Position numbers and translations under genes: made by a program | Shown here: positions 1 through 64,000 of the stretch, piece by piece | Position numbering within the stretch: the first letter of the stretch is position 1 | Layout: the number at the start of each line of letters is the position of its first letter | The notes under the pieces: model-generated | Database searches by the model: none | Told to the model about the DNA's origin: nothing | The model's input: only the letters and a program-made list of their open reading frames with translations | Assembly (NCBI GenBank): GCA_963675495.1 | Contig: OY776215.1 | Coordinates: 768,001-832,000 of the forward strand | Length of the DNA stretch: 64,000 nt | Direction: 5' to 3' | DNA from: an uncultured Methanolobus sp. | GTDB lineage: Archaea; Halobacteriota; Methanosarcinia; Methanosarcinales; Methanosarcinaceae

Positions 1-101
1 CAGACACAGAGATACAGGATCTTGAAGCTGAACTGGCAGAACTTGAAGCACTTATTGATGAAATGGATCTTGAAGAAGATATTGTTCTCGAGGAAATATG
101 A
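1..101 (+). CDS. 3' end of an acidic coiled-coil-like protein (partial, starts before window)
   Basis: Open frame from base 3 reads DTEIQDLEAELAELEALIDEMDLEEDIVLEEI then TGA (99-101), followed by a T-rich tract. Confidence 0.7.
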   Translation, partial: DTEIQDLEAELAELEALIDEMDLEEDIVLEEI

Positions 102-265
102 ATGCCTGGCATTCATGTTCCTTTTTGTTTTGACGTTTTTACACTCTGTAGAACACCTAATTCTTATTTTTAGTGATGCATAAACATTGAATTAGTGTAT
201 AACCCTGACAGATAATGTCAAGGTTATATTTATTGTTCAAATCAAAACTTCTGCAAAGCTTCTTC

Positions 266-2302
266 TTAAGACCTTTTTATACCCTGTTTAAGAGCCTTTT
301 TACCCATATAATCAGGAATTATATTTTTTTCTACGACCAACTTGGATGTGCCGACTCCAACCACAATGATCTTAGACTCAACCGGTTTCTCACCTTCCCT
401 GACTATGAGGTCTTTTTTAGTTACCTCTATATCTACTTCTCCTTCTAAGTAACCTGCAGCTCTCATGTAATCCATTATGATTTTTTCGCCGGTGTTCCTG
501 GCAAACTCATACGCATCCATATACTGATAGAATATAGACCTGCCTTCTGGTGAAAACACGAAGTAATTGAGGATATCCTCTTTGGGGCCCTTCATTTCTA
601 CATCTTCAACGTTTACCCCTACTACAGGATCAAAATCCCTTTTGATCAGTATTTCAACACGTTTGATACCTTTGCCTACAAGAGAACCAACAGCATTGCC
701 TACATTAGCATGCTCCGGAACAACTATATCAGCATCTATCAGTTGTTCCATTTCCTCTTTATACGCAACAACAGGACCACCAAGCAGTACAACAGGAGTC
801 TCTACCTTAAAACGAGTGAAATTCTCCCCGGAGAGTATATCGTTAACAACTGATTCCGGAATGCCTTTTATAAGGTAAGAAATAAGGTCCGATGCCATGT
901 TCTTTGCAACTTGTCTTTTTACCATGCTGCAGAGTTCTTCCTTCTTAGTCCTTGTCAACTTGCCAATCTTCTCAGCACCTATTACGGATGCTTCAGTTTC
1001 CCATTCCCTGAAATCTCCAAGTACATGCAGGGCATCTGTTGGAGTGAAACCTATGGATTGGATCAAACGTTTCTTTATAAGGCCATCAATGGCACGTACA
1101 TTTGGCTGTTTCTTCAGGCGCTGGAAAATATCTACATAGGAAAGAGGAGTTCCCTGAATAACATCATACACCTCTTCTTCCATCTTTGTAAGTTCAAGAG
1201 AACGGACATCTGTGCGTACAAAGAATTTAGTTGGTTGAATATTTTCACAAAGAAGCGTTCTGGAAGGAGATTTAGCTTCCTTAAGTTTTTCAAGAAAACC
1301 AGGATACTCAACTGCAGCACGACAAAGGGGTATCACCCTTCTGGGCCCTACATAGAACTTTTGATTCTGGGCCCAGATATGACTGTCACCACCTGTGGCA
1401 GAGGTTTCCATTTTGATAGCCTTTACCATGGTCTTCCAACCGCCGACAATAGCTCCCTGATCACTTAGTTCCGGAACGCCATCTCTGACAAGAGCGACAT
1501 CCGTACTGGTACCCCCTACATCTACCATAGCGCAGGTAGGATATTTTGTGAGGAAGGCAGCACCTACAAGGCTTGCTGCAGGCCCGGAGAATATTGATTC
1601 AATTGGCCGTTCAAGTGCCTCTTCCATGCCTACTACAGAGCCATCACATTTGAGCATGAGCAGATTGGCATCAATTCCCCTTGACTTGATGTCCTGCATA
1701 ATGGACTGGATAAACTTGTGTGTAATGGGCAATAACTGGGCATTAAGATAAGCAGTAATAGCTCTGTCATAAGCGCCCACTTCCTGGGAGAGCTCATGTC
1801 CGCACACAACAGGCATCCCTGTGACCTCACGAATTATCTGTTTGACACGGAGTTCATGCTCTGAGTTACGGTTGCTAAAAAAAGAAGACACTGAAAATGC
1901 CGCAACATGGTCCTTTATTTCAAGGGCAAATTGTCTAACTCCCTCTTCATCAAGAGGAGCTGCTTCTTCACCATTACTGGTATGGCCACCGCTAAGTCTG
2001 ACATAGTATTGAGCAGGAAAACCTTCTTCAGGGATCGCATAATCACCAACAAGCATCACACCAACCGGAAAACCTGTATCTTCAAGTATAGTGTTGGTCG
2101 AAAGAGTTGTTGAAACAGAAACCAATTTGACTTTTTTTACATAATCCTGATTCAGACTATCAATTAGTTTTTTAATTCCATCTATAGGATTTGGATAGGT
2201 GGTAAGTACTTTAGCAGCATCCAGTATCACACCATCCGAATCACGGATAATAACCCCGTCTGTAAAGGTCCCTCCGGCATCAATGCCAAGACTGTATTGC
2301 AT
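266..2302 (-). CDS. Hydantoinase/oxoprolinase family (ASKHA ATPase) protein, paralogue 1
   Basis: GIDAGGTFTD, SGPAAS and DVGGTSTD motifs; 678 aa; GGAG RBS upstream. Confidence 0.9.
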   Translation of the reverse strand: MQYSLGIDAGGTFTDGVIIRDSDGVILDAAKVLTTYPNPIDGIKKLIDSLNQDYVKKVKLVSVSTTLSTNTILEDTGFPVGVMLVGDYAIPEEGFPAQYYVRLSGGHTSNGEEAAPLDEEGVRQFALEIKDHVAAFSVSSFFSNRNSEHELRVKQIIREVTGMPVVCGHELSQEVGAYDRAITAYLNAQLLPITHKFIQSIMQDIKSRGIDANLLMLKCDGSVVGMEEALERPIESIFSGPAASLVGAAFLTKYPTCAMVDVGGTSTDVALVRDGVPELSDQGAIVGGWKTMVKAIKMETSATGGDSHIWAQNQKFYVGPRRVIPLCRAAVEYPGFLEKLKEAKSPSRTLLCENIQPTKFFVRTDVRSLELTKMEEEVYDVIQGTPLSYVDIFQRLKKQPNVRAIDGLIKKRLIQSIGFTPTDALHVLGDFREWETEASVIGAEKIGKLTRTKKEELCSMVKRQVAKNMASDLISYLIKGIPESVVNDILSGENFTRFKVETPVVLLGGPVVAYKEEMEQLIDADIVVPEHANVGNAVGSLVGKGIKRVEILIKRDFDPVVGVNVEDVEMKGPKEDILNYFVFSPEGRSIFYQYMDAYEFARNTGEKIIMDYMRAAGYLEGEVDIEVTKKDLIVREGEKPVESKIIVVGVGTSKLVVEKNIIPDYMGKKALKQGIKRS

Positions 2303-2638
2303 TTTTGATTAACTCCTTGGAAAAACGATCAATTTTAATATATATAGTGCGGATAAAAAAAACGGTTTTGCACTATTTAAACATTACCAATTTAATCTGA
2401 AAATCTTCGGCGTTACTTGCACGATCACCACTAAGCATAACGCAATAAACAACAGGAAAAATCTAATAACTACATATATAATGAAATAAATTATAATAAT
2501 GAAACGATGAACATAGATGTTATGTGTTACATGTTTTGTCGTTCATATAAATTAACAACTTGTCTACAGATAACTTTTTATAGAAGAACAAACAACCTGT
2601 TCAAACTTAGAAATGATACCATATCTAAGAGGAAAATC

Positions 2639-3496
2639 ATGGGAAATATGATAAAAACTACATTATTACTGGCCTCCCTTACCGGTTTACTGGTCATTGT
2701 CGGCCAGATGATAGGCGGGACGTCAGGAATGATCATTGCATTTATATTTGCGATAATCATGAACTTCGGAAGCTATTGGTATAGTGACAAGATCGTCTTG
2801 AAAATGTACCATGCACAGGAAGCCACTGCAGCTGAAGCTCCACAACTTCATGGAATTGTTCAGAAGCTGGCCATGCGTGCAGATCTGCCAATGCCAAAAG
2901 TCTATATTGTAAACACATCCATGCCAAATGCATTTGCAACAGGCAGGGATCCACAACATGCTGCAGTTGCTGCAACCACAGGAATACTGGACCTGCTGAC
3001 AGCTGAAGAGCTTGAAGGTGTACTGGCACATGAAATGGCACACGTAAAGAACCGTGACACCCTGATAAGTGCAGTAGCTGCAACCATTGCCGGTGTTATT
3101 ACTATGGTAGCCACATGGGTCAAATGGGCAGCCATATTCGGAGGAATTGGTGGAAGGGACAGTGAGGGTGGAAGCAATATAATCGGTTTTCTCGCACTTG
3201 CAATTGTTGCCCCATTGGCAGCAACAGTAATCCAGCTTGCAATTTCAAGGTCAAGAGAGTTTGCAGCCGATGAAGAAGGAGCACGCATCTCACAGAAACC
3301 ATGGGCTCTTGCAAGCGCACTTGAAAAACTCGAATACGGTAGCAAAAATTATCGCCAAAGAAGAGGCGATGTACAGCCATCCCAGACCACCGCACATATG
3401 TTCATCGTGAACCCATTGAAAGGAAGCGCACTTATGAACCTGTTCAGAACACACCCCGTTACAGAAGAGCGTATCAGACGCCTTCGTGCAATGTGA
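2639..3496 (+). CDS. htpX: Zinc metalloprotease HtpX (M48)
   Basis: PNAFATG, HEMAH zinc motif, SRSREFAAD and THP motifs; start moved to ATG 2639 after GAGGA RBS. Confidence 0.92.
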
Positions 3497-3505
3497 TTAT
3501 AAGAA

Positions 3506-3955
3506 TCAGAAATTAAAGAGGCTTGTCTGTCCCCTTTCAACGAGATGGACGACCTCCACACCGTTTTCTTCGAGCTTTATGGAAAGATATTGCCTGTGAC
3601 AGCTTTTTGGACTTTTTTCCGCACACATCAATACCAACCTGCCATTCTCTTCATCTACTTTCCTGATAAGCTCCATGAGCTTTTCAAAGCTGCCCTTAAA
3701 AGCATCTGTATCCATATATTCAGCATAAGTGGAATCACGCATTCCTCCTACGCCTTCAAAATGTGAGTACATGATCCCATTCTTAGGGAGAATCAACTCA
3801 AGTGACTCCTTGTCATAGTCCTTGAACGTAGACTGTGGATATCTCCTTATATCCACAAGATGGGTAACCTTATTCTCAATAAGCATATCAATAAACTCAT
3901 TGATCTGACGATTTCCATATCCTATCGTATAGCACTTCATTCTTTGCACCATCAT
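3506..3955 (-). CDS. DUF488 family protein with C-terminal PIP-box-like motif
   Basis: YTIGYG, LVDIRRYP and LMCAE..CHR motifs; ends QTSLFNF. Confidence 0.85.
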   Translation of the reverse strand: MMVQRMKCYTIGYGNRQINEFIDMLIENKVTHLVDIRRYPQSTFKDYDKESLELILPKNGIMYSHFEGVGGMRDSTYAEYMDTDAFKGSFEKLMELIRKVDEENGRLVLMCAEKSPKSCHRQYLSIKLEENGVEVVHLVERGQTSLFNF

Positions 3956-4253
3956 TTATGTAATAGATGAAGTGTTATTTTTTTATTTAAATGTTGATAC
4001 GGGATTTCTGACTTATGGTAAATATGAACCTTATGAACTTGCACACTCCATAAAACATGAGCATTGTTCCTGCTCATCGATAAGAATATCACTAAGAAAG
4101 GCTATTTTGTCCATGCATTCTAGTATAAGGAAAATATTTATATTGGTTTTGTTGAAACTAAAAAGTGATATTCCTTTTTGATGCATAATGGGAATGGCAT
4201 CTGAAAATATCAAACTATCATACTTATTCAAATTTATAGACTAAGAGGATAAA

Positions 4254-5531
4254 ATGAAAGTATCTGTCAACACTTCAAAGATCAATGGTGAAGTATTTGC
4301 ACCACCGTCTAAAAGTTATACACACCGGGCAATCACAATTGCCGCCCTGTCGGATGAATGTGTGATTCATCGGCCCCTTCTCTCAGCTGATACCCTTGCA
4401 ACTATACGTGCATGTGAAGCATTAGGAGCAACTATTGAAAAAACAGAAGAAAAACTCCATATAACAGGAGTTAATAGTAAGCCCTTTGTTCCCAATGATG
4501 TGATAGATGTCGCAAACTCAGGAACTACTTTGAGGTTCATGACAGCTGTATCAGCACTTACCAATGGAGTAACAGTGCTTACAGGTGACGGTTCGATCAG
4601 GAACAGACCAAATCAGCCACTCCTTGATGTACTGAACAAACTTGGTGTAGAAGCATATTCAACCCGTGGCAATGGATGCGCACCTCTTGTCGTGCGCGGG
4701 GGACTAAAGGGAGCTATAACAATGATAGATGGCTCAATAAGTTCACAATTCATTTCCGCACTTCTAATCGCATGTCCTTTAACAACACAAAGCACAACCC
4801 TTTCCATAAAAGGGGAAATGAAATCAAGACCTTATGTTGATGTAACCATCGAGCTGATCGAAAGGGCAGGTGCTGAGATCCTTATTGAGGAAAGTAACAA
4901 TATTAAGTTCATAATACCTGCCAACCAGAGATATAATCTCAAAGAATATACCGTTCCGGGAGACTTCTCGTCAGCTTCCTATCTGTTAGCTGCTGCAGCG
5001 ATCACAGGTTCTACCGTTACCGTGAAGAATCTCTTCCCCTCAAAACAGGGAGATGTTGATATAATCGACGTCCTTGGACGCATGGGAGCAGAAATCTCAT
5101 GGGACAAAGAGAACGGAGTAGTCAAAGTTACAGGAAACGGCCTCAAAGGAACTACCTTCGATGCAGGAGCAACACCTGATCTTGTGCCCACCATTGCTGT
5201 ACTTGCAGCATGCGCTGAAGGTATGACAGTGATAGAGAATGCAGAACACGTGCGTTATAAGGAAACAGACAGACTTCATGCAATGGCACTTGAACTGGCA
5301 AAAATGGGAATCTCCGTAAGGGAAGAACCTGATCAACTAATGATCACGGGCGGGACGCTGCGCAGTGCACAGCTACACGGATGGCATGACCACAGAATAG
5401 TCATGGCACTCACAATTGCCGGAATGGTTGCAGGAGATACTACAATAGATACTGCGGAATCCGTGGAGATATCTTTCCCCAACTTTTTTGAGGAAATGAT
5501 GGCCCTTGGAGCTCAAATAACTCCTTTCTGA
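4254..5531 (+). CDS. aroA: 3-phosphoshikimate 1-carboxyvinyltransferase
   Basis: PPSKSYTHR, NSGTTLRF, SSQFISALL, KETDR and DHRI motifs. Confidence 0.97.
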   Translation: MKVSVNTSKINGEVFAPPSKSYTHRAITIAALSDECVIHRPLLSADTLATIRACEALGATIEKTEEKLHITGVNSKPFVPNDVIDVANSGTTLRFMTAVSALTNGVTVLTGDGSIRNRPNQPLLDVLNKLGVEAYSTRGNGCAPLVVRGGLKGAITMIDGSISSQFISALLIACPLTTQSTTLSIKGEMKSRPYVDVTIELIERAGAEILIEESNNIKFIIPANQRYNLKEYTVPGDFSSASYLLAAAAITGSTVTVKNLFPSKQGDVDIIDVLGRMGAEISWDKENGVVKVTGNGLKGTTFDAGATPDLVPTIAVLAACAEGMTVIENAEHVRYKETDRLHAMALELAKMGISVREEPDQLMITGGTLRSAQLHGWHDHRIVMALTIAGMVAGDTTIDTAESVEISFPNFFEEMMALGAQITPF

Positions 5532-5565
5532 TAAAAATAGAAAAAATGGGAAGGAAACTTCCCTT

Positions 5566-7614
5566 TTACTTTCCTGAATAGGAACTTTCAGCTGATCTGC
5601 TGCTTATGGCTTTTTTACGCATATAATCAGGAATTACGTCTTTTTCCACAACCAACCTGGATGTTCCGATTCCAACTACAATGACCTTACTTTCAACCGG
5701 TTCTTCACCTTCTCTGGTCATGAGGTCCTTTTTAGTCACCTCAATTTTTACCTCATCTTTTGAATAACCTGCTGCCTTCATATAGTCCATTATTATTTTC
5801 TTGCCGCTGTTACGGGCAAATTCATAAGCATCCATATACTGCGGGAATATGGTCCTTCCCTCTGGTGAGAAGACGAAGTACTGTATAACCTCTTTGGCAT
5901 TTTTTAACTCCTCATCCGTAACATCAGCCCCCGTAATTGGAGCAAAATCCCTCTTGATGAGTATCTCGACACGCTTGATACCTTTGCCCACAAGAGAACC
6001 AACAGCATTCCCTACATCAGCGTGCTCCGGAACGACTATATTAGCATCAAGCAGCTTTTCCATCTCTTCTTTATAGGCAACTACAGGACCACCAAGCAGC
6101 ACCACGGGAGTTTCCACTTTAAAGCGGGTGAAATTATCCCCGGAAAGCATCTGGTTAATAACCGAATCCTGTATACCTGTGACCAGATATGAAACAAGGT
6201 CTTTTGCCATGTTCCTTGCAACCTGCTGTTTTACCATTGTTGAAAATTCTTCCTTGCTGGTCCTTAGCTGCTTGGCAAGTCGCTCAGCCCCGATCATGGA
6301 TGCTTCCACATTCCATAGACTGAACTCCCCAAGCACATGCAAGGCATCTGTTGGAGTGAAGCCGATAGACTGGACCAGACGTTTCTGTATGAGACTGTCA
6401 AGGACACGAACACTTGGCTGTTTCTTCAGGCGCTGGAATAGATCCACATACGACAAAGGATTTCCCTGAATAGTATCATATATCTCTTCCTCGGCCCTTG
6501 TGAGTTCAAGGGGTTTGAGACCCGTGCGTACAAAGAACTTCGTTGCCTGTATGTTTTCACAAAGAAGTTTTCTGGAAGGTGATTTAGATTCCTTAAGCCT
6601 CTCAAGGAAACCTGTGTACAGGACGGCAGCGCGACAAAGGGGTATCACCCTTCTGGGTCCTACGTAGAACTTTTGATTCTGGGCCCAGATATGGCTGTCA
6701 CCACCTGTGGCAGATGTTTCCATTCTTATGGCCTTTACCATGGTCTTCCAACCACCGACAATGGCACCTTGATCACTAATTTCAGGTACACCATCCCTGA
6801 TAAGAGCAACATCAGTACTGGTACCCCCCACATCTACCATGGCACATGTCGGGTATTTTGTGAGGAAGGCAGCACCTACGAGACTTGCTGCAGGTCCGGA
6901 GAATATTGATTCAATTGGCCGTTCAAGCGCCTCTTCCATACCTACTACAGACCCATCACATTTGAGCATAAGGAGATTGGCATCAATTCCCCTTGACTTG
7001 ATGTCCTGTATAATGGACTGGATAAACTTGTGTGTAATGGGTAATAACTGGGCATTAAGATAAGCAGTAATTGCCCTGTCATAGGCACCCACTTCCTGGG
7101 AAAGCTCATGTCCGCACACAACAGGCATTCCTGTGAGCTCACGGATTATCTGCTTGACACGGAGTTCATGATCTGAATTACGGTTACTGAAAAAAGAAGA
7201 CACTGAAAATGCTGCAACATGATCCTTCACTTCAAGAGCAAAATTTCTAACTCCCTCTTCATCAAGGGGAGCGGCTTCTTCACCATTACTGGTATGCCCA
7301 CCACTAAGCCTGACATAGTACTGGGCAGGAAAACCATCACTGGGAATCACGTAATCGCCAACCAGTATTACGCCTACTGGAAAACCCGTATCTTCAAGTA
7401 TAGTATTGGTCGAAAGAGTTGTTGAAACAGAAACCAGCTTTATATCTTTCACATAATCCGCATTCAGAGTATCAATTACTTTTTTAATTCCACCAATTGG
7501 ATCGGGATATGTGGTAAGCACTTTAGCAGCATCCAGTATCACACCATCCGAATCACGGATAATAACTCCATCTGTAAAGGTTCCTCCGGCATCAATGCCA
7601 AGACTGTATTGCAT
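5566..7614 (-). CDS. Hydantoinase/oxoprolinase family protein, paralogue 2
   Basis: Same motifs as 266-2302 and collinear with it along its whole length; 682 aa. Confidence 0.9.
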   Translation of the reverse strand: MQYSLGIDAGGTFTDGVIIRDSDGVILDAAKVLTTYPDPIGGIKKVIDTLNADYVKDIKLVSVSTTLSTNTILEDTGFPVGVILVGDYVIPSDGFPAQYYVRLSGGHTSNGEEAAPLDEEGVRNFALEVKDHVAAFSVSSFFSNRNSDHELRVKQIIRELTGMPVVCGHELSQEVGAYDRAITAYLNAQLLPITHKFIQSIIQDIKSRGIDANLLMLKCDGSVVGMEEALERPIESIFSGPAASLVGAAFLTKYPTCAMVDVGGTSTDVALIRDGVPEISDQGAIVGGWKTMVKAIRMETSATGGDSHIWAQNQKFYVGPRRVIPLCRAAVLYTGFLERLKESKSPSRKLLCENIQATKFFVRTGLKPLELTRAEEEIYDTIQGNPLSYVDLFQRLKKQPSVRVLDSLIQKRLVQSIGFTPTDALHVLGEFSLWNVEASMIGAERLAKQLRTSKEEFSTMVKQQVARNMAKDLVSYLVTGIQDSVINQMLSGDNFTRFKVETPVVLLGGPVVAYKEEMEKLLDANIVVPEHADVGNAVGSLVGKGIKRVEILIKRDFAPITGADVTDEELKNAKEVIQYFVFSPEGRTIFPQYMDAYEFARNSGKKIIMDYMKAAGYSKDEVKIEVTKKDLMTREGEEPVESKVIVVGIGTSRLVVEKDVIPDYMRKKAISSRSAESSYSGK

Positions 7615-7756
7615 TTTGATTCACTCCTTGAAACAAAGATCAAAGTTAATAATTAACAGTGCAAAAAAGAATGGTTTTGCAATATTTAAGAATTACCCGC
7701 TAGGTCAGGAAAGAAATGGAGTAAAACAGAAATGAGAACGAAATTATGTACTGAAT

Positions 7757-7793
7757 AAAAAAAGAATAAGTAGTAGGCATAAAGCCTACACTT
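7757..7793 (-). terminator. Probable mcr operon terminator
   Basis: Hairpin GTAGGC-ATAAA-GCCTAC (7773-7789) followed on the minus strand by a T-tract, just after the mcrA stop. Confidence 0.7.
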
Positions 7794-7802
7794 GTTTTGA
7801 AA

Positions 7803-9521
7803 TTATTTTGCTGGGATGATGAGTGATCTCTCACCAGCAGGCTCGAACTCTTTGAGTGCACCCTTTGCGAACTCTTTCCTTGGCTGTGTAAAGTCAAATG
7901 GAAGGAGTTTGTCTGCGAAACAGACTTTGACAAGTGGGTTGAGTGCGTATGCATCTCCACGTCCAGCATGTGCAGCTGAGGTGATAGCTGCGTATCCACC
8001 CTGGTGACCTACATTCATTGCGTAGTTTGGATAGTTTGGTCCACGCAGTTCAAGAGCCAGACCTTCGTCGGACTGGTATGAGAGAACGTTGGTTGCACCA
8101 CACTGGTCCTGCAGGTCGTATCCGAAGAAACCGAGTCTTCCGAGTGCTTCCTTGTGCAGGTACATACAGAGGTACCATCCAGAAAGACCAGCGTTTCCGT
8201 TTCCTGTTGCCAGGGATACAGCTGAACCAGCTGCTGCGGAAAGACTTGTTGCTCTCTGTGATCCACCGAAGTGGTCTTCGAGGGTTGTTGGGTACTTCTC
8301 GTAGTTTTCAAGACCGTAGATAGTAGACTCTGTTGCGATGTCCTTTACTACATCGAGACTTGCCTTTACCTTGTTGTCTGTACCCTTGTTTGCTGCACCA
8401 TCGTACTTGTCGTTGATGTAGTCAACGTTGTAGTAGAGGTTGTCATCAAGGATGTTGTTACAGTATGCAGCTGTTGCGTACTGGGTGAAACCTACACCAC
8501 CAGACATGTATGAACCGAGCCAGATCTGGTCGTAAAGCATACATCCTGCACCGACTACTTCAAGAGCTACGTGTGCTGGGTCGTCTGAATCTACACGGCT
8601 TGTCTGTACGATATCTGCGAGGTGACCGAATGGAATTCCACCAGGCTCATTTGGTGCACGTGCACGTCTTGCTGGGAGCATTTCACCCATCTGGATAACA
8701 CCTGCATGCTTTGCTGCGTATGAAAGGTCAGCTACTGCTGCTTCACCAGCACACATGCTGTATGCTGAAATGAATGACATACCGACCTGCATAGCCATCC
8801 ACCTGCTTGTCTGACCACCATCTGTGGTCCTGCTGACAATGGTTGGGATGTGTGCTGCCTGGAAGGAGTGCTTGCCAATAGCTGCTTTAAGCTGCTCTGC
8901 CTGATCTGCAGGGAATTCCTTGTTGATGTCTATAAGGAACTGGCTGTCGATCTCATCTGCAAGTTCATCGTCACCGGTGAAGATCTTTACGTAACAGTCA
9001 TCCACAAGTGCAGGGTGTGTCTCGACCATGTGTTCCTGAACAACTGCTCCACCAGGAAGTGCGTGGTTGAGTGTCTCAAGGTAGTGGTTGATCGTCTCTG
9101 GTGTGACTTCGATACCGAGCCTCTTCTCGAGTGTCTCGTGTGCCATGTCCAGACCGACAATTACGGTCCTTCTGATGTCATCCCACATCTGCTGCATTGC
9201 AGCATTGTTGACGTAGTGAAGATCATCCATCTCAACCATATCATCTGTTCCTGAAAGGAATGATGGGGTAAGTGCTCTCTGACCGAGTGGAATACCACCA
9301 CAGTGCATCATTGGATTGTAACCGACAAGTCCTCTCTTATCTGCGAGGGCTTCACCAGCTTTTCTCATTTCTAATTTTCTAGGGTTCTGATCGACACCAA
9401 GTCTAAAGTACTCTACGGTCTTGTCGGTGATCTGTCCACCTTCCATCTTGTTAGTACCGTGTTCTTTTGTGTACTTGATCTCCATGTGTTTTGCAAACTT
9501 TCTCTGTCTGTCATCTGCCAT
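7803..9521 (-). CDS. mcrA: Methyl-coenzyme M reductase alpha subunit
   Basis: [30 protein letters not shown] and NYAMNVGH motifs; true start MADDRQ at 9521 after GGTGA RBS. Confidence 0.99.
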
Positions 9522-9531
9522 TATAATCACC

Positions 9532-10281
9532 TTAGTTCTCCGGCTTGAAGCCAAATTTGGTTCTCTGGTCGAATACTCTGTGTATCCATTCAATGACTTC
9601 TGAATCATCTCTGAATGCTACGTTGTCGACACGGTATATGGTTGTCCTCTTTGCTGCTTCGTCTGCAGACATTGGTTTTCCGAGGTTAACCTTCTTATCG
9701 ATTGGTCTTCCTACCTGGTCCTTGTGCATTGTGACTACATCGCCTTCTTTTCTGCACCTTTCAAGCATGTCGAACATTACACCGTCTTCTGGAAGTCTGA
9801 GTGAGTGACCGTGTACTGTTGCGCCTCTAAGACTTGCGAGTGCTGGGCAGGTCATTTCAGTTTCCATCTGGAACTTTGCGATCTCTTCCATGTCTCTTTC
9901 ACGAGCTTCAACGACCTGACGACCGGAAAGTGTACCTGGGTCAACGCCTCTGAAGTTGATTGCTGCTGCGTAGGACCTGAAGTATGGTGTTGATGGTGCG
10001 TTGTACATTGAGTCAACGAACTGCACATACCTTACTCTGTCACCAGCTTTTGCGCCTGGTGTTGGTTCTACCATTTCTCTGATTGAGCATTCTGGTTCGC
10101 CCATTTCTGCAAGTGGTGGGTGAGTGCTTGGGTAGTCACTACCTGGTGCGCGGTGTCCGAGAACAAGTGTCAGGTCATCGTCGGAGATATCTCTGAGTTT
10201 CTCCACTTTGCCGGACATGTGTTTTCTTCTATTTTCAGCAACTGATGTTGCTCCTGGATAATACTGTGGTTCATATGCCAT
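9532..10281 (-). CDS. mcrG: Methyl-coenzyme M reductase gamma subunit
   Basis: QYYPGAT, GTLSGRQ and [12 protein letters not shown] motifs; operon position. Confidence 0.99.
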
Positions 10282-10293
10282 AATTATTCACTC

Positions 10294-10896
10294 CTAATTC
10301 TCTAATGATCTCATTGTGGTTTTCACGGCTTTCACGAGTTCGTTCAGTTTTTCTCTCGAGCATGATTCGCCTCGTGTCACTCCTGTCACAATTTCCATTA
10401 CCCTTCCTTTTGTTAAAATATCACTATCTTTTGGTTTCACAAGTTTTGTCTTTACTCCTGCCTTTGCGAAATCTTCAAAATCAACGAGGGTCTGGCAAAC
10501 AACTACTGCAGGAACACTTGTTTCCTCAAGTATTTTCTTTACCTTCCTCACTACATGATCCCTTATGTTCCCTGTGTGGATAACAGCAACTTTATGCCTG
10601 TTTATCTGTGCGATCTCTTCAGAACTCATTCCAAAAGAGCCGGAACCCATATTGGTATCCGGAACACCTGAACCGGTGTTCAGCACAAGCACACTAACCT
10701 GGATTTCCTCTCGACGCATCCCGTATGTCAGTTCACAAACAGGTTTTGTGATATGTCTTCTACCGGGGCTCATTGCAACTGCGATCACATCTGGTCTGCC
10801 AGTTTCGGAAAGAGTGCCACGCTGTGCAAGGCCCCCACCTCTGCCAAGACCCATTCCGTGTCTGCAATCAACAACCTGCGTTTCCCGGTCAAACAT
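10294..10896 (-). CDS. mcrC: MCR operon protein C
   Basis: VVDCRHGMGLGRGGGLAQRGT and GVTRGESC motifs. Confidence 0.97.
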   Translation of the reverse strand: MFDRETQVVDCRHGMGLGRGGGLAQRGTLSETGRPDVIAVAMSPGRRHITKPVCELTYGMRREEIQVSVLVLNTGSGVPDTNMGSGSFGMSSEEIAQINRHKVAVIHTGNIRDHVVRKVKKILEETSVPAVVVCQTLVDFEDFAKAGVKTKLVKPKDSDILTKGRVMEIVTGVTRGESCSREKLNELVKAVKTTMRSLEN

Positions 10897-10900
10897 GCTA

Positions 10901-11398
10901 TCACTCGTCTTTGATTTCAGGTTTAAGTAAACATACGGGCTGATTCTTCAGTTTTCCTTTGGGATCTGTCATTCCGATCATCATAGGGTCAGCACCTGGT
11001 CCACGTTTAGCATAATCGCTTACAGTCTGCCTCCTTGGAATGAAATTACCTTCCCGGAATTCAAATGATACAGGAAGAACTCGCTCGCAAACGTCCCTTA
11101 CACGCCCTTTTGCATCAGCGTCAACAACTTCCATTCGAATGCTACCAACACTTACAGCAAGTTCTATCGCCTGACCTGCGACTTCGATAACAGTGTTCCC
11201 GGAATGATGCACGGGTAATCCAGTTGCAGGTCCGTATGGAACGGTCTGTGGAAGTCGGGGGCCATGAATGAATAGCCTTATGATGCCTTCAATTTCAGCC
11301 ATCTCACTGAGTAATGATTGGGCTGTTTCGGGATTCAACAGCCTTGAAGGAAATATTTCAAGCTGCACAATATTTGCGTCGGGGAAAGCTTCGGACAT
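10901..11398 (-). CDS. mcrD: MCR operon protein D
   Basis: EIFPSRLL, HGPRLP..VPYGPA and TVSDYAK motifs; start MSEAF at 11398 preferred over 11416. Confidence 0.95.
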   Translation of the reverse strand: MSEAFPDANIVQLEIFPSRLLNPETAQSLLSEMAEIEGIIRLFIHGPRLPQTVPYGPATGLPVHHSGNTVIEVAGQAIELAVSVGSIRMEVVDADAKGRVRDVCERVLPVSFEFREGNFIPRRQTVSDYAKRGPGADPMMIGMTDPKGKLKNQPVCLLKPEIKDE

Positions 11399-11448
11399 TT
11401 TTGCTACCTTTTTCATTTAATGTGATATTTAAGGAGGGAGATTTAGTC

Positions 11449-12753
11449 TTAGAGCGCACCTGCCACTGCTTTGATTGGTTCCTTGAACTCTGGAATGGAT
11501 CCAAATACGTTACCGACAAGTGATGATGTCTTCTCAACTGTTGACATCTGTGTGCCTGCATCAAGTGAGACTGCTGCACATACACAAGGAATTGCAAAAC
11601 CTCTTGAGTGTCTGGTTACAACGTGGTTACCGTTGAAGATACCCGGTCCACCGCCACCATAGATGGAGTGACTGAAGAATGAGAATCCTACTGCAGTACC
11701 CTGAGCTCTACCCATGTCACAGCCTGGAAGACCTGTTTCCTTCTCAATGATATCATTGAAGTAGAGGATGGTTGAGGATACGTTCTGAGCTGCCCTACCA
11801 GCACCAACGTTTACCATGGTTGCTGCAAGCTGACCTGCTGCTGCACATGCATTCCACATGGAAACATCGTTTGCCTTGTAGAAGTTGTATCCGGATGGTG
11901 CAGTCTTGTCTACGGAGATGATACCTGCTTCAAGTGCTCTGTCAACAGTTGACTGGATTACTGAGCCGATTGTACCGTCCTTACCGTTCTCTTTTACGAT
12001 GTCATAAACGTAGTTGCCTGCGTTAAGACCCTGATATGCAAGACCAAGTAACTGGTGTCTCTCGAAAGGACCTACCGCGTTACCCATCTCGTACATACCT
12101 ACCTGCTCGAATATGGCTGAGAGTGCTGCTGCATTCATTGCCTTCTTGCCGGTAATTGCTGCTACGTGGTTTGTTGTGATGTTCCTCAGTGAGTAACCAA
12201 GACCTTCGTTGTTCTGTGGGATACTGAGAATGGATGCGATGTTTGCGCCTTTCATGTCCATTGTCTGTGGGTAGCTTCCCCATACAGCGGACTTTACTAT
12301 TGGTGCATCGAACATGTCAGTGTTGAACATGTCAATGATTGTCTGAACTACTGCTGCACCGGTTACGGTACTTCCGGATACGTAGTCAGCACCGATCTGT
12401 GTCCTTACGCTTGGGATCTGGACTATCAGCTGCTTTCCGCCACCAAGTTCCTTTACATTGGTGTCGTCATCGTCGCTCACGCTTACGAGTTTCTTTACTG
12501 CGTCCATGATCGCACCGGAATTGCCTACAATATCGTAGTCAAGTTCCCTACCAAGGATCTGCTTTTTTGCTCCACCCATAGCACCGGTTTTCAGTGATTT
12601 CTCGATACCTGCGAGATTTACTGCAACAGTCCTCTTGGTGTCTTTAATGATATTTTGAATCGCTGCATTTCTGGTTGGCGCGATAGCTAAAAGATCAACG
12701 CCACTTTCCAACAGTTTACCTCTGTCGTCGTAAATGTCTATTGTGTCAGACAC
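11449..12753 (-). CDS. mcrB: Methyl-coenzyme M reductase beta subunit
   Basis: [15 protein letters not shown] and HVVTRHSRG motifs; GTG start after AGGAGG. Confidence 0.99.
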
Positions 12754-12899
12754 GAATATTTTCCTCCTATGTTTCTATTCAGAAATCGCCCATTTGGAAA
12801 CGTACAGATTAACGAATAAAATTTAATTACTCTGTACCACACAGTAATTTCTGTACGGAAATCTTCCATTGGGAATTCTCGGATTTATTAAGCAACAAT

Positions 12900-12918
12900 G
12901 ACGTTTAAACCTTTTGCA
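12900..12918 (-). promoter_or_regulatory. mcr promoter (BRE + TATA)
   Basis: Minus strand reads GCAAAAGG-TTTAAACG, about 150 bp upstream of mcrB. Confidence 0.6.
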
Positions 12919-13080
12919 TCATTTTGGAACAATTTCGCAATCATCAAACGCAAGTAAAAAGGGTCAATGAAAATAATTGAGTATGTGTCCAATAAAAATG
13001 TAAGGAGATTATATTTAGGATAAGATAATTTCAGACCAAATACCAAAATGATATCTGGAAGAAGTTATACAATGATCATC

Positions 13081-13097
13081 CACAAACCTTTAAGTAC
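13081..13097 (+). promoter_or_regulatory. mmp10 promoter (BRE/TATA), short leader
   Basis: CACAAACC-TTTAAGTA about 25-30 bp before ATG 13121. Confidence 0.5.
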
Positions 13098-13120
13098 CTA
13101 TATAGTAAGTAATTCGTTCT

Positions 13121-14356
13121 ATGGAGATCACCGCTGACGTAGGAGGCAATCCGGGAATTGATTGCAAAGGATTCTGTACCTATTGTTATTTTAAAAAAGT
13201 GAAAGAAAATCCCCCTTTCGGATGTAAATATTGCCTTCCCTTCAAAAAAGGATGTGACTACTGCACCAGAGGAATAAGGGAAGCCTATTCAGGTTTCAAA
13301 CCTGGACAATATGTGTTTCAGGAAGTTTACCAGAAACTTATGATGAACTCCGAGGATGTCGATAAGATAACCATAAGTGGTGGCGGGGATGTGAGTTGTT
13401 ATCCCGATCTCATGGAACTTGTCGCCAACCTGGCACAATTCGAATTACCCATTCACCTGGGCTATACAAGCGGGAAAGGATTCAGCAAAGGAGATGAAGC
13501 TGAATTTTTTATAGAATACGGAGTGACAGAAGTTTCATTCACCGTATTTGCAACTGACCCGGAACTTAGAAGGGAATATATGCGAGACCCTGAGCCTGAA
13601 GCCGCGCTTAAGGTACTGCGTCAGTTCTGCCAGCATTGTGACGTATATGCTGCAATTGTCCTTATCTCCGGAGTCAATGATGGAGAAATACTCGAAAAAA
13701 CATTGACCGACCTTGAAGAAATGGGAGCAAAGGGAGTGATACTCATGCGCTTTGCCAACAAGACTGAAGAAGGGCTCATACTTAACAATGCACCGGTCAT
13801 GGAAGGTATTGAAACACACAGCATAGATGAGTTCACACAAATTGTTCGTGATGCTGCTTCAAAACACGATCTGCGCATCACAGGAACACCACTCGAAGAC
13901 CCACTCATCGGCTCGCCATACGCCATACGCAATGAAAAGGAAGCTCTTGCCAAACTTCCTGAGCTAAGAAAAGATGCTACGGTACTTTCCAGCAGGGCTT
14001 CTGAGCAAAGACTTCAGGAAATTTTCACAAAACTTGGAAGCGATGTCAATGTCGTTGCAGTTGACAAAGACATTGGTTGCCTCATCACTATTGAAGATCT
14101 GGAAAAGCTAGACCTGAAAAATGTAAAGGAAACTGTCGTAATACCAGGAAGAGCATTCGTACATGACCCGGAAGCAACAACAGCGCTTTCCAGGGACGGA
14201 ATCTCACGATTTGTCCGTAGGGGACCTGAAATGCTTACATATGACGGTGAAATGTCAATAAGCCATTCAAAAGAAGAGGTTCTTGAATTTGAAATAGAAC
14301 AACTAACAGAGCTCATACATGGAATTAATGCCATTGGAATGCCTTTGAAAGAGTGA
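13121..14356 (+). CDS. mmp10: MCR arginine C-methyltransferase (radical SAM, methanogenesis marker 10)
   Basis: CKGFCTYC radical SAM motif plus CKYC...CDYC; divergent from mcrB as in Methanosarcinales. Confidence 0.95.
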
Positions 14357-14399
14357 ACATTGGAAATGAGCAAAAAGATAATAGAAAACTGTAGACGGG

Positions 14400-17300
14400 C
14401 TACATGAACTCCATTAGCCCTGTCTGCTTCGAGCGATCATTCTCAAAAAGGGATTTCATATCCAAACCGATTATCTCAATTCTTTGTTTCGTATAACTCG
14501 AAACATTGTAATCATGGGCTACTTTCTTTGAGACTTCAAGGTATTTCTTCACTGAGCCTTCATGAACTGTTAATATTACACTCCCGCCACATTTCGGACA
14601 AACGCCTGTGAGTGGCGGCCTGCGGAATTTTGCAGCACATTTAAGGCACCTTGTACTCTGACGGGAGAATGCCCTGAGATTGCCGAACATGTCCGGCAGG
14701 AAATGGGATATAAGCACCCTCTCAGCCACATTGGAAGCATCCACCGCACGTATCTTATCTGCCAGTGCAAGCTGGGCATCCATCTTCTCCACCATGCTCC
14801 CAAGGGTCTTGTAGGCACTGTGAAGAGGACCTGATGCGATATCGTTGGTATGGTGAGTGAACATAAAATGATCATATTGCTCAGGAGTACCAAGCCTGCG
14901 GCTTATAAGGTCAATTTTCCCCTCTAATTCTTTGGGATTTGTATATTCGAGGGTCGCTTCGTAGAACTCAAGAGGATAATGATCACATACATCAATATTA
15001 TGAGCTTCCTTGTCAACCTCACTTGGATCTATGCGTGTTGTAAGAACAAGTGGTGCATCCATTTTTCCACCTCTTTTTTCAGGCAGGTAATCCCTTGAGA
15101 AATTGATAAGGCCATCCATCAACAGCATAACACAATCCTCATCACCATCACAGTTTCTTCTTTTTGCCGCATGGAAGAACGGATGTGCATAACCCACTGA
15201 TGCTTTGGTAAAACCTACAAGTCTCCCAAGAACACCAGCTGATGTATGCGGCGCAAGACCCATGAGCATTACACCTACAAGATCATCAATTGTCTTTGCT
15301 TTGTAGTAAGGTTCCTCATGATAGTATTTCACAAGCAGGTCATCGATGTACTGGGTAGTACGTAGAAGATATTCACCACAATCGTATGAAACTACGAGAT
15401 CCTGCACTTTAAGGCAGACTACCTGATCATCTGTTTCCAGAGGTTTTCCGTATATATCCTCGGTGTATCCCAGTTTCTTAAGTTTCTCAACTGTGATACT
15501 AAGTTCATCGGCACGGATATGTGTAAGCGGAATGTCGGACATATCATATCTGACAGTCCCATCCTTGAAAGTGAAAAGATCATGTTTCGCCCGCAAGATT
15601 CCTTTTTCGAGAGGTTCGGGAGTCATTGTCCCTGACATCATGCGCTTGACACCTTTTACTTCGATATTAGTATCCCTTTCACCAATGTTTTCAAAAGCAT
15701 TCTGGTAGACCTCTTTGAAATCGATATTCTGCATCTTCACGCATGTGGTCTTTGAACCACATTTTGGGCATTTCTCCTTTTGCACCGATATACCACAACG
15801 CGGACATGATAATTTAGGAACTGTGAACTCGCCACAGTCACACCGATACCAGAACGTATCCTTCCCACATGCCGGGCACGCGCGATTACCAATTTCAACC
15901 CGGATCTGCCCGACCTTCCCATTCATAGAAGACATGTAACCTGCAGCAGCTTCCATTTTCCGGGTATTTCCGGCAGAATCCCCTATCGGGAACAATACAT
16001 GAGGAGCAGGAGACATCTTTCTCTTATTTGATTTTTCCGGACGCCCCATCCTTGCACCTATCCTCACAGGTGCACGTGCACGCACGATCAGACCACTCAC
16101 TTCATTGACAGCTCCCAGAGTATCTGTGGATTCAACAGTAGTCCACTTCTTATTCAGGTCTCTGTCAAGACCCAGACATCTGACAAAAGGCAGAGGCATA
16201 TCAATAATGATCTTTCCTTCATAAACCCTATGCAGAACAAGCAAATGCTCAAGAAGGACTTTAATCCCATTGTCAGTACTTTTATCCAATGGAAGTTCAA
16301 GACTTGTCCCATCACCGGAAAGGGCACCATTCTCTGATACGAATAAGACAAGTGTAGTAAATTCATCAATTGTGATATCATGCCAGAGATATGTATATGC
16401 AGGATGCAGAGGAACACTATATTTGCCACATAGTTCCAGTACAAGTTCCTGAGAAGGTAATTCAAGCTCACTTTGGGAATATGACGCATTAGGAACTTGT
16501 TTCTCAAACTCCTGGATCCACCATTCAAAACAGTATGAAGATGGTACAAGAGGATGATTGTTCTCAAGGAAATCCCCATAATTTATCAATATCTCACCGA
16601 TATCCAGTATGCACTCAACCTCAGGATGTATCTGAATCGCATGCTCCTCGTCGTCCACCCGGATGACATCACCAGACATGAGTCTTACAGTGGGACCTTC
16701 TATACTATCTACCGGCGCCATTCCGGCAGCTTTCCCGGGACGCTCGACCTTAAGCTGCGTGCCGGAAACGATAAAACTATCCATTATATACATACTGGCA
16801 GGGCTTATACCGGCGGCTGCGAAGGATGTGTTTCTTGACCGCCCATACCTTAACCTGAACCCACCTGGCCGCATTGGATGGGAGAATACCGGCCTGCCTG
16901 CTATCAGGTCACGCAAGTATTTGTCTTTTGGTTTTACACCGACAAAACCACCATCATCGTCATCATCACCACTCTTTGCTCCGGCTATGAGTGTATTCAG
17001 CCAGTCCCACCCATCCATCTCGAGCTTGTTTACGTGTTTCAAAACCTTCGGAGCTTTCAGGGCCAGACCTTCTGCAAGCACAAGACACATACCACCACGT
17101 ACTCTGTTGGTCTCTATCCTGTCAAGGTTCCTGTAACCTTCAACCTCTTCAGCTTCCGTGGGTTCCCCGTCGATACATATGGGACAATTGTCCACTATAA
17201 GCCGTATCTCATCTTCCGAAGGAGTGTACTGCAAGGTTGCAACTCGTCTGTAAAGCAGGATCTCCTCGACATATCTTTCAACTTCCTCCTTGCGAGGCTT

Positions 17301-17825
17301 GAACCTGTCAATACCAACTGCACGGCGCACGTAGTCACCTACAAGTACGGAAAGTGCCTGGGCCGTACCGCCTGCACTACGTATGGGACCAGAGTAAAAT
17401 ATCCTGATGAACTCGCTGCCATCATCATTTTTGCCAAGGGTTACCTTGTCTATCCCCTCTATCGGTGCAGCGACCACACCTTCTGTGAGCATTGCAACGG
17501 ACACACGTATAGCAGCCTCTATTGCAGCCTCTTTTGATTCAAATTCCCCTACTGCACCCTCAGCAACGGCTTTGCCTATTGCAAGGGCACCTTCCTCACG
17601 AGACATGGTCTCTTCGTACTTGCGTATCTCCTCTGCAACACCTTTCACACCAATGAGATTTTCCACCCTGTCTGCAAGGTCTTTTGCAAGAGGGATCTCA
17701 ACATTCGGTTTTGGATCTCTCCCTTTTGAGCGTGCGCTGTTCGCAATCTCTATCTCACTATGAAGCTTGGATTCAAGCTCCTCAAAATAATCCCTCATAG
17801 AATCGCTAACTACTATTTCACCCAT
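14400..17825 (-). CDS. polC: DNA polymerase D large subunit DP2 (no intein)
   Basis: GPIRSAGGT and [14 protein letters not shown] catalytic motif, zinc fingers, C-terminal PIP box QTGLMEF. Confidence 0.98.
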
Positions 17826-17971
17826 TCAGAACAGACCTCGATAAATTTGCACTTATGCGCTTGTCATTAAAAGTTGTTTTCCTGCATTTAGTGTGCGCGT
17901 CATAACTTAATATATTAAAGTACAAATTACTTATTAATTAAACTAGATTATAAACCTTAGGAGGGATGTAG

Positions 17972-18433
17972 ATGAAAAAGCAAATGGTCATGTTGATGCT
18001 AGTGCTTACTGTGCTTCTACCGGTGGCCAGTGCAGACGTAGTCAGTGACATTAATCTCAAAGTCAATGAATACAATCAAAATGCAGACAAGGTACCGTTT
18101 TTTCTAAAAAGTCTTTTGGGCGATGAAGTTATCAAACTTGTAATAGTGACAAACGACGGTGAAGAGGTATACGTCAAAGCAGTCACTGAAGACGCATACA
18201 TCACCATCTTTGGAGAAATTGACAAGGACGAGGAAATTGGTGAAACGATAGTCGTAGGAACCAGCGAAGACACTGTCCAAAACATACTTAATTCAGATGA
18301 TCCACTTGGAACTTTCCTTGACGCAAAAGAAAATGATGAGATCGTAATTGAACCCATAGGCTTTGTGAACAATGTCACATTTGCCGTGGCAAATGTGCTA
18401 CTGAAATTGTCACAGGTTCTTGGATTGACATAA
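17972..18433 (+). CDS. Hypothetical secreted protein
   Basis: GGAGG RBS and signal peptide MKKQMVMLMLVLTVLLPVASA. Confidence 0.75.
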   Translation: MKKQMVMLMLVLTVLLPVASADVVSDINLKVNEYNQNADKVPFFLKSLLGDEVIKLVIVTNDGEEVYVKAVTEDAYITIFGEIDKDEEIGETIVVGTSEDTVQNILNSDDPLGTFLDAKENDEIVIEPIGFVNNVTFAVANVLLKLSQVLGLT

Positions 18434-18486
18434 TGTCAAAATAACTAAAATATATATACAAATATATAGATATTCAGTAACTAAGG

Positions 18487-18714
18487 TCAGCGAATATCCA
18501 GTTCACTGGCCATTTCTTTATACGATCGACCTTTATCGGTCGTAATGAACATATTTCCTTTTTGTTCAATAAGCTGCTTTTCCGCCAATCTCGAAAGATA
18601 TTTGTTCGCAATCGTGGAATTCAAATTCGCACCATATACGATCTGTGTCTTTTTTGCTCCATCCATAGCTATTTTCAATATGGCTATTGTAATATCCAAC
18701 CGACTTCTTCTGAT
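18487..18714 (-). CDS. Small winged-helix regulator (ArnR1/DUF4364-like)
   Basis: RRSRLDI...KTQIVYGANLN...YL..L...TTDKG pattern; start may be ATC 18714 (first canonical start is TTG 18699). Confidence 0.8.
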   Translation of the reverse strand: MRRSRLDITIAILKIAMDGAKKTQIVYGANLNSTIANKYLSRLAEKQLIEQKGNMFITTDKGRSYKEMASELDIR

Positions 18715-18960
18715 AGTAATGCCCCCACATTCTATTCATATAGTACCACTAAAACCAGTGATACATCTGTAAATAATAATATACCATTAACCTGTTAATT
18801 ATATCATCAACCACATATTTAAATTAATCGATATGTAATAATACTACGTAAATATGTTACTAAATAAATAACTAGAAGTATGCCAATAGATAATTAGACC
18901 ATTTGCAACAGTTAGATTTATAATAAATACGGCACTAGATGTATCGTTAAGCTCTCAAAT

Positions 18961-19007
18961 GCGGGAGCAAATAAGCAGTCAACGATAGTAGACTCAAGAT
19001 ATCCCGC
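18961..19007 (+). pseudogene. Degenerate, internally deleted tRNA-Leu(CAA) copy
   Basis: GCGGGAG..AAGCAGTCAACG..GACTCAAGAT aligns with the 5' half of the tRNA at 19040 and is followed directly by TCCCGC (acceptor 3' strand). Confidence 0.65.
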
Positions 19008-19039
19008 TAAAACTGAGCTAAACACACAAAATACACTGG

Positions 19040-19125
19040 GCGAGAGTAGCCAAGCGGTCAACGGCGATGGACTCAAGATCCATTTTCGCAGGAATTCGTG
19101 GGTTCGATTCCCCCCTCTCGCACCA
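19040..19125 (+). tRNA. tRNA-Leu(CAA)
   Basis: Acceptor GCGAGAG/CTCTCGC, anticodon arm ATGGA-CTCAAGA-TCCAT, long variable arm, TTCGA loop, encoded CCA. Confidence 0.95.
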
Positions 19126-19234
19126 TATTTTTTTGGGATATAGTTAACAACAAAAAACCGAACTTTTACTAAAATTTATAAGTAGGGTTTTTTGAAGAGT
19201 AACTTATTTAGCACTTGTAAATATATTTAAGAAT

Positions 19235-19708
19235 ATGTCTTGGGAACTTACATGTGATATTTGTGGTGACAATTTTAATGGGCTTGATCCAAATTTGCAA
19301 GCATGTCGCTCTTGCCAACATATTCTAAACAAATATAAGAAAAATAAAAGATATGATTATGTATCTGTAAGATTTGCATTACAAGAAGCGTTTTCTCACA
19401 AAGACTCTGACAATGTATATTTTATGTGTCAATACACAGGAATTATTAGTACATTTGATAAACAAAATAGCGCAATAGGTCATTTTAATGACCCTTTTGT
19501 ACTAACATTAGATCATTTATATTCTAAACAAGATTCGGTAGTTGTCTGTTTAAACCTCGTTAATAAAATGAAAGGTGATATTCCACCATCAGAATTTAAG
19601 TACATTGTAATAGCTTTGGGAGAACTCTTCAAAAGCGAGGATAAAGCAATCGCTTCTAAAGAGCTTGAGGATAAATTGAAGATAATATGTGCCATTTCTC
19701 AAGAGTAA
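19235..19708 (+). CDS. Zinc-finger HNH-like endonuclease
   Basis: CDIC..CRSC zinc ribbon; CQYTG, TLDH and VVCLNLVNKMKGD follow the HNH pattern. Confidence 0.7.
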   Translation: MSWELTCDICGDNFNGLDPNLQACRSCQHILNKYKKNKRYDYVSVRFALQEAFSHKDSDNVYFMCQYTGIISTFDKQNSAIGHFNDPFVLTLDHLYSKQDSVVVCLNLVNKMKGDIPPSEFKYIVIALGELFKSEDKAIASKELEDKLKIICAISQE

Positions 19709-19894
19709 CAACAAAAAAAGAAACTTCAACAAATAGTATATGAAGTGTTTTAATTCAAAAGAACAAAACTATTATTTTGTTCACTATATTTGTTCTTAAT
19801 AAATAATTTAAACTGATTAATTGAAGAAACATTAAATTGTAAAAAAGACGATAATCTGTAAAATAATATATAAAAGTTGAAACTATTTCTACTT

Positions 19895-21154
19895 ATGAGC
19901 GATTTTTCAGAATTCCTGCTGGATTATGGGGCACATGAAAAAGAAAATGTGGATAAATTTATTAAAAGACTAGATGAAGGGAAAGTTACACAAAATGAAA
20001 AATACCCTCCTAAAAATCGTTTCATTAAATTAAACGAACCAATTGCAGACCCATATGTAAATATTTGGAGTATGATTCCCTTTTACGGCTCAACATTAGT
20101 CAAATTAATGCCAAAGGACAATAGAAAATCTTTCGATGACAGTCATGAATGGTTGGGATTCAATTCTCGAAAAATTGACGAAATGATTGACTTTCAAAAA
20201 GATACTGGCAGAATACAATTTGTACTTACAGCACATCCTACTCTCTATGAAAACCTAGATTTCCTTGAACCTTTATTTACCGAAGTCAAACCTCCAGTTC
20301 TTCCATATGACACAGTGTCTATTGTTGGACAAGAATTGGATAAAAAGCATAAAATTGAGTTTGAAACATTAGCTGATTTCGGGTTTAATCAATTTGTAGA
20401 AGTTTCAACTAGACTTATGGGGAGTAGTAATCCAATATATATTTCTGCAAAATTAGATGATTACGCCAGTCGTTACAGTATCCTTAAAGCTAGTGGTTAT
20501 GAAGAATTAGCTGACGAAATAGGTACGTTAATGATTATTGACCCTGCAAAAGCACATATGTTTCTGATTTTGTTTGGTTTTTTGATAGCAAATCCTCAAA
20601 AATCGCTTCTAAAACCAATTTGCGCTTATGATAAAAGTTTCATTGATTCAGTTAATGATTATGGGAGCGAATACAATGTAATGGTCAATAATGAAGTGCC
20701 TTACGAAATTGGCAAATTCCTTTTGAACAAAATAGTACATTATCCTGAAACAATGGAAGGATGCAAGTCAATTATTCAGGAGTACGACGATCAGGAGCTA
20801 TACAAAATAATGGGTTCACTGAATGAAGGTGTAAAAAGAGAAGATATAGATAAAATCGAACAAAAAGAAAAAGACATATCTGATATTTTGGATAATGTTT
20901 GGAACGACGCTAATGTAATTAAAAAGAGGGCTGATGAAATTAAGTTTGGAATATCACTTAGTCTTGGCTTAATAGGTGGTGTTGCTGGCGGAATAGAAGG
21001 TTCAGGAATAATGTCATTTTTAGGTTATAATTTTTCAAATACAGTATGGGGGATGAAGGATGAGTCAATTTGCGAAAAAATGGCAAAATTTGCTACTCCA
21101 AACCACTTAGTATCAATATATGACTTTAAAAAGAAATATCCTTTAAATGATTGA
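19895..21154 (+). CDS. Hypothetical island cargo protein
   Basis: Long AT-rich ORF (TTG 19877 or ATG 19895) with a glycine-rich hydrophobic segment near the C terminus; no family recognised. Confidence 0.75.
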   Translation: MSDFSEFLLDYGAHEKENVDKFIKRLDEGKVTQNEKYPPKNRFIKLNEPIADPYVNIWSMIPFYGSTLVKLMPKDNRKSFDDSHEWLGFNSRKIDEMIDFQKDTGRIQFVLTAHPTLYENLDFLEPLFTEVKPPVLPYDTVSIVGQELDKKHKIEFETLADFGFNQFVEVSTRLMGSSNPIYISAKLDDYASRYSILKASGYEELADEIGTLMIIDPAKAHMFLILFGFLIANPQKSLLKPICAYDKSFIDSVNDYGSEYNVMVNNEVPYEIGKFLLNKIVHYPETMEGCKSIIQEYDDQELYKIMGSLNEGVKREDIDKIEQKEKDISDILDNVWNDANVIKKRADEIKFGISLSLGLIGGVAGGIEGSGIMSFLGYNFSNTVWGMKDESICEKMAKFATPNHLVSIYDFKKKYPLND

Positions 21155-21162
21155 GCGTTCTT

Positions 21163-21516
21163 TCATTTTAAACTAGCAAATAATTTCTTCACCGCCGGAG
21201 TATTCAAATTGAGATTTCCGTTCCTAATCCTTTGTTTGATTCCCTGAAACCTGCTCCTTGAAACTCCAAGAGCTTCCGCTTCAGATTGTGACATGCTAAG
21301 GATATTATCCATAATCTCTTGTTTGTTGATAAACTCCTGAGTTTTCTTCACATCAATAGCCTGTTCATCAATGTTATTGGCTTCCTTGCCTATGTAAACA
21401 GCAGAATCAGCCAGAACATGCTTTCTTTCCAAGATTCCAATATCTCCATCAAACTTAGATTCAAGATGACTGGCATATTCAATTATTGTCCTGCTAAGTT
21501 GCTTAAAATAATTCAT
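21163..21516 (-). pseudogene. C-terminal fragment of a casposon-type family B DNA polymerase
   Basis: YFKQLSRTIIEYASHLESKFDGDIGILERKHV..VYIGKEANNIDEQ plus an HTH-like tail resembles, from memory, the casposon PolB C terminus; catalytic domains are missing. Confidence 0.6.
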
Positions 21517-21627
21517 TCTTTCCTCACAAAATCCAAATGCTTATTTCCCCCAATCTCATTCATATTAACAACCGGAATAAAATAAATAATAAAAGAGTCT
21601 ATTATCGCGAAATTGTAGAATACTTTA

Positions 21628-21666
21628 ATCATACTCATGCAGGAGTTAGAATCCCTTCTCCCGCAC
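21628..21666 (+). repeat. 3' remnant of a tRNA-Leu (att-like or decayed tandem copy)
   Basis: GCAGGAGTT-AGAATCCCTT-CTCCCGCAC matches a variable arm/T arm/acceptor with about 8 nt deleted. Confidence 0.55.
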
Positions 21667-21687
21667 ACACATCAAAGGTGATCTTTT

Positions 21688-22527
21688 TTGTCAAATCCAA
21701 TAGAACGTGATACCGTTGTATCAGCCATTGTTGATATTTTAAGAGAGGCAGAGACCGTGCTGCCACAGGACGTTGTAGATTCGCTTCAGAAGGCTGCATC
21801 GGAAGAAACATCCCCTGTTGCAAAGGAGCAACTTGAAGCTATCCTTAAGAATATAGAGATAGCGAGAACCAGAGGAGTTCCCATGTGTCAGGACACAGGC
21901 ATACTCATCTTTTTTGTAGAACTTGGACGCAAAGCCTTGTTTGATTTCAGTCTGGAAGACGCCATACTCGAAGGTGCGAAGAAAGCAACCGAATCAATTC
22001 CACTGCGCCCGAATGCTGTAGACCCGATAACTCGTGGAAATAGCGGAGATAACAGCGGAATGGGTATCCCTGATATAAAATACGAACTGGTTGAAGGAGA
22101 CAGCATCAAAATCACTGTTGCCCCAAAGGGGGCAGGTTCTGAGAATATGAGTGCTATCAAAATGCTCAATCCAACTGAAAAGGACAGGATACGCAATTTT
22201 GTCCTTGAGACTGTGCTAAACGCAGGTGGCAAACCATGTCCCCCAATAATCGTTGGCGTAGGTATTGGCGGCTCCTTTGACAAATCTGCAAGGCTTGCAA
22301 AATCCGCCCTGCTTAGAAATGTTGACGACATGGATGAAGAAGAGCGAAGTTTGCTTGAGGACATCAACTCCCTTGGGATCGGACCCATGGGACTTGGTGG
22401 AAAGACAACAGCCCTCGCAGTACACATGAAAAAAGCTCATTGTCATACAGCATCCCTGCCTGTGGCTGTGAATATCCAATGCTGGGCCAATCGCCATGCT
22501 TCAGTCACCCTGGGCGGTGATGAGTAA
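21688..22527 (+). CDS. Fumarate hydratase/tartrate dehydratase class I alpha subunit
   Basis: PMCQDTG, KGAGSEN, GGKPCPP and CWANR motifs. Confidence 0.93.
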
Positions 22528-23102
22528 TGGAATACAAACTTACCACACCATTGAAAAAAGAAGATATCAGCCAGCTCAATGCCGGTGATGTTGTTTACCT
22601 GAGCGGGACCATATTTACAGCCAGGGATGAAGCTCATGCCAGAGTCCTGGAAATGGCAGAAGAAAAAAAAGCGCTGCCTTTTGACCTTGAAGGTGCTGTG
22701 ATCTATCACTGCGGACCCCTCATGAAAGAAAATGAAGATAACTGGGAAGTCGTTGCTGCTGGGCCCACCACAAGTGCCCGCATGTCAAAGATGACACCAA
22801 AACTCCTCGATATACATGAAGTTCGTGCCTTTGTGGGAAAAGGCGGAATGGACAACGTAAAAGAAGCCATGGAGAACAAGGCTGTCTATCTTGCTTTCAC
22901 AGGCGGATGTGCGGCATTGGCCGCCATTAGCATCGAAAAAGTAATCAAGGTCCATTGGCTGGACTTAGGGATGCCGGAAGCTGTATGGGAACTACATGTA
23001 GAGGATTTCGGACCTCTGGTTGTTGGGATAGACTCACACAACAATGACATGTTCCTGGAAATTAGTAAAAAAGCAAAGGCGGCTTATTCTAAAATTGAAT
23101 AA
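22527..23102 (+). CDS. Fumarate hydratase class I beta subunit
   Basis: [21 protein letters not shown] and LGMPEA motifs. Confidence 0.93.
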
Positions 23103-23120
23103 GCCATACTATTTTTATTT

Positions 23121-24110
23121 TCAGATCAGGAAAGTGAACACGAACCATGCTATCAGTGTCAATATGATAGAGTGTTTTAAACCAAGTGACACTGAACCTT
23201 CTCCCATCTGTCCTGCCACCAGTCCGCTCATGAAGCCCTGAATGACAGATGCATGTAACATCAGACGGGTGTACGCTGCCGGATCAAAAGCTCCAACGAA
23301 AGTGCTTCCTGCACCGGCTGCGGATGCAGCTTTGCCCGCTTCTGCCATAGTTGGTACGAATGTAGCAGTAAGCATGGCTATTACAAAAATGAAAACGAAG
23401 AATGACATGTAAGTGATGACCACGTACACCATCATGTTACCGCGTCTTTCACGCTCAAGCATTTTAACTTCCTTTGCATCACGGGCAGCAGCTTCAAGAA
23501 CTGAAGACACACGACCTCCAGCCGTGCTTGCCTGAGTGATAAGGGAGACTGACCTTACAATGATAGGAGTTGATATCCTTACTGCGAAACTTCTTAGTGA
23601 ATCTTCGAAAGATACACCCCAGGACATTGCAGAATCCATGCCCTGAACCTCCTTGGTCAGAGCACCATATTCACCCTTGGCAATTGTATTGACAGCATTT
23701 GGAAGAGTTAATCCTGCCCTGCTCATTTCAGATACATCCCTCAGAAATGTGGGAAGGTACTCCTCAATTGTGCTGGTCCTTTTGTATTTTTTATGAAAGG
23801 CAATGGAAGGAGGTGTTATTGCTATGAGAACTGTGAAAATGATAACGTCATCTATTATTGGCGTCCCCCAGGTAGCGGCCATTCCAATTGCAAAAAATAC
23901 CACAGCGATGGGGATACTCATGACAAATGTATATTCAGGATTAATGCTAAGTGTTTTGAGAGGATCCTTGAAGAAGTCTTTTACAAGCACATTTCTTGTT
24001 GCTTCTTCCATCTTTTCATCTATAAGACCATCTTCAAGTATGGATAGTTCTTCCTCTGTAAGCAATTCTTTAGAACCCAATTTCCGTTGGAAACTATCAA
24101 GTATTTTCAT
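23121..24110 (-). CDS. Type II/IV secretion F family (TadC/ArlJ-like) membrane platform protein
   Basis: LPTFLRDVSEMSRAG and EYGALTKE motifs, TM helices; start MKILD at 24110. Confidence 0.88.
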   Translation of the reverse strand: MKILDSFQRKLGSKELLTEEELSILEDGLIDEKMEEATRNVLVKDFFKDPLKTLSINPEYTFVMSIPIAVVFFAIGMAATWGTPIIDDVIIFTVLIAITPPSIAFHKKYKRTSTIEEYLPTFLRDVSEMSRAGLTLPNAVNTIAKGEYGALTKEVQGMDSAMSWGVSFEDSLRSFAVRISTPIIVRSVSLITQASTAGGRVSSVLEAAARDAKEVKMLERERRGNMMVYVVITYMSFFVFIFVIAMLTATFVPTMAEAGKAASAAGAGSTFVGAFDPAAYTRLMLHASVIQGFMSGLVAGQMGEGSVSLGLKHSIILTLIAWFVFTFLI

Positions 24111-24111
24111 T

Positions 24112-25035
24112 TTATGCCTCCGGAGTAAGCATACTGATAACCACAACGTACATTATGCTGCCAATTGGTATCAATGCGTAAATTATGAGATAAAGGTAGA
24201 TCATCTGTGCATTTCCCATAATAGACATGATGGATATGACCACCACAAGGAAAAGCGGACCTGCAACAAAAGCCGTTACATAGGTCTCACCCATAAGACC
24301 CAATGTCTCAAGGAATTCTTTCTGACTCTGGCGGTTTTCCATGATATACTGATCTGTCTTTATACGGAAATATGACTCCAATTGACCTCCTGAAGTCACA
24401 ACCGTAATTGCACCCTGCAGGAAGTCCTGCAACGCATTGGATGGAGTTGTGACTGCAAGATTCTTCATCGCACTAACCAGGTCATGACCAAGGATCTCAA
24501 GATCACGTACCAGATAGCGGCATTCAACAGACATCTCGCCATAGATATCATTAGTTGCAAGTGATCTGAAAAGATCAACGGGAAGTACACCTGCACCCGA
24601 CATTGCTGACATATAGTTCACAGCATACGGAAGCATGCTGTCAATCCTTCTTTTACGGTCGCCTGCCATTAAGGAAGGATATATCTGGAACAATTTGTAA
24701 ACAATTATAAACACTGTAGCAGTGAAAATTGCCCCAAATACCAGTCCAAGTACAACAGACTTATATTGCAGAAATGGTGCAACCCATCCGGGAAACATAA
24801 TTCGTGTAGCCTTTATTTCGGGAACTCCAAATACCAGCAAAAGTAAAGAAACACCAATAAGAGAGAGAAATGCACTAATTATAGAACTCAATAGTGCACA
24901 GGACATGTAGACATCATAAGCCATATCCATCCTGTTTCGCAGAAGGCTATGACGAAGGCCAAAGAAATCAAGTCTTTTCTTTTCGTAGTATTTGCCGAAA
25001 AGATTGTAAGCCAAAACCGAATATAAATTAACCAT
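24112..25035 (-). CDS. Type II/IV secretion F family membrane protein
   Basis: IDSMLPYAVNYMSAMS and FLETLGLMGETY motifs. Confidence 0.88.
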   Translation of the reverse strand: MVNLYSVLAYNLFGKYYEKKRLDFFGLRHSLLRNRMDMAYDVYMSCALLSSIISAFLSLIGVSLLLLVFGVPEIKATRIMFPGWVAPFLQYKSVVLGLVFGAIFTATVFIIVYKLFQIYPSLMAGDRKRRIDSMLPYAVNYMSAMSGAGVLPVDLFRSLATNDIYGEMSVECRYLVRDLEILGHDLVSAMKNLAVTTPSNALQDFLQGAITVVTSGGQLESYFRIKTDQYIMENRQSQKEFLETLGLMGETYVTAFVAGPLFLVVVISIMSIMGNAQMIYLYLIIYALIPIGSIMYVVVISMLTPEA

Positions 25036-27139
25036 CCAATTCCTGCCTTACGATTTTCATTATCATTTCCGGCTCACGGTTATAAGCTACCACTATCTTG
25101 GCAAAATCCTTGAAGTTTGAGATCTTTTTATTGCGTGCCCATTCCAGGATGTTTTGCCGTTGTTTTAACTCATCACGAACCTTTTCTTCAGTCCAACCCC
25201 GGCTTTCCATTACACCTTCGACAACATACGATCTGCCAGAATATTGGAACATATCTCTTGCAGCATCCCAGACAAAAACATCATTTGTGAGAAGTTCACC
25301 TGTTCGGGGGTCCACACCTACGATCTCTGTAAGTGATTTACAACGCCTTACACGTTCACCGCCAACCTTGACCTGTACCTGAATTGCCACAAGATCAAGA
25401 GCCTGTATCATAATCCTTGGCACGTTGATAGGAGGATTCTCCAGCCTGTGTACCACAGATTGTACAGAGTCAGCATGCATTGTTGAGAATGTAGTGTGAC
25501 CTGTGGACATTGCCTGGAAAAGTACATATGCTTCAGCACCTCGAACCTCACCCACAATAATATATTCAGGTCTCTGTCTCAAAGACGCCCTTAGAAGCTC
25601 ATACATCTCAATGGAACCTTTGTCCTCACCGGAAAATGCCTGTCTGGTAACTCCGGGAATCCAGTTCGGATGTGAGAGATTCAACTCCCTTGTATCCTCA
25701 ATGGAAACTATTTTCATTTCCGGCTGGATGAAAAGTGAAACTGCATTCATTGCAGTGGTCTTACCGGATGCCGTTCCTCCGGCAAATATCAGACTTTTAT
25801 TTGACTCTACAGACAACCACAGGTAAGCCATCATTGCAGTTGAAAATGTGTGGAAATCAACAAGATTTGTAGGACTTATCGGATTGTCTTTGAATCGCCT
25901 TATGGTGAAAGTACTACCACGGGTAGTGATCTCCCTGCCCAGCGTCATCTGGATACGTGAACCATCAGGCATAGTAGCATCAAGTATTGGTCTTGCGATC
26001 GATATATGCCTGCCACATATCTGAGCGATCCTGATAGCAAAAGAATCCAGCACCACATCTGAAGGGAACTCTATGTTTGATGGTATTGAATTGTACTCCT
26101 TGTGATAAATGTAGATAGGAGTATTCGGACCATCACAGGAAATATCTTCCAGGTACTCATCCCTCATCAGTACATCGATCTCACCATAACCTACGAAGTC
26201 ACGAATAATATGATAGATTATCCTCTCTCTTTTTCGTGGTGAGATATTTATACGATATTCCTGCAGATATTTTACAACGTTTTCTTTAAGAAATCCCTCT
26301 GCATTCTTTCGGGATATCTCTTTTAGATTTACATCAAGGGTTTCAACGAACTTCAGTTTGATAGCTTCCAGGAGTTCCTGCTCTTTTTCAGTCAGAACCG
26401 CCTCGATAGCCTGGTATTGATACTCATGAGATTCAGGGTCATATGCAATCCTTACATACCCATACAGAGGATTTACCTCGTATAGCTCTACTTCCTTGAA
26501 AGGACTGTCAGCAGGAATCGTGAGATCTACTATGGGCCCATGTTCTACGATATTATAAGGCTCCATTAAAAGAGTGTTACGAGAAAATAGTTTAGTGGCA
26601 CGATCCAGCAGTGAACCGGTTTCTTCATCGTCTAAAAATAATTCTTCATCTATGGGCTCTTCTTTGTAGATCTCTGAAATGATATTTTTCCAGAATGAAT
26701 CCTTGTCATAAGGAACATCATCTTCATAAGAAGGAATATAAAAATCTTCAAGCTTGCTTTTCAGACTATCTATACTCACAGGCTCTGAATCCGGCAAGAT
26801 CAGTTCTGCAAGTTCATCGATAACATCATCCTCATCCGCAGACATCAAAGCCACTAAAAGATCTTCTTCATCATCTGTGTCTTCAATATCCTGATGTTCT
26901 ATTTCGTCCTCTGCAATAGGCACATCATTTTCTTCAATGAGATGCTTCGCAGGAAATACTTGATCCATGTCTTCAAATGCGGCTTCAGCTGAGACTTTAG
27001 AGTTTAATAAAGAGTCTTCTTTTCTTTCAGAAGCAGATTCAGAATATTCAACCCTCATCGCCTCAATTGGAAGACCGCTTGTATCGTCCTTGTCTTCAGT
27101 TTGGTCACCTGAAATATTACTCAATATTACCAACCCCAA
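25028..27139 (-). CDS. Type II/IV secretion (pilus assembly) ATPase with acidic N-terminal extension
   Basis: Walker A GGTASGKT, IEDTRE, RQRPEYIIVGEVRG and STMHA motifs. Confidence 0.93.
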   Translation of the reverse strand: MGLVILSNISGDQTEDKDDTSGLPIEAMRVEYSESASERKEDSLLNSKVSAEAAFEDMDQVFPAKHLIEENDVPIAEDEIEHQDIEDTDDEEDLLVALMSADEDDVIDELAELILPDSEPVSIDSLKSKLEDFYIPSYEDDVPYDKDSFWKNIISEIYKEEPIDEELFLDDEETGSLLDRATKLFSRNTLLMEPYNIVEHGPIVDLTIPADSPFKEVELYEVNPLYGYVRIAYDPESHEYQYQAIEAVLTEKEQELLEAIKLKFVETLDVNLKEISRKNAEGFLKENVVKYLQEYRINISPRKRERIIYHIIRDFVGYGEIDVLMRDEYLEDISCDGPNTPIYIYHKEYNSIPSNIEFPSDVVLDSFAIRIAQICGRHISIARPILDATMPDGSRIQMTLGREITTRGSTFTIRRFKDNPISPTNLVDFHTFSTAMMAYLWLSVESNKSLIFAGGTASGKTTAMNAVSLFIQPEMKIVSIEDTRELNLSHPNWIPGVTRQAFSGEDKGSIEMYELLRASLRQRPEYIIVGEVRGAEAYVLFQAMSTGHTTFSTMHADSVQSVVHRLENPPINVPRIMIQALDLVAIQVQVKVGGERVRRCKSLTEIVGVDPRTGELLTNDVFVWDAARDMFQYSGRSYVVEGVMESRGWTEEKVRDELKQRQNILEWARNKKISNFKDFAKIVVAYNREPEMIMKIVRQELDG

Positions 27140-27209
27140 TACTACTGGCCATTTTATTATCTTCCAAATTGATTTTTTAAGGCATTTTTGTCTTCAATTA
27201 ATCGAAAAC

Positions 27210-28004
27210 TCATTTCTTATTTTTTGACAATGAGAATCTCTTGCCCTTCTTTTTCTTTTCCTTAACTTCTTTTGAAATATCCTCGACCGAAGATTTTATG
27301 CCTGCGATCTCTGCTGCCTGCCGGTTGAAACCAACAGCTGCTGGTGAACCAGGGTATTTCATAACAACTGGTGCTTTAAAAGCCAGAGAATTCTTCACGC
27401 TATTCTCTTCAACTATTGTTTCCAGTATCCTGAGGCCGAGGCTAGTTTCTATCCTTTCATTGCTCAATTCATTTTGAGTGACGCCCGACCTGTTAATGAT
27501 GACTCCACGGAACTGTTTTCCCATGTTGTCAGAAATTGTTTTTATTTTCATTGCACCTGCAAGAGAGATGATATCAGGGTTTACGACCTGAATGATCTCA
27601 TCTGCAAGTGATATGGACAAAATTGAATTTTTGTTGATACCAGTTGGAGAATCAATGATAATGTAATCATACTTTTCTTTCACATCATTTACGATCTCAC
27701 TGATAACATCAGTATTTGAATTTAGAAAACTATGAAGAGAAATGCTCCCTGGTAAGACCCGCAGATTATTAGGCCCGTCATATATTGCGTCTTTTAACTC
27801 CGCAGTCCCAGCAAGAACATCATGAAGACTTGCTTTTGAAGCTTCGATTCCCAACATCAGCCCAATCGTGGGCATTCCAATGTCAGTATCTATTAATAGA
27901 GTATTTTTTGCGAATCCTGCAAGTGCAGCACTGAGATTTATAGCAGCTGTAGTTGTGCCAACACCACCCTTCCCTGAAACAATAGTAAAAATTGTTGCTG
28001 TCAT
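27210..28004 (-). CDS. MinD/ParA family ATPase
   Basis: SGKGGVGTTT deviant P-loop, IIIDSP. Confidence 0.88.
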   Translation of the reverse strand: MTATIFTIVSGKGGVGTTTAAINLSAALAGFAKNTLLIDTDIGMPTIGLMLGIEASKASLHDVLAGTAELKDAIYDGPNNLRVLPGSISLHSFLNSNTDVISEIVNDVKEKYDYIIIDSPTGINKNSILSISLADEIIQVVNPDIISLAGAMKIKTISDNMGKQFRGVIINRSGVTQNELSNERIETSLGLRILETIVEENSVKNSLAFKAPVVMKYPGSPAAVGFNRQAAEIAGIKSSVEDISKEVKEKKKKGKRFSLSKNKK

Positions 28005-28190
28005 AAAATGCCTCGATTGATGATTACAATATGAAGTGTTCCCTTTTCATTTGATGATCCGGTAATTAGTCTCACATAAGTATATTCAAGACTTAATACA
28101 ACTTATAAATATAAATACATATCTATATTATTTGGTGTTTGATATAGATAAACGAATTATTGATATACGATCAGACAGCATCATACACAT

Positions 28191-28712
28191 ATGGCACCTG
28201 ATGACGAAAAAGACATTAAGCTTTTTTTATATCATGCAAAACAATGTGACCCAAAAAAATGCACCGGTAAGAAAATGGCAAAATTCGGACTTGTGAACCT
28301 TTCTGAGAAAATAGAAAGGATACCTTCAAGGTCCATATTGCTTGACCCCATGGCTGAAAAAGCTCTTTCCCCCGGGGACAGTACTAAAAAAGGTATAACT
28401 GTTCTTGATTGTTCATGGGAAGAGGTTGAAAGGGTATTCCCACAACTATTAAGAATGAGACTAGAACACCGTGCACTCCCATACCTTGTGGCCGCAAATC
28501 CTGTGAATTTTGGCCGGCCTTTCAAACTCACATCCGTAGAAGCATTTGCTGCTGCACTATACATACTTGGAAATAAACAGCAGGCAGAGAAAGTCATGTC
28601 CAAGTTCAACTGGGGCCACACTTTTCTCGAACTCAACCACGAACCTCTGGAAGAATACTCAGAAGCCAAAGATAGCAAGGATATTTTAAGGATACAAAGT
28701 GAATATATGTAA
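28191..28712 (+). CDS. tsr3: 16S rRNA aminocarboxypropyltransferase (DUF367)
   Basis: [26 protein letters not shown] and [11 protein letters not shown] motifs. Confidence 0.93.
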
Positions 28713-28748
28713 ATTCACGAGTGTATTAATAAAAGGATGTAACAAAAA

Positions 28749-29198
28749 ATGATACAAATAGGAGTCATTGGTGCCGGCTCATGTGATGATGCCCTGAGAA
28801 CAACAGCCGAAGAAGTCGGAATTGAAATTGCAAGAAACAATGCAATACTACTTTGTGGCGGACATGGCGGAGTAATGGAAGCATCAGCATCTGGTGCTAA
28901 AAGAGAAGGTGGGACTACTATTGGCATTCTCCCCGGAGACAGTCGCGTAACTGCGAATGCTTACATTGACATCGCAATCGTGACTGGTATGGGACATGCA
29001 AGAAATGTAGTAATAGCACGATCTGCCGATGTATTGATAGCCGTTGGAGGAGAGTATGGTACACTCTCCGAGATAGCGCATTCGCTTAAAATGGGGAAAA
29101 CTGTGATCACGCTTGAATCTAAATGGGAAATAGAAGGTACTGTTAAAGCAAAAGATGCTAAAGATGCCGTCAGGATGGCAATTGACAGCATCAAATAA
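28749..29198 (+). CDS. LOG family protein (TIGR00725-like)
   Basis: GGHGGVMEA, ARNVV and GGEYGTLSE motifs. Confidence 0.88.
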   Translation: MIQIGVIGAGSCDDALRTTAEEVGIEIARNNAILLCGGHGGVMEASASGAKREGGTTIGILPGDSRVTANAYIDIAIVTGMGHARNVVIARSADVLIAVGGEYGTLSEIAHSLKMGKTVITLESKWEIEGTVKAKDAKDAVRMAIDSIK

Positions 29199-29244
29199 GG
29201 GATTTTCTTATTAGATCCGGAATAAATCAAATTATAGTCTTATG

Positions 29245-30018
29245 TTATAACTCGAGGTCAACACCTATAGGACAATGATCAGAACCCATAACATCAGGCA
29301 AAATGAATGCGTCTTTTATCTGATCTTTGATGTTTTCACTTGCAAAGAAGTAATCAATTCTCCAACCAACGTTTCTTTCTCTTGCCCTTGTCCGCATGCT
29401 CCACCAGGTATAATTATCTGGCTCAGTATTATACATCCTCAGAGTGTCCACATAACCCTTCTCCAGGAGTTTATCGATCCAGGCACGCTCTGACGGCAAG
29501 AAACCTGAGACCTTCTCGTTGTCTTTTGGACGGGCCAGGTCAATCTCCTTGTGGGCAGTATTAACATCGCCACATATTATGAGTTTCTTACCTCTGGATT
29601 TGAGCATATTGGCATATTCAAGAAAAGCATCATAGAACTCCATTTTATAGGCAAGTCTTTCAGCAGATGCTTTGCCATTAGGGAAATATATGTTGAAGAG
29701 AACGAACTCACCGTAATCAGCGATCTGGACGCGACCCTCACTATCAAATTTCTCTATACCAAATCCACATTTGATGTCAATTGGTTCTTTTTTAGTGTAG
29801 AGTGCCACTCCACTGTAACCTTTTTTCTCGGCAGAAGCAAAATAATTATAGTAGCCATCGATTTCAAGCATCTCGGAGGGAAGTTGTTCCCGGCGGGCTT
29901 TTGTTTCCTGAATACAGAGTATATCAGGTTTTTCTTCATTGAACCAGTCAAGAAAACCTTTTTTGTGAACTGCCCTGATGCCATTAACATTCCATGAAAT
30001 TATCCTGGTATTGGTCAT
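29245..30018 (-). CDS. xth: Exodeoxyribonuclease III / AP endonuclease
   Basis: [26 protein letters not shown] and SDHCP motifs. Confidence 0.96.
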
Positions 30019-30162
30019 TTTGTGTCTCCGGAATTCTTGTTGACTATTTGATAACTTATCTATTAAGTATCTTGCTTAATAGATTGCTTTTTTCTTGTCC
30101 CAGTGATTTTTCATTTTAACATCTGAACAAAACAATATATAGTTCTAAATAGGTCTCAATAC

Positions 30163-30202
30163 TAAACAAGAATAATGTTTAAATAATAATAATTCTTATT
30201 TA
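30163..30202. promoter_or_regulatory. Fur/PerR-type palindromic operator
   Basis: TAAATAATAAT-A-ATTCTTATTTA (30180-30202, 10/11 inverted match) with an upstream half site TAAACAAGAAT, in front of the Fur-family gene. Confidence 0.55.
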
Positions 30203-30259
30203 GGATGTGTTCTTACATGGATTGTGTTAGAGCAGGAAAAACAAAAAAGTGGGACCAAA

Positions 30260-30655
30260 ATGAAAAAAGCAGACATCAAGTACACAAACCAGCGAATCGA
30301 GATATTGGATTTTCTCAAAGAATTTGATGGTCATCCTACTGTCGATGATGTCTATGAGGGAGTAAGACAAAAACTAACGCGGATCAGCAAAGCTACAGTT
30401 TACAATAATCTAAAATTCTTGGCTGAAAAGGGCCTGATCAAGGAGGTGAACATTAAGGGGGTTTCGAGGTTTGAATCCAATCTGGTACCTCACCACCACA
30501 AAATATGCATAGAGTGCGGAGAAATAACAGACTACGAATCGGAAGAACTTAGCGATTACGCTATGATCATAGCAAAAAAAATAGATGACTTTAAAGTAGA
30601 ATCAGCAGAAACTAACTTTTACGGAATATGCAAGAAATGTATGGAGATGGAGTAA
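30260..30655 (+). CDS. Fur/PerR family regulator
   Basis: HPTVDDVY, ISKATVYNNL, HHH.ICIEC and C-terminal CKKC. Confidence 0.92.
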   Translation: MKKADIKYTNQRIEILDFLKEFDGHPTVDDVYEGVRQKLTRISKATVYNNLKFLAEKGLIKEVNIKGVSRFESNLVPHHHKICIECGEITDYESEELSDYAMIIAKKIDDFKVESAETNFYGICKKCMEME

Positions 30656-30656
30656 T

Positions 30657-31331
30657 ATGGAAGAAGAAATAGTGACAATGCCACTTATAGGCGATGATGC
30701 ACCGTCATTTAAAGCAAAAACAACAATGGGAGAAATCAATTTTCCAAAAGACTACAAGGGAAAATGGGTAATCCTTTTCAGTCATCCTGCTGATTTTACC
30801 CCAGTGTGTACAACTGAGTTCATGACCTTTGCAACGATGCAGGAAGAATTCAGAGAATTAAATACAGAACTTATCGGACTTTCTATTGACAGTATATATG
30901 CACACATTGCATGGCTGCGGACCATCAAAGAAAAGATCGTGTACAAGGGAATGAAAGATATTGAAGTTAATTTCCCTGTCATTGAAGATCTTAAGATGGA
31001 TGTTGCAAAGAAGTTTGGAATGGTGCAGCCAAATGCATCAGACACCCAGGCAGTAAGAGCAGTGTTCATGATGGATCCAAAAGCAAAGGTAAGGGCAATA
31101 CTGTACTACCCACTTTCTAATGGTAGGAATATGGATGAGATCAAAAGGATCATTCTTGCAATGCAGAAATCCGATGCAGAAAATATCGCAACCCCTGCAA
31201 ACTGGCAGCCAGGCGATGATGTGATCATTCCACCACCAGGATCATGCGGAACTGCAAAGGAAAGAGTCGAGACCGAAGAAGAAGGTAAGTACTGCCTTGA
31301 CTGGTTCATGTGCCTAAGGAAACAGTCTTAA
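30657..31331 (+). CDS. Peroxiredoxin (archaeal Prx6 type)
   Basis: SHPADFTPVCTTE and TPANW motifs, C-terminal CLDWFMC. Confidence 0.95.
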   Translation: MEEEIVTMPLIGDDAPSFKAKTTMGEINFPKDYKGKWVILFSHPADFTPVCTTEFMTFATMQEEFRELNTELIGLSIDSIYAHIAWLRTIKEKIVYKGMKDIEVNFPVIEDLKMDVAKKFGMVQPNASDTQAVRAVFMMDPKAKVRAILYYPLSNGRNMDEIKRIILAMQKSDAENIATPANWQPGDDVIIPPPGSCGTAKERVETEEEGKYCLDWFMCLRKQS

Positions 31332-31366
31332 ATAGATTAGCAAACTAATACATAGAGGTGACCATT

Positions 31367-31870
31367 ATGGGAACAAAAGGCGTGGAAATTTTAGAGAATT
31401 TAGGACTGGACATAGCAGACCTGATAGAATCATTAAACAAAGCACTGGCCGATGAATGGCTTGCATACTACCAGTATTGGGTAGGATCAAAGATCGTCAA
31501 AGGCCCTATGAGAGAAGCTGCTGCTGCAGAACTCATAGAACATGCAACTGATGAGCTCAGGCACGCAGATATGCTTTCCAGCAGAATCTTGCAACTTGGA
31601 GGAACACCTGTACTCGCTCCGGAAGAATGGATGAAAATAGGTAACTGCGGATACGAATCACCTGAAGATCCATTTGTAAAAAGAATCCTGGAACAGAACA
31701 TAAAAGGAGAACAATGTGCAATTCAGGTCTATAATTCAATACTTGCTAAAGTAAAAGATAAAGACCCTGTCACATACGAAATAGTTCTTCAGATCCTCAC
31801 CGACGAGATCGAGCATGAGGACGACCTTCAGGCCGTTCTTGAGGATATTGAACTTATCCAGAAAGAATAA
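31367..31870 (+). CDS. DPS-like/bacterioferritin ferritin-fold protein
   Basis: DEWLAYYQY, DELRHA, GEQCA and DEIEH di-iron motifs; ATG after GAGGTG. Confidence 0.9.
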   Translation: MGTKGVEILENLGLDIADLIESLNKALADEWLAYYQYWVGSKIVKGPMREAAAAELIEHATDELRHADMLSSRILQLGGTPVLAPEEWMKIGNCGYESPEDPFVKRILEQNIKGEQCAIQVYNSILAKVKDKDPVTYEIVLQILTDEIEHEDDLQAVLEDIELIQKE

Positions 31871-31885
31871 ACTTTCAAAGTAAAC

Positions 31886-31939
31886 AGTTTGCATCCTCCT
31901 GACATGTACCAGATGCCAAGAAGGATGCAACTATTTTTT
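31886..31939 (+). terminator. Hairpin terminator
   Basis: TTGCATCCT...AGGATGCAA inverted repeat followed by a T-run. Confidence 0.55.
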
Positions 31940-32360
31940 GCTTCATTCTATATTCAAATTGTAGCGTGATTTTTTGAATAAAACTCATACTGGCAAGACT
32001 ACATAATTCTAAAGATGAGTTCAAAGAACCCATACTTGATTTGATCGTAATGACATCTCATTTTTCAAACAATAATTGTCGATTTTATCAAATTGGGTAA
32101 CATTAATGAAAATGACCAATTACTGTTTTTCGTAAAATACCGAAGATACTACACGAACTTCCGACCTTGTGCATAACATTTATCTAAAACTGTACTACTT
32201 TGCTTACAAAAATATTGTTTGCGATAGATATATTTAGAAGAATGTTTGTTAGACTAAAGCATGGGGTTTGTGTAAAAATAAACTTTTTTATACGTATCCT
32301 TAATAATCAATATTATGTTTATTATATGATCCATTTATTTGATCGATCACGGAGATAATT

Positions 32361-34601
32361 ATGCATCTCATCATAGCAGAAAAGCACATCGCAGCAAAAA
32401 GAATAGCAGCGATCCTGGCCCCAGGGAAGACAAAACAAGTTCGTGTGAGTGGAGTAGACACCTATGAATATGAAACAGAAGAGGGAACTAAGATATTCAT
32501 GGGACTTAGCGGACACATAGTAAAACTTGATTTTCCAAAAGCCTATAACAACTGGCAAAAAGTAGAAGCAAGCGAGCTGATATCCGCAGATATAATCACT
32601 ACATCAACGCAGGTAAAAATAGTAGCTGCACTGAAAAAACTGGGAAAAAAAGCCACCAAAGTAACAATTGCAACGGACTATGACAGAGAAGGAGAACTAA
32701 TTGGAGTTGAAGCTCTCGACATCATCCAGAAAGTGAATCCAGATGTCGAATTTGAACGTGTCCACTACAGTGCAATTACTCCAAAGGCTATTGATGATGC
32801 TTTTTCAAATCCTGTAAAAGTTGATTTCAACCTGGCAGATGCAGGGCATTCAAGACAGGTCATAGATCTTGTATGGGGTGCTTCACTTACACGTTATATA
32901 TCCCTTTCCGCAGGACGTCTTGGAAAGATGTTCCTTTCGGTAGGAAGAGTACAGTCACCTACCCTCTCACTGATAGTGGAACGTGAAAAGGAAAGAGATG
33001 CTTTTATTCCGAAGCCCTATTGGGAACTCTCAGCAATGCTTGAGAGCAAAAAGGGAGAACAGTTCAAGGTAGAACACCGCACAAAACGCTTCTGGGATAA
33101 GGAAGAAGTTGATGCGGCACTGGAAAAGATATCAGTGGGTGATGATGCTGTTGTAACTGATGTCACAACTTCCGAAAAAATAGACAAACAACCAACTCCT
33201 TTTAACACTACTGAATTTATCAGTGCTGCAAGTTCCATCGGTTTTACAGCAGCCAATGCAATGAGGATCGCTGAAACACTTTATACCAGCGGTTGGATCT
33301 CATACCCAAGAACCGATAACACTGTGTACCCTGAAAGTCTGGACCTCAGAGCACAGATAGAGATATTCAAAAAAGGTGCTTTCAAGCAATACGCGCTCAA
33401 ATTACTTGAGAAGAAAGAACTTGTACCCACAAAAGGCAAGAAAGAGACAACAGATCACCCCCCTATTTTTCCTGCATCCCTTGCCAAAAAATCAGAGATG
33501 AATGAGCAGGAATGGAAACTTTACGAACTTGTTGTCAGGCGTTTCTTTGCAACATTTGCCGACCCGGCCAAATGGGAGACCATTCGTTCAAAGTTTGACA
33601 TAAAAGAAGAAGAATTCAAGGCAAACGGCGCAAGACTTGTGGTCCCTGGGTGGAGATGGTACTATCATTACAATGCACCTGAAGACAGACTTTTACCAGA
33701 GCTTAATGAAGGCGACAAGCTCAATGTGAACAATGTGGAAGTTGAGGCAAAAGAAACACAGCCACCCGGAAGATATGGCCAGGGAAGACTCATAAGGATA
33801 ATGGAAGAGATGGGACTTGGCACCAAAGCAACCCGCCATGAGATTATCAGTAAACTTTATTCAAGAGCATACGTGCATGGAAATCCTTTGCAGCCTACCA
33901 AGACCGCAATTGCTGTTGTTGATGCTCTTGAAAAATTCGCTCCCACCATTTCTAAACCAGACATGACCAGCAAACTTGAAGCTGATATGGACAGGATAGC
34001 AGAAGGCGAGATACCTGAAGATGATGTACTGAACGAATCCAGGGAAATGCTGGAGCTTATGTTCAATGATCTTGAAGGAAACAAGGAAGATATCACAGAA
34101 TCATTGCGTGCTGGTCTTCGAGAGGACAAGATCATTGGTGTTTGTTCTAAGTGTAAATCAAACCTCATGATAATGAGATCAAAGAGAGGGTCCCGTTTTA
34201 TAGGCTGTGATGGGTACCCTGATTGCAATTTTGCACTCCCTCTTCCACGCTCAGGACAAATTGTGGTTACGGATAAATTATGTGAGGAGCACGGCATGTA
34301 CCACATACGCATAATCAACTCCGGCAAAAGGCCATGGAACCTTGGATGTCCACATTGTAACTTCCTTGAATGGCAAAAAACACAGGAAGAAGAAAAACAA
34401 AAGCAAGGCACTGATAAGGATAAGGAACGCCCAAAGACAATTAACGACATATCCGGAATTGGGAAAGTTACAACGGAAAAGCTTGCTGATGCTGGAATTT
34501 GTAGTTTGGATGATCTGTGCACTGCTGATGCCATAGAACTTGCAAAAGTTACAAGTATACCTGTTAAGAAATTAAAGAAATGGCAGTCTGAAATAGATTG
34601 A
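32361..34601 (+). CDS. topA: DNA topoisomerase IA with C-terminal zinc ribbons and HhH
   Basis: IAEK, ATDYDREGE, SVGRVQSP and ISYPRTD motifs. Confidence 0.97.
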   Translation: MHLIIAEKHIAAKRIAAILAPGKTKQVRVSGVDTYEYETEEGTKIFMGLSGHIVKLDFPKAYNNWQKVEASELISADIITTSTQVKIVAALKKLGKKATKVTIATDYDREGELIGVEALDIIQKVNPDVEFERVHYSAITPKAIDDAFSNPVKVDFNLADAGHSRQVIDLVWGASLTRYISLSAGRLGKMFLSVGRVQSPTLSLIVEREKERDAFIPKPYWELSAMLESKKGEQFKVEHRTKRFWDKEEVDAALEKISVGDDAVVTDVTTSEKIDKQPTPFNTTEFISAASSIGFTAANAMRIAETLYTSGWISYPRTDNTVYPESLDLRAQIEIFKKGAFKQYALKLLEKKELVPTKGKKETTDHPPIFPASLAKKSEMNEQEWKLYELVVRRFFATFADPAKWETIRSKFDIKEEEFKANGARLVVPGWRWYYHYNAPEDRLLPELNEGDKLNVNNVEVEAKETQPPGRYGQGRLIRIMEEMGLGTKATRHEIISKLYSRAYVHGNPLQPTKTAIAVVDALEKFAPTISKPDMTSKLEADMDRIAEGEIPEDDVLNESREMLELMFNDLEGNKEDITESLRAGLREDKIIGVCSKCKSNLMIMRSKRGSRFIGCDGYPDCNFALPLPRSGQIVVTDKLCEEHGMYHIRIINSGKRPWNLGCPHCNFLEWQKTQEEEKQKQGTDKDKERPKTINDISGIGKVTTEKLADAGICSLDDLCTADAIELAKVTSIPVKKLKKWQSEID

Positions 34602-34617
34602 CAGGAGTGAGTTATAA

Positions 34618-35856
34618 ATGGAACTGGAATTCAAAGGTGCATGCAGGGAAGTTGGAAGATCGGCAGTCCTCATTGATGATAAACTTATGATGGATTACGG
34701 AGTGTCTCCGGGAGAGCATATAAAGTACCCAGTGAATGGGTCACGGCCTGAGGCTGTGCTTGTATCCCATGCACACATAGACCATTCCGGAGCAGTTCCA
34801 AACCTAATGGACCTTGAACCTGATATCTACATGACACCAACTACTTTTGACCTCACACATATGCTGGCAAATGACACATTGAGAATTGCAGAAAGGAAAG
34901 GAGAAATGCCAGCATATGATTCTATTGACCTCTCAAAGTTTGTCCATAAAACAAAACAAGTGGATACGGGAGTCGAATTCCAAGTGCATGGTTACGATGT
35001 TGAGTTCCTGAATGCAGGACATATTCCCGGTGCATCAGCGATCCATGTCCGGGATAAAGAGGGTAAAAGTCTGTTCTACACAGGAGACATCAATACCGAT
35101 GATACACGACTGGTTCTCGGTGCAATTGACTTCCCTGATTCAGATATACTCATTACCGAAAGCACATATTTTGGGGACGACCACCCTCCCCGAAAAGAAA
35201 TCGAAAAGGAATTCATCGATTCGGTGCAGGATACTCTAAACATTGGTGGAAGCGTCATTATTCCTGCCTTTGCCATAGGGAGAACTCAGGAAATACTAAT
35301 GCTTCTGGATTCCTACGGCATCAGAGCCTATGTTGACGGAATGGGAGTACAGGCATACAAGATCATGTCAAGACATCCCGAGTACATACGCAATCCCACG
35401 CATCTTAAAAAAGCATTTGATAATGCTACCATGATAACTGGTCGCAAAAGAAATAAGATAAAACTTGAATCTTCCGTAGTTGTAACAACAGCCGGAATGC
35501 TCAATGGCGGACCTGTGCTCTATTACATCAATAAACTATACAATGATCCAAAATCAAAGATAATACTTACAGGATACCAGGTGGAAGGCACTAACGGCAG
35601 AATGGCATTGGACACAGGCAACATAGACAATGATGGAATTATCCAGCACCTCAAACCGAAAATAGAACAATATGATTTTTCCGCCCACTCAGGAGACAGG
35701 GAACTTAAAGAAATGGTGAAGGATTTCTGTGACAGAGGGACTGAACATGTCTTCACTATGCATGGAGATAACTGTGAAGGATTTGCAGACTGGGTAAAAG
35801 AAGAAATGGGCGTTGAGGCATTCGCACCGGAAATCGGTGAGCGCTTTACACTATAA
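34618..35856 (+). CDS. MBL-fold beta-CASP ribonuclease
   Basis: SHAHIDH, AGHIPG, YTGD, PAFAIGR and FSAH motifs. Confidence 0.92.
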   Translation: MELEFKGACREVGRSAVLIDDKLMMDYGVSPGEHIKYPVNGSRPEAVLVSHAHIDHSGAVPNLMDLEPDIYMTPTTFDLTHMLANDTLRIAERKGEMPAYDSIDLSKFVHKTKQVDTGVEFQVHGYDVEFLNAGHIPGASAIHVRDKEGKSLFYTGDINTDDTRLVLGAIDFPDSDILITESTYFGDDHPPRKEIEKEFIDSVQDTLNIGGSVIIPAFAIGRTQEILMLLDSYGIRAYVDGMGVQAYKIMSRHPEYIRNPTHLKKAFDNATMITGRKRNKIKLESSVVVTTAGMLNGGPVLYYINKLYNDPKSKIILTGYQVEGTNGRMALDTGNIDNDGIIQHLKPKIEQYDFSAHSGDRELKEMVKDFCDRGTEHVFTMHGDNCEGFADWVKEEMGVEAFAPEIGERFTL

Positions 35857-35871
35857 AAGGAAAATATCAAT

Positions 35872-36513
35872 TCATAAACATGAAGAACTTTGATATTTCA
35901 TATCATCGTTCATCTTTTTGGTCTTTATCATTGCAAGCTTAAGGTTTTCTATTGCATCGCTATGTTCAGGATCGATCCTGAGAACCTTGGAAAAACAGTC
36001 TGCTGCATCCTCATATTGTCCAAGACCGAAGTAAGCAAGCCCTTTTTTATTCCATACAACAGCAAATTTATTATCAAGCTCAATTTCCTTGTGAACCTTG
36101 CTATAACAGTTGATGGCTTCGTTATGATCACCCATCAATTCAAGTATATCACCTTTGTTGATCCATGCATTATCATTGTCAGGATCAAGGGCAAGTATCC
36201 GGTTATAACATTTGATGGACTCCTCATATTTACCCGTATTAAAGAGAACTACACCCATATTGCATAAGACATCAACATCATTTTTATTAAGAAAAACAGA
36301 GTTCCTGAAGCACTCTAAAGCTTCTTCATCCCTCCCAAGGAAAGAAAGTGCGATTCCCTTATTGTTCCAAACGAGTGCTATAGCCTCATTACTCCATAGT
36401 TCAGGATCCAGGTCCTCGCACTCCAATATGAGCGAAAAATATTCAATCTTCTCTTCCGGATCTTCGGCATCAAATGCTAATTTGAACCATTCTTCCGGCA
36501 CATCAGGATCCAT
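35872..36513 (-). CDS. Tetratricopeptide repeat protein
   Basis: Repeated W.NKG..L..LG..EEA..CF pattern. Confidence 0.88.
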   Translation of the reverse strand: MDPDVPEEWFKLAFDAEDPEEKIEYFSLILECEDLDPELWSNEAIALVWNNKGIALSFLGRDEEALECFRNSVFLNKNDVDVLCNMGVVLFNTGKYEESIKCYNRILALDPDNDNAWINKGDILELMGDHNEAINCYSKVHKEIELDNKFAVVWNKKGLAYFGLGQYEDAADCFSKVLRIDPEHSDAIENLKLAMIKTKKMNDDMKYQSSSCL

Positions 36514-36760
36514 TCAGCCAACCAACTCCAAAATAAATAACATGCTTCTATATACCGCCATATAGCAGTTCATTTTAATTTCTGTTTTCCCTAATGTGCA
36601 TAACATATTAATTAAGTTATCGAAATTATTCGGACACTGTAAAAGCATATCAACTTAGTTCTTAAAACTCCATTTTAAATTTGATACGATTTTCTTAGAA
36701 GAATCTCTAAAATAAGTTCCTGCTTCATGCGAACCTAGTTAACATAAGGAAACAGATTAT

Positions 36761-36805
36761 CTTATTATTATTATAATTATTATAATTATTATATTATAAG
36801 TATAA
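36761..36805. repeat. AT-only tandem repeat (TTATAATTA-like units)
   Basis: TTATTATTATTATAATTATTATAATTATTATATTATAAG. Confidence 0.7.
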
Positions 36806-36828
36806 CCGTTATAACCAGGGAGAATTAT

Positions 36829-37293
36829 ATGAATACTTTACAGATTTCAGATATGCATTTCGGCCCCCGACATTGAGATAGAGACAATTAAATCCTACTG
36901 GAGATTATCAATTCGTTTGATGCTGATATCGTCATCAACACCGGGAACAATGCAAGAGATGGTATGAAAGACGAGTGTGCTGAAGAAGGCTGTTTTTTAA
37001 ATTCCGCCGACCTTATCGATTTTGTACAAAAACATAAATTGAATACGTTTTTTGCGGTCATCCTCACGAACTGAAAATTATACAAGCAAATGATCAATAT
37101 CACGGTCATTTATTTACCAATTTTATGTGTGGCAGTCTATCCTCTAGCAATCATCCAAACGATGATAGCATGTTTTTGTATTATGAAAATGTGGACAGTG
37201 AAGATATACATTTACATCTGATACGAATCTTTTTAAAGATAAGGAAGGTACATTTTAAACAAGAAAAAGTCTTTTAGGGGAGACTTTCAGTAA
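36829..37293 (+). pseudogene. Calcineurin-like metallophosphoesterase pseudogene
   Basis: After a GGGAG RBS: MNTLQISDMHFGPRH*DRDN*ILLEIINSFDADIVINTGN, then CGHPH in another frame; stops, frameshifts and an internal deletion; end approximate. Confidence 0.7.
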
Positions 37294-37368
37294 TAATACT
37301 TTTATAAGTTCCTTTAACACAGTTGACACCCTTTATAATGGGATGAATACCAAACAATTGGATTTACA

Positions 37369-38388
37369 ATGAGTTTGGACCACAGCAATAGTGATAATGG
37401 AAATATAACCACCGCATTATTATTGGCAGCTGGTAAGGGCAGTCGTTTATATCCTCTAACACGCGACACACCTAAGTGCCTTACAATGGTCCATGAGGCT
37501 TCTATACTTGAGCGACTTGTCATCAATTTGAAAAAACAAGGCTTCAAACGTCTTGTCATTGTCACGGGATACCAGGAGAAATGTATTCGTGATTTTTTAG
37601 AAACGCGTTCATGCGGTATGACAATTGATTATATTTCCAGTCCCCTTTACGCGACCACCAATAACATCTATTCACTCTGGATGGCGCGCGATATTATTAA
37701 TGAGCCTTTCTTACTTGTTGAAAGCGACCTCATTTTTGATGAATCTCTTCTGGATGGTATGTGCTCTCCTGACCGAATTGCCGTTGGATGCATGCAACCA
37801 TGGATGAATGGTTCTACTGTTACAGCCAATAAATCCCATCATGTTAAGAAATTCCAAAGCGGTATTGCTGGGCCGCTTGATGAGATCAGATACAAAACTG
37901 TCAATATTTACAGTTTTTCACTCCCTTCGTGGCATAGTATTAAAGAAAGGCTGGGTCAGTATATTTCAGCCGGTAAAGTAAATGAATATTATGAAACCGT
38001 CTTTGCGGAAATGGTGACTGATGGCAGTCTCTCCCTTGAAACAATCTCATTTGACAGTAAGCGATGGTACGAAATAGACACAGTCTCAGATCTTGAAAAG
38101 GCTGAGAGATTATTTTCAGCAGACAAATATGAAACAATTATTCCTTACAATACCACATCAAAGATTTCTGGACTACCAAGGCCATTTTTTTTGATAAGCA
38201 ACAAACAGGGAGTAAAAGTGGTTACTCGTTCACTTTCCGCCTTAAGGCCATTGACCCAGTCTAACCCTTTGAATTTAAAGTCAATTTATCAAGCTAAGAC
38301 TTTAAAAAATGAAGTGCCACTTCAACATCATTTAAGAGGAATAATACCTGATGCAACACAATTACAAGACCCAAACCGAAAAATATGA
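37369..38388 (+). CDS. LicC-like phosphocholine/aminoalkyl-phosphate cytidylyltransferase
   Basis: LLAAGKGSRLYPLT..TPKCL, TNNIYSLW, LVESDL and WYEIDT..DL motifs; about 90 aa atypical C-terminal tail. Confidence 0.85.
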   Translation: MSLDHSNSDNGNITTALLLAAGKGSRLYPLTRDTPKCLTMVHEASILERLVINLKKQGFKRLVIVTGYQEKCIRDFLETRSCGMTIDYISSPLYATTNNIYSLWMARDIINEPFLLVESDLIFDESLLDGMCSPDRIAVGCMQPWMNGSTVTANKSHHVKKFQSGIAGPLDEIRYKTVNIYSFSLPSWHSIKERLGQYISAGKVNEYYETVFAEMVTDGSLSLETISFDSKRWYEIDTVSDLEKAERLFSADKYETIIPYNTTSKISGLPRPFFLISNKQGVKVVTRSLSALRPLTQSNPLNLKSIYQAKTLKNEVPLQHHLRGIIPDATQLQDPNRKI

Positions 38389-39466
38389 TTTCATTTCCAG
38401 ACAGCATGGTGGTTACTATCACCATGAATTTATTGATCATGCTTATCTTTACAATCTATATTTCCCGCCAGAAGCAGTTTTTACAAGCTTTAAAGATCAA
38501 ATTCACGACATTGTCCTTAACTATCCTATTGCACAGGATGCTCTTGCCGGTCTTATAAGTGATCTGATCCATCAACCTGCTGAAAGAATTGTTGTAGGAA
38601 ACGGTGCTGCTGAACTTATCAAAATCATCTCCGGCCACATCTCTGGCAAGTTGATTGTTCCAGTGCCATCTTTTAATGAATATGCAAATGCAGCACCTGA
38701 GGGACAGGTAGTAGAATTTCCTCTCGAATTTCCATCTTTTCAACTGGATGTAAACAAATTTGCTGCCGAAGCGATCAAAGTTAAAGCAGATGTTGCTGTC
38801 GTGGTAACACCTAATAACCCAACATCGATTCTGGTTCCAAAATCCGACCTAATATCTCTTTCTCAAAAACTTGCAGATCATGACTGTATGCTCATCATCG
38901 ATGAGTCCTTCATGGATTTTGCACATGATCCTGATCAGGCAACTCTGGAACACGAAGTTGAAAGCTATCCAAACATAGCCATCCTTAAAAGCATGAGCAA
39001 AGCCTATGGCATCTGTGGTCTCAGGATTGGTTATATGGTAACTGCAAATTTAGAATTCGCTGAATCTGTAAGAAAAGGCATACATATCTGGAATATTAAT
39101 GGATTCGCCGAAGAGTTTTTGCGGATATTGCCCGATTACAGAAAAGAGTTTGTTGAAAGCTGTAAACATGTACGTGTAGACCGAGATAATCTGTATAAAA
39201 GCCTGCGTGCTATCCCGGGAATGACTGTTTACAAACCCGATGCAAACTTTATTTTCTGCCGCCTGCCAGATCACGCACAAAGTGGTCCAGAAGTCACACG
39301 GAAATTGTTCATTGAGCATAACATGTATATAAAACACTGCCAAGACAAGACTCTACCTGATTCCAGCCGTTATGTTCGTATCGCCAGTCGTACTGAAACA
39401 GAAAATTACAAATTAGTTGAAGCGTTGATAGATGTTATTGACTCAGATAAAATGGAAGTATTCTGA
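38351..39466 (+). CDS. PLP enzyme class I/II (CobD/HisC-like, probable phospho-amino acid decarboxylase)
   Basis: HGGY, GNGAAELI, PNNPT, IDESF and KSMSKAYGICGLRIGY (PLP lysine) motifs. Confidence 0.85.
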   Translation: MQHNYKTQTEKYDFISRQHGGYYHHEFIDHAYLYNLYFPPEAVFTSFKDQIHDIVLNYPIAQDALAGLISDLIHQPAERIVVGNGAAELIKIISGHISGKLIVPVPSFNEYANAAPEGQVVEFPLEFPSFQLDVNKFAAEAIKVKADVAVVVTPNNPTSILVPKSDLISLSQKLADHDCMLIIDESFMDFAHDPDQATLEHEVESYPNIAILKSMSKAYGICGLRIGYMVTANLEFAESVRKGIHIWNINGFAEEFLRILPDYRKEFVESCKHVRVDRDNLYKSLRAIPGMTVYKPDANFIFCRLPDHAQSGPEVTRKLFIEHNMYIKHCQDKTLPDSSRYVRIASRTETENYKLVEALIDVIDSDKMEVF

Positions 39467-40098
39467 TGAATGATTCTGACCAGCAGCGATCACATCAGTT
39501 AGGAATGCTTGATTTTGTCCGGGATCTTCCAAACATCTGTTCTCTTGCAGGGTTGTTATGTGCAGTCCTTAGTATATACTATGCCATATTAGGTAATTTG
39601 TCATTTGCGATAATTGGGATGATATGGGCTGTTGTTTTTGATTGGGGAGACGGATTAATTGCTCGCCGGATGAAAGGGCGAACTGATGAATATCGAGCTT
39701 TCGGAGGGCAGCTTGATTCATTGATAGATATTGTAAGTTTTGGAATTTGCCCCGCTGTATTTCTCTTAAGCTATGGAGAATTCAGCCCATGGTTCCTACC
39801 CGGAGCATTTGTGATTGTTGCCGTTGGTGTAATAAGGTTGAGTTATTTCAATGTTTTTGGTTTAGTCGATGATTCGACTTATATGGGATTAGCACTTGAC
39901 AACAATGTCCTTATTCTTGCCTTTATCTTTCTGTTTAACAGTTATTTCAGCCAGCCGATCTTTACAATCACTATATATGCACTGTTAATTGTCATGGCTG
40001 CCTTTAATGTAGCACCAATCCGAACCCCCAAGTTTTCCAGCAGGTGGTTTTCTGTTCTCCTGATTTACACCGTGGGATTGACAGCTATTTATATATGA
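39466..40098 (+). CDS. CDP-alcohol phosphatidyltransferase
   Basis: Signature DWGDGLIARR...GGQLDSLID, PN..S, multiple TM helices; coupled to the previous gene by TGATG. Confidence 0.9.
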   Translation: MNDSDQQRSHQLGMLDFVRDLPNICSLAGLLCAVLSIYYAILGNLSFAIIGMIWAVVFDWGDGLIARRMKGRTDEYRAFGGQLDSLIDIVSFGICPAVFLLSYGEFSPWFLPGAFVIVAVGVIRLSYFNVFGLVDDSTYMGLALDNNVLILAFIFLFNSYFSQPIFTITIYALLIVMAAFNVAPIRTPKFSSRWFSVLLIYTVGLTAIYI

Positions 40099-40161
40099 AT
40101 ATTCTGGAACAAATATCAATGAATTTGAATCAATTACAATTGAAAAAAGGAGGTACAACAT

Positions 40162-41433
40162 ATGTGCAGCTACCAGCCACTAAGGAAATGTATCTCAAAC
40201 AATGACAATGAATTAATAATTTACGGGGCTGATTCTTTCTCTCAGTTCCCCCGCCGTGATGCATCTGTGCATTCAAAATGTGACAGAGCACTTCCAATAG
40301 CACGCCATGATGATCTGGTAGTTCTTCGTGGAACTCTGGATCAAGAGTATAATAAATGGCTGCGTTCTCATGGGCTTGGGTCGGATAATATTGTTGAATA
40401 TAATATTCATTCTCCTGAACTGACTCTTTCAGAACTGATCATTAAGGATCCTGAACCGGTCAATAAAATAATCAGACGGCTTGGGAGAATGCCTGTATAT
40501 GTGCCATGGTTTTCAGGGCGCATGGAGGCTGAAGCTGCAAAGGTCCTTGGAGCGGATCTTTTCGGGGCTACTGAAATTGCAACACTAACATATAATGATA
40601 AATCCGCTTTTAAGACCCTATGTCGACAATTAGACATATCTGTTGTTGAAGGCAGTTTATTTGAAATACATCCTGAAGATGCTAATAATTGCGTAGAGAT
40701 GAAAAACGTTATCAAATGGTATCTGTCAACCTGTGAAACGGTTATAATTCGAGGTGCTGTGGGCGAAGCAGGCATGTCTTTATACAAAACCCGAGGCAAT
40801 GATATTTCAGAGATATATCGTGAAATTGCAATTAGCGGTGAAAAATCGGTTATTATTGAGCCTTTTCTGAATGTTTCGTCTTCTCCAAATGATCAGTGGG
40901 TAATTAGTAGAAATGGAACTATAAATTCTCTTGGTATGCGAAATCAAATATGTGAAAGAGGTATGGTACACATTGGTACTCTTAAAGGAGCAATAATTTC
41001 ACAGGATATTTCAAATTTTATTACAAATACATCTGCAAAAATTATAAACAATATGCTTGAATTTGGATATCGGGGTGTAGTAGGCATCGATTATATTGTA
41101 TCGAATGATGGTATATTCCCTGTTGAAAATAATGCTCGTTTTAACAGTTCCTCTTATGTGGGCATGATAATAGATAACATTGAAGAATTAACAGCTCCTA
41201 TCCCCTGCTGGAAATTTATAAAAATAAAGACCGAAGCATGTTCTTTTCTTGAGCTCACGGACCGTATTGAACCAATACTTTATGATGGAAAAAAATCAAA
41301 TTCGGTGTTTCCTTTCAGCTGCGATACATTGCCGTTGTCCGGCGATTTTGCTGTTGTGCTCTTAGCCGAAAATATGGATGAGATATATAGCATAGAAAAA
41401 TCATTGAAAGAAATGGGTGTTAAAAGGTTTTAA
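40162..41433 (+). CDS. ATP-grasp ligase (PGM1/pre-ATP-grasp type)
   Basis: GGAGG RBS; YNDKSAF, IIEPF, GVVGIDYIV and VENNARFNSSSY motifs. Confidence 0.75.
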   Translation: MCSYQPLRKCISNNDNELIIYGADSFSQFPRRDASVHSKCDRALPIARHDDLVVLRGTLDQEYNKWLRSHGLGSDNIVEYNIHSPELTLSELIIKDPEPVNKIIRRLGRMPVYVPWFSGRMEAEAAKVLGADLFGATEIATLTYNDKSAFKTLCRQLDISVVEGSLFEIHPEDANNCVEMKNVIKWYLSTCETVIIRGAVGEAGMSLYKTRGNDISEIYREIAISGEKSVIIEPFLNVSSSPNDQWVISRNGTINSLGMRNQICERGMVHIGTLKGAIISQDISNFITNTSAKIINNMLEFGYRGVVGIDYIVSNDGIFPVENNARFNSSSYVGMIIDNIEELTAPIPCWKFIKIKTEACSFLELTDRIEPILYDGKKSNSVFPFSCDTLPLSGDFAVVLLAENMDEIYSIEKSLKEMGVKRF

Positions 41434-41515
41434 TCAAATCTATATACCCTAATGAGAAACAGCAATAATAAAAGAAAAAAGTGGCTAAAAATGAATTTTA
41501 TGATTTACTAAGCGA

Positions 41516-42058
41516 TCAACAACTCAATTTTTCATGTTCTTGCTCTTTGCGTATATCATCTATGTGAATAAGCCTGTTAGCATCGATACCAACCAAACAC
41601 ATACCGTTCTTGTCCATTGACCAAACGCAATATCTGTCACCTATATCTTCAGGTATTTTCTCAGATGGCAATTCAGCAGGAGTAATGCTACATGACTGAA
41701 GACCCGGATATTCATCAGGATTCAGTTCCATTATTGTTACTATTTTCTGCAAATATGAAAAGAGGACATTTATATCTTCATGATCCCACTTTCGAATTCT
41801 TTCACACATAATGGGAATCAGAATTTTTGCCACACCAGTATTTGCCAGTATCTTATGTGAAAGACAAATAGAAGCATTATCATGTTTAACATCGTCATTT
41901 GGTCCCCGGAAACAGAATATACCTTCACTGACCATTAATTCAAGGTCCAGAGGGTCTTCCGAGCTATTTATTGCATTTTCTACGATTTCTATGTCAAGAT
42001 CATACTCATCAGCAATTCTTATGATAGCTTTTTCTATAACTATACTATTGTCTATCAG
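41516..42058 (-). CDS. Conserved hypothetical protein
   Basis: Frame stays open 41 codons upstream of ATG 41935 to a CTG overlapping the mobA stop; first canonical start is 41935. Confidence 0.7.
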   Translation of the reverse strand: MIDNSIVIEKAIIRIADEYDLDIEIVENAINSSEDPLDLELMVSEGIFCFRGPNDDVKHDNASICLSHKILANTGVAKILIPIMCERIRKWDHEDINVLFSYLQKIVTIMELNPDEYPGLQSCSITPAELPSEKIPEDIGDRYCVWSMDKNGMCLVGIDANRLIHIDDIRKEQEHEKLSC

Positions 42059-42720
42059 TTTAACACATCCCTGGAAGCAGAACTACCATTATCGTCAAGG
42101 TTTTCATGATTAACATTATCCAGCTTTGCCATATCGGAAGGAATATTTATGTTGACAAAACTCTTAAGGCCTTTGTCTATTTTTTTCATCGCATCAGCAT
42201 CCATGTACAGAACATCGTCCAGAGAAGATACTGGAGCAAGTATGTTCCTGTACCCTTCATGAATAGCATTTTCAATTGCCATCAGCATCTTATCTTTGTG
42301 ATACACAGAATGCAACGGCTCCTTTGTACCATACTCACTAATGGGTATCAATGCATCGTGCTCTTCCACCATATCGAACATCATACCAATCAACTGTCCA
42401 TTAAGAAATGGCATGTCACATGCTACTGTAAAAACGTAGTCACCACAGGCTTCCTCAAAACCCGCAAGCATTCCTGCAAGTGGACCTGCATTTCTAATCT
42501 TATCTATTGCAACTTTTCTGTCTCCGAGATATTCAGAGAATTGCTGCACCTGCTCACTATCCCTCAGAGACACGATAACCTCATCAGAAACTTCATCCAG
42601 AACAGCAAGTGTACGTTCCAGCAATGTGTTGTCCTGATACACCATCAACGCTTTTTCCCTGCCATTAAGACGGGCTCCTAAACCACCTGCCAGCAGTAGT
42701 GATGATCTTTTCATAATCAT
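42055..42720 (-). CDS. mobA: Molybdenum cofactor guanylyltransferase
   Basis: LLAGG..ARL..EKAL, GPLAG, ACDMPF, EPLH and NINIP.D motifs. Confidence 0.88.
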   Translation of the reverse strand: MIMKRSSLLLAGGLGARLNGREKALMVYQDNTLLERTLAVLDEVSDEVIVSLRDSEQVQQFSEYLGDRKVAIDKIRNAGPLAGMLAGFEEACGDYVFTVACDMPFLNGQLIGMMFDMVEEHDALIPISEYGTKEPLHSVYHKDKMLMAIENAIHEGYRNILAPVSSLDDVLYMDADAMKKIDKGLKSFVNINIPSDMAKLDNVNHENLDDNGSSASRDVLN

Positions 42721-42753
42721 TGACCTCTTATTTTCCAGATTCAGGCATCTTCA

Positions 42754-44733
42754 CTATACAAGCCCTCTTCTGCGTTCACTCTTATACTCTTCCAGAATGG
42801 ACTGGACTTGTTTATGTTCTTTTTCCTTGCGTCGCTCATCGGCTCTTTTTTGCCATTCTTCTATGGCATCCTCAAGTATTCCGGGTTCTACAGAGGCAAG
42901 GTCACCAATGAGATGAATCTGTACATCTTTTAATACGGGAACATTGCCGTCATAAAAATATTCAAGTGCTCCGTGTGGCATGTCTTCACGTATGATAACT
43001 GCCCTGACCTTCGCTTCAACCAGCAATGAAGCCGTTACAGGACCTCCACCACTTGGATCTTTCAGGTAAATTACATCATTTTCCCTGATGCCATAAAGCT
43101 CAATAGTATGCTGTATCGCTTCCCGCGTGAACGACGAGATGACCTTTACCGGAAGCCCCTCACCCCTTACTTCTTTTTTGCGTATCTGCTTGAGGCGTTT
43201 GTTTTGTTTGCGCTGGTTACGCAGGGATTTCTTCGTTTTGCCAAGCTCTTTGTTGAGACGCTCTATTTCATTGTCCCTTATATGTATCTCTTTTTCCCGC
43301 CTCACCTGACGATAAATTGAATTTTTGACCTTTTTGATACGCATTTCCAGTTGCTCAACAAATCTTTCCTTTTGTACAGCCTCGTATTTGAGTTCAGAAA
43401 CATAATCTTTGAGCTGTTTTATCTGGGAATTCCTATTCCTGAGCTCCTCACGCATTTTCTTTATTTGTTCATCCACATCGGCAGGCTCTTCTTTTGGCGT
43501 TTCTGCCTCCGGCTTCATTCTAATCTTTATCCTTGACTCGGATGCAACCTTTTCAATGGCCTCATCTATGGACTCACCGTTTATCACATGGAACTTTATA
43601 CTGTCAAGATCAAGATATTTAGGAGCTCTCTTCCCGACCTTCGAAAATACATTTTTGTATGATTTATATGCGGATAATGCTGCAGTGAGTGAATCACGCT
43701 CATGGTCATTGGAATATCCGAATTGTCTGGCAATTGCTATCTTTTCCTCTGCCCTTATCTCGCCACCTGGGGTCCAGATAACTGCACTGAAACTGCGGCG
43801 TATTTTTTCGACGGCTGATGGAACTGGATAGACATCCGTGGCTACAAGTATCGGTTTACCATATTCAGCTAGCACCCTGACAACCTCATCATGTGAAATA
43901 CCGCGCGTGCTATCAGAAAGAAGCAGCTCTCCATCAAGGGAGATTATAGCAATTCCTACGGTTGTGCCGGGGTCTATGCCGACTATAGTATATTTACGTC
44001 CTGCTTTTTTGATAGGTATGTACTGTATCTTATCCCTTTCAACATTTTTGACAGTGACCTGTGCATCAGCATTTGCAGATGGTTTTACCGGCACAAGCTC
44101 ACGTCTAGCATTTACAGTATATTCAGCCCTGACGTAGCCACCAAAACCTTCGGTGATGTGTTCGGAATAAGTAAAACCCGTTTCCCGGGAGAACTGGCGC
44201 AGGGCGCTCTCGACCTCCCGGCTCTTTTCCCTGACAGCCCCATGGACTTTCCTTCGATAGCGGTTCTGGCTCCAGCCACCCCTGCCAAGTGAACGGGCAC
44301 GACTTACTTTTATGCGAGTGATGTCTTCAAAAAGAGATACCTCAACACCTACTCCAAGACTTGCAAGAATTGCGCATGCTTCAGCTTCCTGATTAGGGTC
44401 CAATTGATTGAAAGAGAGACCATGCTCTTTTGCCAGACGAAGCAGGGATTTCTGGTGAATACCACCGGTGACCTGCACCAGTTTTGTATTACCAGGGAGT
44501 TTTTCAAGAAAACGTATTAACTCCCGCTTATTTGCCGCAAGCTCAAAAATATTATCAACTGCAATATAATCAGGCCGGTCCTTGTTCAGCATACGGAGTA
44601 TCCTGTGTAACCGAACCATTGTGTAATGGTTTATCTCGCCATCCCTGAGAACGGCAACGGCATATCTGGGAACCTCCTGTGCCCTGGAAGAGCCTTTTGC
44701 TATGTCAATGCCGTATATGACACCGTTTTGCAT
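42754..44733 (-). CDS. DUF460 protein (RNase H-like fold + coiled coil)
   Basis: GRGGWSQNRYRR, VGIDPGTT and HERDSL motifs. Confidence 0.9.
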   Translation of the reverse strand: MQNGVIYGIDIAKGSSRAQEVPRYAVAVLRDGEINHYTMVRLHRILRMLNKDRPDYIAVDNIFELAANKRELIRFLEKLPGNTKLVQVTGGIHQKSLLRLAKEHGLSFNQLDPNQEAEACAILASLGVGVEVSLFEDITRIKVSRARSLGRGGWSQNRYRRKVHGAVREKSREVESALRQFSRETGFTYSEHITEGFGGYVRAEYTVNARRELVPVKPSANADAQVTVKNVERDKIQYIPIKKAGRKYTIVGIDPGTTVGIAIISLDGELLLSDSTRGISHDEVVRVLAEYGKPILVATDVYPVPSAVEKIRRSFSAVIWTPGGEIRAEEKIAIARQFGYSNDHERDSLTAALSAYKSYKNVFSKVGKRAPKYLDLDSIKFHVINGESIDEAIEKVASESRIKIRMKPEAETPKEEPADVDEQIKKMREELRNRNSQIKQLKDYVSELKYEAVQKERFVEQLEMRIKKVKNSIYRQVRREKEIHIRDNEIERLNKELGKTKKSLRNQRKQNKRLKQIRKKEVRGEGLPVKVISSFTREAIQHTIELYGIRENDVIYLKDPSGGGPVTASLLVEAKVRAVIIREDMPHGALEYFYDGNVPVLKDVQIHLIGDLASVEPGILEDAIEEWQKRADERRKEKEHKQVQSILEEYKSERRRGLV

Positions 44734-44765
44734 ATAGTTTCTTTTATGGCATTAATGTAATATAT

Positions 44766-45662
44766 CTATGACTCCAGACCATCTTTTATCTGCGATATGA
44801 CCGCGCCTAAATCCATTTTGATGTTGTATTTGCGCTTGAAGTGTTTGAGCACGTTGGATACATCCCTTTCAAGCAACTCATCTGCATGAGGATGGCTTGT
44901 TTCAACGCACTGTGGCCAGTCGATGAATTGCACTCCACCTTCTATAACGAAGATGTTGTACTCGCTAAGGTCAGAATGAATATAACCTTTTTCATAAACT
45001 ATGCCTACCTGCCTGATGATCTCGTCAAGGAACCATTGCGGTTCTGCAAGTTTTGTCCTGTACAGAAGAGTACCTTTTGCAACGTCCATGACAAGAGCAT
45101 GCCGATTGTTGTCAATTAACTCAGGAACTGAAACATCAGGATGTAGTGTCCTGATAATCTCTGCCTCTCTTTTTGCAGCAAGTCTTGCAGCATATATCCA
45201 TGAGAAGTGCTCCTTGCCCTCAAGATGAGAACGTGATCTTTTGACACTCTTAAAACTGGTCCGTCCTTCCCTGTGGAATTTCAGAATAACGCCCTTAGGC
45301 TCGCCCAAACCAAGTTCGGGTTCTTTCACAGCCTCATGGACTACGGATTCCTTACCTACACCTATCTCATCACCAATGGCACTGATGGTTCCTCTTTTTA
45401 CAAGAGTATTAAGAGCAAGTGTATCGTAACCATCGAAGTATATCTGGTAACCTTCGTATGGCTGGTTGGTCGCAATGACCATATTATTCCTTATAAGAGC
45501 TTTCATCTTATACACAAGAGAAGAATACGGCAAGCGAGTGAACTTCATTAACTCCTCTACCGGCACCCATTCAAAATTCCTCATGCCTATCTCAATACCG
45601 GTGAGTATGCGCAGATCCTTGCTATCCATTTGCTTGAATAACTTCACGACATCGTCTATCAT
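44766..45662 (-). CDS. rio2: RIO2 serine/threonine kinase
   Basis: N-terminal wHTH, IGVGKES, KFHREG, HSDLSEYN and IDWPQ motifs. Confidence 0.93.
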   Translation of the reverse strand: MIDDVVKLFKQMDSKDLRILTGIEIGMRNFEWVPVEELMKFTRLPYSSLVYKMKALIRNNMVIATNQPYEGYQIYFDGYDTLALNTLVKRGTISAIGDEIGVGKESVVHEAVKEPELGLGEPKGVILKFHREGRTSFKSVKRSRSHLEGKEHFSWIYAARLAAKREAEIIRTLHPDVSVPELIDNNRHALVMDVAKGTLLYRTKLAEPQWFLDEIIRQVGIVYEKGYIHSDLSEYNIFVIEGGVQFIDWPQCVETSHPHADELLERDVSNVLKHFKRKYNIKMDLGAVISQIKDGLES

Positions 45663-45850
45663 TTGCTTTGTAATTACCGGGATGGTTTAGATTGTTTGTG
45701 GTAGATTGGAGTTGAGACATGAATATTATTTGATATCGGTTTTAAAAGCTCCAATTTTGCTTTATCTATGTAGGTATCTTCAACACCTATAAAAACGATG
45801 AAGTAAGAAAATACAAATAATAGATAAATTATTTTAATGGGGGTTAAAAT

Positions 45851-46381
45851 ATCAAACTTTGCACATTGATTATCTTATTTTTTTTAGTAGCAAACATATG
45901 TATCGTTTCGGCAGCATATGAGAATTCAGAATATGCTGAGATATTCCGGCAAGAGACCGGGGTCGAGCCACATATTATCGAAATACAAGGAAACAAAACG
46001 GCATTAACCGTAGATGAAACGCGTGATTTTTTTGCTCAGACTCGTCATGTAACATCAAAATATATGCATCCTGATAATGGTTCTATTGTAAGCTATGGTT
46101 ATCATTTTTCATCAGGATACTTTACCGTTAAATTTTTGGAAGGATCTGAAGTTAATGCATCTATCATTGATGAGATATACAAAGCACAAGAAACTGAAGG
46201 TCAGAAAATAGGAATTCAAGACGTTGGCGTAGTTTTTCAATATTCTGAATTACCAATGACGCATGAAGAACAAACAGATACAGAAGATGGGATTGATAGT
46301 GAAAATAACAACCCAATTCCCGCTTTCTCAGCTTTGACACTGTTGCTAGTATTCTCAACACTAATGTGGTTAAGAAGATAA
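45851..46381 (+). CDS. Cell-surface protein with PGF-CTERM-like sorting signal
   Basis: Signal peptide; C terminus IPAF-hydrophobic-RR; start ATC 45851 or TTG 45866. Confidence 0.75.
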   Translation: MKLCTLIILFFLVANICIVSAAYENSEYAEIFRQETGVEPHIIEIQGNKTALTVDETRDFFAQTRHVTSKYMHPDNGSIVSYGYHFSSGYFTVKFLEGSEVNASIIDEIYKAQETEGQKIGIQDVGVVFQYSELPMTHEEQTDTEDGIDSENNNPIPAFSALTLLLVFSTLMWLRR

Positions 46382-46431
46382 TAAATGCTATAAGTATCCG
46401 TTTATAAAAGTGAAGGTCATGGTGGAATTGA

Positions 46432-47616
46432 TTAACCAAATTTCCCCCAGGCTTCTTCCTCAACTCGCCTGATAACCTCTTTCAGCGGCAGCCCTACCAT
46501 ATCAGCAACCTTGCGGCAATCCTCATACTCAGCAGAGATGTGTAATATCTCACCTGTCTTGTCCTGCGCTATCTTTACGGCACTTGTAAATTCCTCGCCC
46601 TTAAGCAGAATTGTCACTTCATCCATCCTGCGGTCAGCCACAAAACGATGGACTGTAGGAATCACACGTATCCCAAGGGTGCCGGTTTCCTTCATTATCT
46701 CTCTGGCAACCTGTTCACTGTTCTGTGACTTGGTTATAACCTTGATTATATGACCGGACCTGCCCTTTTTCATAATTGTGGGTGTGATGGCAACATCCCT
46801 TGCACCCGCAGCAAGCAGTTTGTCAAACAGGTTCCCCAGAACCTCACCGGTTACATCGTCCACATTGGTTTCCAGTACCTCGATCTGGTCCTTTGTCAAC
46901 ACGTCGTCAACTTCTATGAGCATACTGCGTAGCACGTTAGGATCTTCAGTGTCAGCATCTCCCGCCCCATAACCTACGGAAAGGACCTTGCCTTTGGGAA
47001 GATTATCAATGGGTTTTGCAAAATAGGATAACAAGGCAGCACCCGTGGGAGTCAGGAGTTCACGGTTTCCAGAGCCATATGAAAGCAAGTCACCTGACCT
47101 TAGAATCTCCAGAGTTGCAGGTGCGGGCACAGCCATGGTACCATGTGCGGCTTTTACCCTTCCACCACCTACATTCACAGGAGTACAGAATATAGAATCA
47201 ACTCCCAGCTCATGGATAGCAACACAGGAACCAATCACATCAGCAAGAGCATCGTTCTGTCCGACCTCGTGGAAATGAAGTTTTTCCATTGACTCTCCGT
47301 GAACTTTTGACTCGGCCTCTGCCATGATGGCAAAGACATCAAGAGCACTCTTTTCAACCTTTGGAGAAAGCCCGGCTGACTTTATGATATCCACAAGCTC
47401 ATGGTAATGCCGGGAATGTTCCTCATGTGGCACATTTATATGTACATTAACTGCATCGATACCTTTCTTATTAGCCCGGTCCACAGAGACTGACACATCA
47501 ACGGCAGATTCAATTATTTCGCATATACTTGCCCTGTCAGCACCAAGACTGATAAGACTTCCAAGTATCATATCTCCGGCGCCACCTGAGAAAGGATCGA
47601 ATATAAGGGATCTCAT
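46432..47616 (-). CDS. larC: Nickel pincer cofactor biosynthesis protein LarC
   Basis: GDMILG, HFHEVG..DA, AHG..VPAPAT, ETNVDD and MKKGR motifs. Confidence 0.93.
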   Translation of the reverse strand: MRSLIFDPFSGGAGDMILGSLISLGADRASICEIIESAVDVSVSVDRANKKGIDAVNVHINVPHEEHSRHYHELVDIIKSAGLSPKVEKSALDVFAIMAEAESKVHGESMEKLHFHEVGQNDALADVIGSCVAIHELGVDSIFCTPVNVGGGRVKAAHGTMAVPAPATLEILRSGDLLSYGSGNRELLTPTGAALLSYFAKPIDNLPKGKVLSVGYGAGDADTEDPNVLRSMLIEVDDVLTKDQIEVLETNVDDVTGEVLGNLFDKLLAAGARDVAITPTIMKKGRSGHIIKVITKSQNSEQVAREIMKETGTLGIRVIPTVHRFVADRRMDEVTILLKGEEFTSAVKIAQDKTGEILHISAEYEDCRKVADMVGLPLKEVIRRVEEEAWGKFG

Positions 47617-47673
47617 TTTATCTTATCCTAATTGAATGCTCATTATTTCAGACATGAACTTCAAAATTACCTT

Positions 47674-48459
47674 TTATTTTTTAGCGGTGCTGTTCCTTGC
47701 TTCAGCAACCCTGTTAGCTATCCTTGCGGCAAAAGCACCGGCAACAAATCCCGCATCGATATTCACAACAGAGAGTACGGAACATGATTGTAGCATAGAA
47801 AGCAGGGCAGCCTCACCCTTTGCACCGGCACCATATCCTGTGGATACCGGCAGACCTATAACAGGGACATCCACAAGACCCGAAACAACTGTGGGAAGAG
47901 TTCCTTCTCTTCCTGCAGCCACGACAATGGAATCCGGTTTATTCTCCTGCAATGTCTGCATTTCGCCGATTAGCCTATGGAATCCCGCAACACCGACATC
48001 ATAAATAGCAATGGTATCACACCCCATCTCTGATGCCACCATTCTGGCCTCCTCCGCAGCATCGATATCAGCAGTACCGGCAGTAATTATTGCAACAACA
48101 CCACCTGTGCGGAGCGCAGGCGTGCCGTTATGGACCACAGCAGCGGTCGAGTGAAGATTCCATTCAAGTTCTTCAGGTTTGAAACTGGAGAGCAGCAATT
48201 CCCTGTGTTTATCACCAAGTCTTGTGATAAGCACCCTGCCTGTTGCAGCTACCTGTGCCTTTGCGATCTCCACAACATCTGCCGGCTCCTTGCCCTCTGC
48301 AAGTATCGCCTCCATTATACCTGTGCGATGCTTGCGGAAGATATCAATTTTAGCAATGTCACTGACAGGAACATAACCCATGGAACGTATCATGGATTCT
48401 GCGGATTCCATGTCCGTTTCATTGTTCTTCAGCTTATTTAGTACGCTTTTAAGATCCAT
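47674..48459 (-). CDS. larB: Nickel pincer cofactor biosynthesis protein LarB
   Basis: TAGTAD, DVGVAG.HRL, PVSTGYG and VVNIDAGF motifs. Confidence 0.93.
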   Translation of the reverse strand: MDLKSVLNKLKNNETDMESAESMIRSMGYVPVSDIAKIDIFRKHRTGIMEAILAEGKEPADVVEIAKAQVAATGRVLITRLGDKHRELLLSSFKPEELEWNLHSTAAVVHNGTPALRTGGVVAIITAGTADIDAAEEARMVASEMGCDTIAIYDVGVAGFHRLIGEMQTLQENKPDSIVVAAGREGTLPTVVSGLVDVPVIGLPVSTGYGAGAKGEAALLSMLQSCSVLSVVNIDAGFVAGAFAARIANRVAEARNSTAKK

Positions 48460-48542
48460 TTTTATCCACACCTATGTTAGCTGAACTGATATTTAAGAGT
48501 AAACAGAAGAAATGAATAGAAAACTATAATATAGATAAAATT

Positions 48543-48767
48543 ATGTTGAACTCTATGGAAGGACCACTTGGGAAAATATACAGCATGCCAACCGCAGTAT
48601 TGCTGGCAATAGGCATGGTTTTAAGTGCTTTTCTTTTCTACAGCCTTATGAAGGCAGCAGAGAACGGAAACGTGTTGATGGTAATACTTCTTGCAGTAGC
48701 AATATCAATTGTAGCTTTTGTAGTTAGCAAAGCAATTAAGATACAAAAAATGAAAGAATTTGAATAA
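48543..48767 (+). CDS. Small two-TM membrane protein
   Basis: Two hydrophobic helices; fills the gap between genes. Confidence 0.65.
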   Translation: MLNSMEGPLGKIYSMPTAVLLAIGMVLSAFLFYSLMKAAENGNVLMVILLAVAISIVAFVVSKAIKIQKMKEFE

Positions 48768-48784
48768 TTAATGAAATCAACAAA

Positions 48785-49204
48785 TCACTTCATTTTTCGT
48801 CTTGATTCTTCAACTTCATCAACTATCCCAGGGTACTCTTTGAACATAGAAAGTATGTCAAGAGCTGCAACAAGATCCACAACACCGATTGCACCAATGG
48901 CTTCTCCCCGAACAGTCCTTATAGGAGTGACTACAACTGACTTTCCCCTATATGTACCATCTTTGGGCACGGTCCTGATCATGTTGTTGGTCCGGATAAC
49001 TTCTTCCAGAATCGGACCTGTGTAGTCCCGGTCAATTATCATTCCCCGCTCCATTCGAATTCCCTTGAAATTAAGACTGCGAATAGTTATTGGGATCCCC
49101 AGAAGAGTATGCACTGCAATTGCTATCGGTTCCAGGTCATCTGCCGTGGAATCAGGGCATATTTTTAGACAAATGACACCATTAGATTCTTCATCGCATA
49201 TCAT
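48785..49204 (-). CDS. DUF2111 family protein
   Basis: YTGPILEEV, G.YRG..V.V.P and AIGVVD motifs; GAGGTG RBS. Confidence 0.8.
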   Translation of the reverse strand: MICDEESNGVICLKICPDSTADDLEPIAIAVHTLLGIPITIRSLNFKGIRMERGMIIDRDYTGPILEEVIRTNNMIRTVPKDGTYRGKSVVVTPIRTVRGEAIGAIGVVDLVAALDILSMFKEYPGIVDEVEESRRKMK

Positions 49205-49237
49205 TTTAAACTCACCTCGTTAATTGAATTGACAAGA

Positions 49238-50164
49238 TCATGATCGATCGAATTTTGCAGATGTAATGTGTTCGTGTGCAGATATGGCTGCTACAGCACC
49301 ATCGGAAACAGCCGTTACAACCTGCCACATTGAAGTTCGCCGGCAATCACCTGCTGCAAATATTCCACTAACAGAACTCTCCATCCGCTCATTAGTCTCA
49401 ATAAAACCTGCATCTATCTTGTTAACATCCACCATTGACGTATTAGGATCGATGCCCACATAAATGAAGACACCATCAATGTTCATTTCAGTTGTTTCAT
49501 CCGTTTTTACATTTTTCAGGACAACTTTGTCGACGAGTTCCCTGCCTTTTATTTCTTTTACTACAGTGTCCCATATGAAAGTTATATTCTCTTTGTCAAA
49601 CACCCTTTTCTGAAGTATGGAGCATGCCCTTAGTTCATCACGCCTGTGGACCACATAAACTTTACTTGCAATATCCGAAAGAATAAGAGCATCTGTGACG
49701 GCAGATTCACCGCCACCGACTACGATCACTTCCAGACCTCCATAGAATGGGCCATCGCATGTAGCACAATATGAAACCCCTTTTGTGAGAAATTCTTCCT
49801 CACCGGGAACTCCAAGATGTCTTGGATTTGCGCCGGTTGCAACTATCACTGCAAGAGCTTCAAGTTCACCATCATCTGTTACGACAACTTTCCGGTCAAC
49901 TTCATCCCTGACTGTCTTCACACCAGTGACCTCTACCTTCACCCCTGTGTTTTCTGCATGGTCTTTGAATTTCTGCATCAGTTCCATCCCTGATATCGAG
50001 GAAAAGCCCGGATAGTTCTCCACCCTGTCAGCTGTGGATATCTGGCCTGGAACTACGTTCTTTTCAAGTACAATTGTATCAAGACCATAACGGACAGCAT
50101 ATATAGCTGCAGTTAGTCCTGCGGGACCTCCACCTATAATAATGAGATCGTGCATGCTGATCAA
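49238..50164 (-). CDS. trxB: Thioredoxin-disulfide reductase
   Basis: GGGPAG, VSYCATCDG and FAAGD motifs; start 50164 or ATG 50155. Confidence 0.95.
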   Translation of the reverse strand: MISMHDLIIIGGGPAGLTAAIYAVRYGLDTIVLEKNVVPGQISTADRVENYPGFSSISGMELMQKFKDHAENTGVKVEVTGVKTVRDEVDRKVVVTDDGELEALAVIVATGANPRHLGVPGEEEFLTKGVSYCATCDGPFYGGLEVIVVGGGESAVTDALILSDIASKVYVVHRRDELRACSILQKRVFDKENITFIWDTVVKEIKGRELVDKVVLKNVKTDETTEMNIDGVFIYVGIDPNTSMVDVNKIDAGFIETNERMESSVSGIFAAGDCRRTSMWQVVTAVSDGAVAAISAHEHITSAKFDRS

Positions 50165-50409
50165 CTATCATCACAAACATTGCTGGTCTTTTCTTTGTCG
50201 GGAACTCCCACAAAGGCAACCTTATCATCAATGATCGTTGTAGGTATTGAACGGATATTGAACTTTTTTGCAAGCTCTTTCCCTTCAGGAGTGTCCAATT
50301 CCACTTCCTCGTACTCAAAATCACACTGTTCTTTCAAGTCACGCCACATTTTCTTTGCAGTTGGACAAAAATGACACCATTCAGAATGGACTAAAGTAAC
50401 CTTTACCAT
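50161..50409 (-). CDS. Thioredoxin/glutaredoxin-like protein
   Basis: WCHFC active site and SIPT motif. Confidence 0.9.
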   Translation of the reverse strand: MVKVTLVHSEWCHFCPTAKKMWRDLKEQCDFEYEEVELDTPEGKELAKKFNIRSIPTTIIDDKVAFVGVPDKEKTSNVCDDS

Positions 50410-50575
50410 ATTATTCCACACTCCTTTTTATTGGTCGTTATTCTATTAGCTAGTAGAGTATATCAAATTAATGACTGTAAAAAGTTAATTTGCACTGTTA
50501 ACCTGGTTTATATAAGTTAATGTGTTTTTGAAAAAGTATATGACTAATAAACAATATTTATAATGATGAGGAATA

Positions 50576-51274
50576 ATGATGGCAAGATATTCTATTGATG
50601 AATTTGTAAAAAGCACAGGTCAAAAAGACCTTGGACAAGGAAAATTCGAGCTTGAACGTGACAGGATGCTGGAAGTCAATCTGAACGGGAGGGTATGGAT
50701 GAAAAGAGGAGCAATGGTTGCATACCGCGGGGATGTAAAATTCACAAGGGAAGGAGTGCTTGAACACGGCCTTGGAAAGTTCATGAAAAAAGCCGTGACC
50801 GGAGAAGGAGTTTCCCTTACAAAAGCGGAAGGCAACGGAAAGGTATACCTGGCAGATAGTGGAAAGAAGATATCCATACTGAACCTGAACAACGAGTCAA
50901 TATACGTAAATGGTAATGACCTCCTTGCCTTTGAAGAGAGCATCAACTGGGATATCAAAATGATGAAAAAGATAGGAGGCATGATGGCAGGCGGACTTTT
51001 CAATGTTAAACTGGAAGGCACCGGAATGGTGGCTATTACAACCCACTATGATCCCCTGACCCTCATGGTGACAAATGACCAACCAGTGTTCACTGACCCA
51101 AATGCAACTGTTGCATGGTCTGGAAACCTGACGCCGGATATTAAAACAGATATTTCCCTGAAGACCTTTGTGGGCAGGTCAAGCGGTGAAAGTGTACAGA
51201 TGGCCTTTAAGGGAGAAGGTTTCGTTGTGATACAGCCTTATGAAGAAATACCTTATGTCGCTCCGGTGGCATAA
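50576..51274 (+). CDS. AIM24 family protein
   Basis: [17 protein letters not shown] and SGES.Q..F.G.G.V motifs. Confidence 0.88.
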
Positions 51275-51288
51275 TCACTTCTTATTTT

Positions 51289-52002
51289 TTAGCCTTTTGT
51301 GATGCACTCGTACCTCACATCAGCTCTTTGAATCTCAGGTACATCACCCCAGAATCCCATATACTCACCCTGGATAACAATAGCACCTTTTATTCCTGAA
51401 ACATCTTTCATCACATCAAATGAAAGCTCAACAGCTTCTTTTCCAACCTCGGTGTTATTTCCAAGAGCTGTGGCTGCCGAATCTGCCAACGAGACATTAT
51501 CTGAGAAAACAATTGCCGCATCAGCCATCCCAAAACTTATAGAAGGACCGACACTACCTGAAGAAGTGCACACACCCGTTATAGAATCACGGGGTTCTAT
51601 CACAAAACCGAGGTCCTTTAAAGGGGAATTGCCCGCGTATATACCCATTAGCACCGGACGATCGTTGATGATTGCGATATCCCCGCCATTATCCACCATT
51701 GCAAAGCTTGCGCCTGCACCTACCATCGATTCTACCGCAAGGGCAGAGATCGTACCGGCAACTGCACTCATAGGACCTATACCCATTGCGTTTCCAGCTT
51801 CAACCATTCTCCTCACAACTTCGGGAAAATCACCATCCAGGTCATATTGTTCCAGAGTACTCTGGAAGAACGGGTCGGAAGAAATATAGGATTCCAACTC
51901 CCTGCGATGTATCCTTATGGCTTCACGGGCTACTTCGATGTAGGATGAAGAGTCAGCCTGAATAGTCACAATGGTTTCTTTCAACCTGAAATGTTCTTTC
52001 AT
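51289..52002 (-). CDS. UPF0280 ApbE-like protein (COG2122, sulfide assimilation)
   Basis: [28 protein letters not shown] and [10 protein letters not shown] motifs; start MKEHF at 52002. Confidence 0.88.
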
Positions 52003-52033
52003 AATAAAATAATAAAAAAAGTAAAAAGATGTA

Positions 52034-52426
52034 TCACCTGTTCTTTCCAAGTGACAGGGCATTGTGAGGACACATATCGACACAGGTTCCGCACTGGATA
52101 CATTTTGATTCGTCCACAACTAAACTGAACACATCATCCATTGAGAATACTTTGGTCGGGCATACAGACATGCATGCACCGCATTCCACACATTCGTTTT
52201 CATCCCACTTGATAGGAACATTTAGTTTTGTGACCTTAGCCCCTTTGCTGGTTAGTGATTTGCACATTTGGTCAAATTTATCTTCATCCACATCAGCGAC
52301 GACCTCACCGCAAGAACGGTCAAAATGTGCCTGGGAGATGTTCAGCAGGACCCCTGTCTCAAGTATCGATTCTGCCATAATGGGCTTTGTGATTATATCA
52401 CTTGAAATATTGATCTTGACTTTCAC
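52034..52426 (-). CDS. NIL domain-2[4Fe-4S] ferredoxin (homocysteine synthesis Fe-S subunit)
   Basis: NIL-like N terminus and two CxxCxxCxxxCP motifs. Confidence 0.9.
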
Positions 52427-52428
52427 AT

Positions 52429-53931
52429 TTATGACCTCCTGGCATACAGTTTGCTGATATCATCACTTGTTATCATACCAACGATGTGTTTGTCCTTATT
52501 TATCACTGGCATTGCGGAAACTGAATCCTGACCCATCCTCCTTGCAACAACAGCTACCCGTTCATCAGCACTGGCCGTTATGACCTTACGTGTCATTATA
52601 TCCTCCACAAGATCGAACTTGTTCTGGGAAACAGCTTTTGAAATGTCCCAGGCAGTGACGACACCGGCAAGGGTTCCATCGGCACTGACAACAGGAAGAT
52701 GGTTAAAATCAGTATCCATTATGATCTTAGCCGCATCGTAAACACTTGCACCCTTAGTAATTGTTACCACACTGACTGCCATGATATCAGAAACAAGTGC
52801 TATACCCTCAGTCTGTTTCATCGGTTTTGCAGATATATCCTTTGGAAGCCTCTCAACAGGCATTGACACAAAGAAATCACCTTTAGAGATCCATTCCTTG
52901 AGTTCAGATGCAATTATTCTTGATTTCTTGAAACTTGACAGAGAAGATGTAGGAACATCACGTCCGTTTATCTCAACATGTCCGCTGCGCAGCTCTTCAT
53001 AAGTTACATCGCGCACTGCAGCCCTGTCCCTGCTGGGAATACCATAATCTAAGATCTTTGTAGTGACACCAGCATCAGTTACAGCTGTAGCCTGCGCGAT
53101 CTGCTCATTTAAGACAGGGATTGGAATACCCATTCCAACATAAAGGGAGGTGCCATATCCAGTGAAATTTGCAGCTCGTATGTAATCAGGACTCATGTGC
53201 TTAAGGTCCCCCTGAACCATAAGAGTTCCAAAACCGCCTCCTGAAGAATGCTGAGTTCCCTGACCAACTATATATCCCTGGGCACCTCCCAGGAATATCC
53301 TGGTTCCTGAACCAATGGTCATGTAATCAGGATCGTTGGATAGAGGTGAGAGGACTCCGGCACCGGAATAGGTGACATTTCCAAATGAAGGGAGCAATGA
53401 GCCCATATAAGTGTGTATCGTGCCCTTTGTACCATTTGTTGCAGCATTGTATTTCTGATATGCATTACGAGGATTCATCATTATGGCTTCATTCATGTCT
53501 TCAAGAGACAGAGTTGTATCAAGCACTTTTCGAGGATAACAGTCAGTTCCATGTGAGGTTGCATGAAGGTGGACAGACTTACCCCTTATCAGATCTTCTA
53601 TCACATGAGCTCCACCGTATTCCATACCCAGTGACTCAGATACCTGAGTCGCTCCAATAAAAGCATCCACAGCAGCAACACCCGTGTAAGCTTCAACATC
53701 GTTCAAAAATACTTTCTGCATCTTAATTGGAGGTTCCGAATGACCGAAGTTCAACCAGACGCCTGATGAACACATAGCACCGAAAGTACCGGTAGTTACG
53801 ACATCGACTTCTTTTGCAGCACCTTCTGCACCCAGTTCACCCACAATGTGAACCATTTCTTCGGCAGTGACCACATTGACACTTCCATCTCTTATTCTAC
53901 CGTTGATTTCATGAATTGTTTTTTTGACCAT
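52429..53931 (-). CDS. L-aspartate semialdehyde sulfurtransferase (DUF39 + CBS pair)
   Basis: DVVTTGTFGAMCSSG, TDCYPR and NPRN.YQ.Y motifs plus C-terminal CBS domains; start MVKKT at 53931. Confidence 0.92.
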   Translation of the reverse strand: MVKKTIHEINGRIRDGSVNVVTAEEMVHIVGELGAEGAAKEVDVVTTGTFGAMCSSGVWLNFGHSEPPIKMQKVFLNDVEAYTGVAAVDAFIGATQVSESLGMEYGGAHVIEDLIRGKSVHLHATSHGTDCYPRKVLDTTLSLEDMNEAIMMNPRNAYQKYNAATNGTKGTIHTYMGSLLPSFGNVTYSGAGVLSPLSNDPDYMTIGSGTRIFLGGAQGYIVGQGTQHSSGGGFGTLMVQGDLKHMSPDYIRAANFTGYGTSLYVGMGIPIPVLNEQIAQATAVTDAGVTTKILDYGIPSRDRAAVRDVTYEELRSGHVEINGRDVPTSSLSSFKKSRIIASELKEWISKGDFFVSMPVERLPKDISAKPMKQTEGIALVSDIMAVSVVTITKGASVYDAAKIIMDTDFNHLPVVSADGTLAGVVTAWDISKAVSQNKFDLVEDIMTRKVITASADERVAVVARRMGQDSVSAMPVINKDKHIVGMITSDDISKLYARRS

Positions 53932-54095
53932 TCGATATACCTCTAATACCAGAAAGTAATTTTTTGGCAACTATATATTACTTATGGTAATGTGACTTTG
54001 AAACAACATATTCAGGAATACACAGAAATAACAGAGAGGGAGTATAATTGCAGTTCTTAATAAAAGTTGTCATTCTAAATTTGTCAGTTCAATCT

Positions 54096-56483
54096 TTAAA
54101 ACTCATCATACATCTTTACAGTAAACCAAAAAGTGCTTCCTTTACCTGCCTTATTGTCAACAACATGAAGTTCTTCCCCATGACACTTCAACGCCATTTT
54201 AGCAATTGCAAGCCCAAGACCTTTTCCCTGAACAGAAGAAGACCCTGCCCTTTTGAATCTGCCAAATATCCTTAGTTTATCTTCATCTGAGATACCGGGA
54301 CCAAGATCTGACACACTTACATTCCATTTGTTACCTGCCTCAGTAATATCCACAATTACCTCACCACCCTCTGGCGAGTATTTTATGGCATTTGACATCA
54401 GATTGAAAAATACCTCTTCCAAAATTGGATTCACATAAGCAGGGCAAACCTCAGGAGAGACCAGTACAATTTTGACATCATTATCCAGAACTTTATCGTT
54501 GAGCCTTGCCCGAGAATTATTAAAAAACCATCTAAGATCCAACATCTGAGTGGGCATATCTGTTGAACAATTCATTTTTGCGAAAACGGAAGCTGATTCT
54601 ATTGTTTTTCTTAATTTTCCAGTAGCTTTACTAATATTATCAAGAAAATGCTTTTTTCCCTCATCATCTTCAATACCAGACAGATATTCAACAAATCCTT
54701 CTATTATGGAAACTGAACTTGTAAGGTCGTGACTGGTAACATCAGCAAACATGTCTTTGAGCTCATTTGAGTGTTCCAACTGATTTGAATGTTCTCTGAT
54801 TGCTTTTTCAAATGCCCGTCTTTCACTTATATCCCGCCCTATCAACACCATATATGTGCTATCTTCGTTCTCCACAAATGCAAAACTTATGTCCACAGGA
54901 AAGGATGTTCCATTTTTTCGCATAAACTCAGACTCTAGCAACAAAGACCCTTTGTCAGCTACTTTACTGGAAATATCATGCATGTTCAGCCCTTTTATGA
55001 AACAATCCGGTTCAAAGATATTCTGAGCCATTATTTCAGATTCAAAGTAACCGAGGTCTTGAAATATCCGGTCACTTACATAGATAAACTTCTTGGATAC
55101 CGCATCAAGAACCATGATGTAATCAGTAGACTGGTTCATCAGTTTCTTATAGAGTTCTAAAGAGCTGAATGACTCCCGTAATCTAATAGTATCGGCGAGT
55201 ATGGTCGAAACAGATTGCAGGAAATTAATTTCATGCTCTGAAAACTTTTTTTTCCTGTCTGTATGAACACACAATATTCCAAAAGGTTCGGTCTTGTTTC
55301 CGATTATAACACTTGCTCCACTAACAACATCTTGTTCATAGAGAAAACGTGGTATTTTAAAGCGTTTTTCACTGCTCAGATCATCAATAATAACCGGGTT
55401 GCCGGTAAATACCGTGTATCCTGCCTGTGAACCTTCATCTTTGTCTACCACAACAGAACCAATACCCCAATCACTCCACCCATATCCATACCTCAGGAGA
55501 AAACGTCCATCAGGAAGTTTTTCCATTATAGTTCCATACTTCACATCGAGTGCATTTGCTATAAGCTCCACAGTATAGTTCATCAGGTCATTTACATCAT
55601 TGCAGGAAAGAGCTTTTTCTCCAAGTTTTGAGAGAGAGCTTTGCTGAAGATTTGTATTCTTCAGTTCCTGTTCAAATCTTTTCCTTTCATCAATATCAAG
55701 AATAGCACCATGAAAATGAGTAATGTTCTGATATTTATCACGAACAGCATATGACCTTGCAAGAACCCAACGAGATTCCCCATTTGCGGTTAAAAGCATA
55801 TATTCTTTTGAGAAATAATTCCCTGTGAAGAAACAAACCATATCTTTTACAGCTTCCAGATGATCAGGATGTATAATATCTGCATACGAGAGTTTCCCGG
55901 ATTTGAAATCATCAGGGTCATATCCAAATTGAACTACATTATCCGACACATATTCTACAGACCATGCATCATCTCCTTTCCATAGAAATGATACGAACGG
56001 AAGATGTGAAGCATCCAGTTCATCGCACCCAAAAAAAGATTTGTTTGAACAAACTGTTTTAACCGTTTCATCTTTGAGAAGAAACATCATGCCATTAAAA
56101 CCACCTTCATTCTCAAATGATGGAATGCTATCACATGAAAAATATTTCAAGCAACCATCGTGGGTTACTATTTGTACAGGATCGTTTTGATTGAGGTTTT
56201 CCATCTGTTTTGCTGAAAGCATGCACTCGAACAAAGAAGAGTACTCTTTCATTATTGTTGAAGAAAGATGGTTCAGATCGTTCCCTATGATGTCTGAATC
56301 AATAACTCCTGTGAGGGCCTGAAAGACTTTGTTAAAATAAAGGACCTTGTCTTTTTTATCCAGACAAATGACCCCTATATCAAGCTTAGAAAATACATCT
56401 GTATAATCGCATTGCAACGTTTTTGGTAGAATTAAAGAATTACTATTAAGCTCTCCCTGACTGGCAGACATTTTTACCCCCAC
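54096..56483 (-). CDS. PAS-PAS-GAF-PAS sensor histidine kinase
   Basis: IHPDH PAS, GAF domain, SHDL H-box, NAIKYS, DLGPGI and GLGLAI motifs. Confidence 0.92.
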   Translation of the reverse strand: MGVKMSASQGELNSNSLILPKTLQCDYTDVFSKLDIGVICLDKKDKVLYFNKVFQALTGVIDSDIIGNDLNHLSSTIMKEYSSLFECMLSAKQMENLNQNDPVQIVTHDGCLKYFSCDSIPSFENEGGFNGMMFLLKDETVKTVCSNKSFFGCDELDASHLPFVSFLWKGDDAWSVEYVSDNVVQFGYDPDDFKSGKLSYADIIHPDHLEAVKDMVCFFTGNYFSKEYMLLTANGESRWVLARSYAVRDKYQNITHFHGAILDIDERKRFEQELKNTNLQQSSLSKLGEKALSCNDVNDLMNYTVELIANALDVKYGTIMEKLPDGRFLLRYGYGWSDWGIGSVVVDKDEGSQAGYTVFTGNPVIIDDLSSEKRFKIPRFLYEQDVVSGASVIIGNKTEPFGILCVHTDRKKKFSEHEINFLQSVSTILADTIRLRESFSSLELYKKLMNQSTDYIMVLDAVSKKFIYVSDRIFQDLGYFESEIMAQNIFEPDCFIKGLNMHDISSKVADKGSLLLESEFMRKNGTSFPVDISFAFVENEDSTYMVLIGRDISERRAFEKAIREHSNQLEHSNELKDMFADVTSHDLTSSVSIIEGFVEYLSGIEDDEGKKHFLDNISKATGKLRKTIESASVFAKMNCSTDMPTQMLDLRWFFNNSRARLNDKVLDNDVKIVLVSPEVCPAYVNPILEEVFFNLMSNAIKYSPEGGEVIVDITEAGNKWNVSVSDLGPGISDEDKLRIFGRFKRAGSSSVQGKGLGLAIAKMALKCHGEELHVVDNKAGKGSTFWFTVKMYDEF

Positions 56484-56596
56484 GGCTACATACTCTGCAA
56501 AACTAAATAATAGTTATATGTAATACATATATACATGTCGGTATAAATTAATCAGTGAATATAAATTATAGGGAAAAAAGAGTAGAAAAAGTTTAA

Positions 56597-57136
56597 TTAA
56601 TCAATTTGAACTGGGCGAGCTAATCCTAGCTCTTTCATATCCATAACAACTTCAAGGACACCATTTAGATACGTTGCCTTTGCAGTATCCGGATCCACAC
56701 TCGAAGGAAGTTCGATGCTTTCTGAATAAGACATTACTTCAGTCTGTGCATCCAGTTCAAGCAATGTTTCGGTGACATTCAGGTTAATATCTTCCTTTTC
56801 TACATCAGGAAGCTCTACCACAACATGAATTTTCTCATTGATTTCAAAAACGTCTATCAAAGGCTTTCTTTCATTTACCCTGAACTGTTGTTTTACAGAT
56901 TCCAGTCCATCATTTTCATCACCATCGGGAAAGACGTTCCCAAACTCCCTGATCTCCGGCTCTTCACCGGGATGCCTGGATACGGAAAAACCGTAGAAGA
57001 ATGGTTGCGTTTCGAAATCATCGAGGTTGATACCGAACTTATCCATCATGTGATCTATGATATCCTCTATATCACCAAAGTTACCTTCCTCAAAGATATC
57101 ATCAAAAAATCCTCGCTTTCTTCTTTTGTCAGCCAT
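56597..57136 (-). CDS. Small heat shock protein Hsp20
   Basis: PLIDVFE, ELPDVEKEDI and ATYLNGVLEV motifs. Confidence 0.93.
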   Translation of the reverse strand: MADKRRKRGFFDDIFEEGNFGDIEDIIDHMMDKFGINLDDFETQPFFYGFSVSRHPGEEPEIREFGNVFPDGDENDGLESVKQQFRVNERKPLIDVFEINEKIHVVVELPDVEKEDINLNVTETLLELDAQTEVMSYSESIELPSSVDPDTAKATYLNGVLEVVMDMKELGLARPVQID

Positions 57137-57302
57137 TGGTAATCACCGCTTTGGTAGCTAGATGGGATTGGCACTATTTATCTTTTGGCAACTATTTCAT
57201 CCTTTTGGGAAACGGAATTTAAAATAAGGGTTAGATAACAATATCAATCAATACTTATATGAAAAATAATCAATATATTATCAATAGTTGATAGTGAGTG
57301 AA

Positions 57303-57509
57303 ATGATGGAAATGCAATCATTTATTCTTAAGAATTTCATGGGAAAAGATGTTTCCGTGTATTGTGGAGGAATAATTACATTCCGGGGAAATGTAAAAGC
57401 TTGCAACGATGGAGTCCTTACACTTGAGATAACAGACCGACGCTATTCACACATTTCAATTAGCAAGATAATTACGGTCCAGCCTGACCAAAATCCCGAT
57501 GATGCCTGA
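57303..57509 (+). CDS. Small Sm-like-fold protein (MM0924 family-like)
   Basis: GKDVSVYCGG...FRG.V..CNDGVLTLE..ISISKI pattern; start uncertain. Confidence 0.65.
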   Translation: MMEMQSFILKNFMGKDVSVYCGGIITFRGNVKACNDGVLTLEITDRRYSHISISKIITVQPDQNPDDA

Positions 57510-57661
57510 AGTATTATTGAGCCACTTTTTCAAGCTACGATATTAGTTGCAAATGTACGATATTTTCATCAGATTTCAAAGATGAGCAGACCATACTTCT
57601 GTAATGTTTATAATTTGATGCAGTTCAATAACGAAAAAAACAGCTACTGAGGAATATATCA

Positions 57662-59008
57662 ATGGATATGGAATATGATGCTTTTGTAATAGGTACCGGA
57701 GTTGCAGGTTCTTCACTTGCATACAAACTCAACAATGCAGGAATGAAAGTTGCCATTGCAGACAAGGATAAGTACGGAGGGATTTGTGCATTTCATGGAT
57801 GCATTCCTAAGAAGATACTTAGTGGTGCTGCCGATATCGTGGCTTCCGGTAAGAGGATGAAAAATAAAGGTATAAAATGTGATAATTATCTTCAATGGCC
57901 GGAGTTGATCGATTTTAAGGATGAACTTGTTCACTCCTTAACAAGTCCTAAAGAAAAGGCATTCATTGATGCAGGGATAGATACCTATCACGGTAAAGTG
58001 AGTTTTCATGACAGTAACACACTGGCTATTGGAGACAAACTCATATCTTCGAAGTACATCCTTGTAACTGTCGGAGCAAGATCAAAGCCTATTGATATGC
58101 CCGGAGCAAAACTTCTCACAACCAGTGATGAGTTCCTTGACCTGAAAGAATTCCCTAAGAAGATAATCTTTGTAGGTGGTGGCTATATTTCATTTGAATT
58201 TGCACACATAGCTGCAAGAGCAGGTGCAGACGTCACGCTAGTCCATAGAGGAGAGAACATTCTCAAGACCTTTGACACTGACCTTGTGAATATGCTGATA
58301 AAAGCATCGGAAAAAGCAGGAATCAGAATCCATACAGATCAGGAGCTTATAAGGATAGAAAAGAAGAGAGGTTCTCTTGAATTAAATGTTTATGATAGTA
58401 AAAAGCAGAAAGATATCATCCATGAATGCGACATGGTGGTCCATGGACTTGGAAGGGTTCCTGCCATAGATGGCCTTGAACCTGAAAAAGGCGGAGTGGA
58501 TATCGAACATGGCGCCATTGATGTCAATGAGTATCTGCAAAGCGTATCAAATCCTTCAGTATATGCCGCAGGAGATTGTATAATCCCCGGACCTGCACTT
58601 ACCCCAACTGCAAGTCTTCAGGCACACATAGTTGCATCCAATATACTGGATGGAAACAAACATACAGCAGACTACACAGAAATAGCCTCTGCAGTATTTA
58701 CCATTCCCACACTTGCAGCAGTGGGAATAATGGAAAAGGATGCTACTGACAAACACAAAGTCTTGTTCAATGATATGAGCCAGTATTATTCTGCAAAGAA
58801 AACTAACCTTGGATTTTCTGCATCCAAGATAATTGTCGAGAAAGACACCGGAAAAATAGTAGGAGCACACGTCATTGGACCAAATGCGGAAGATACTATC
58901 AACCTTTTTACTCTGGCTATAAAAGCAGGACTTACCGCGGACCAGGTAAGGGAACCCATGTACGCCTATCCTGCAAGCAGTTACGATGTGAAGTATATGC
59001 TCAAATAA
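57662..59008 (+). CDS. Pyridine nucleotide-disulfide oxidoreductase (glutathione reductase-like)
   Basis: GTGVAG, GGICAFHGCIPKK redox disulfide, GGGYI and YAAGD motifs. Confidence 0.9.
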   Translation: MDMEYDAFVIGTGVAGSSLAYKLNNAGMKVAIADKDKYGGICAFHGCIPKKILSGAADIVASGKRMKNKGIKCDNYLQWPELIDFKDELVHSLTSPKEKAFIDAGIDTYHGKVSFHDSNTLAIGDKLISSKYILVTVGARSKPIDMPGAKLLTTSDEFLDLKEFPKKIIFVGGGYISFEFAHIAARAGADVTLVHRGENILKTFDTDLVNMLIKASEKAGIRIHTDQELIRIEKKRGSLELNVYDSKKQKDIIHECDMVVHGLGRVPAIDGLEPEKGGVDIEHGAIDVNEYLQSVSNPSVYAAGDCIIPGPALTPTASLQAHIVASNILDGNKHTADYTEIASAVFTIPTLAAVGIMEKDATDKHKVLFNDMSQYYSAKKTNLGFSASKIIVEKDTGKIVGAHVIGPNAEDTINLFTLAIKAGLTADQVREPMYAYPASSYDVKYMLK

Positions 59009-59031
59009 GAGCATACTTTTTTTCAAAAATA

Positions 59032-60330
59032 TTATTCAGTTGAAAGATCAAAGGAACGAAGACGCAGGGCTAGTACAAATACAAGATAGATTATAAGCGC
59101 AGATACTATGAATGCACCTCTTCCCATGAGTTCATAGATGAAACCGCCCCCGATCAGTCCCAGAATACTGGCGATGCTCATAAAACTGCCCGAAACTCCC
59201 TGAACAAGTCCTTGATTTTCATTTCCTGCAAGCTTTGATAACATGGACTGTATGGAAGGCCACATGAAACCGTTGCCAACTGCGAAAAATATCGCTGCAA
59301 CATACGTAAGTAATGTACTACCAAAGGCCAGAAGCACAAAATTACTCCCGAGTATCAGGCTCCCTGATATTATCAGAAAAACGTCCGAATATCTTTTGGA
59401 AACGTATGAGAGTACCGGCCCTTCGACTATCACAAGCATGATACTCAGGAAAGAAAAATAGAAACCAAGCTCTGCAATACTCCATTGAAGATCATTTGCT
59501 GCATGCACCGGGAAAGCCGTATAGAAGGCATTGAAACCAAGGAAGATAAGGAAGTATATAAGGAACATATAAGGTATGTGCTTTAATTTCATCACATCCC
59601 TGAACTTCTGCTTTTGTAGGGGTGCACTGTCAACACATCCACCTGGTTTATCAGACATTACGGATAATTCTGCCGGAATCTTGTTCTTTGAGACGCACCT
59701 ACGGGACTCTGGTACATAGAATGCTATCAGTACGACACCTGCCAGAGATATCAGAATAGCTGCAAGCACCGGAAGAGCTTCACCATATATGGTAACACTG
59801 AGAATTCCGGCAAGTGCAGGCCCGACAATAAAACCAAGATTTGTGGAAACTGACATTTTTCCGAAATTCTTGCTTCTGTCCTTATCCTCGGTAATATCAG
59901 CGATGTAGGCGTTTGAAACGGAAACATTGCCTCCGGTAAGTCCGTCAAATCCCCTTGCAATGAAGAGAAGAACAAGAGGAACTGTAATTACAAAAGAACC
60001 CAGTATTCCGGAACTTACAGGCACCAGCACGGCTACCGGTACAAAAAGAGCGATGAAGAAAATTATCCATGAGAGAAGTGTTCCTGCCTGACTTAAAAAA
60101 AGAACCTTTTTCCTGCCATATGTATCAGACCATCGTCCCAAAAGCGGAGAGCCTATTAACTGGAAAACAGGATACATTGAAGACATAATACCGTAAATCA
60201 GTGCATTGCCGCCGAACCTTTCAACAAGAAATATGAGGAAAGGCAAAACTAAACTAAGCCCCATGGTGCCGATAAAATTCACCAGAAGAAGAGGGTAGAT
60301 AGATATATCCCTTGTTCCTTTGCCAGCCAT
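59032..60330 (-). CDS. MFS transporter (TetA/DHA1-like)
   Basis: GRWSDTYGRK motif A, GFIVGPALAG, about 12 TM helices. Confidence 0.92.
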   Translation of the reverse strand: MAGKGTRDISIYPLLLVNFIGTMGLSLVLPFLIFLVERFGGNALIYGIMSSMYPVFQLIGSPLLGRWSDTYGRKKVLFLSQAGTLLSWIIFFIALFVPVAVLVPVSSGILGSFVITVPLVLLFIARGFDGLTGGNVSVSNAYIADITEDKDRSKNFGKMSVSTNLGFIVGPALAGILSVTIYGEALPVLAAILISLAGVVLIAFYVPESRRCVSKNKIPAELSVMSDKPGGCVDSAPLQKQKFRDVMKLKHIPYMFLIYFLIFLGFNAFYTAFPVHAANDLQWSIAELGFYFSFLSIMLVIVEGPVLSYVSKRYSDVFLIISGSLILGSNFVLLAFGSTLLTYVAAIFFAVGNGFMWPSIQSMLSKLAGNENQGLVQGVSGSFMSIASILGLIGGGFIYELMGRGAFIVSALIIYLVFVLALRLRSFDLSTE

Positions 60331-60682
60331 TTTCTCAATTATTTTAGGGTGCAGCTAATATATGACGCTTTTGTGACTTTTGGGATGATACAAAAATAGC
60401 CATATTGGGATCACAGCTCAGTTCTCCCTGAATATATTTCATTTTTCCTTAGCATCATCGACTTAATCCGATTGATTCACCACAAACCAGATAGTTAAGT
60501 TTCTTTTCAGACCTCAAAGACAAACTATACTGTAAATAACGCATTATTATATATAACACATATATTAATACAATTATAAATAGAGCCATATTCTTAATTT
60601 GAATTAAGTTTTATCGGGAAAACGACATGTGATGATCAGAAACGAGTCGATTATAAAATGCGAGTTTCTGTGAGAGGGAATC

Positions 60683-63600
60683 ATGATACAAAATTTATCG
60701 ATTGAGAAGAATGAAATGAATTCAAAAAAACACATATTGTTAGCTAAACATATGAAAAAACCATACCTGGAGAAAAACATTCTTTTTTATATGCAACCTC
60801 TCCGTTACATTTTCACCTTCATTGCTGGAATCATCATACTATCATCCATTACTACAGCCGGAGCTTTAGCACCAACCGCTAATTTCACGGCTGATGTGTT
60901 TTCCGGTTTAGCACCACTCACTGTAAACTTTGCCGATGAATCGTTAAACAGTCCCACAGGCTGGGCATGGTACTTCGGTGACCAGAATCCCTCAGAACCC
61001 TGGGAAGAAATAAACTCAAGTGCAGGATGGTCGAAAAGATACAGCCATAGCAGCGTAGTACTTCCTGATGGTAGCATAGTGCTCATGGGTGGTAACGACG
61101 GCAGCTACAAAAATGACGTATGGAAGTCCATAGACAATGGCACAACATGGACAGAGATTAACTCAAGTGCTGGATGGCAGGGGAGATTTGGCCATAGCAG
61201 CGTTGTACTTCCTGATAGCAGCATTGTGCTTATGGGTGGTAGTTCCTCCAGCGGGTATAAAAATGACGTATGGAGGTCCACAGACGATGGTACAACATGG
61301 AAGGAGATAAACTCAAATGCAGGGTGGTCGGGAAGATATGTCCATACCAGCGTTGTGCTTCCCGATGGTAGTATCGTACTCATGGCCGGTGGCAATGCCA
61401 GCAGCAAAAAGAATGATGTATGGAAGTCCGCAGACAATGGCACAACATGGACGGAAATGAACTCAAGTGCAGGGTGGTCAGGAAGGATTGTTCACAGCAG
61501 TGTTGCACTTTCTGACGGTACTATAGTACTCATGGGTGGTCTTGCCGGTGTTTATAAGAATGATGTGTGGAAATCAACAGATAGCGGTGCAACATGGATC
61601 CAGGTTAACTCTAGTGCAGAATGGATGGAAAGATTAGGGCATAGCAGTGTTGCTCTTCCTGATGATAGCATAGTGCTCATGGGAGGGCGTAGTGTCAACT
61701 TTAAGAATGATGTATGGAAATCAACAGAAAATGGTACAACTTGGACAGAGATAAACTCAAGTGCAGGGTGGACGGAAAGATTAGGTCACACAAGTGTTGT
61801 ACTTCATGATGGCAGTATAGTGTTGATGGGGGGTCGTAATACTACTAACTATAAGAATGATGTATGGAAACTCACAACTGCTGATTCTTCCCAACAGAAT
61901 CCACCTCATGTGTATACTGAACCTGGAATCTATAAGATAGCACTGCAGGCATACAACGATGTAGGCTGCAACAGAACCCTAGTCACCGATTATATTACCG
62001 TTGCCGATACTCCTGTTGCCAACTTCACTGCTGATATTACATCAGGTGTAGTTCCTCTGGTTGTAAACTTTACTGACCTATCCAACAATACCCCCACTTC
62101 CTGGATATGGAACTTTGGTGATGGTACTATTTCTACAGATCAGAATCCTACACACACATATTCAATTGCAGGCACCTATACAGTCAGCCTGAATGCTACA
62201 AATATAGGTAGCAGCAACATAAATACTCAGGAAAATTGCATAGTGGTTGCTGGTGTTCCTGTTGCTAATTTCACATCAAATGTTACGTCAGGTGGAGTAC
62301 CACTTTCTGTTAACTTCACCGATACATCATTGAACAGTCCAACAGGCTGGACATGGTACTTTGACGATGAAGGTTTCTCAGAACCCTGGACAGAAATAAA
62401 CTCAAGTGCGGGATGGAATGGAAGATATGGTCACAGTAGCATTGTACTTCCCGATGGAAGCATAGTACTAATGGGAGGAGGGTCTCCCAGCGGCTATGAG
62501 AATGATGTGTGGAAGTCCATAGACAATGGCACAACATGGAATATGATAAATCCAAACGCAGGATGGTCAGGAAGATACATTCATAGCAGCGTTGTGCTTC
62601 CTGATGGCAGTATTATCCTTATGGGTGGTTACAATGTTAGCGGCATGAAGAATGACGTATGGAAGTCCACAGATAATGGAACAACATGGATAGAAATTAA
62701 TTCAAGTGCTGGATGGTCAGAAAGAACAGGCCATAGCAGCGTTGTGCTTTCTGATGGAAGCATAGTACTTATGGGAGGGTACGATGGCAGCTACAAGAAT
62801 GATGTCTGGAGATCCACAAATAACGGAACAACATGGACAGAGATAAACTCAAGCGCTGGATGGCAGGGAAGATATATTCATACTAGTATTACACTTCCTG
62901 ACGGCAGCATAGTACTGATGGGTGGGGGTTCCTCTGGTGTCCATAATAATGATGTATGGAGGTCTACGGACAAAGGTTACACATGGACAGAGATAAACTC
63001 AAGTGCAGGATGGTCCAAAAGATTTGGTCACAGCAGCGTTTCACTTCCCGATGGAAGTATAATGATTATGGGCGGTCTTGACAACAGTAACACCAGAAAG
63101 AATGACGTATGGAAGTCTACGGATAAAGGTTACACATGGACAGAGGTAAACTCAAGTGCAGGATGGTCAGGAAGAATATGCCGAAACAGCGTTGTACTAC
63201 CTGACGGTAGCGTAGTGTTTATGGGAGGCCATGATGGTAGCAACTTCAAGAATGACGTATGGCACTTTGGAACTGCTGGATCTTCTGAAGAGAATCCATA
63301 TCACACATATACTGCTTCAGGGACATATCAGGTAACATTACAGGCATACAATGCATTTGGATACAACAGCACCCTAGTTACTGATTACATCACGGTTGCT
63401 GTTGCTCCCATTACCAACTTCACGGCTAACACCACATCAGGCACAGCTCCACTTACTGTAAACTTCACCGACCTCTCCACCAATGCTCCTACTTCATGGG
63501 AATGGGATTTCGGTGACGGAACTACATCTATTGACCAGAATTCCATACACACATATGCAACTGCAGGCACCTATAACGTCATTTTAAATGCAACAAATGC

Positions 63601-64000
63601 GGGTGGTAGTAATACCATCATGCAGATGAATCATATAAATGTGATTTCTAGCAGTCCTGTCAGTACCATCAGTTCCAGCTCTGACAACTCAGGAACTCGT
63701 ACATCAGTAAGCCAGGGACAGAATCCTAAGATTGTTGAAACAACTGCTGCATCTACGTTGCGTATCATCAAAGGAACAGAAGTAAAATACAACTTCTCTG
63801 ACAGTGGTACTCCAGTTGTTGGTGTCAGTTTCGATGCTAAGGACAATAAGGGTCTCGTTGTTGCCAAAGTTCAGGCACTCTCAGATTCACCTGAAGGTAT
63901 ACCTCGTCCCTCAGGCACTTCCCACCAATTGATGAGCATAGATGTGGGAAGTGCAGGTACTATCACAACAGATAATGCTGACAATATCCTCATTCACTTT
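60683..64000 (+). CDS. Large surface protein: signal peptide, PKD domains with inserted Kelch/Asp-box propellers, PGF-pre-PGF domain (partial, runs off window)
   Basis: Open frame from ATG 60683 or 60752 to the window end (absent from the ORF track because it has no stop); P.ANFT..W.W.FGD PKD motifs and 12 Kelch repeats. Confidence 0.9.
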   Translation, partial: MIQNLSIEKNEMNSKKHILLAKHMKKPYLEKNILFYMQPLRYIFTFIAGIIILSSITTAGALAPTANFTADVFSGLAPLTVNFADESLNSPTGWAWYFGDQNPSEPWEEINSSAGWSKRYSHSSVVLPDGSIVLMGGNDGSYKNDVWKSIDNGTTWTEINSSAGWQGRFGHSSVVLPDSSIVLMGGSSSSGYKNDVWRSTDDGTTWKEINSNAGWSGRYVHTSVVLPDGSIVLMAGGNASSKKNDVWKSADNGTTWTEMNSSAGWSGRIVHSSVALSDGTIVLMGGLAGVYKNDVWKSTDSGATWIQVNSSAEWMERLGHSSVALPDDSIVLMGGRSVNFKNDVWKSTENGTTWTEINSSAGWTERLGHTSVVLHDGSIVLMGGRNTTNYKNDVWKLTTADSSQQNPPHVYTEPGIYKIALQAYNDVGCNRTLVTDYITVADTPVANFTADITSGVVPLVVNFTDLSNNTPTSWIWNFGDGTISTDQNPTHTYSIAGTYTVSLNATNIGSSNINTQENCIVVAGVPVANFTSNVTSGGVPLSVNFTDTSLNSPTGWTWYFDDEGFSEPWTEINSSAGWNGRYGHSSIVLPDGSIVLMGGGSPSGYENDVWKSIDNGTTWNMINPNAGWSGRYIHSSVVLPDGSIILMGGYNVSGMKNDVWKSTDNGTTWIEINSSAGWSERTGHSSVVLSDGSIVLMGGYDGSYKNDVWRSTNNGTTWTEINSSAGWQGRYIHTSITLPDGSIVLMGGGSSGVHNNDVWRSTDKGYTWTEINSSAGWSKRFGHSSVSLPDGSIMIMGGLDNSNTRKNDVWKSTDKGYTWTEVNSSAGWSGRICRNSVVLPDGSVVFMGGHDGSNFKNDVWHFGTAGSSEENPYHTYTASGTYQVTLQAYNAFGYNSTLVTDYITVAVAPITNFTANTTSGTAPLTVNFTDLSTNAPTSWEWDFGDGTTSIDQNSIHTYATAGTYNVILNATNAGGSNTIMQMNHINVISSSPVSTISSSSDNSGTRTSVSQGQNPKIVETTAASTLRIIKGTEVKYNFSDSGTPVVGVSFDAKDNKGLVVAKVQALSDSPEGIPRPSGTSHQLMSIDVGSAGTITTDNADNILIHF
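61001..63263 (+). repeat. Two arrays of six ~147-153 bp coding repeats (61001-61870 and 62387-63263)
   Basis: Unit WTEINSSAGWxxRxxHSSVVLPDGSIVLMGGxxxxxKNDVWKSxDxGxT. Confidence 0.9.

Follow-up and report, generated by a model that had tools for sequence, protein, structure and literature searches.

A mobile four-gene cassette of Methanolobus with a candidate Kennedy-like head-group pathway

What might be made by a nucleotidyltransferase, a PLP enzyme, a CDP-alcohol phosphotransferase and an ATP-grasp ligase encoded side by side in Methanolobus? The four genes, found in the window (the whole 64,000-nucleotide stretch of DNA analyzed), are as originally predicted tightly packed on the same strand, with a 38-nt overlap, then a 1-nt overlap and then a 63-nt gap (Table 1). 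Judged from the sequences, the product of the cassette is probably an undescribed phosphate-linked ethanolamine compound, and no description of the four-gene cassette was found in the literature searched. With somewhat better than even confidence we favor a Kennedy-like head-group pathway run by a mobile cassette, for which we infer all of the substrates and the order of the steps.

Table 1 Features of the cassette region (positions are those of the window)
Feature	Positions	Strand	Size	Basis
Inserted island (four genes plus decayed metallophosphoesterase gene)	36655..41515	.	~4.85 kb	empty-site comparison
Pseudogene of a 281-aa metallophosphoesterase, cassette accessory gene	36829..37277	+		tblastn with intact L009 gene
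LicC/PntC-like nucleotidyl transferase gene	37369-38388	+	339 aa	
CobD-like PLP enzyme gene	38351-39466	+	371 aa	
PssA-like CDP-alcohol phosphotransferase gene	39466-40098	+	210 aa	
PGM1/BesA/LdmS-fold ATP-grasp amide ligase gene	40162-41433	+	423 aa	

The families claimed for the four proteins were borne out by Pfam, NCBIfam and PDB matches and by the modeled fold of the ligase. The nucleotidyltransferase matched Pfam NTP_transferase (PF00483, 2.3e-11), and its best PDB matches were LicC (1jyk, 1.8e-14) and PntC-AEPT (6pd1, 1.1e-10). No curated equivalog model matched it above cut-off, the match to the IPCT-DIPPS model NF041135 being weak (62 bits against a cut-off of 580). Residues G22, G24 and R26 were invariant in 52 of 52 relatives and E118 and E209 were each kept in 49, with a C-terminal tail of about 90 residues that varies among relatives. 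Glu118 and Glu209 align with Glu104 and Glu196 of Tde-PntC, which contact the primary amine and are replaced by Asp in LicC. The enzyme probably uses CTP (cytidylyl transfer).

The PLP enzyme belongs to the Pfam Aminotran_1_2 family and its Lys217 (SxSK motif) was kept in 55 of 55 relatives. It scored 180.6 bits with the CobD model TIGR01140 (cut-off 290.55) and 139.3 bits with the HisC model (cut-off 276.55). The best PDB match (2.2e-40) was 6oux, deposited as a "threonine phosphate decarboxylase-like enzyme", which we take to be the L-serine-phosphate decarboxylase SMUL_1544. We propose that the cassette enzyme is a phosphoserine (or CDP-serine) decarboxylase, although its sequence does not tell whether it is a decarboxylase or a HisC-like transaminase. 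The phosphotransferase is an integral membrane protein (PF01066 CDP-OH_P_transf, 52.8 bits), and its motif residues D59, D62, G63, A66, R67, G80, D84 and D88 were all kept in 58 of 58 relatives.

The ligase gave a weak Pfam ATP-grasp_3 match and NCBIfam matches to LdmS (3.3e-10) and BesA (3.1e-6) that were both far under cut-off; no curated equivalog model matched above cut-off. Its Atlas neighbors carry PreATP-grasp, ATP-grasp_3 and PGM1_C. A Foldseek search with the AlphaFold2 model (pLDDT 95.1) matched 8ynd (a Streptomyces ATP-grasp peptide ligase), BesA (8yi6), LdmS (7r8q) and PGM1 (3wvq) at TM 0.73-0.75. As modeled, the fold is that of amide-forming amino-acid/peptide ligases.

The genome also has its own CobD (294.9 bits) and HisC (331.8 bits), both elsewhere and above their cut-offs, and hence the PLP enzyme is other than the housekeeping HisC or CobD. 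It likewise has its own archaetidylserine synthase (238 bits) and decarboxylase. LicD, noted earlier as missing from the window, was not found there or anywhere in the whole 2.87-Mb single-contig genome. Since these housekeeping enzymes are present and LicD is not, the cassette enzymes are extra paralogues, and the cassette should add something new.

A survey gave 80 related loci; the DNA upstream of the ligase gene extends beyond 3 kb in 57 and is shorter in the other 23. The gene order of the cassette recurred in 47 of the 57, amid unrelated flanks (254 flanking genes fell into 218 clusters). Among the 23 shorter loci, upstream DNA exceeds 750 nt in 14, and in 11 of these the phosphotransferase gene directly precedes the ligase gene. 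By the labels of the database records, the 47 canonical loci comprise 15 Thermodesulfobacteriota, 12 Methanobacteriota, 9 Bacteroidota, 6 "Myxococcota", one each from four other phyla and one unlabeled. The canonical order thus occurs in the Methanosarcinales and in seven or more bacterial phyla, and many sediment bacteria share the cassette with this methanogen in little-changed form. That the four genes form one conserved functional unit, far from chance, is supported by these comparisons. Close coupling of all four is not obligatory, because in two genomes the ligase gene lies apart from the rest of the set.

The cassette had been suspected of horizontal acquisition, and this proved well founded because the site is empty in three genomes of the same genus, the cassette is present in 4 of the 35 genomes in the genus, and the archaeal cassettes form one clade on the tree. 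At the empty site the TPR gene and the orf139 homologue lie about 220 bp apart. Similarity to the empty site ends at about 36655, which places the left junction at about 36645-36655; the right junction falls between 41434 and 41515. Flanking direct repeats were looked for at the island and none were found. Base composition gives no sign of horizontal acquisition, and the "AT-rich block" of the original prediction was not upheld: G+C is 40.6% genome-wide and 39.0% in the four genes, a value at the 26th percentile for 4-kb windows.

The neighboring pseudogene is real and is a decayed metallophosphoesterase gene. By tblastn it matches residues 1-58 of the intact protein encoded at the equivalent place in locus L009 (281 aa; Pfam Metallophos, 2.1e-17) with two in-frame stops, and residues 197-281 in another frame with one more in-frame stop. 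A weak third piece corresponds to residues 183-207, and about 125 codons between the pieces are deleted. A metallophosphoesterase gene adjoins the cassette in 9 of the 80 loci, with 70% identity between the archaeal and the bacterial copies. The cassette is a self-contained, horizontally mobile four-gene unit with an optional fifth metallophosphoesterase gene.

That the head group is activated, the transferase product feeding the phosphotransferase, had been predicted and gained support from fusions and variants. Four proteins of 473-502 aa (P0391, P0393, P0394 and P0396) are transferase-phosphotransferase fusions, their domains being 48-59% and 45-59% identical to the respective cassette proteins, and locus L067 encodes a fused transferase-PLP protein of 634 aa. 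Loci L063 and L068 have a 2-aminoethylphosphonate transaminase-like gene (TIGR03301, 300 bits; 6pd1, 1.3e-47) in place of the CobD-like gene and retain the phosphotransferase, the ligase and a LicC/PntC-like transferase. Aminoethylphosphonate has no hydroxyl, and therefore it is only possible as an activated donor. No PEP mutase scored above cut-off in the two incomplete genomes carrying this variant. The fusions and the transaminase variant support a Kennedy-like route, and a LicD gene inserted within the cassette in L011 and L072 fits a CDP-aminoalcohol intermediate. Counting against this reading, curated equivalog cut-offs were all missed (CobD, 180.6 against 290.55; archaetidylserine synthase, 96.7 against 240), and the characterized enzymes nearest to the phosphotransferase all take a CDP-lipid donor.

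In the proposed pathway the CobD-like enzyme and the LicC/PntC-like transferase would convert O-phospho-L-serine to CDP-ethanolamine, either by decarboxylation then cytidylylation (CobD/LicC logic) or in the reverse order (FrbH logic). The PssA-like membrane enzyme would then transfer phosphoethanolamine from CDP-ethanolamine to an alcohol with release of CMP. The ATP-grasp enzyme would form one amide bond, most probably by linking an amino-acid carboxylate to the ethanolamine moiety at its free amine, and its target could be phosphoethanolamine, the CDP conjugate or the final diester. Our best guess for the amino acid is aspartate, on the basis of a beta-aspartyl-peptidase-like gene that adjoins the cassette in only 5 of the 80 loci. 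For the acceptor, we give close to an even chance to a small polar alcohol found in both Archaea and Bacteria, which would give a soluble N-aminoacyl phosphodiester; it would be serine-like, because the phosphotransferase site is PssA-like. A membrane lipid alcohol (diacylglycerol in the bacteria, archaeol here) is a substantial though lesser possibility, and some other acceptor is unlikely. A small soluble phosphodiester is at least as likely as a lipid because phosphotransferase identity across the two domains reaches 71%, the accessory hydrolases are cytoplasmic and the fusions resemble IPCT/DIPPS.

The membrane enzyme could instead be a conventional PssA paralogue that takes CDP-archaeol or CDP-diacylglycerol rather than the transferase product, and attaches serine or a serine-like alcohol made or modified by the other three enzymes. 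Its top family and structure matches are indeed archaetidylserine and phosphatidylserine synthases (96.7 and 72.9 bits with two archaetidylserine synthase models, cut-offs 240 and 200; MjPSS 7b1k, 4.8e-11), and residues 30-199 align with chain residues 38-189, most of MjPSS. The serine-site positions A59 and S63 of MjPSS correspond to G81 and S85, and S85 together with Q82 was invariant in 58 of 58 relatives. PssA-type enzymes take archaeal and bacterial CDP-lipids alike, which would explain transfer between domains. However, this scheme leaves the LicC/PntC-like enzyme without a role, does not fit the four fusions or a phosphonate-like variant that supplies a compound lacking a hydroxyl, and duplicates a bona fide archaetidylserine synthase to which the cassette enzyme is just 25% identical. 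We consider it improbable.

We hold it equally doubtful that the PLP enzyme is a transaminase, for example one that, like Cj1437, forms serinol phosphate from dihydroxyacetone phosphate, with CDP-serinol or another amino-alcohol head group and an otherwise unchanged scheme. Although the HisC score is still 139.3 bits and L063 and L068 have a transaminase-type protein in this position, the CobD model beats HisC by 41 bits, and 6oux outscores the best PDB chain named HisC (7.9e-32). According to excerpts of the source, Cj1437 makes serinol phosphate in a pathway that also has an ATP-grasp amidoligase (PMC12409886). Less probable still is that the cassette simply gives a second way to make ordinary phosphatidylethanolamine or archaetidylethanolamine, with the ligase gene as an unrelated passenger. 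The first three genes by themselves could account for a Kennedy-type ethanolamine lipid, and in two genomes they sit without the ligase gene at the locus. Yet the ligase gene follows the phosphotransferase gene in 47 of 47 canonical loci and in the rearranged L063, L068, L071 and L073, an IS200-like transposase occupies the expected ligase position in L098, and the Methanolobus genome already has a canonical synthase-decarboxylase pair. Moreover, four of the five genomes with the ligase gene alone encode a cassette-type phosphotransferase elsewhere, in three of the four next to the PLP gene and a partial transferase gene.

The Kennedy-like reading has several partial precedents. LicC (CTP:phosphocholine) and PntC (CTP:2-aminoethylphosphonate) of the Lic/Pnt pathways are the best solved relatives of the transferase, whose amine-contacting acidic residues are Glu as in PntC. 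There too a transferase receives a small amino-phosph(on)ate activated with CMP, and LicD occurs in two variant cassettes; the cassette partner, however, is a PssA-like phosphotransferase rather than LicD, the CobD-like enzyme would supply the amino-alcohol phosphate in situ, and the ATP-grasp ligase is integral. IPCT-DIPPS of di-myo-inositol phosphate synthesis, a bifunctional inositol-1-phosphate cytidylyltransferase/CDP-inositol phosphotransferase, likewise pairs a nucleotidyltransferase with a membrane CDP-alcohol phosphotransferase able to use two soluble substrates, in the same architecture as the four fusions. The cassette phosphotransferase is nearer PssA than DIPPS, and it is predicted to take an amino-alcohol donor rather than an inositol one. 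In cobamide nucleotide-loop assembly (CobD, CbiB, CobY/CobU, CobS) a CobD-type decarboxylase gives an amino-alcohol phosphate whose amine enters an amide bond, the phosphate is nucleotide-activated, and phosphodiester formation by a membrane enzyme finally releases a nucleoside monophosphate. This formal logic matches that proposed for the cassette, but three of the four catalysts are from other families, no corrin genes adjoin the cassette and the true CobD of the genome lies elsewhere.

FrbH of FR-900098 biosynthesis is a cytidylyltransferase fused to a decarboxylase that, as described in part of the source, cytidylylates and then decarboxylates 2-amino-4-phosphonobutyrate to a CMP-linked amine later tailored on nitrogen (PMC8976061). 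This substrate is, by our own reasoning, a phosphonate isostere of phosphoserine. By description the two paired activities are those proposed for the cassette, and the L067 fusion has the same architecture; in contrast, FrbH serves antibiotic synthesis and has a phosphonate as its substrate, and the CMP is taken off at a later stage instead of being displaced by an alcohol. For the HS:2 capsule of Campylobacter jejuni, excerpts of two sources describe Cj1436 as decarboxylating serine phosphate and the TupA-like ATP-grasp domain of Cj1438C as amidating a carboxylate with ethanolamine phosphate (PMC12409886, PMC11800379), the phosphatase Cj1435 following. A serine-phosphate decarboxylase thus feeds an ATP-grasp amide ligase there, as may happen in the cassette. 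Unlike the cassette, the HS:2 set as excerpted works without nucleotide activation or a CDP-alcohol phosphotransferase; its carboxylate is glucuronate in a polysaccharide, and its ATP-grasp domain is TupA-like, whereas that of the cassette is PGM1/BesA/LdmS-like.

ORF, family, PDB and fold matches agree on the four cassette genes, and thus the gene calls of the original prediction (a LicC-like cytidylyltransferase, a CobD/HisC-like PLP enzyme, a CDP-alcohol phosphotransferase and a PGM1-type ATP-grasp ligase) were right. By sequence, each enzyme is a member of a known superfamily and none reaches a curated equivalog cut-off.

Cassette genes and neighboring features, in window positions
Feature	Position	Strand	Remarks
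beta-CASP/metallo-beta-lactamase nuclease, 412 aa	34618-35856	+	right after topA
AT-rich run	36755-36800		inside island
dead metallophosphoesterase gene	36829-37277		inside island
LicC/PntC-like transferase, 339 aa	37369-38388	+	ORF; NTP_transferase
CobD-like PLP enzyme, 371 aa	38351-39466	+	38-nt overlap with transferase ORF
PssA-like phosphotransferase, 210 aa	39466-40098	+	1-nt overlap with PLP ORF; PF01066
ATP-grasp ligase, 423 aa	40162-41433	+	63-nt gap after phosphotransferase ORF
orf139, 139 aa	41516-41935	-	no Pfam or NCBIfam match

The transferase matched PF00483 with 44.2 bits against a cut-off of 21.2 (Pfam, 2.3e-11), and its nearest solved structures are LicC (1jyk, 1.8e-14) and the cytidylyltransferase domain of PntC-AEPT (6pd1, 1.1e-10). 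The N-terminal GxGxR signature is present, its residues G22, G24 and R26 being kept in 52 of 52 cassette relatives, and E118 and E209 are each conserved in 49 of the 52. Residue E118 pairs with PntC E104 in the HMMER alignment and E209 pairs, in the LicC alignment only, with the Asp of the LicC YWD motif. The acidic residues that contact the amine are Glu104 and Glu196 in Tde-PntC, which binds a primary amine, and Asp (D105/D192) in LicC (an excerpt of PMC6697681). Glu118 and Glu209 are consistent with a small primary-amine substrate.

The PLP enzyme belongs to class I/II (PF00155, 117.3 bits) and scored below the curated cut-offs of both CobD (TIGR01140, 180.6 bits; cut-off 290.55) and HisC (TIGR01141, 139.3 bits; cut-off 276.55). 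Its top solved relative is 6oux (2.2e-40), deposited as a 'threonine phosphate decarboxylase-like enzyme'. The Schiff-base lysine K217 is kept in all 55 relatives together with D184 and S216, and N155 in 54 of them. The phosphotransferase is closest to archaetidylserine and phosphatidylserine synthases and falls below all their cut-offs (NF038087, 96.7 versus 240; TIGR04217, 72.9 versus 200; TIGR00473, 74.8 versus 107). All eight residues of its D-x2-D-G-x2-A-R...G-x3-D-x3-D motif are invariant in 58 of 58 relatives, as are Q82 and S85. The ligase sequence likewise scored under the cut-offs of ATP-grasp_3 (17.2; cut-off 23.2), LdmS (39.3; 475) and BesA (26.3; 750). A structure model made with just 18 close sequences was too poor to use (pLDDT 54), and the model used here was built on a 90-sequence alignment (pLDDT 95.1). 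With this model Foldseek returned 8ynd, a Streptomyces ATP-grasp peptide ligase (1.1e-22, TM 0.75), followed by BesA (9.3e-22), LdmS (1.5e-19) and PGM1 (3.8e-19), with TM values of 0.73-0.75 overall. The modeled protein thus has a predicted pre-ATP-grasp plus ATP-grasp fold nearest the PGM1/BesA/LdmS amide ligases, and its ESM Atlas neighbors have PreATP-grasp, ATP-grasp_3 and PGM1_C domains.

Scanning one genome per species with the ligase alignment gave 173 pattern-matching stretches, 104 of which encode a relative, and the best 80 of these were kept. The neighborhood that the original prediction took for a pathway unit recurs: for 57 of the kept loci the DNA reaches over 3 kb upstream of the ligase gene, and 47 of these show the order transferase-PLP-phosphotransferase-ligase at no less than 45% identity. 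The other 23 loci are shorter; 14 of them extend beyond 750 nt upstream, and in 11 of these the phosphotransferase gene directly precedes that of the ligase. By the submitters' record titles the 47 canonical loci comprise 15 from Thermodesulfobacteriota, 12 from Methanobacteriota, 9 from Bacteroidota, 6 from 'Myxococcota' (mostly titled 'Deltaproteobacteria bacterium'), one each from Kiritimatiellota, Chloroflexota, Chlorobiota and Pseudomonadota, and one unlabelled. Identities to the window proteins are 51-89% (transferase), 61-91% (PLP enzyme), 55-91% (phosphotransferase) and 53-84% (ligase). The neighbors lack conservation: those no more than two genes away from the cassette number 254 and fall into 218 clusters. 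Nor is the family rare, with 410 proteins at E <= 0.001 in a collection clustered at 90% identity and 173 representatives of 50%-identity clusters at E <= 1e-10.

The ten non-canonical loci among the 57 are one with a fusion (L067), four rearranged (L063, L068, L071 and L073), one with a phosphotransferase fragment (L018) and four with the ligase alone (L016, L042, L043 and L075). When these last four genomes and that of the shorter locus L077 were searched, four of the five encoded a phosphotransferase of the cassette type on a different contig (57-75% identical), in three cases together with a PLP gene and part of a transferase gene. A stand-alone function of the ligase is therefore unsupported. 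In L098 an IS200-like transposase occupies the place expected for the ligase gene. In a Desulfobacterium MAG (L075:7907-18375) the lone ligase gene has a family-5 solute-binding protein gene on one side and that of a hybrid sensor kinase on the other, followed by genes for a small Ras-like GTPase and a Roadblock/LC7 protein; the same binding-protein/kinase pair precedes the rearranged cassettes of L071 and L073. The proteobacterial variants L063:2996-3652, L068:621-5682 and L055:15-395 lie amid mobile or conflict genes (IS1595-type transposase, HipA, Fic/DOC and DUF3800). An additional Aminotran_1_2 gene, lying upstream of the cassette in L014 and L015, was rejected as host HisC and a chance neighbor, since that of L015 comes after histidinol dehydrogenase.

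There are three independent links between the transferase and its neighbors: the L067 fusion, a set of transferase-phosphotransferase fusions and the L063/L068 variant. The L067 protein (634 aa) joins a transferase domain to a PLP domain. In four further proteins of 473-502 aa, a domain resembling the cassette transferase (48-59% identity) is fused to one resembling the cassette phosphotransferase (45-59% identity). IPCT-DIPPS is built in this way, its second domain taking as donor the CDP-alcohol that its first produces. The L063 and L068 loci have, in place of the CobD-like gene, that of a class-V enzyme nearest the 2-aminoethylphosphonate transaminases (TIGR03301, 300 bits, cut-off 360.8; 6pd1, 1.3e-47), and the phosphotransferase, ligase and LicC/PntC-like transferase are retained. 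Aminoethylphosphonate is the phosphonate look-alike of phosphoethanolamine and, as it has no hydroxyl, it can only be the CMP-activated donor in this variant. A search for PEP mutase in the two variant genomes, which are small assemblies of 1.5 and 2.1 Mb, gave one sub-threshold match and one blank, so the phosphonate reading takes its evidence from the transaminase.

The remark in the original prediction that LicD is missing from the window holds, and indeed LicD is absent from the complete 2.87-Mb genome. In two other genomes (L011 and L072) a LicD gene sits between the PLP and phosphotransferase genes, an arrangement that points to a CDP-aminoalcohol as the probable intermediate. The L011 cassette, which is deltaproteobacterial, also holds, between the genes of the PLP enzyme and LicD (L011:6367-8648), one for a class-III aminotransferase and one for a phosphoglycerate-type D-2-hydroxyacid dehydrogenase; these may provide a private precursor supply.

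Two orders of the early steps can be proposed. Following CobD/LicC logic, phosphoserine would be decarboxylated and then cytidylylated; following FrbH logic, cytidylylation would come first and decarboxylation after. By our own reasoning 2-amino-4-phosphonobutyrate is a phosphonate isostere of phosphoserine. FrbH, a natural cytidylyltransferase-decarboxylase fusion, has that compound cytidylylated first and then decarboxylated (from the available portion of PMC8976061). Either order would give CDP-ethanolamine. We prefer serine phosphate over threonine phosphate as the starting compound because the phosphonate variant is unbranched and because the PLP enzyme is close to 6oux, which we take to be the serine-phosphate decarboxylase SMUL_1544.

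The membrane enzyme could instead use a CDP-lipid as donor, a possibility raised mainly by its resemblance to MjPSS. The alignment to MjPSS spans most of its length (query 30-199 to chain 38-189) and places G81 and S85 of the phosphotransferase opposite Ala59 and Ser63, which belong to the catalytic serine site (PMC8633023, seen as an excerpt). These residues are small and compatible with such a site but prove neither serine binding nor a CDP-lipid donor. A CDP-lipid donor is countered by the transferase-phosphotransferase fusions and by the phosphonate-like variant, and it leaves the transferase without any role; the resemblance to MjPSS may instead reflect a serine-like acceptor. With CDP-ethanolamine as the preferred donor, the acceptor would with nearly an even chance be a small soluble alcohol, the product then being a solute. 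The phosphotransferase is up to 71% identical across archaeal and bacterial hosts, the core lipids of which differ, and the fused forms share the IPCT-DIPPS architecture. Among the copies of the accessory hydrolases inspected by eye no signal sequence was evident, in three loci (L071, L073 and L075) the genes come after those of a sensor kinase and a family-5 solute-binding protein, and the named isolates are presumably marine or saline, going by general knowledge of their genera. A lipid acceptor is a serious contender, if somewhat short of an even chance: every characterised near relative of the phosphotransferase known to us makes a lipid, and transferases using CDP-choline, CDP-ethanolamine and CMP-aminoethylphosphonate mostly serve lipids or glycans. 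The consulted part of a polar-lipid survey (PMC6423904) gave no lead. An acceptor other than a solute or lipid alcohol seems improbable.

Judged from the modeled fold, the ligase would make an amide, as its fold relatives all form amides from a carboxylate and an amine. In the proposed scheme the amide would be placed on the amine of phosphoethanolamine, either before or after activation. By analogy this has a precedent in C. jejuni, where the serine-phosphate decarboxylase Cj1436 gives ethanolamine phosphate, the substrate of the ATP-grasp amidoligase Cj1438C, and a phosphatase acts next (excerpts of PMC12409886 and PMC11800379). In 5 of the 80 loci the cassette or the metallophosphoesterase gene has a beta-aspartyl-peptidase-like gene next to it (that of L018 scored 308 bits with PRK10226, cut-off 567), which faintly suggests a beta-aspartyl amide bond.

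The genome has its own copies of the standard enzymes outside the window. It encodes a CobD of 294.9 bits, over the cut-off, together with a CobD-like neighbor, and a HisC of 331.8 bits (L088). Hence, the PLP enzyme is not the plain histidinol-phosphate aminotransferase that would have counted against the original prediction: its HisC score is far below the cut-off, and true HisC and CobD lie elsewhere. The two adjacent CobD-like genes (L086 and L087; 294.9 and 214.8 bits, over and under the cut-off) encode proteins of about 500 aa, both about 120 aa longer than usual. Also elsewhere are two archaetidylinositol-phosphate-synthase-like genes and an archaetidylserine synthase gene, passing at 238.2 bits, that adjoins a phosphatidylserine-decarboxylase homologue. 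Given this last pair, the cassette is unneeded for ordinary archaetidylethanolamine.

The cassette lies within inserted DNA. The distance from the TPR gene to the orf139 homologue is about 220 bp in three same-genus genomes that lack the cassette and about 5 kb in the window, and similarity to the empty site stops near 36655. These data put the left end of the island at about 36655 and its right end between 41434 and 41515. A search for flanking repeats at the two ends gave nothing convincing. The orf139 product is 68-83% identical to proteins encoded beside the TPR gene in four same-genus genomes, and this conservation makes orf139 a host gene rather than part of the island. Farther out, the match of the short nuclease to the aCPSF1 model (256.9 bits, cut-off 580) is confined to the C-terminal part, and the protein has no region for the first ~180 positions of the model. 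The pseudogene noted beside the four genes is real and is a decayed metallophosphoesterase: residues 1-58 contain two in-frame stops, about 125 codons are lost, and the remainder, read in a different frame, has one more in-frame stop. At the equivalent place L009, which has both of the same flanks, retains an intact 281-aa metallophosphoesterase. Such a gene accompanies the cassette in 9 of the 80 loci, the Methanolobus and Desulfosediminicola copies are 70% identical, and sequence searches found no solved relative. Just upstream of the dead gene start is a very AT-rich run of ATTATTATAATT-like units, longer than in L009. In a Methanosarcinaceae MAG (L034:2494-3312) an endonuclease/exonuclease/phosphatase-family gene follows the ligase gene, a second kind of phosphoesterase found with the cassette.

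Horizontal acquisition, as originally proposed for an AT-rich block, is upheld by the empty sites, by patchy presence and by trees that favor transfer; base composition gives no support (cassette 39.0% G+C, at the 26th percentile of 4-kb windows; genome 40.6%) and was dropped as a sign of transfer. The ligase occurs in 21 of 151 genomes of the host family, the window's own included, in 4 of 35 genomes of the genus of the window and in 11 of 13 of another genus. Trees were quick maximum-likelihood searches with SH-aLRT support only. The ligase tree unites all 18 archaeal rows in a single clade (SH-aLRT 100), which groups with Desulfosarcina, Desulfobacteraceae and Kiritimatiellales rows (support 83). 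The archaeal phosphotransferases form one side of a branch (support 90) in a tree with unreliable rooting because the branch of the outgroup, the genome's own paralogue, is 4.59 long. The window PLP enzyme falls in a wholly archaeal set (12 archaeal rows plus the window, SH-aLRT 97), and the change count of 2 for this tree comes from an unrelated second PLP paralogue of L006 on a very long branch. The archaeal groupings in the three trees favor, and do not prove, transfer from bacteria into Methanosarcinales.

Searches of a full-text library poor in subscription journals found no prior description of a four-gene set with an ATP-grasp member and cross-domain spread. Our tentative view, held at rather less than even confidence, is that the cassette is a cross-domain 'plug-in' that probably passed from sulfate-reducing bacteria to marine Methanosarcinales including ANME-2 and makes an undescribed N-aminoacyl (perhaps beta-aspartyl) phosphoethanolamine diester, with a natural phosphonate version in some Proteobacteria. 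If so, the diester would serve sediment anaerobes as a new solute, zwitterionic or anionic, or else be a head group for ether and ester lipids alike, and it could account for unassigned polar lipids or phosphorus metabolites of marine sediments and methane-seep consortia. To our knowledge the Kennedy-type route is regarded as mainly eukaryotic and rare in bacteria. Should the scheme hold, Archaea and many sediment bacteria own such a head-group-activating route, coupled to an amide ligase and crossing the domain boundary as a four-gene unit. The logic is akin to that of the Lic/Pnt, IPCT-DIPPS and FrbH systems, the Campylobacter amidation set and the cobamide nucleotide loop. The transferase resembles LicC and PntC in fold, GxGxR signature and acidic amine-contact positions, and the four fused proteins join cassette-type domains as IPCT-DIPPS does. 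With the IPCT-DIPPS model NF041135 the cassette transferase scored 62.4, against a cut-off of 580.
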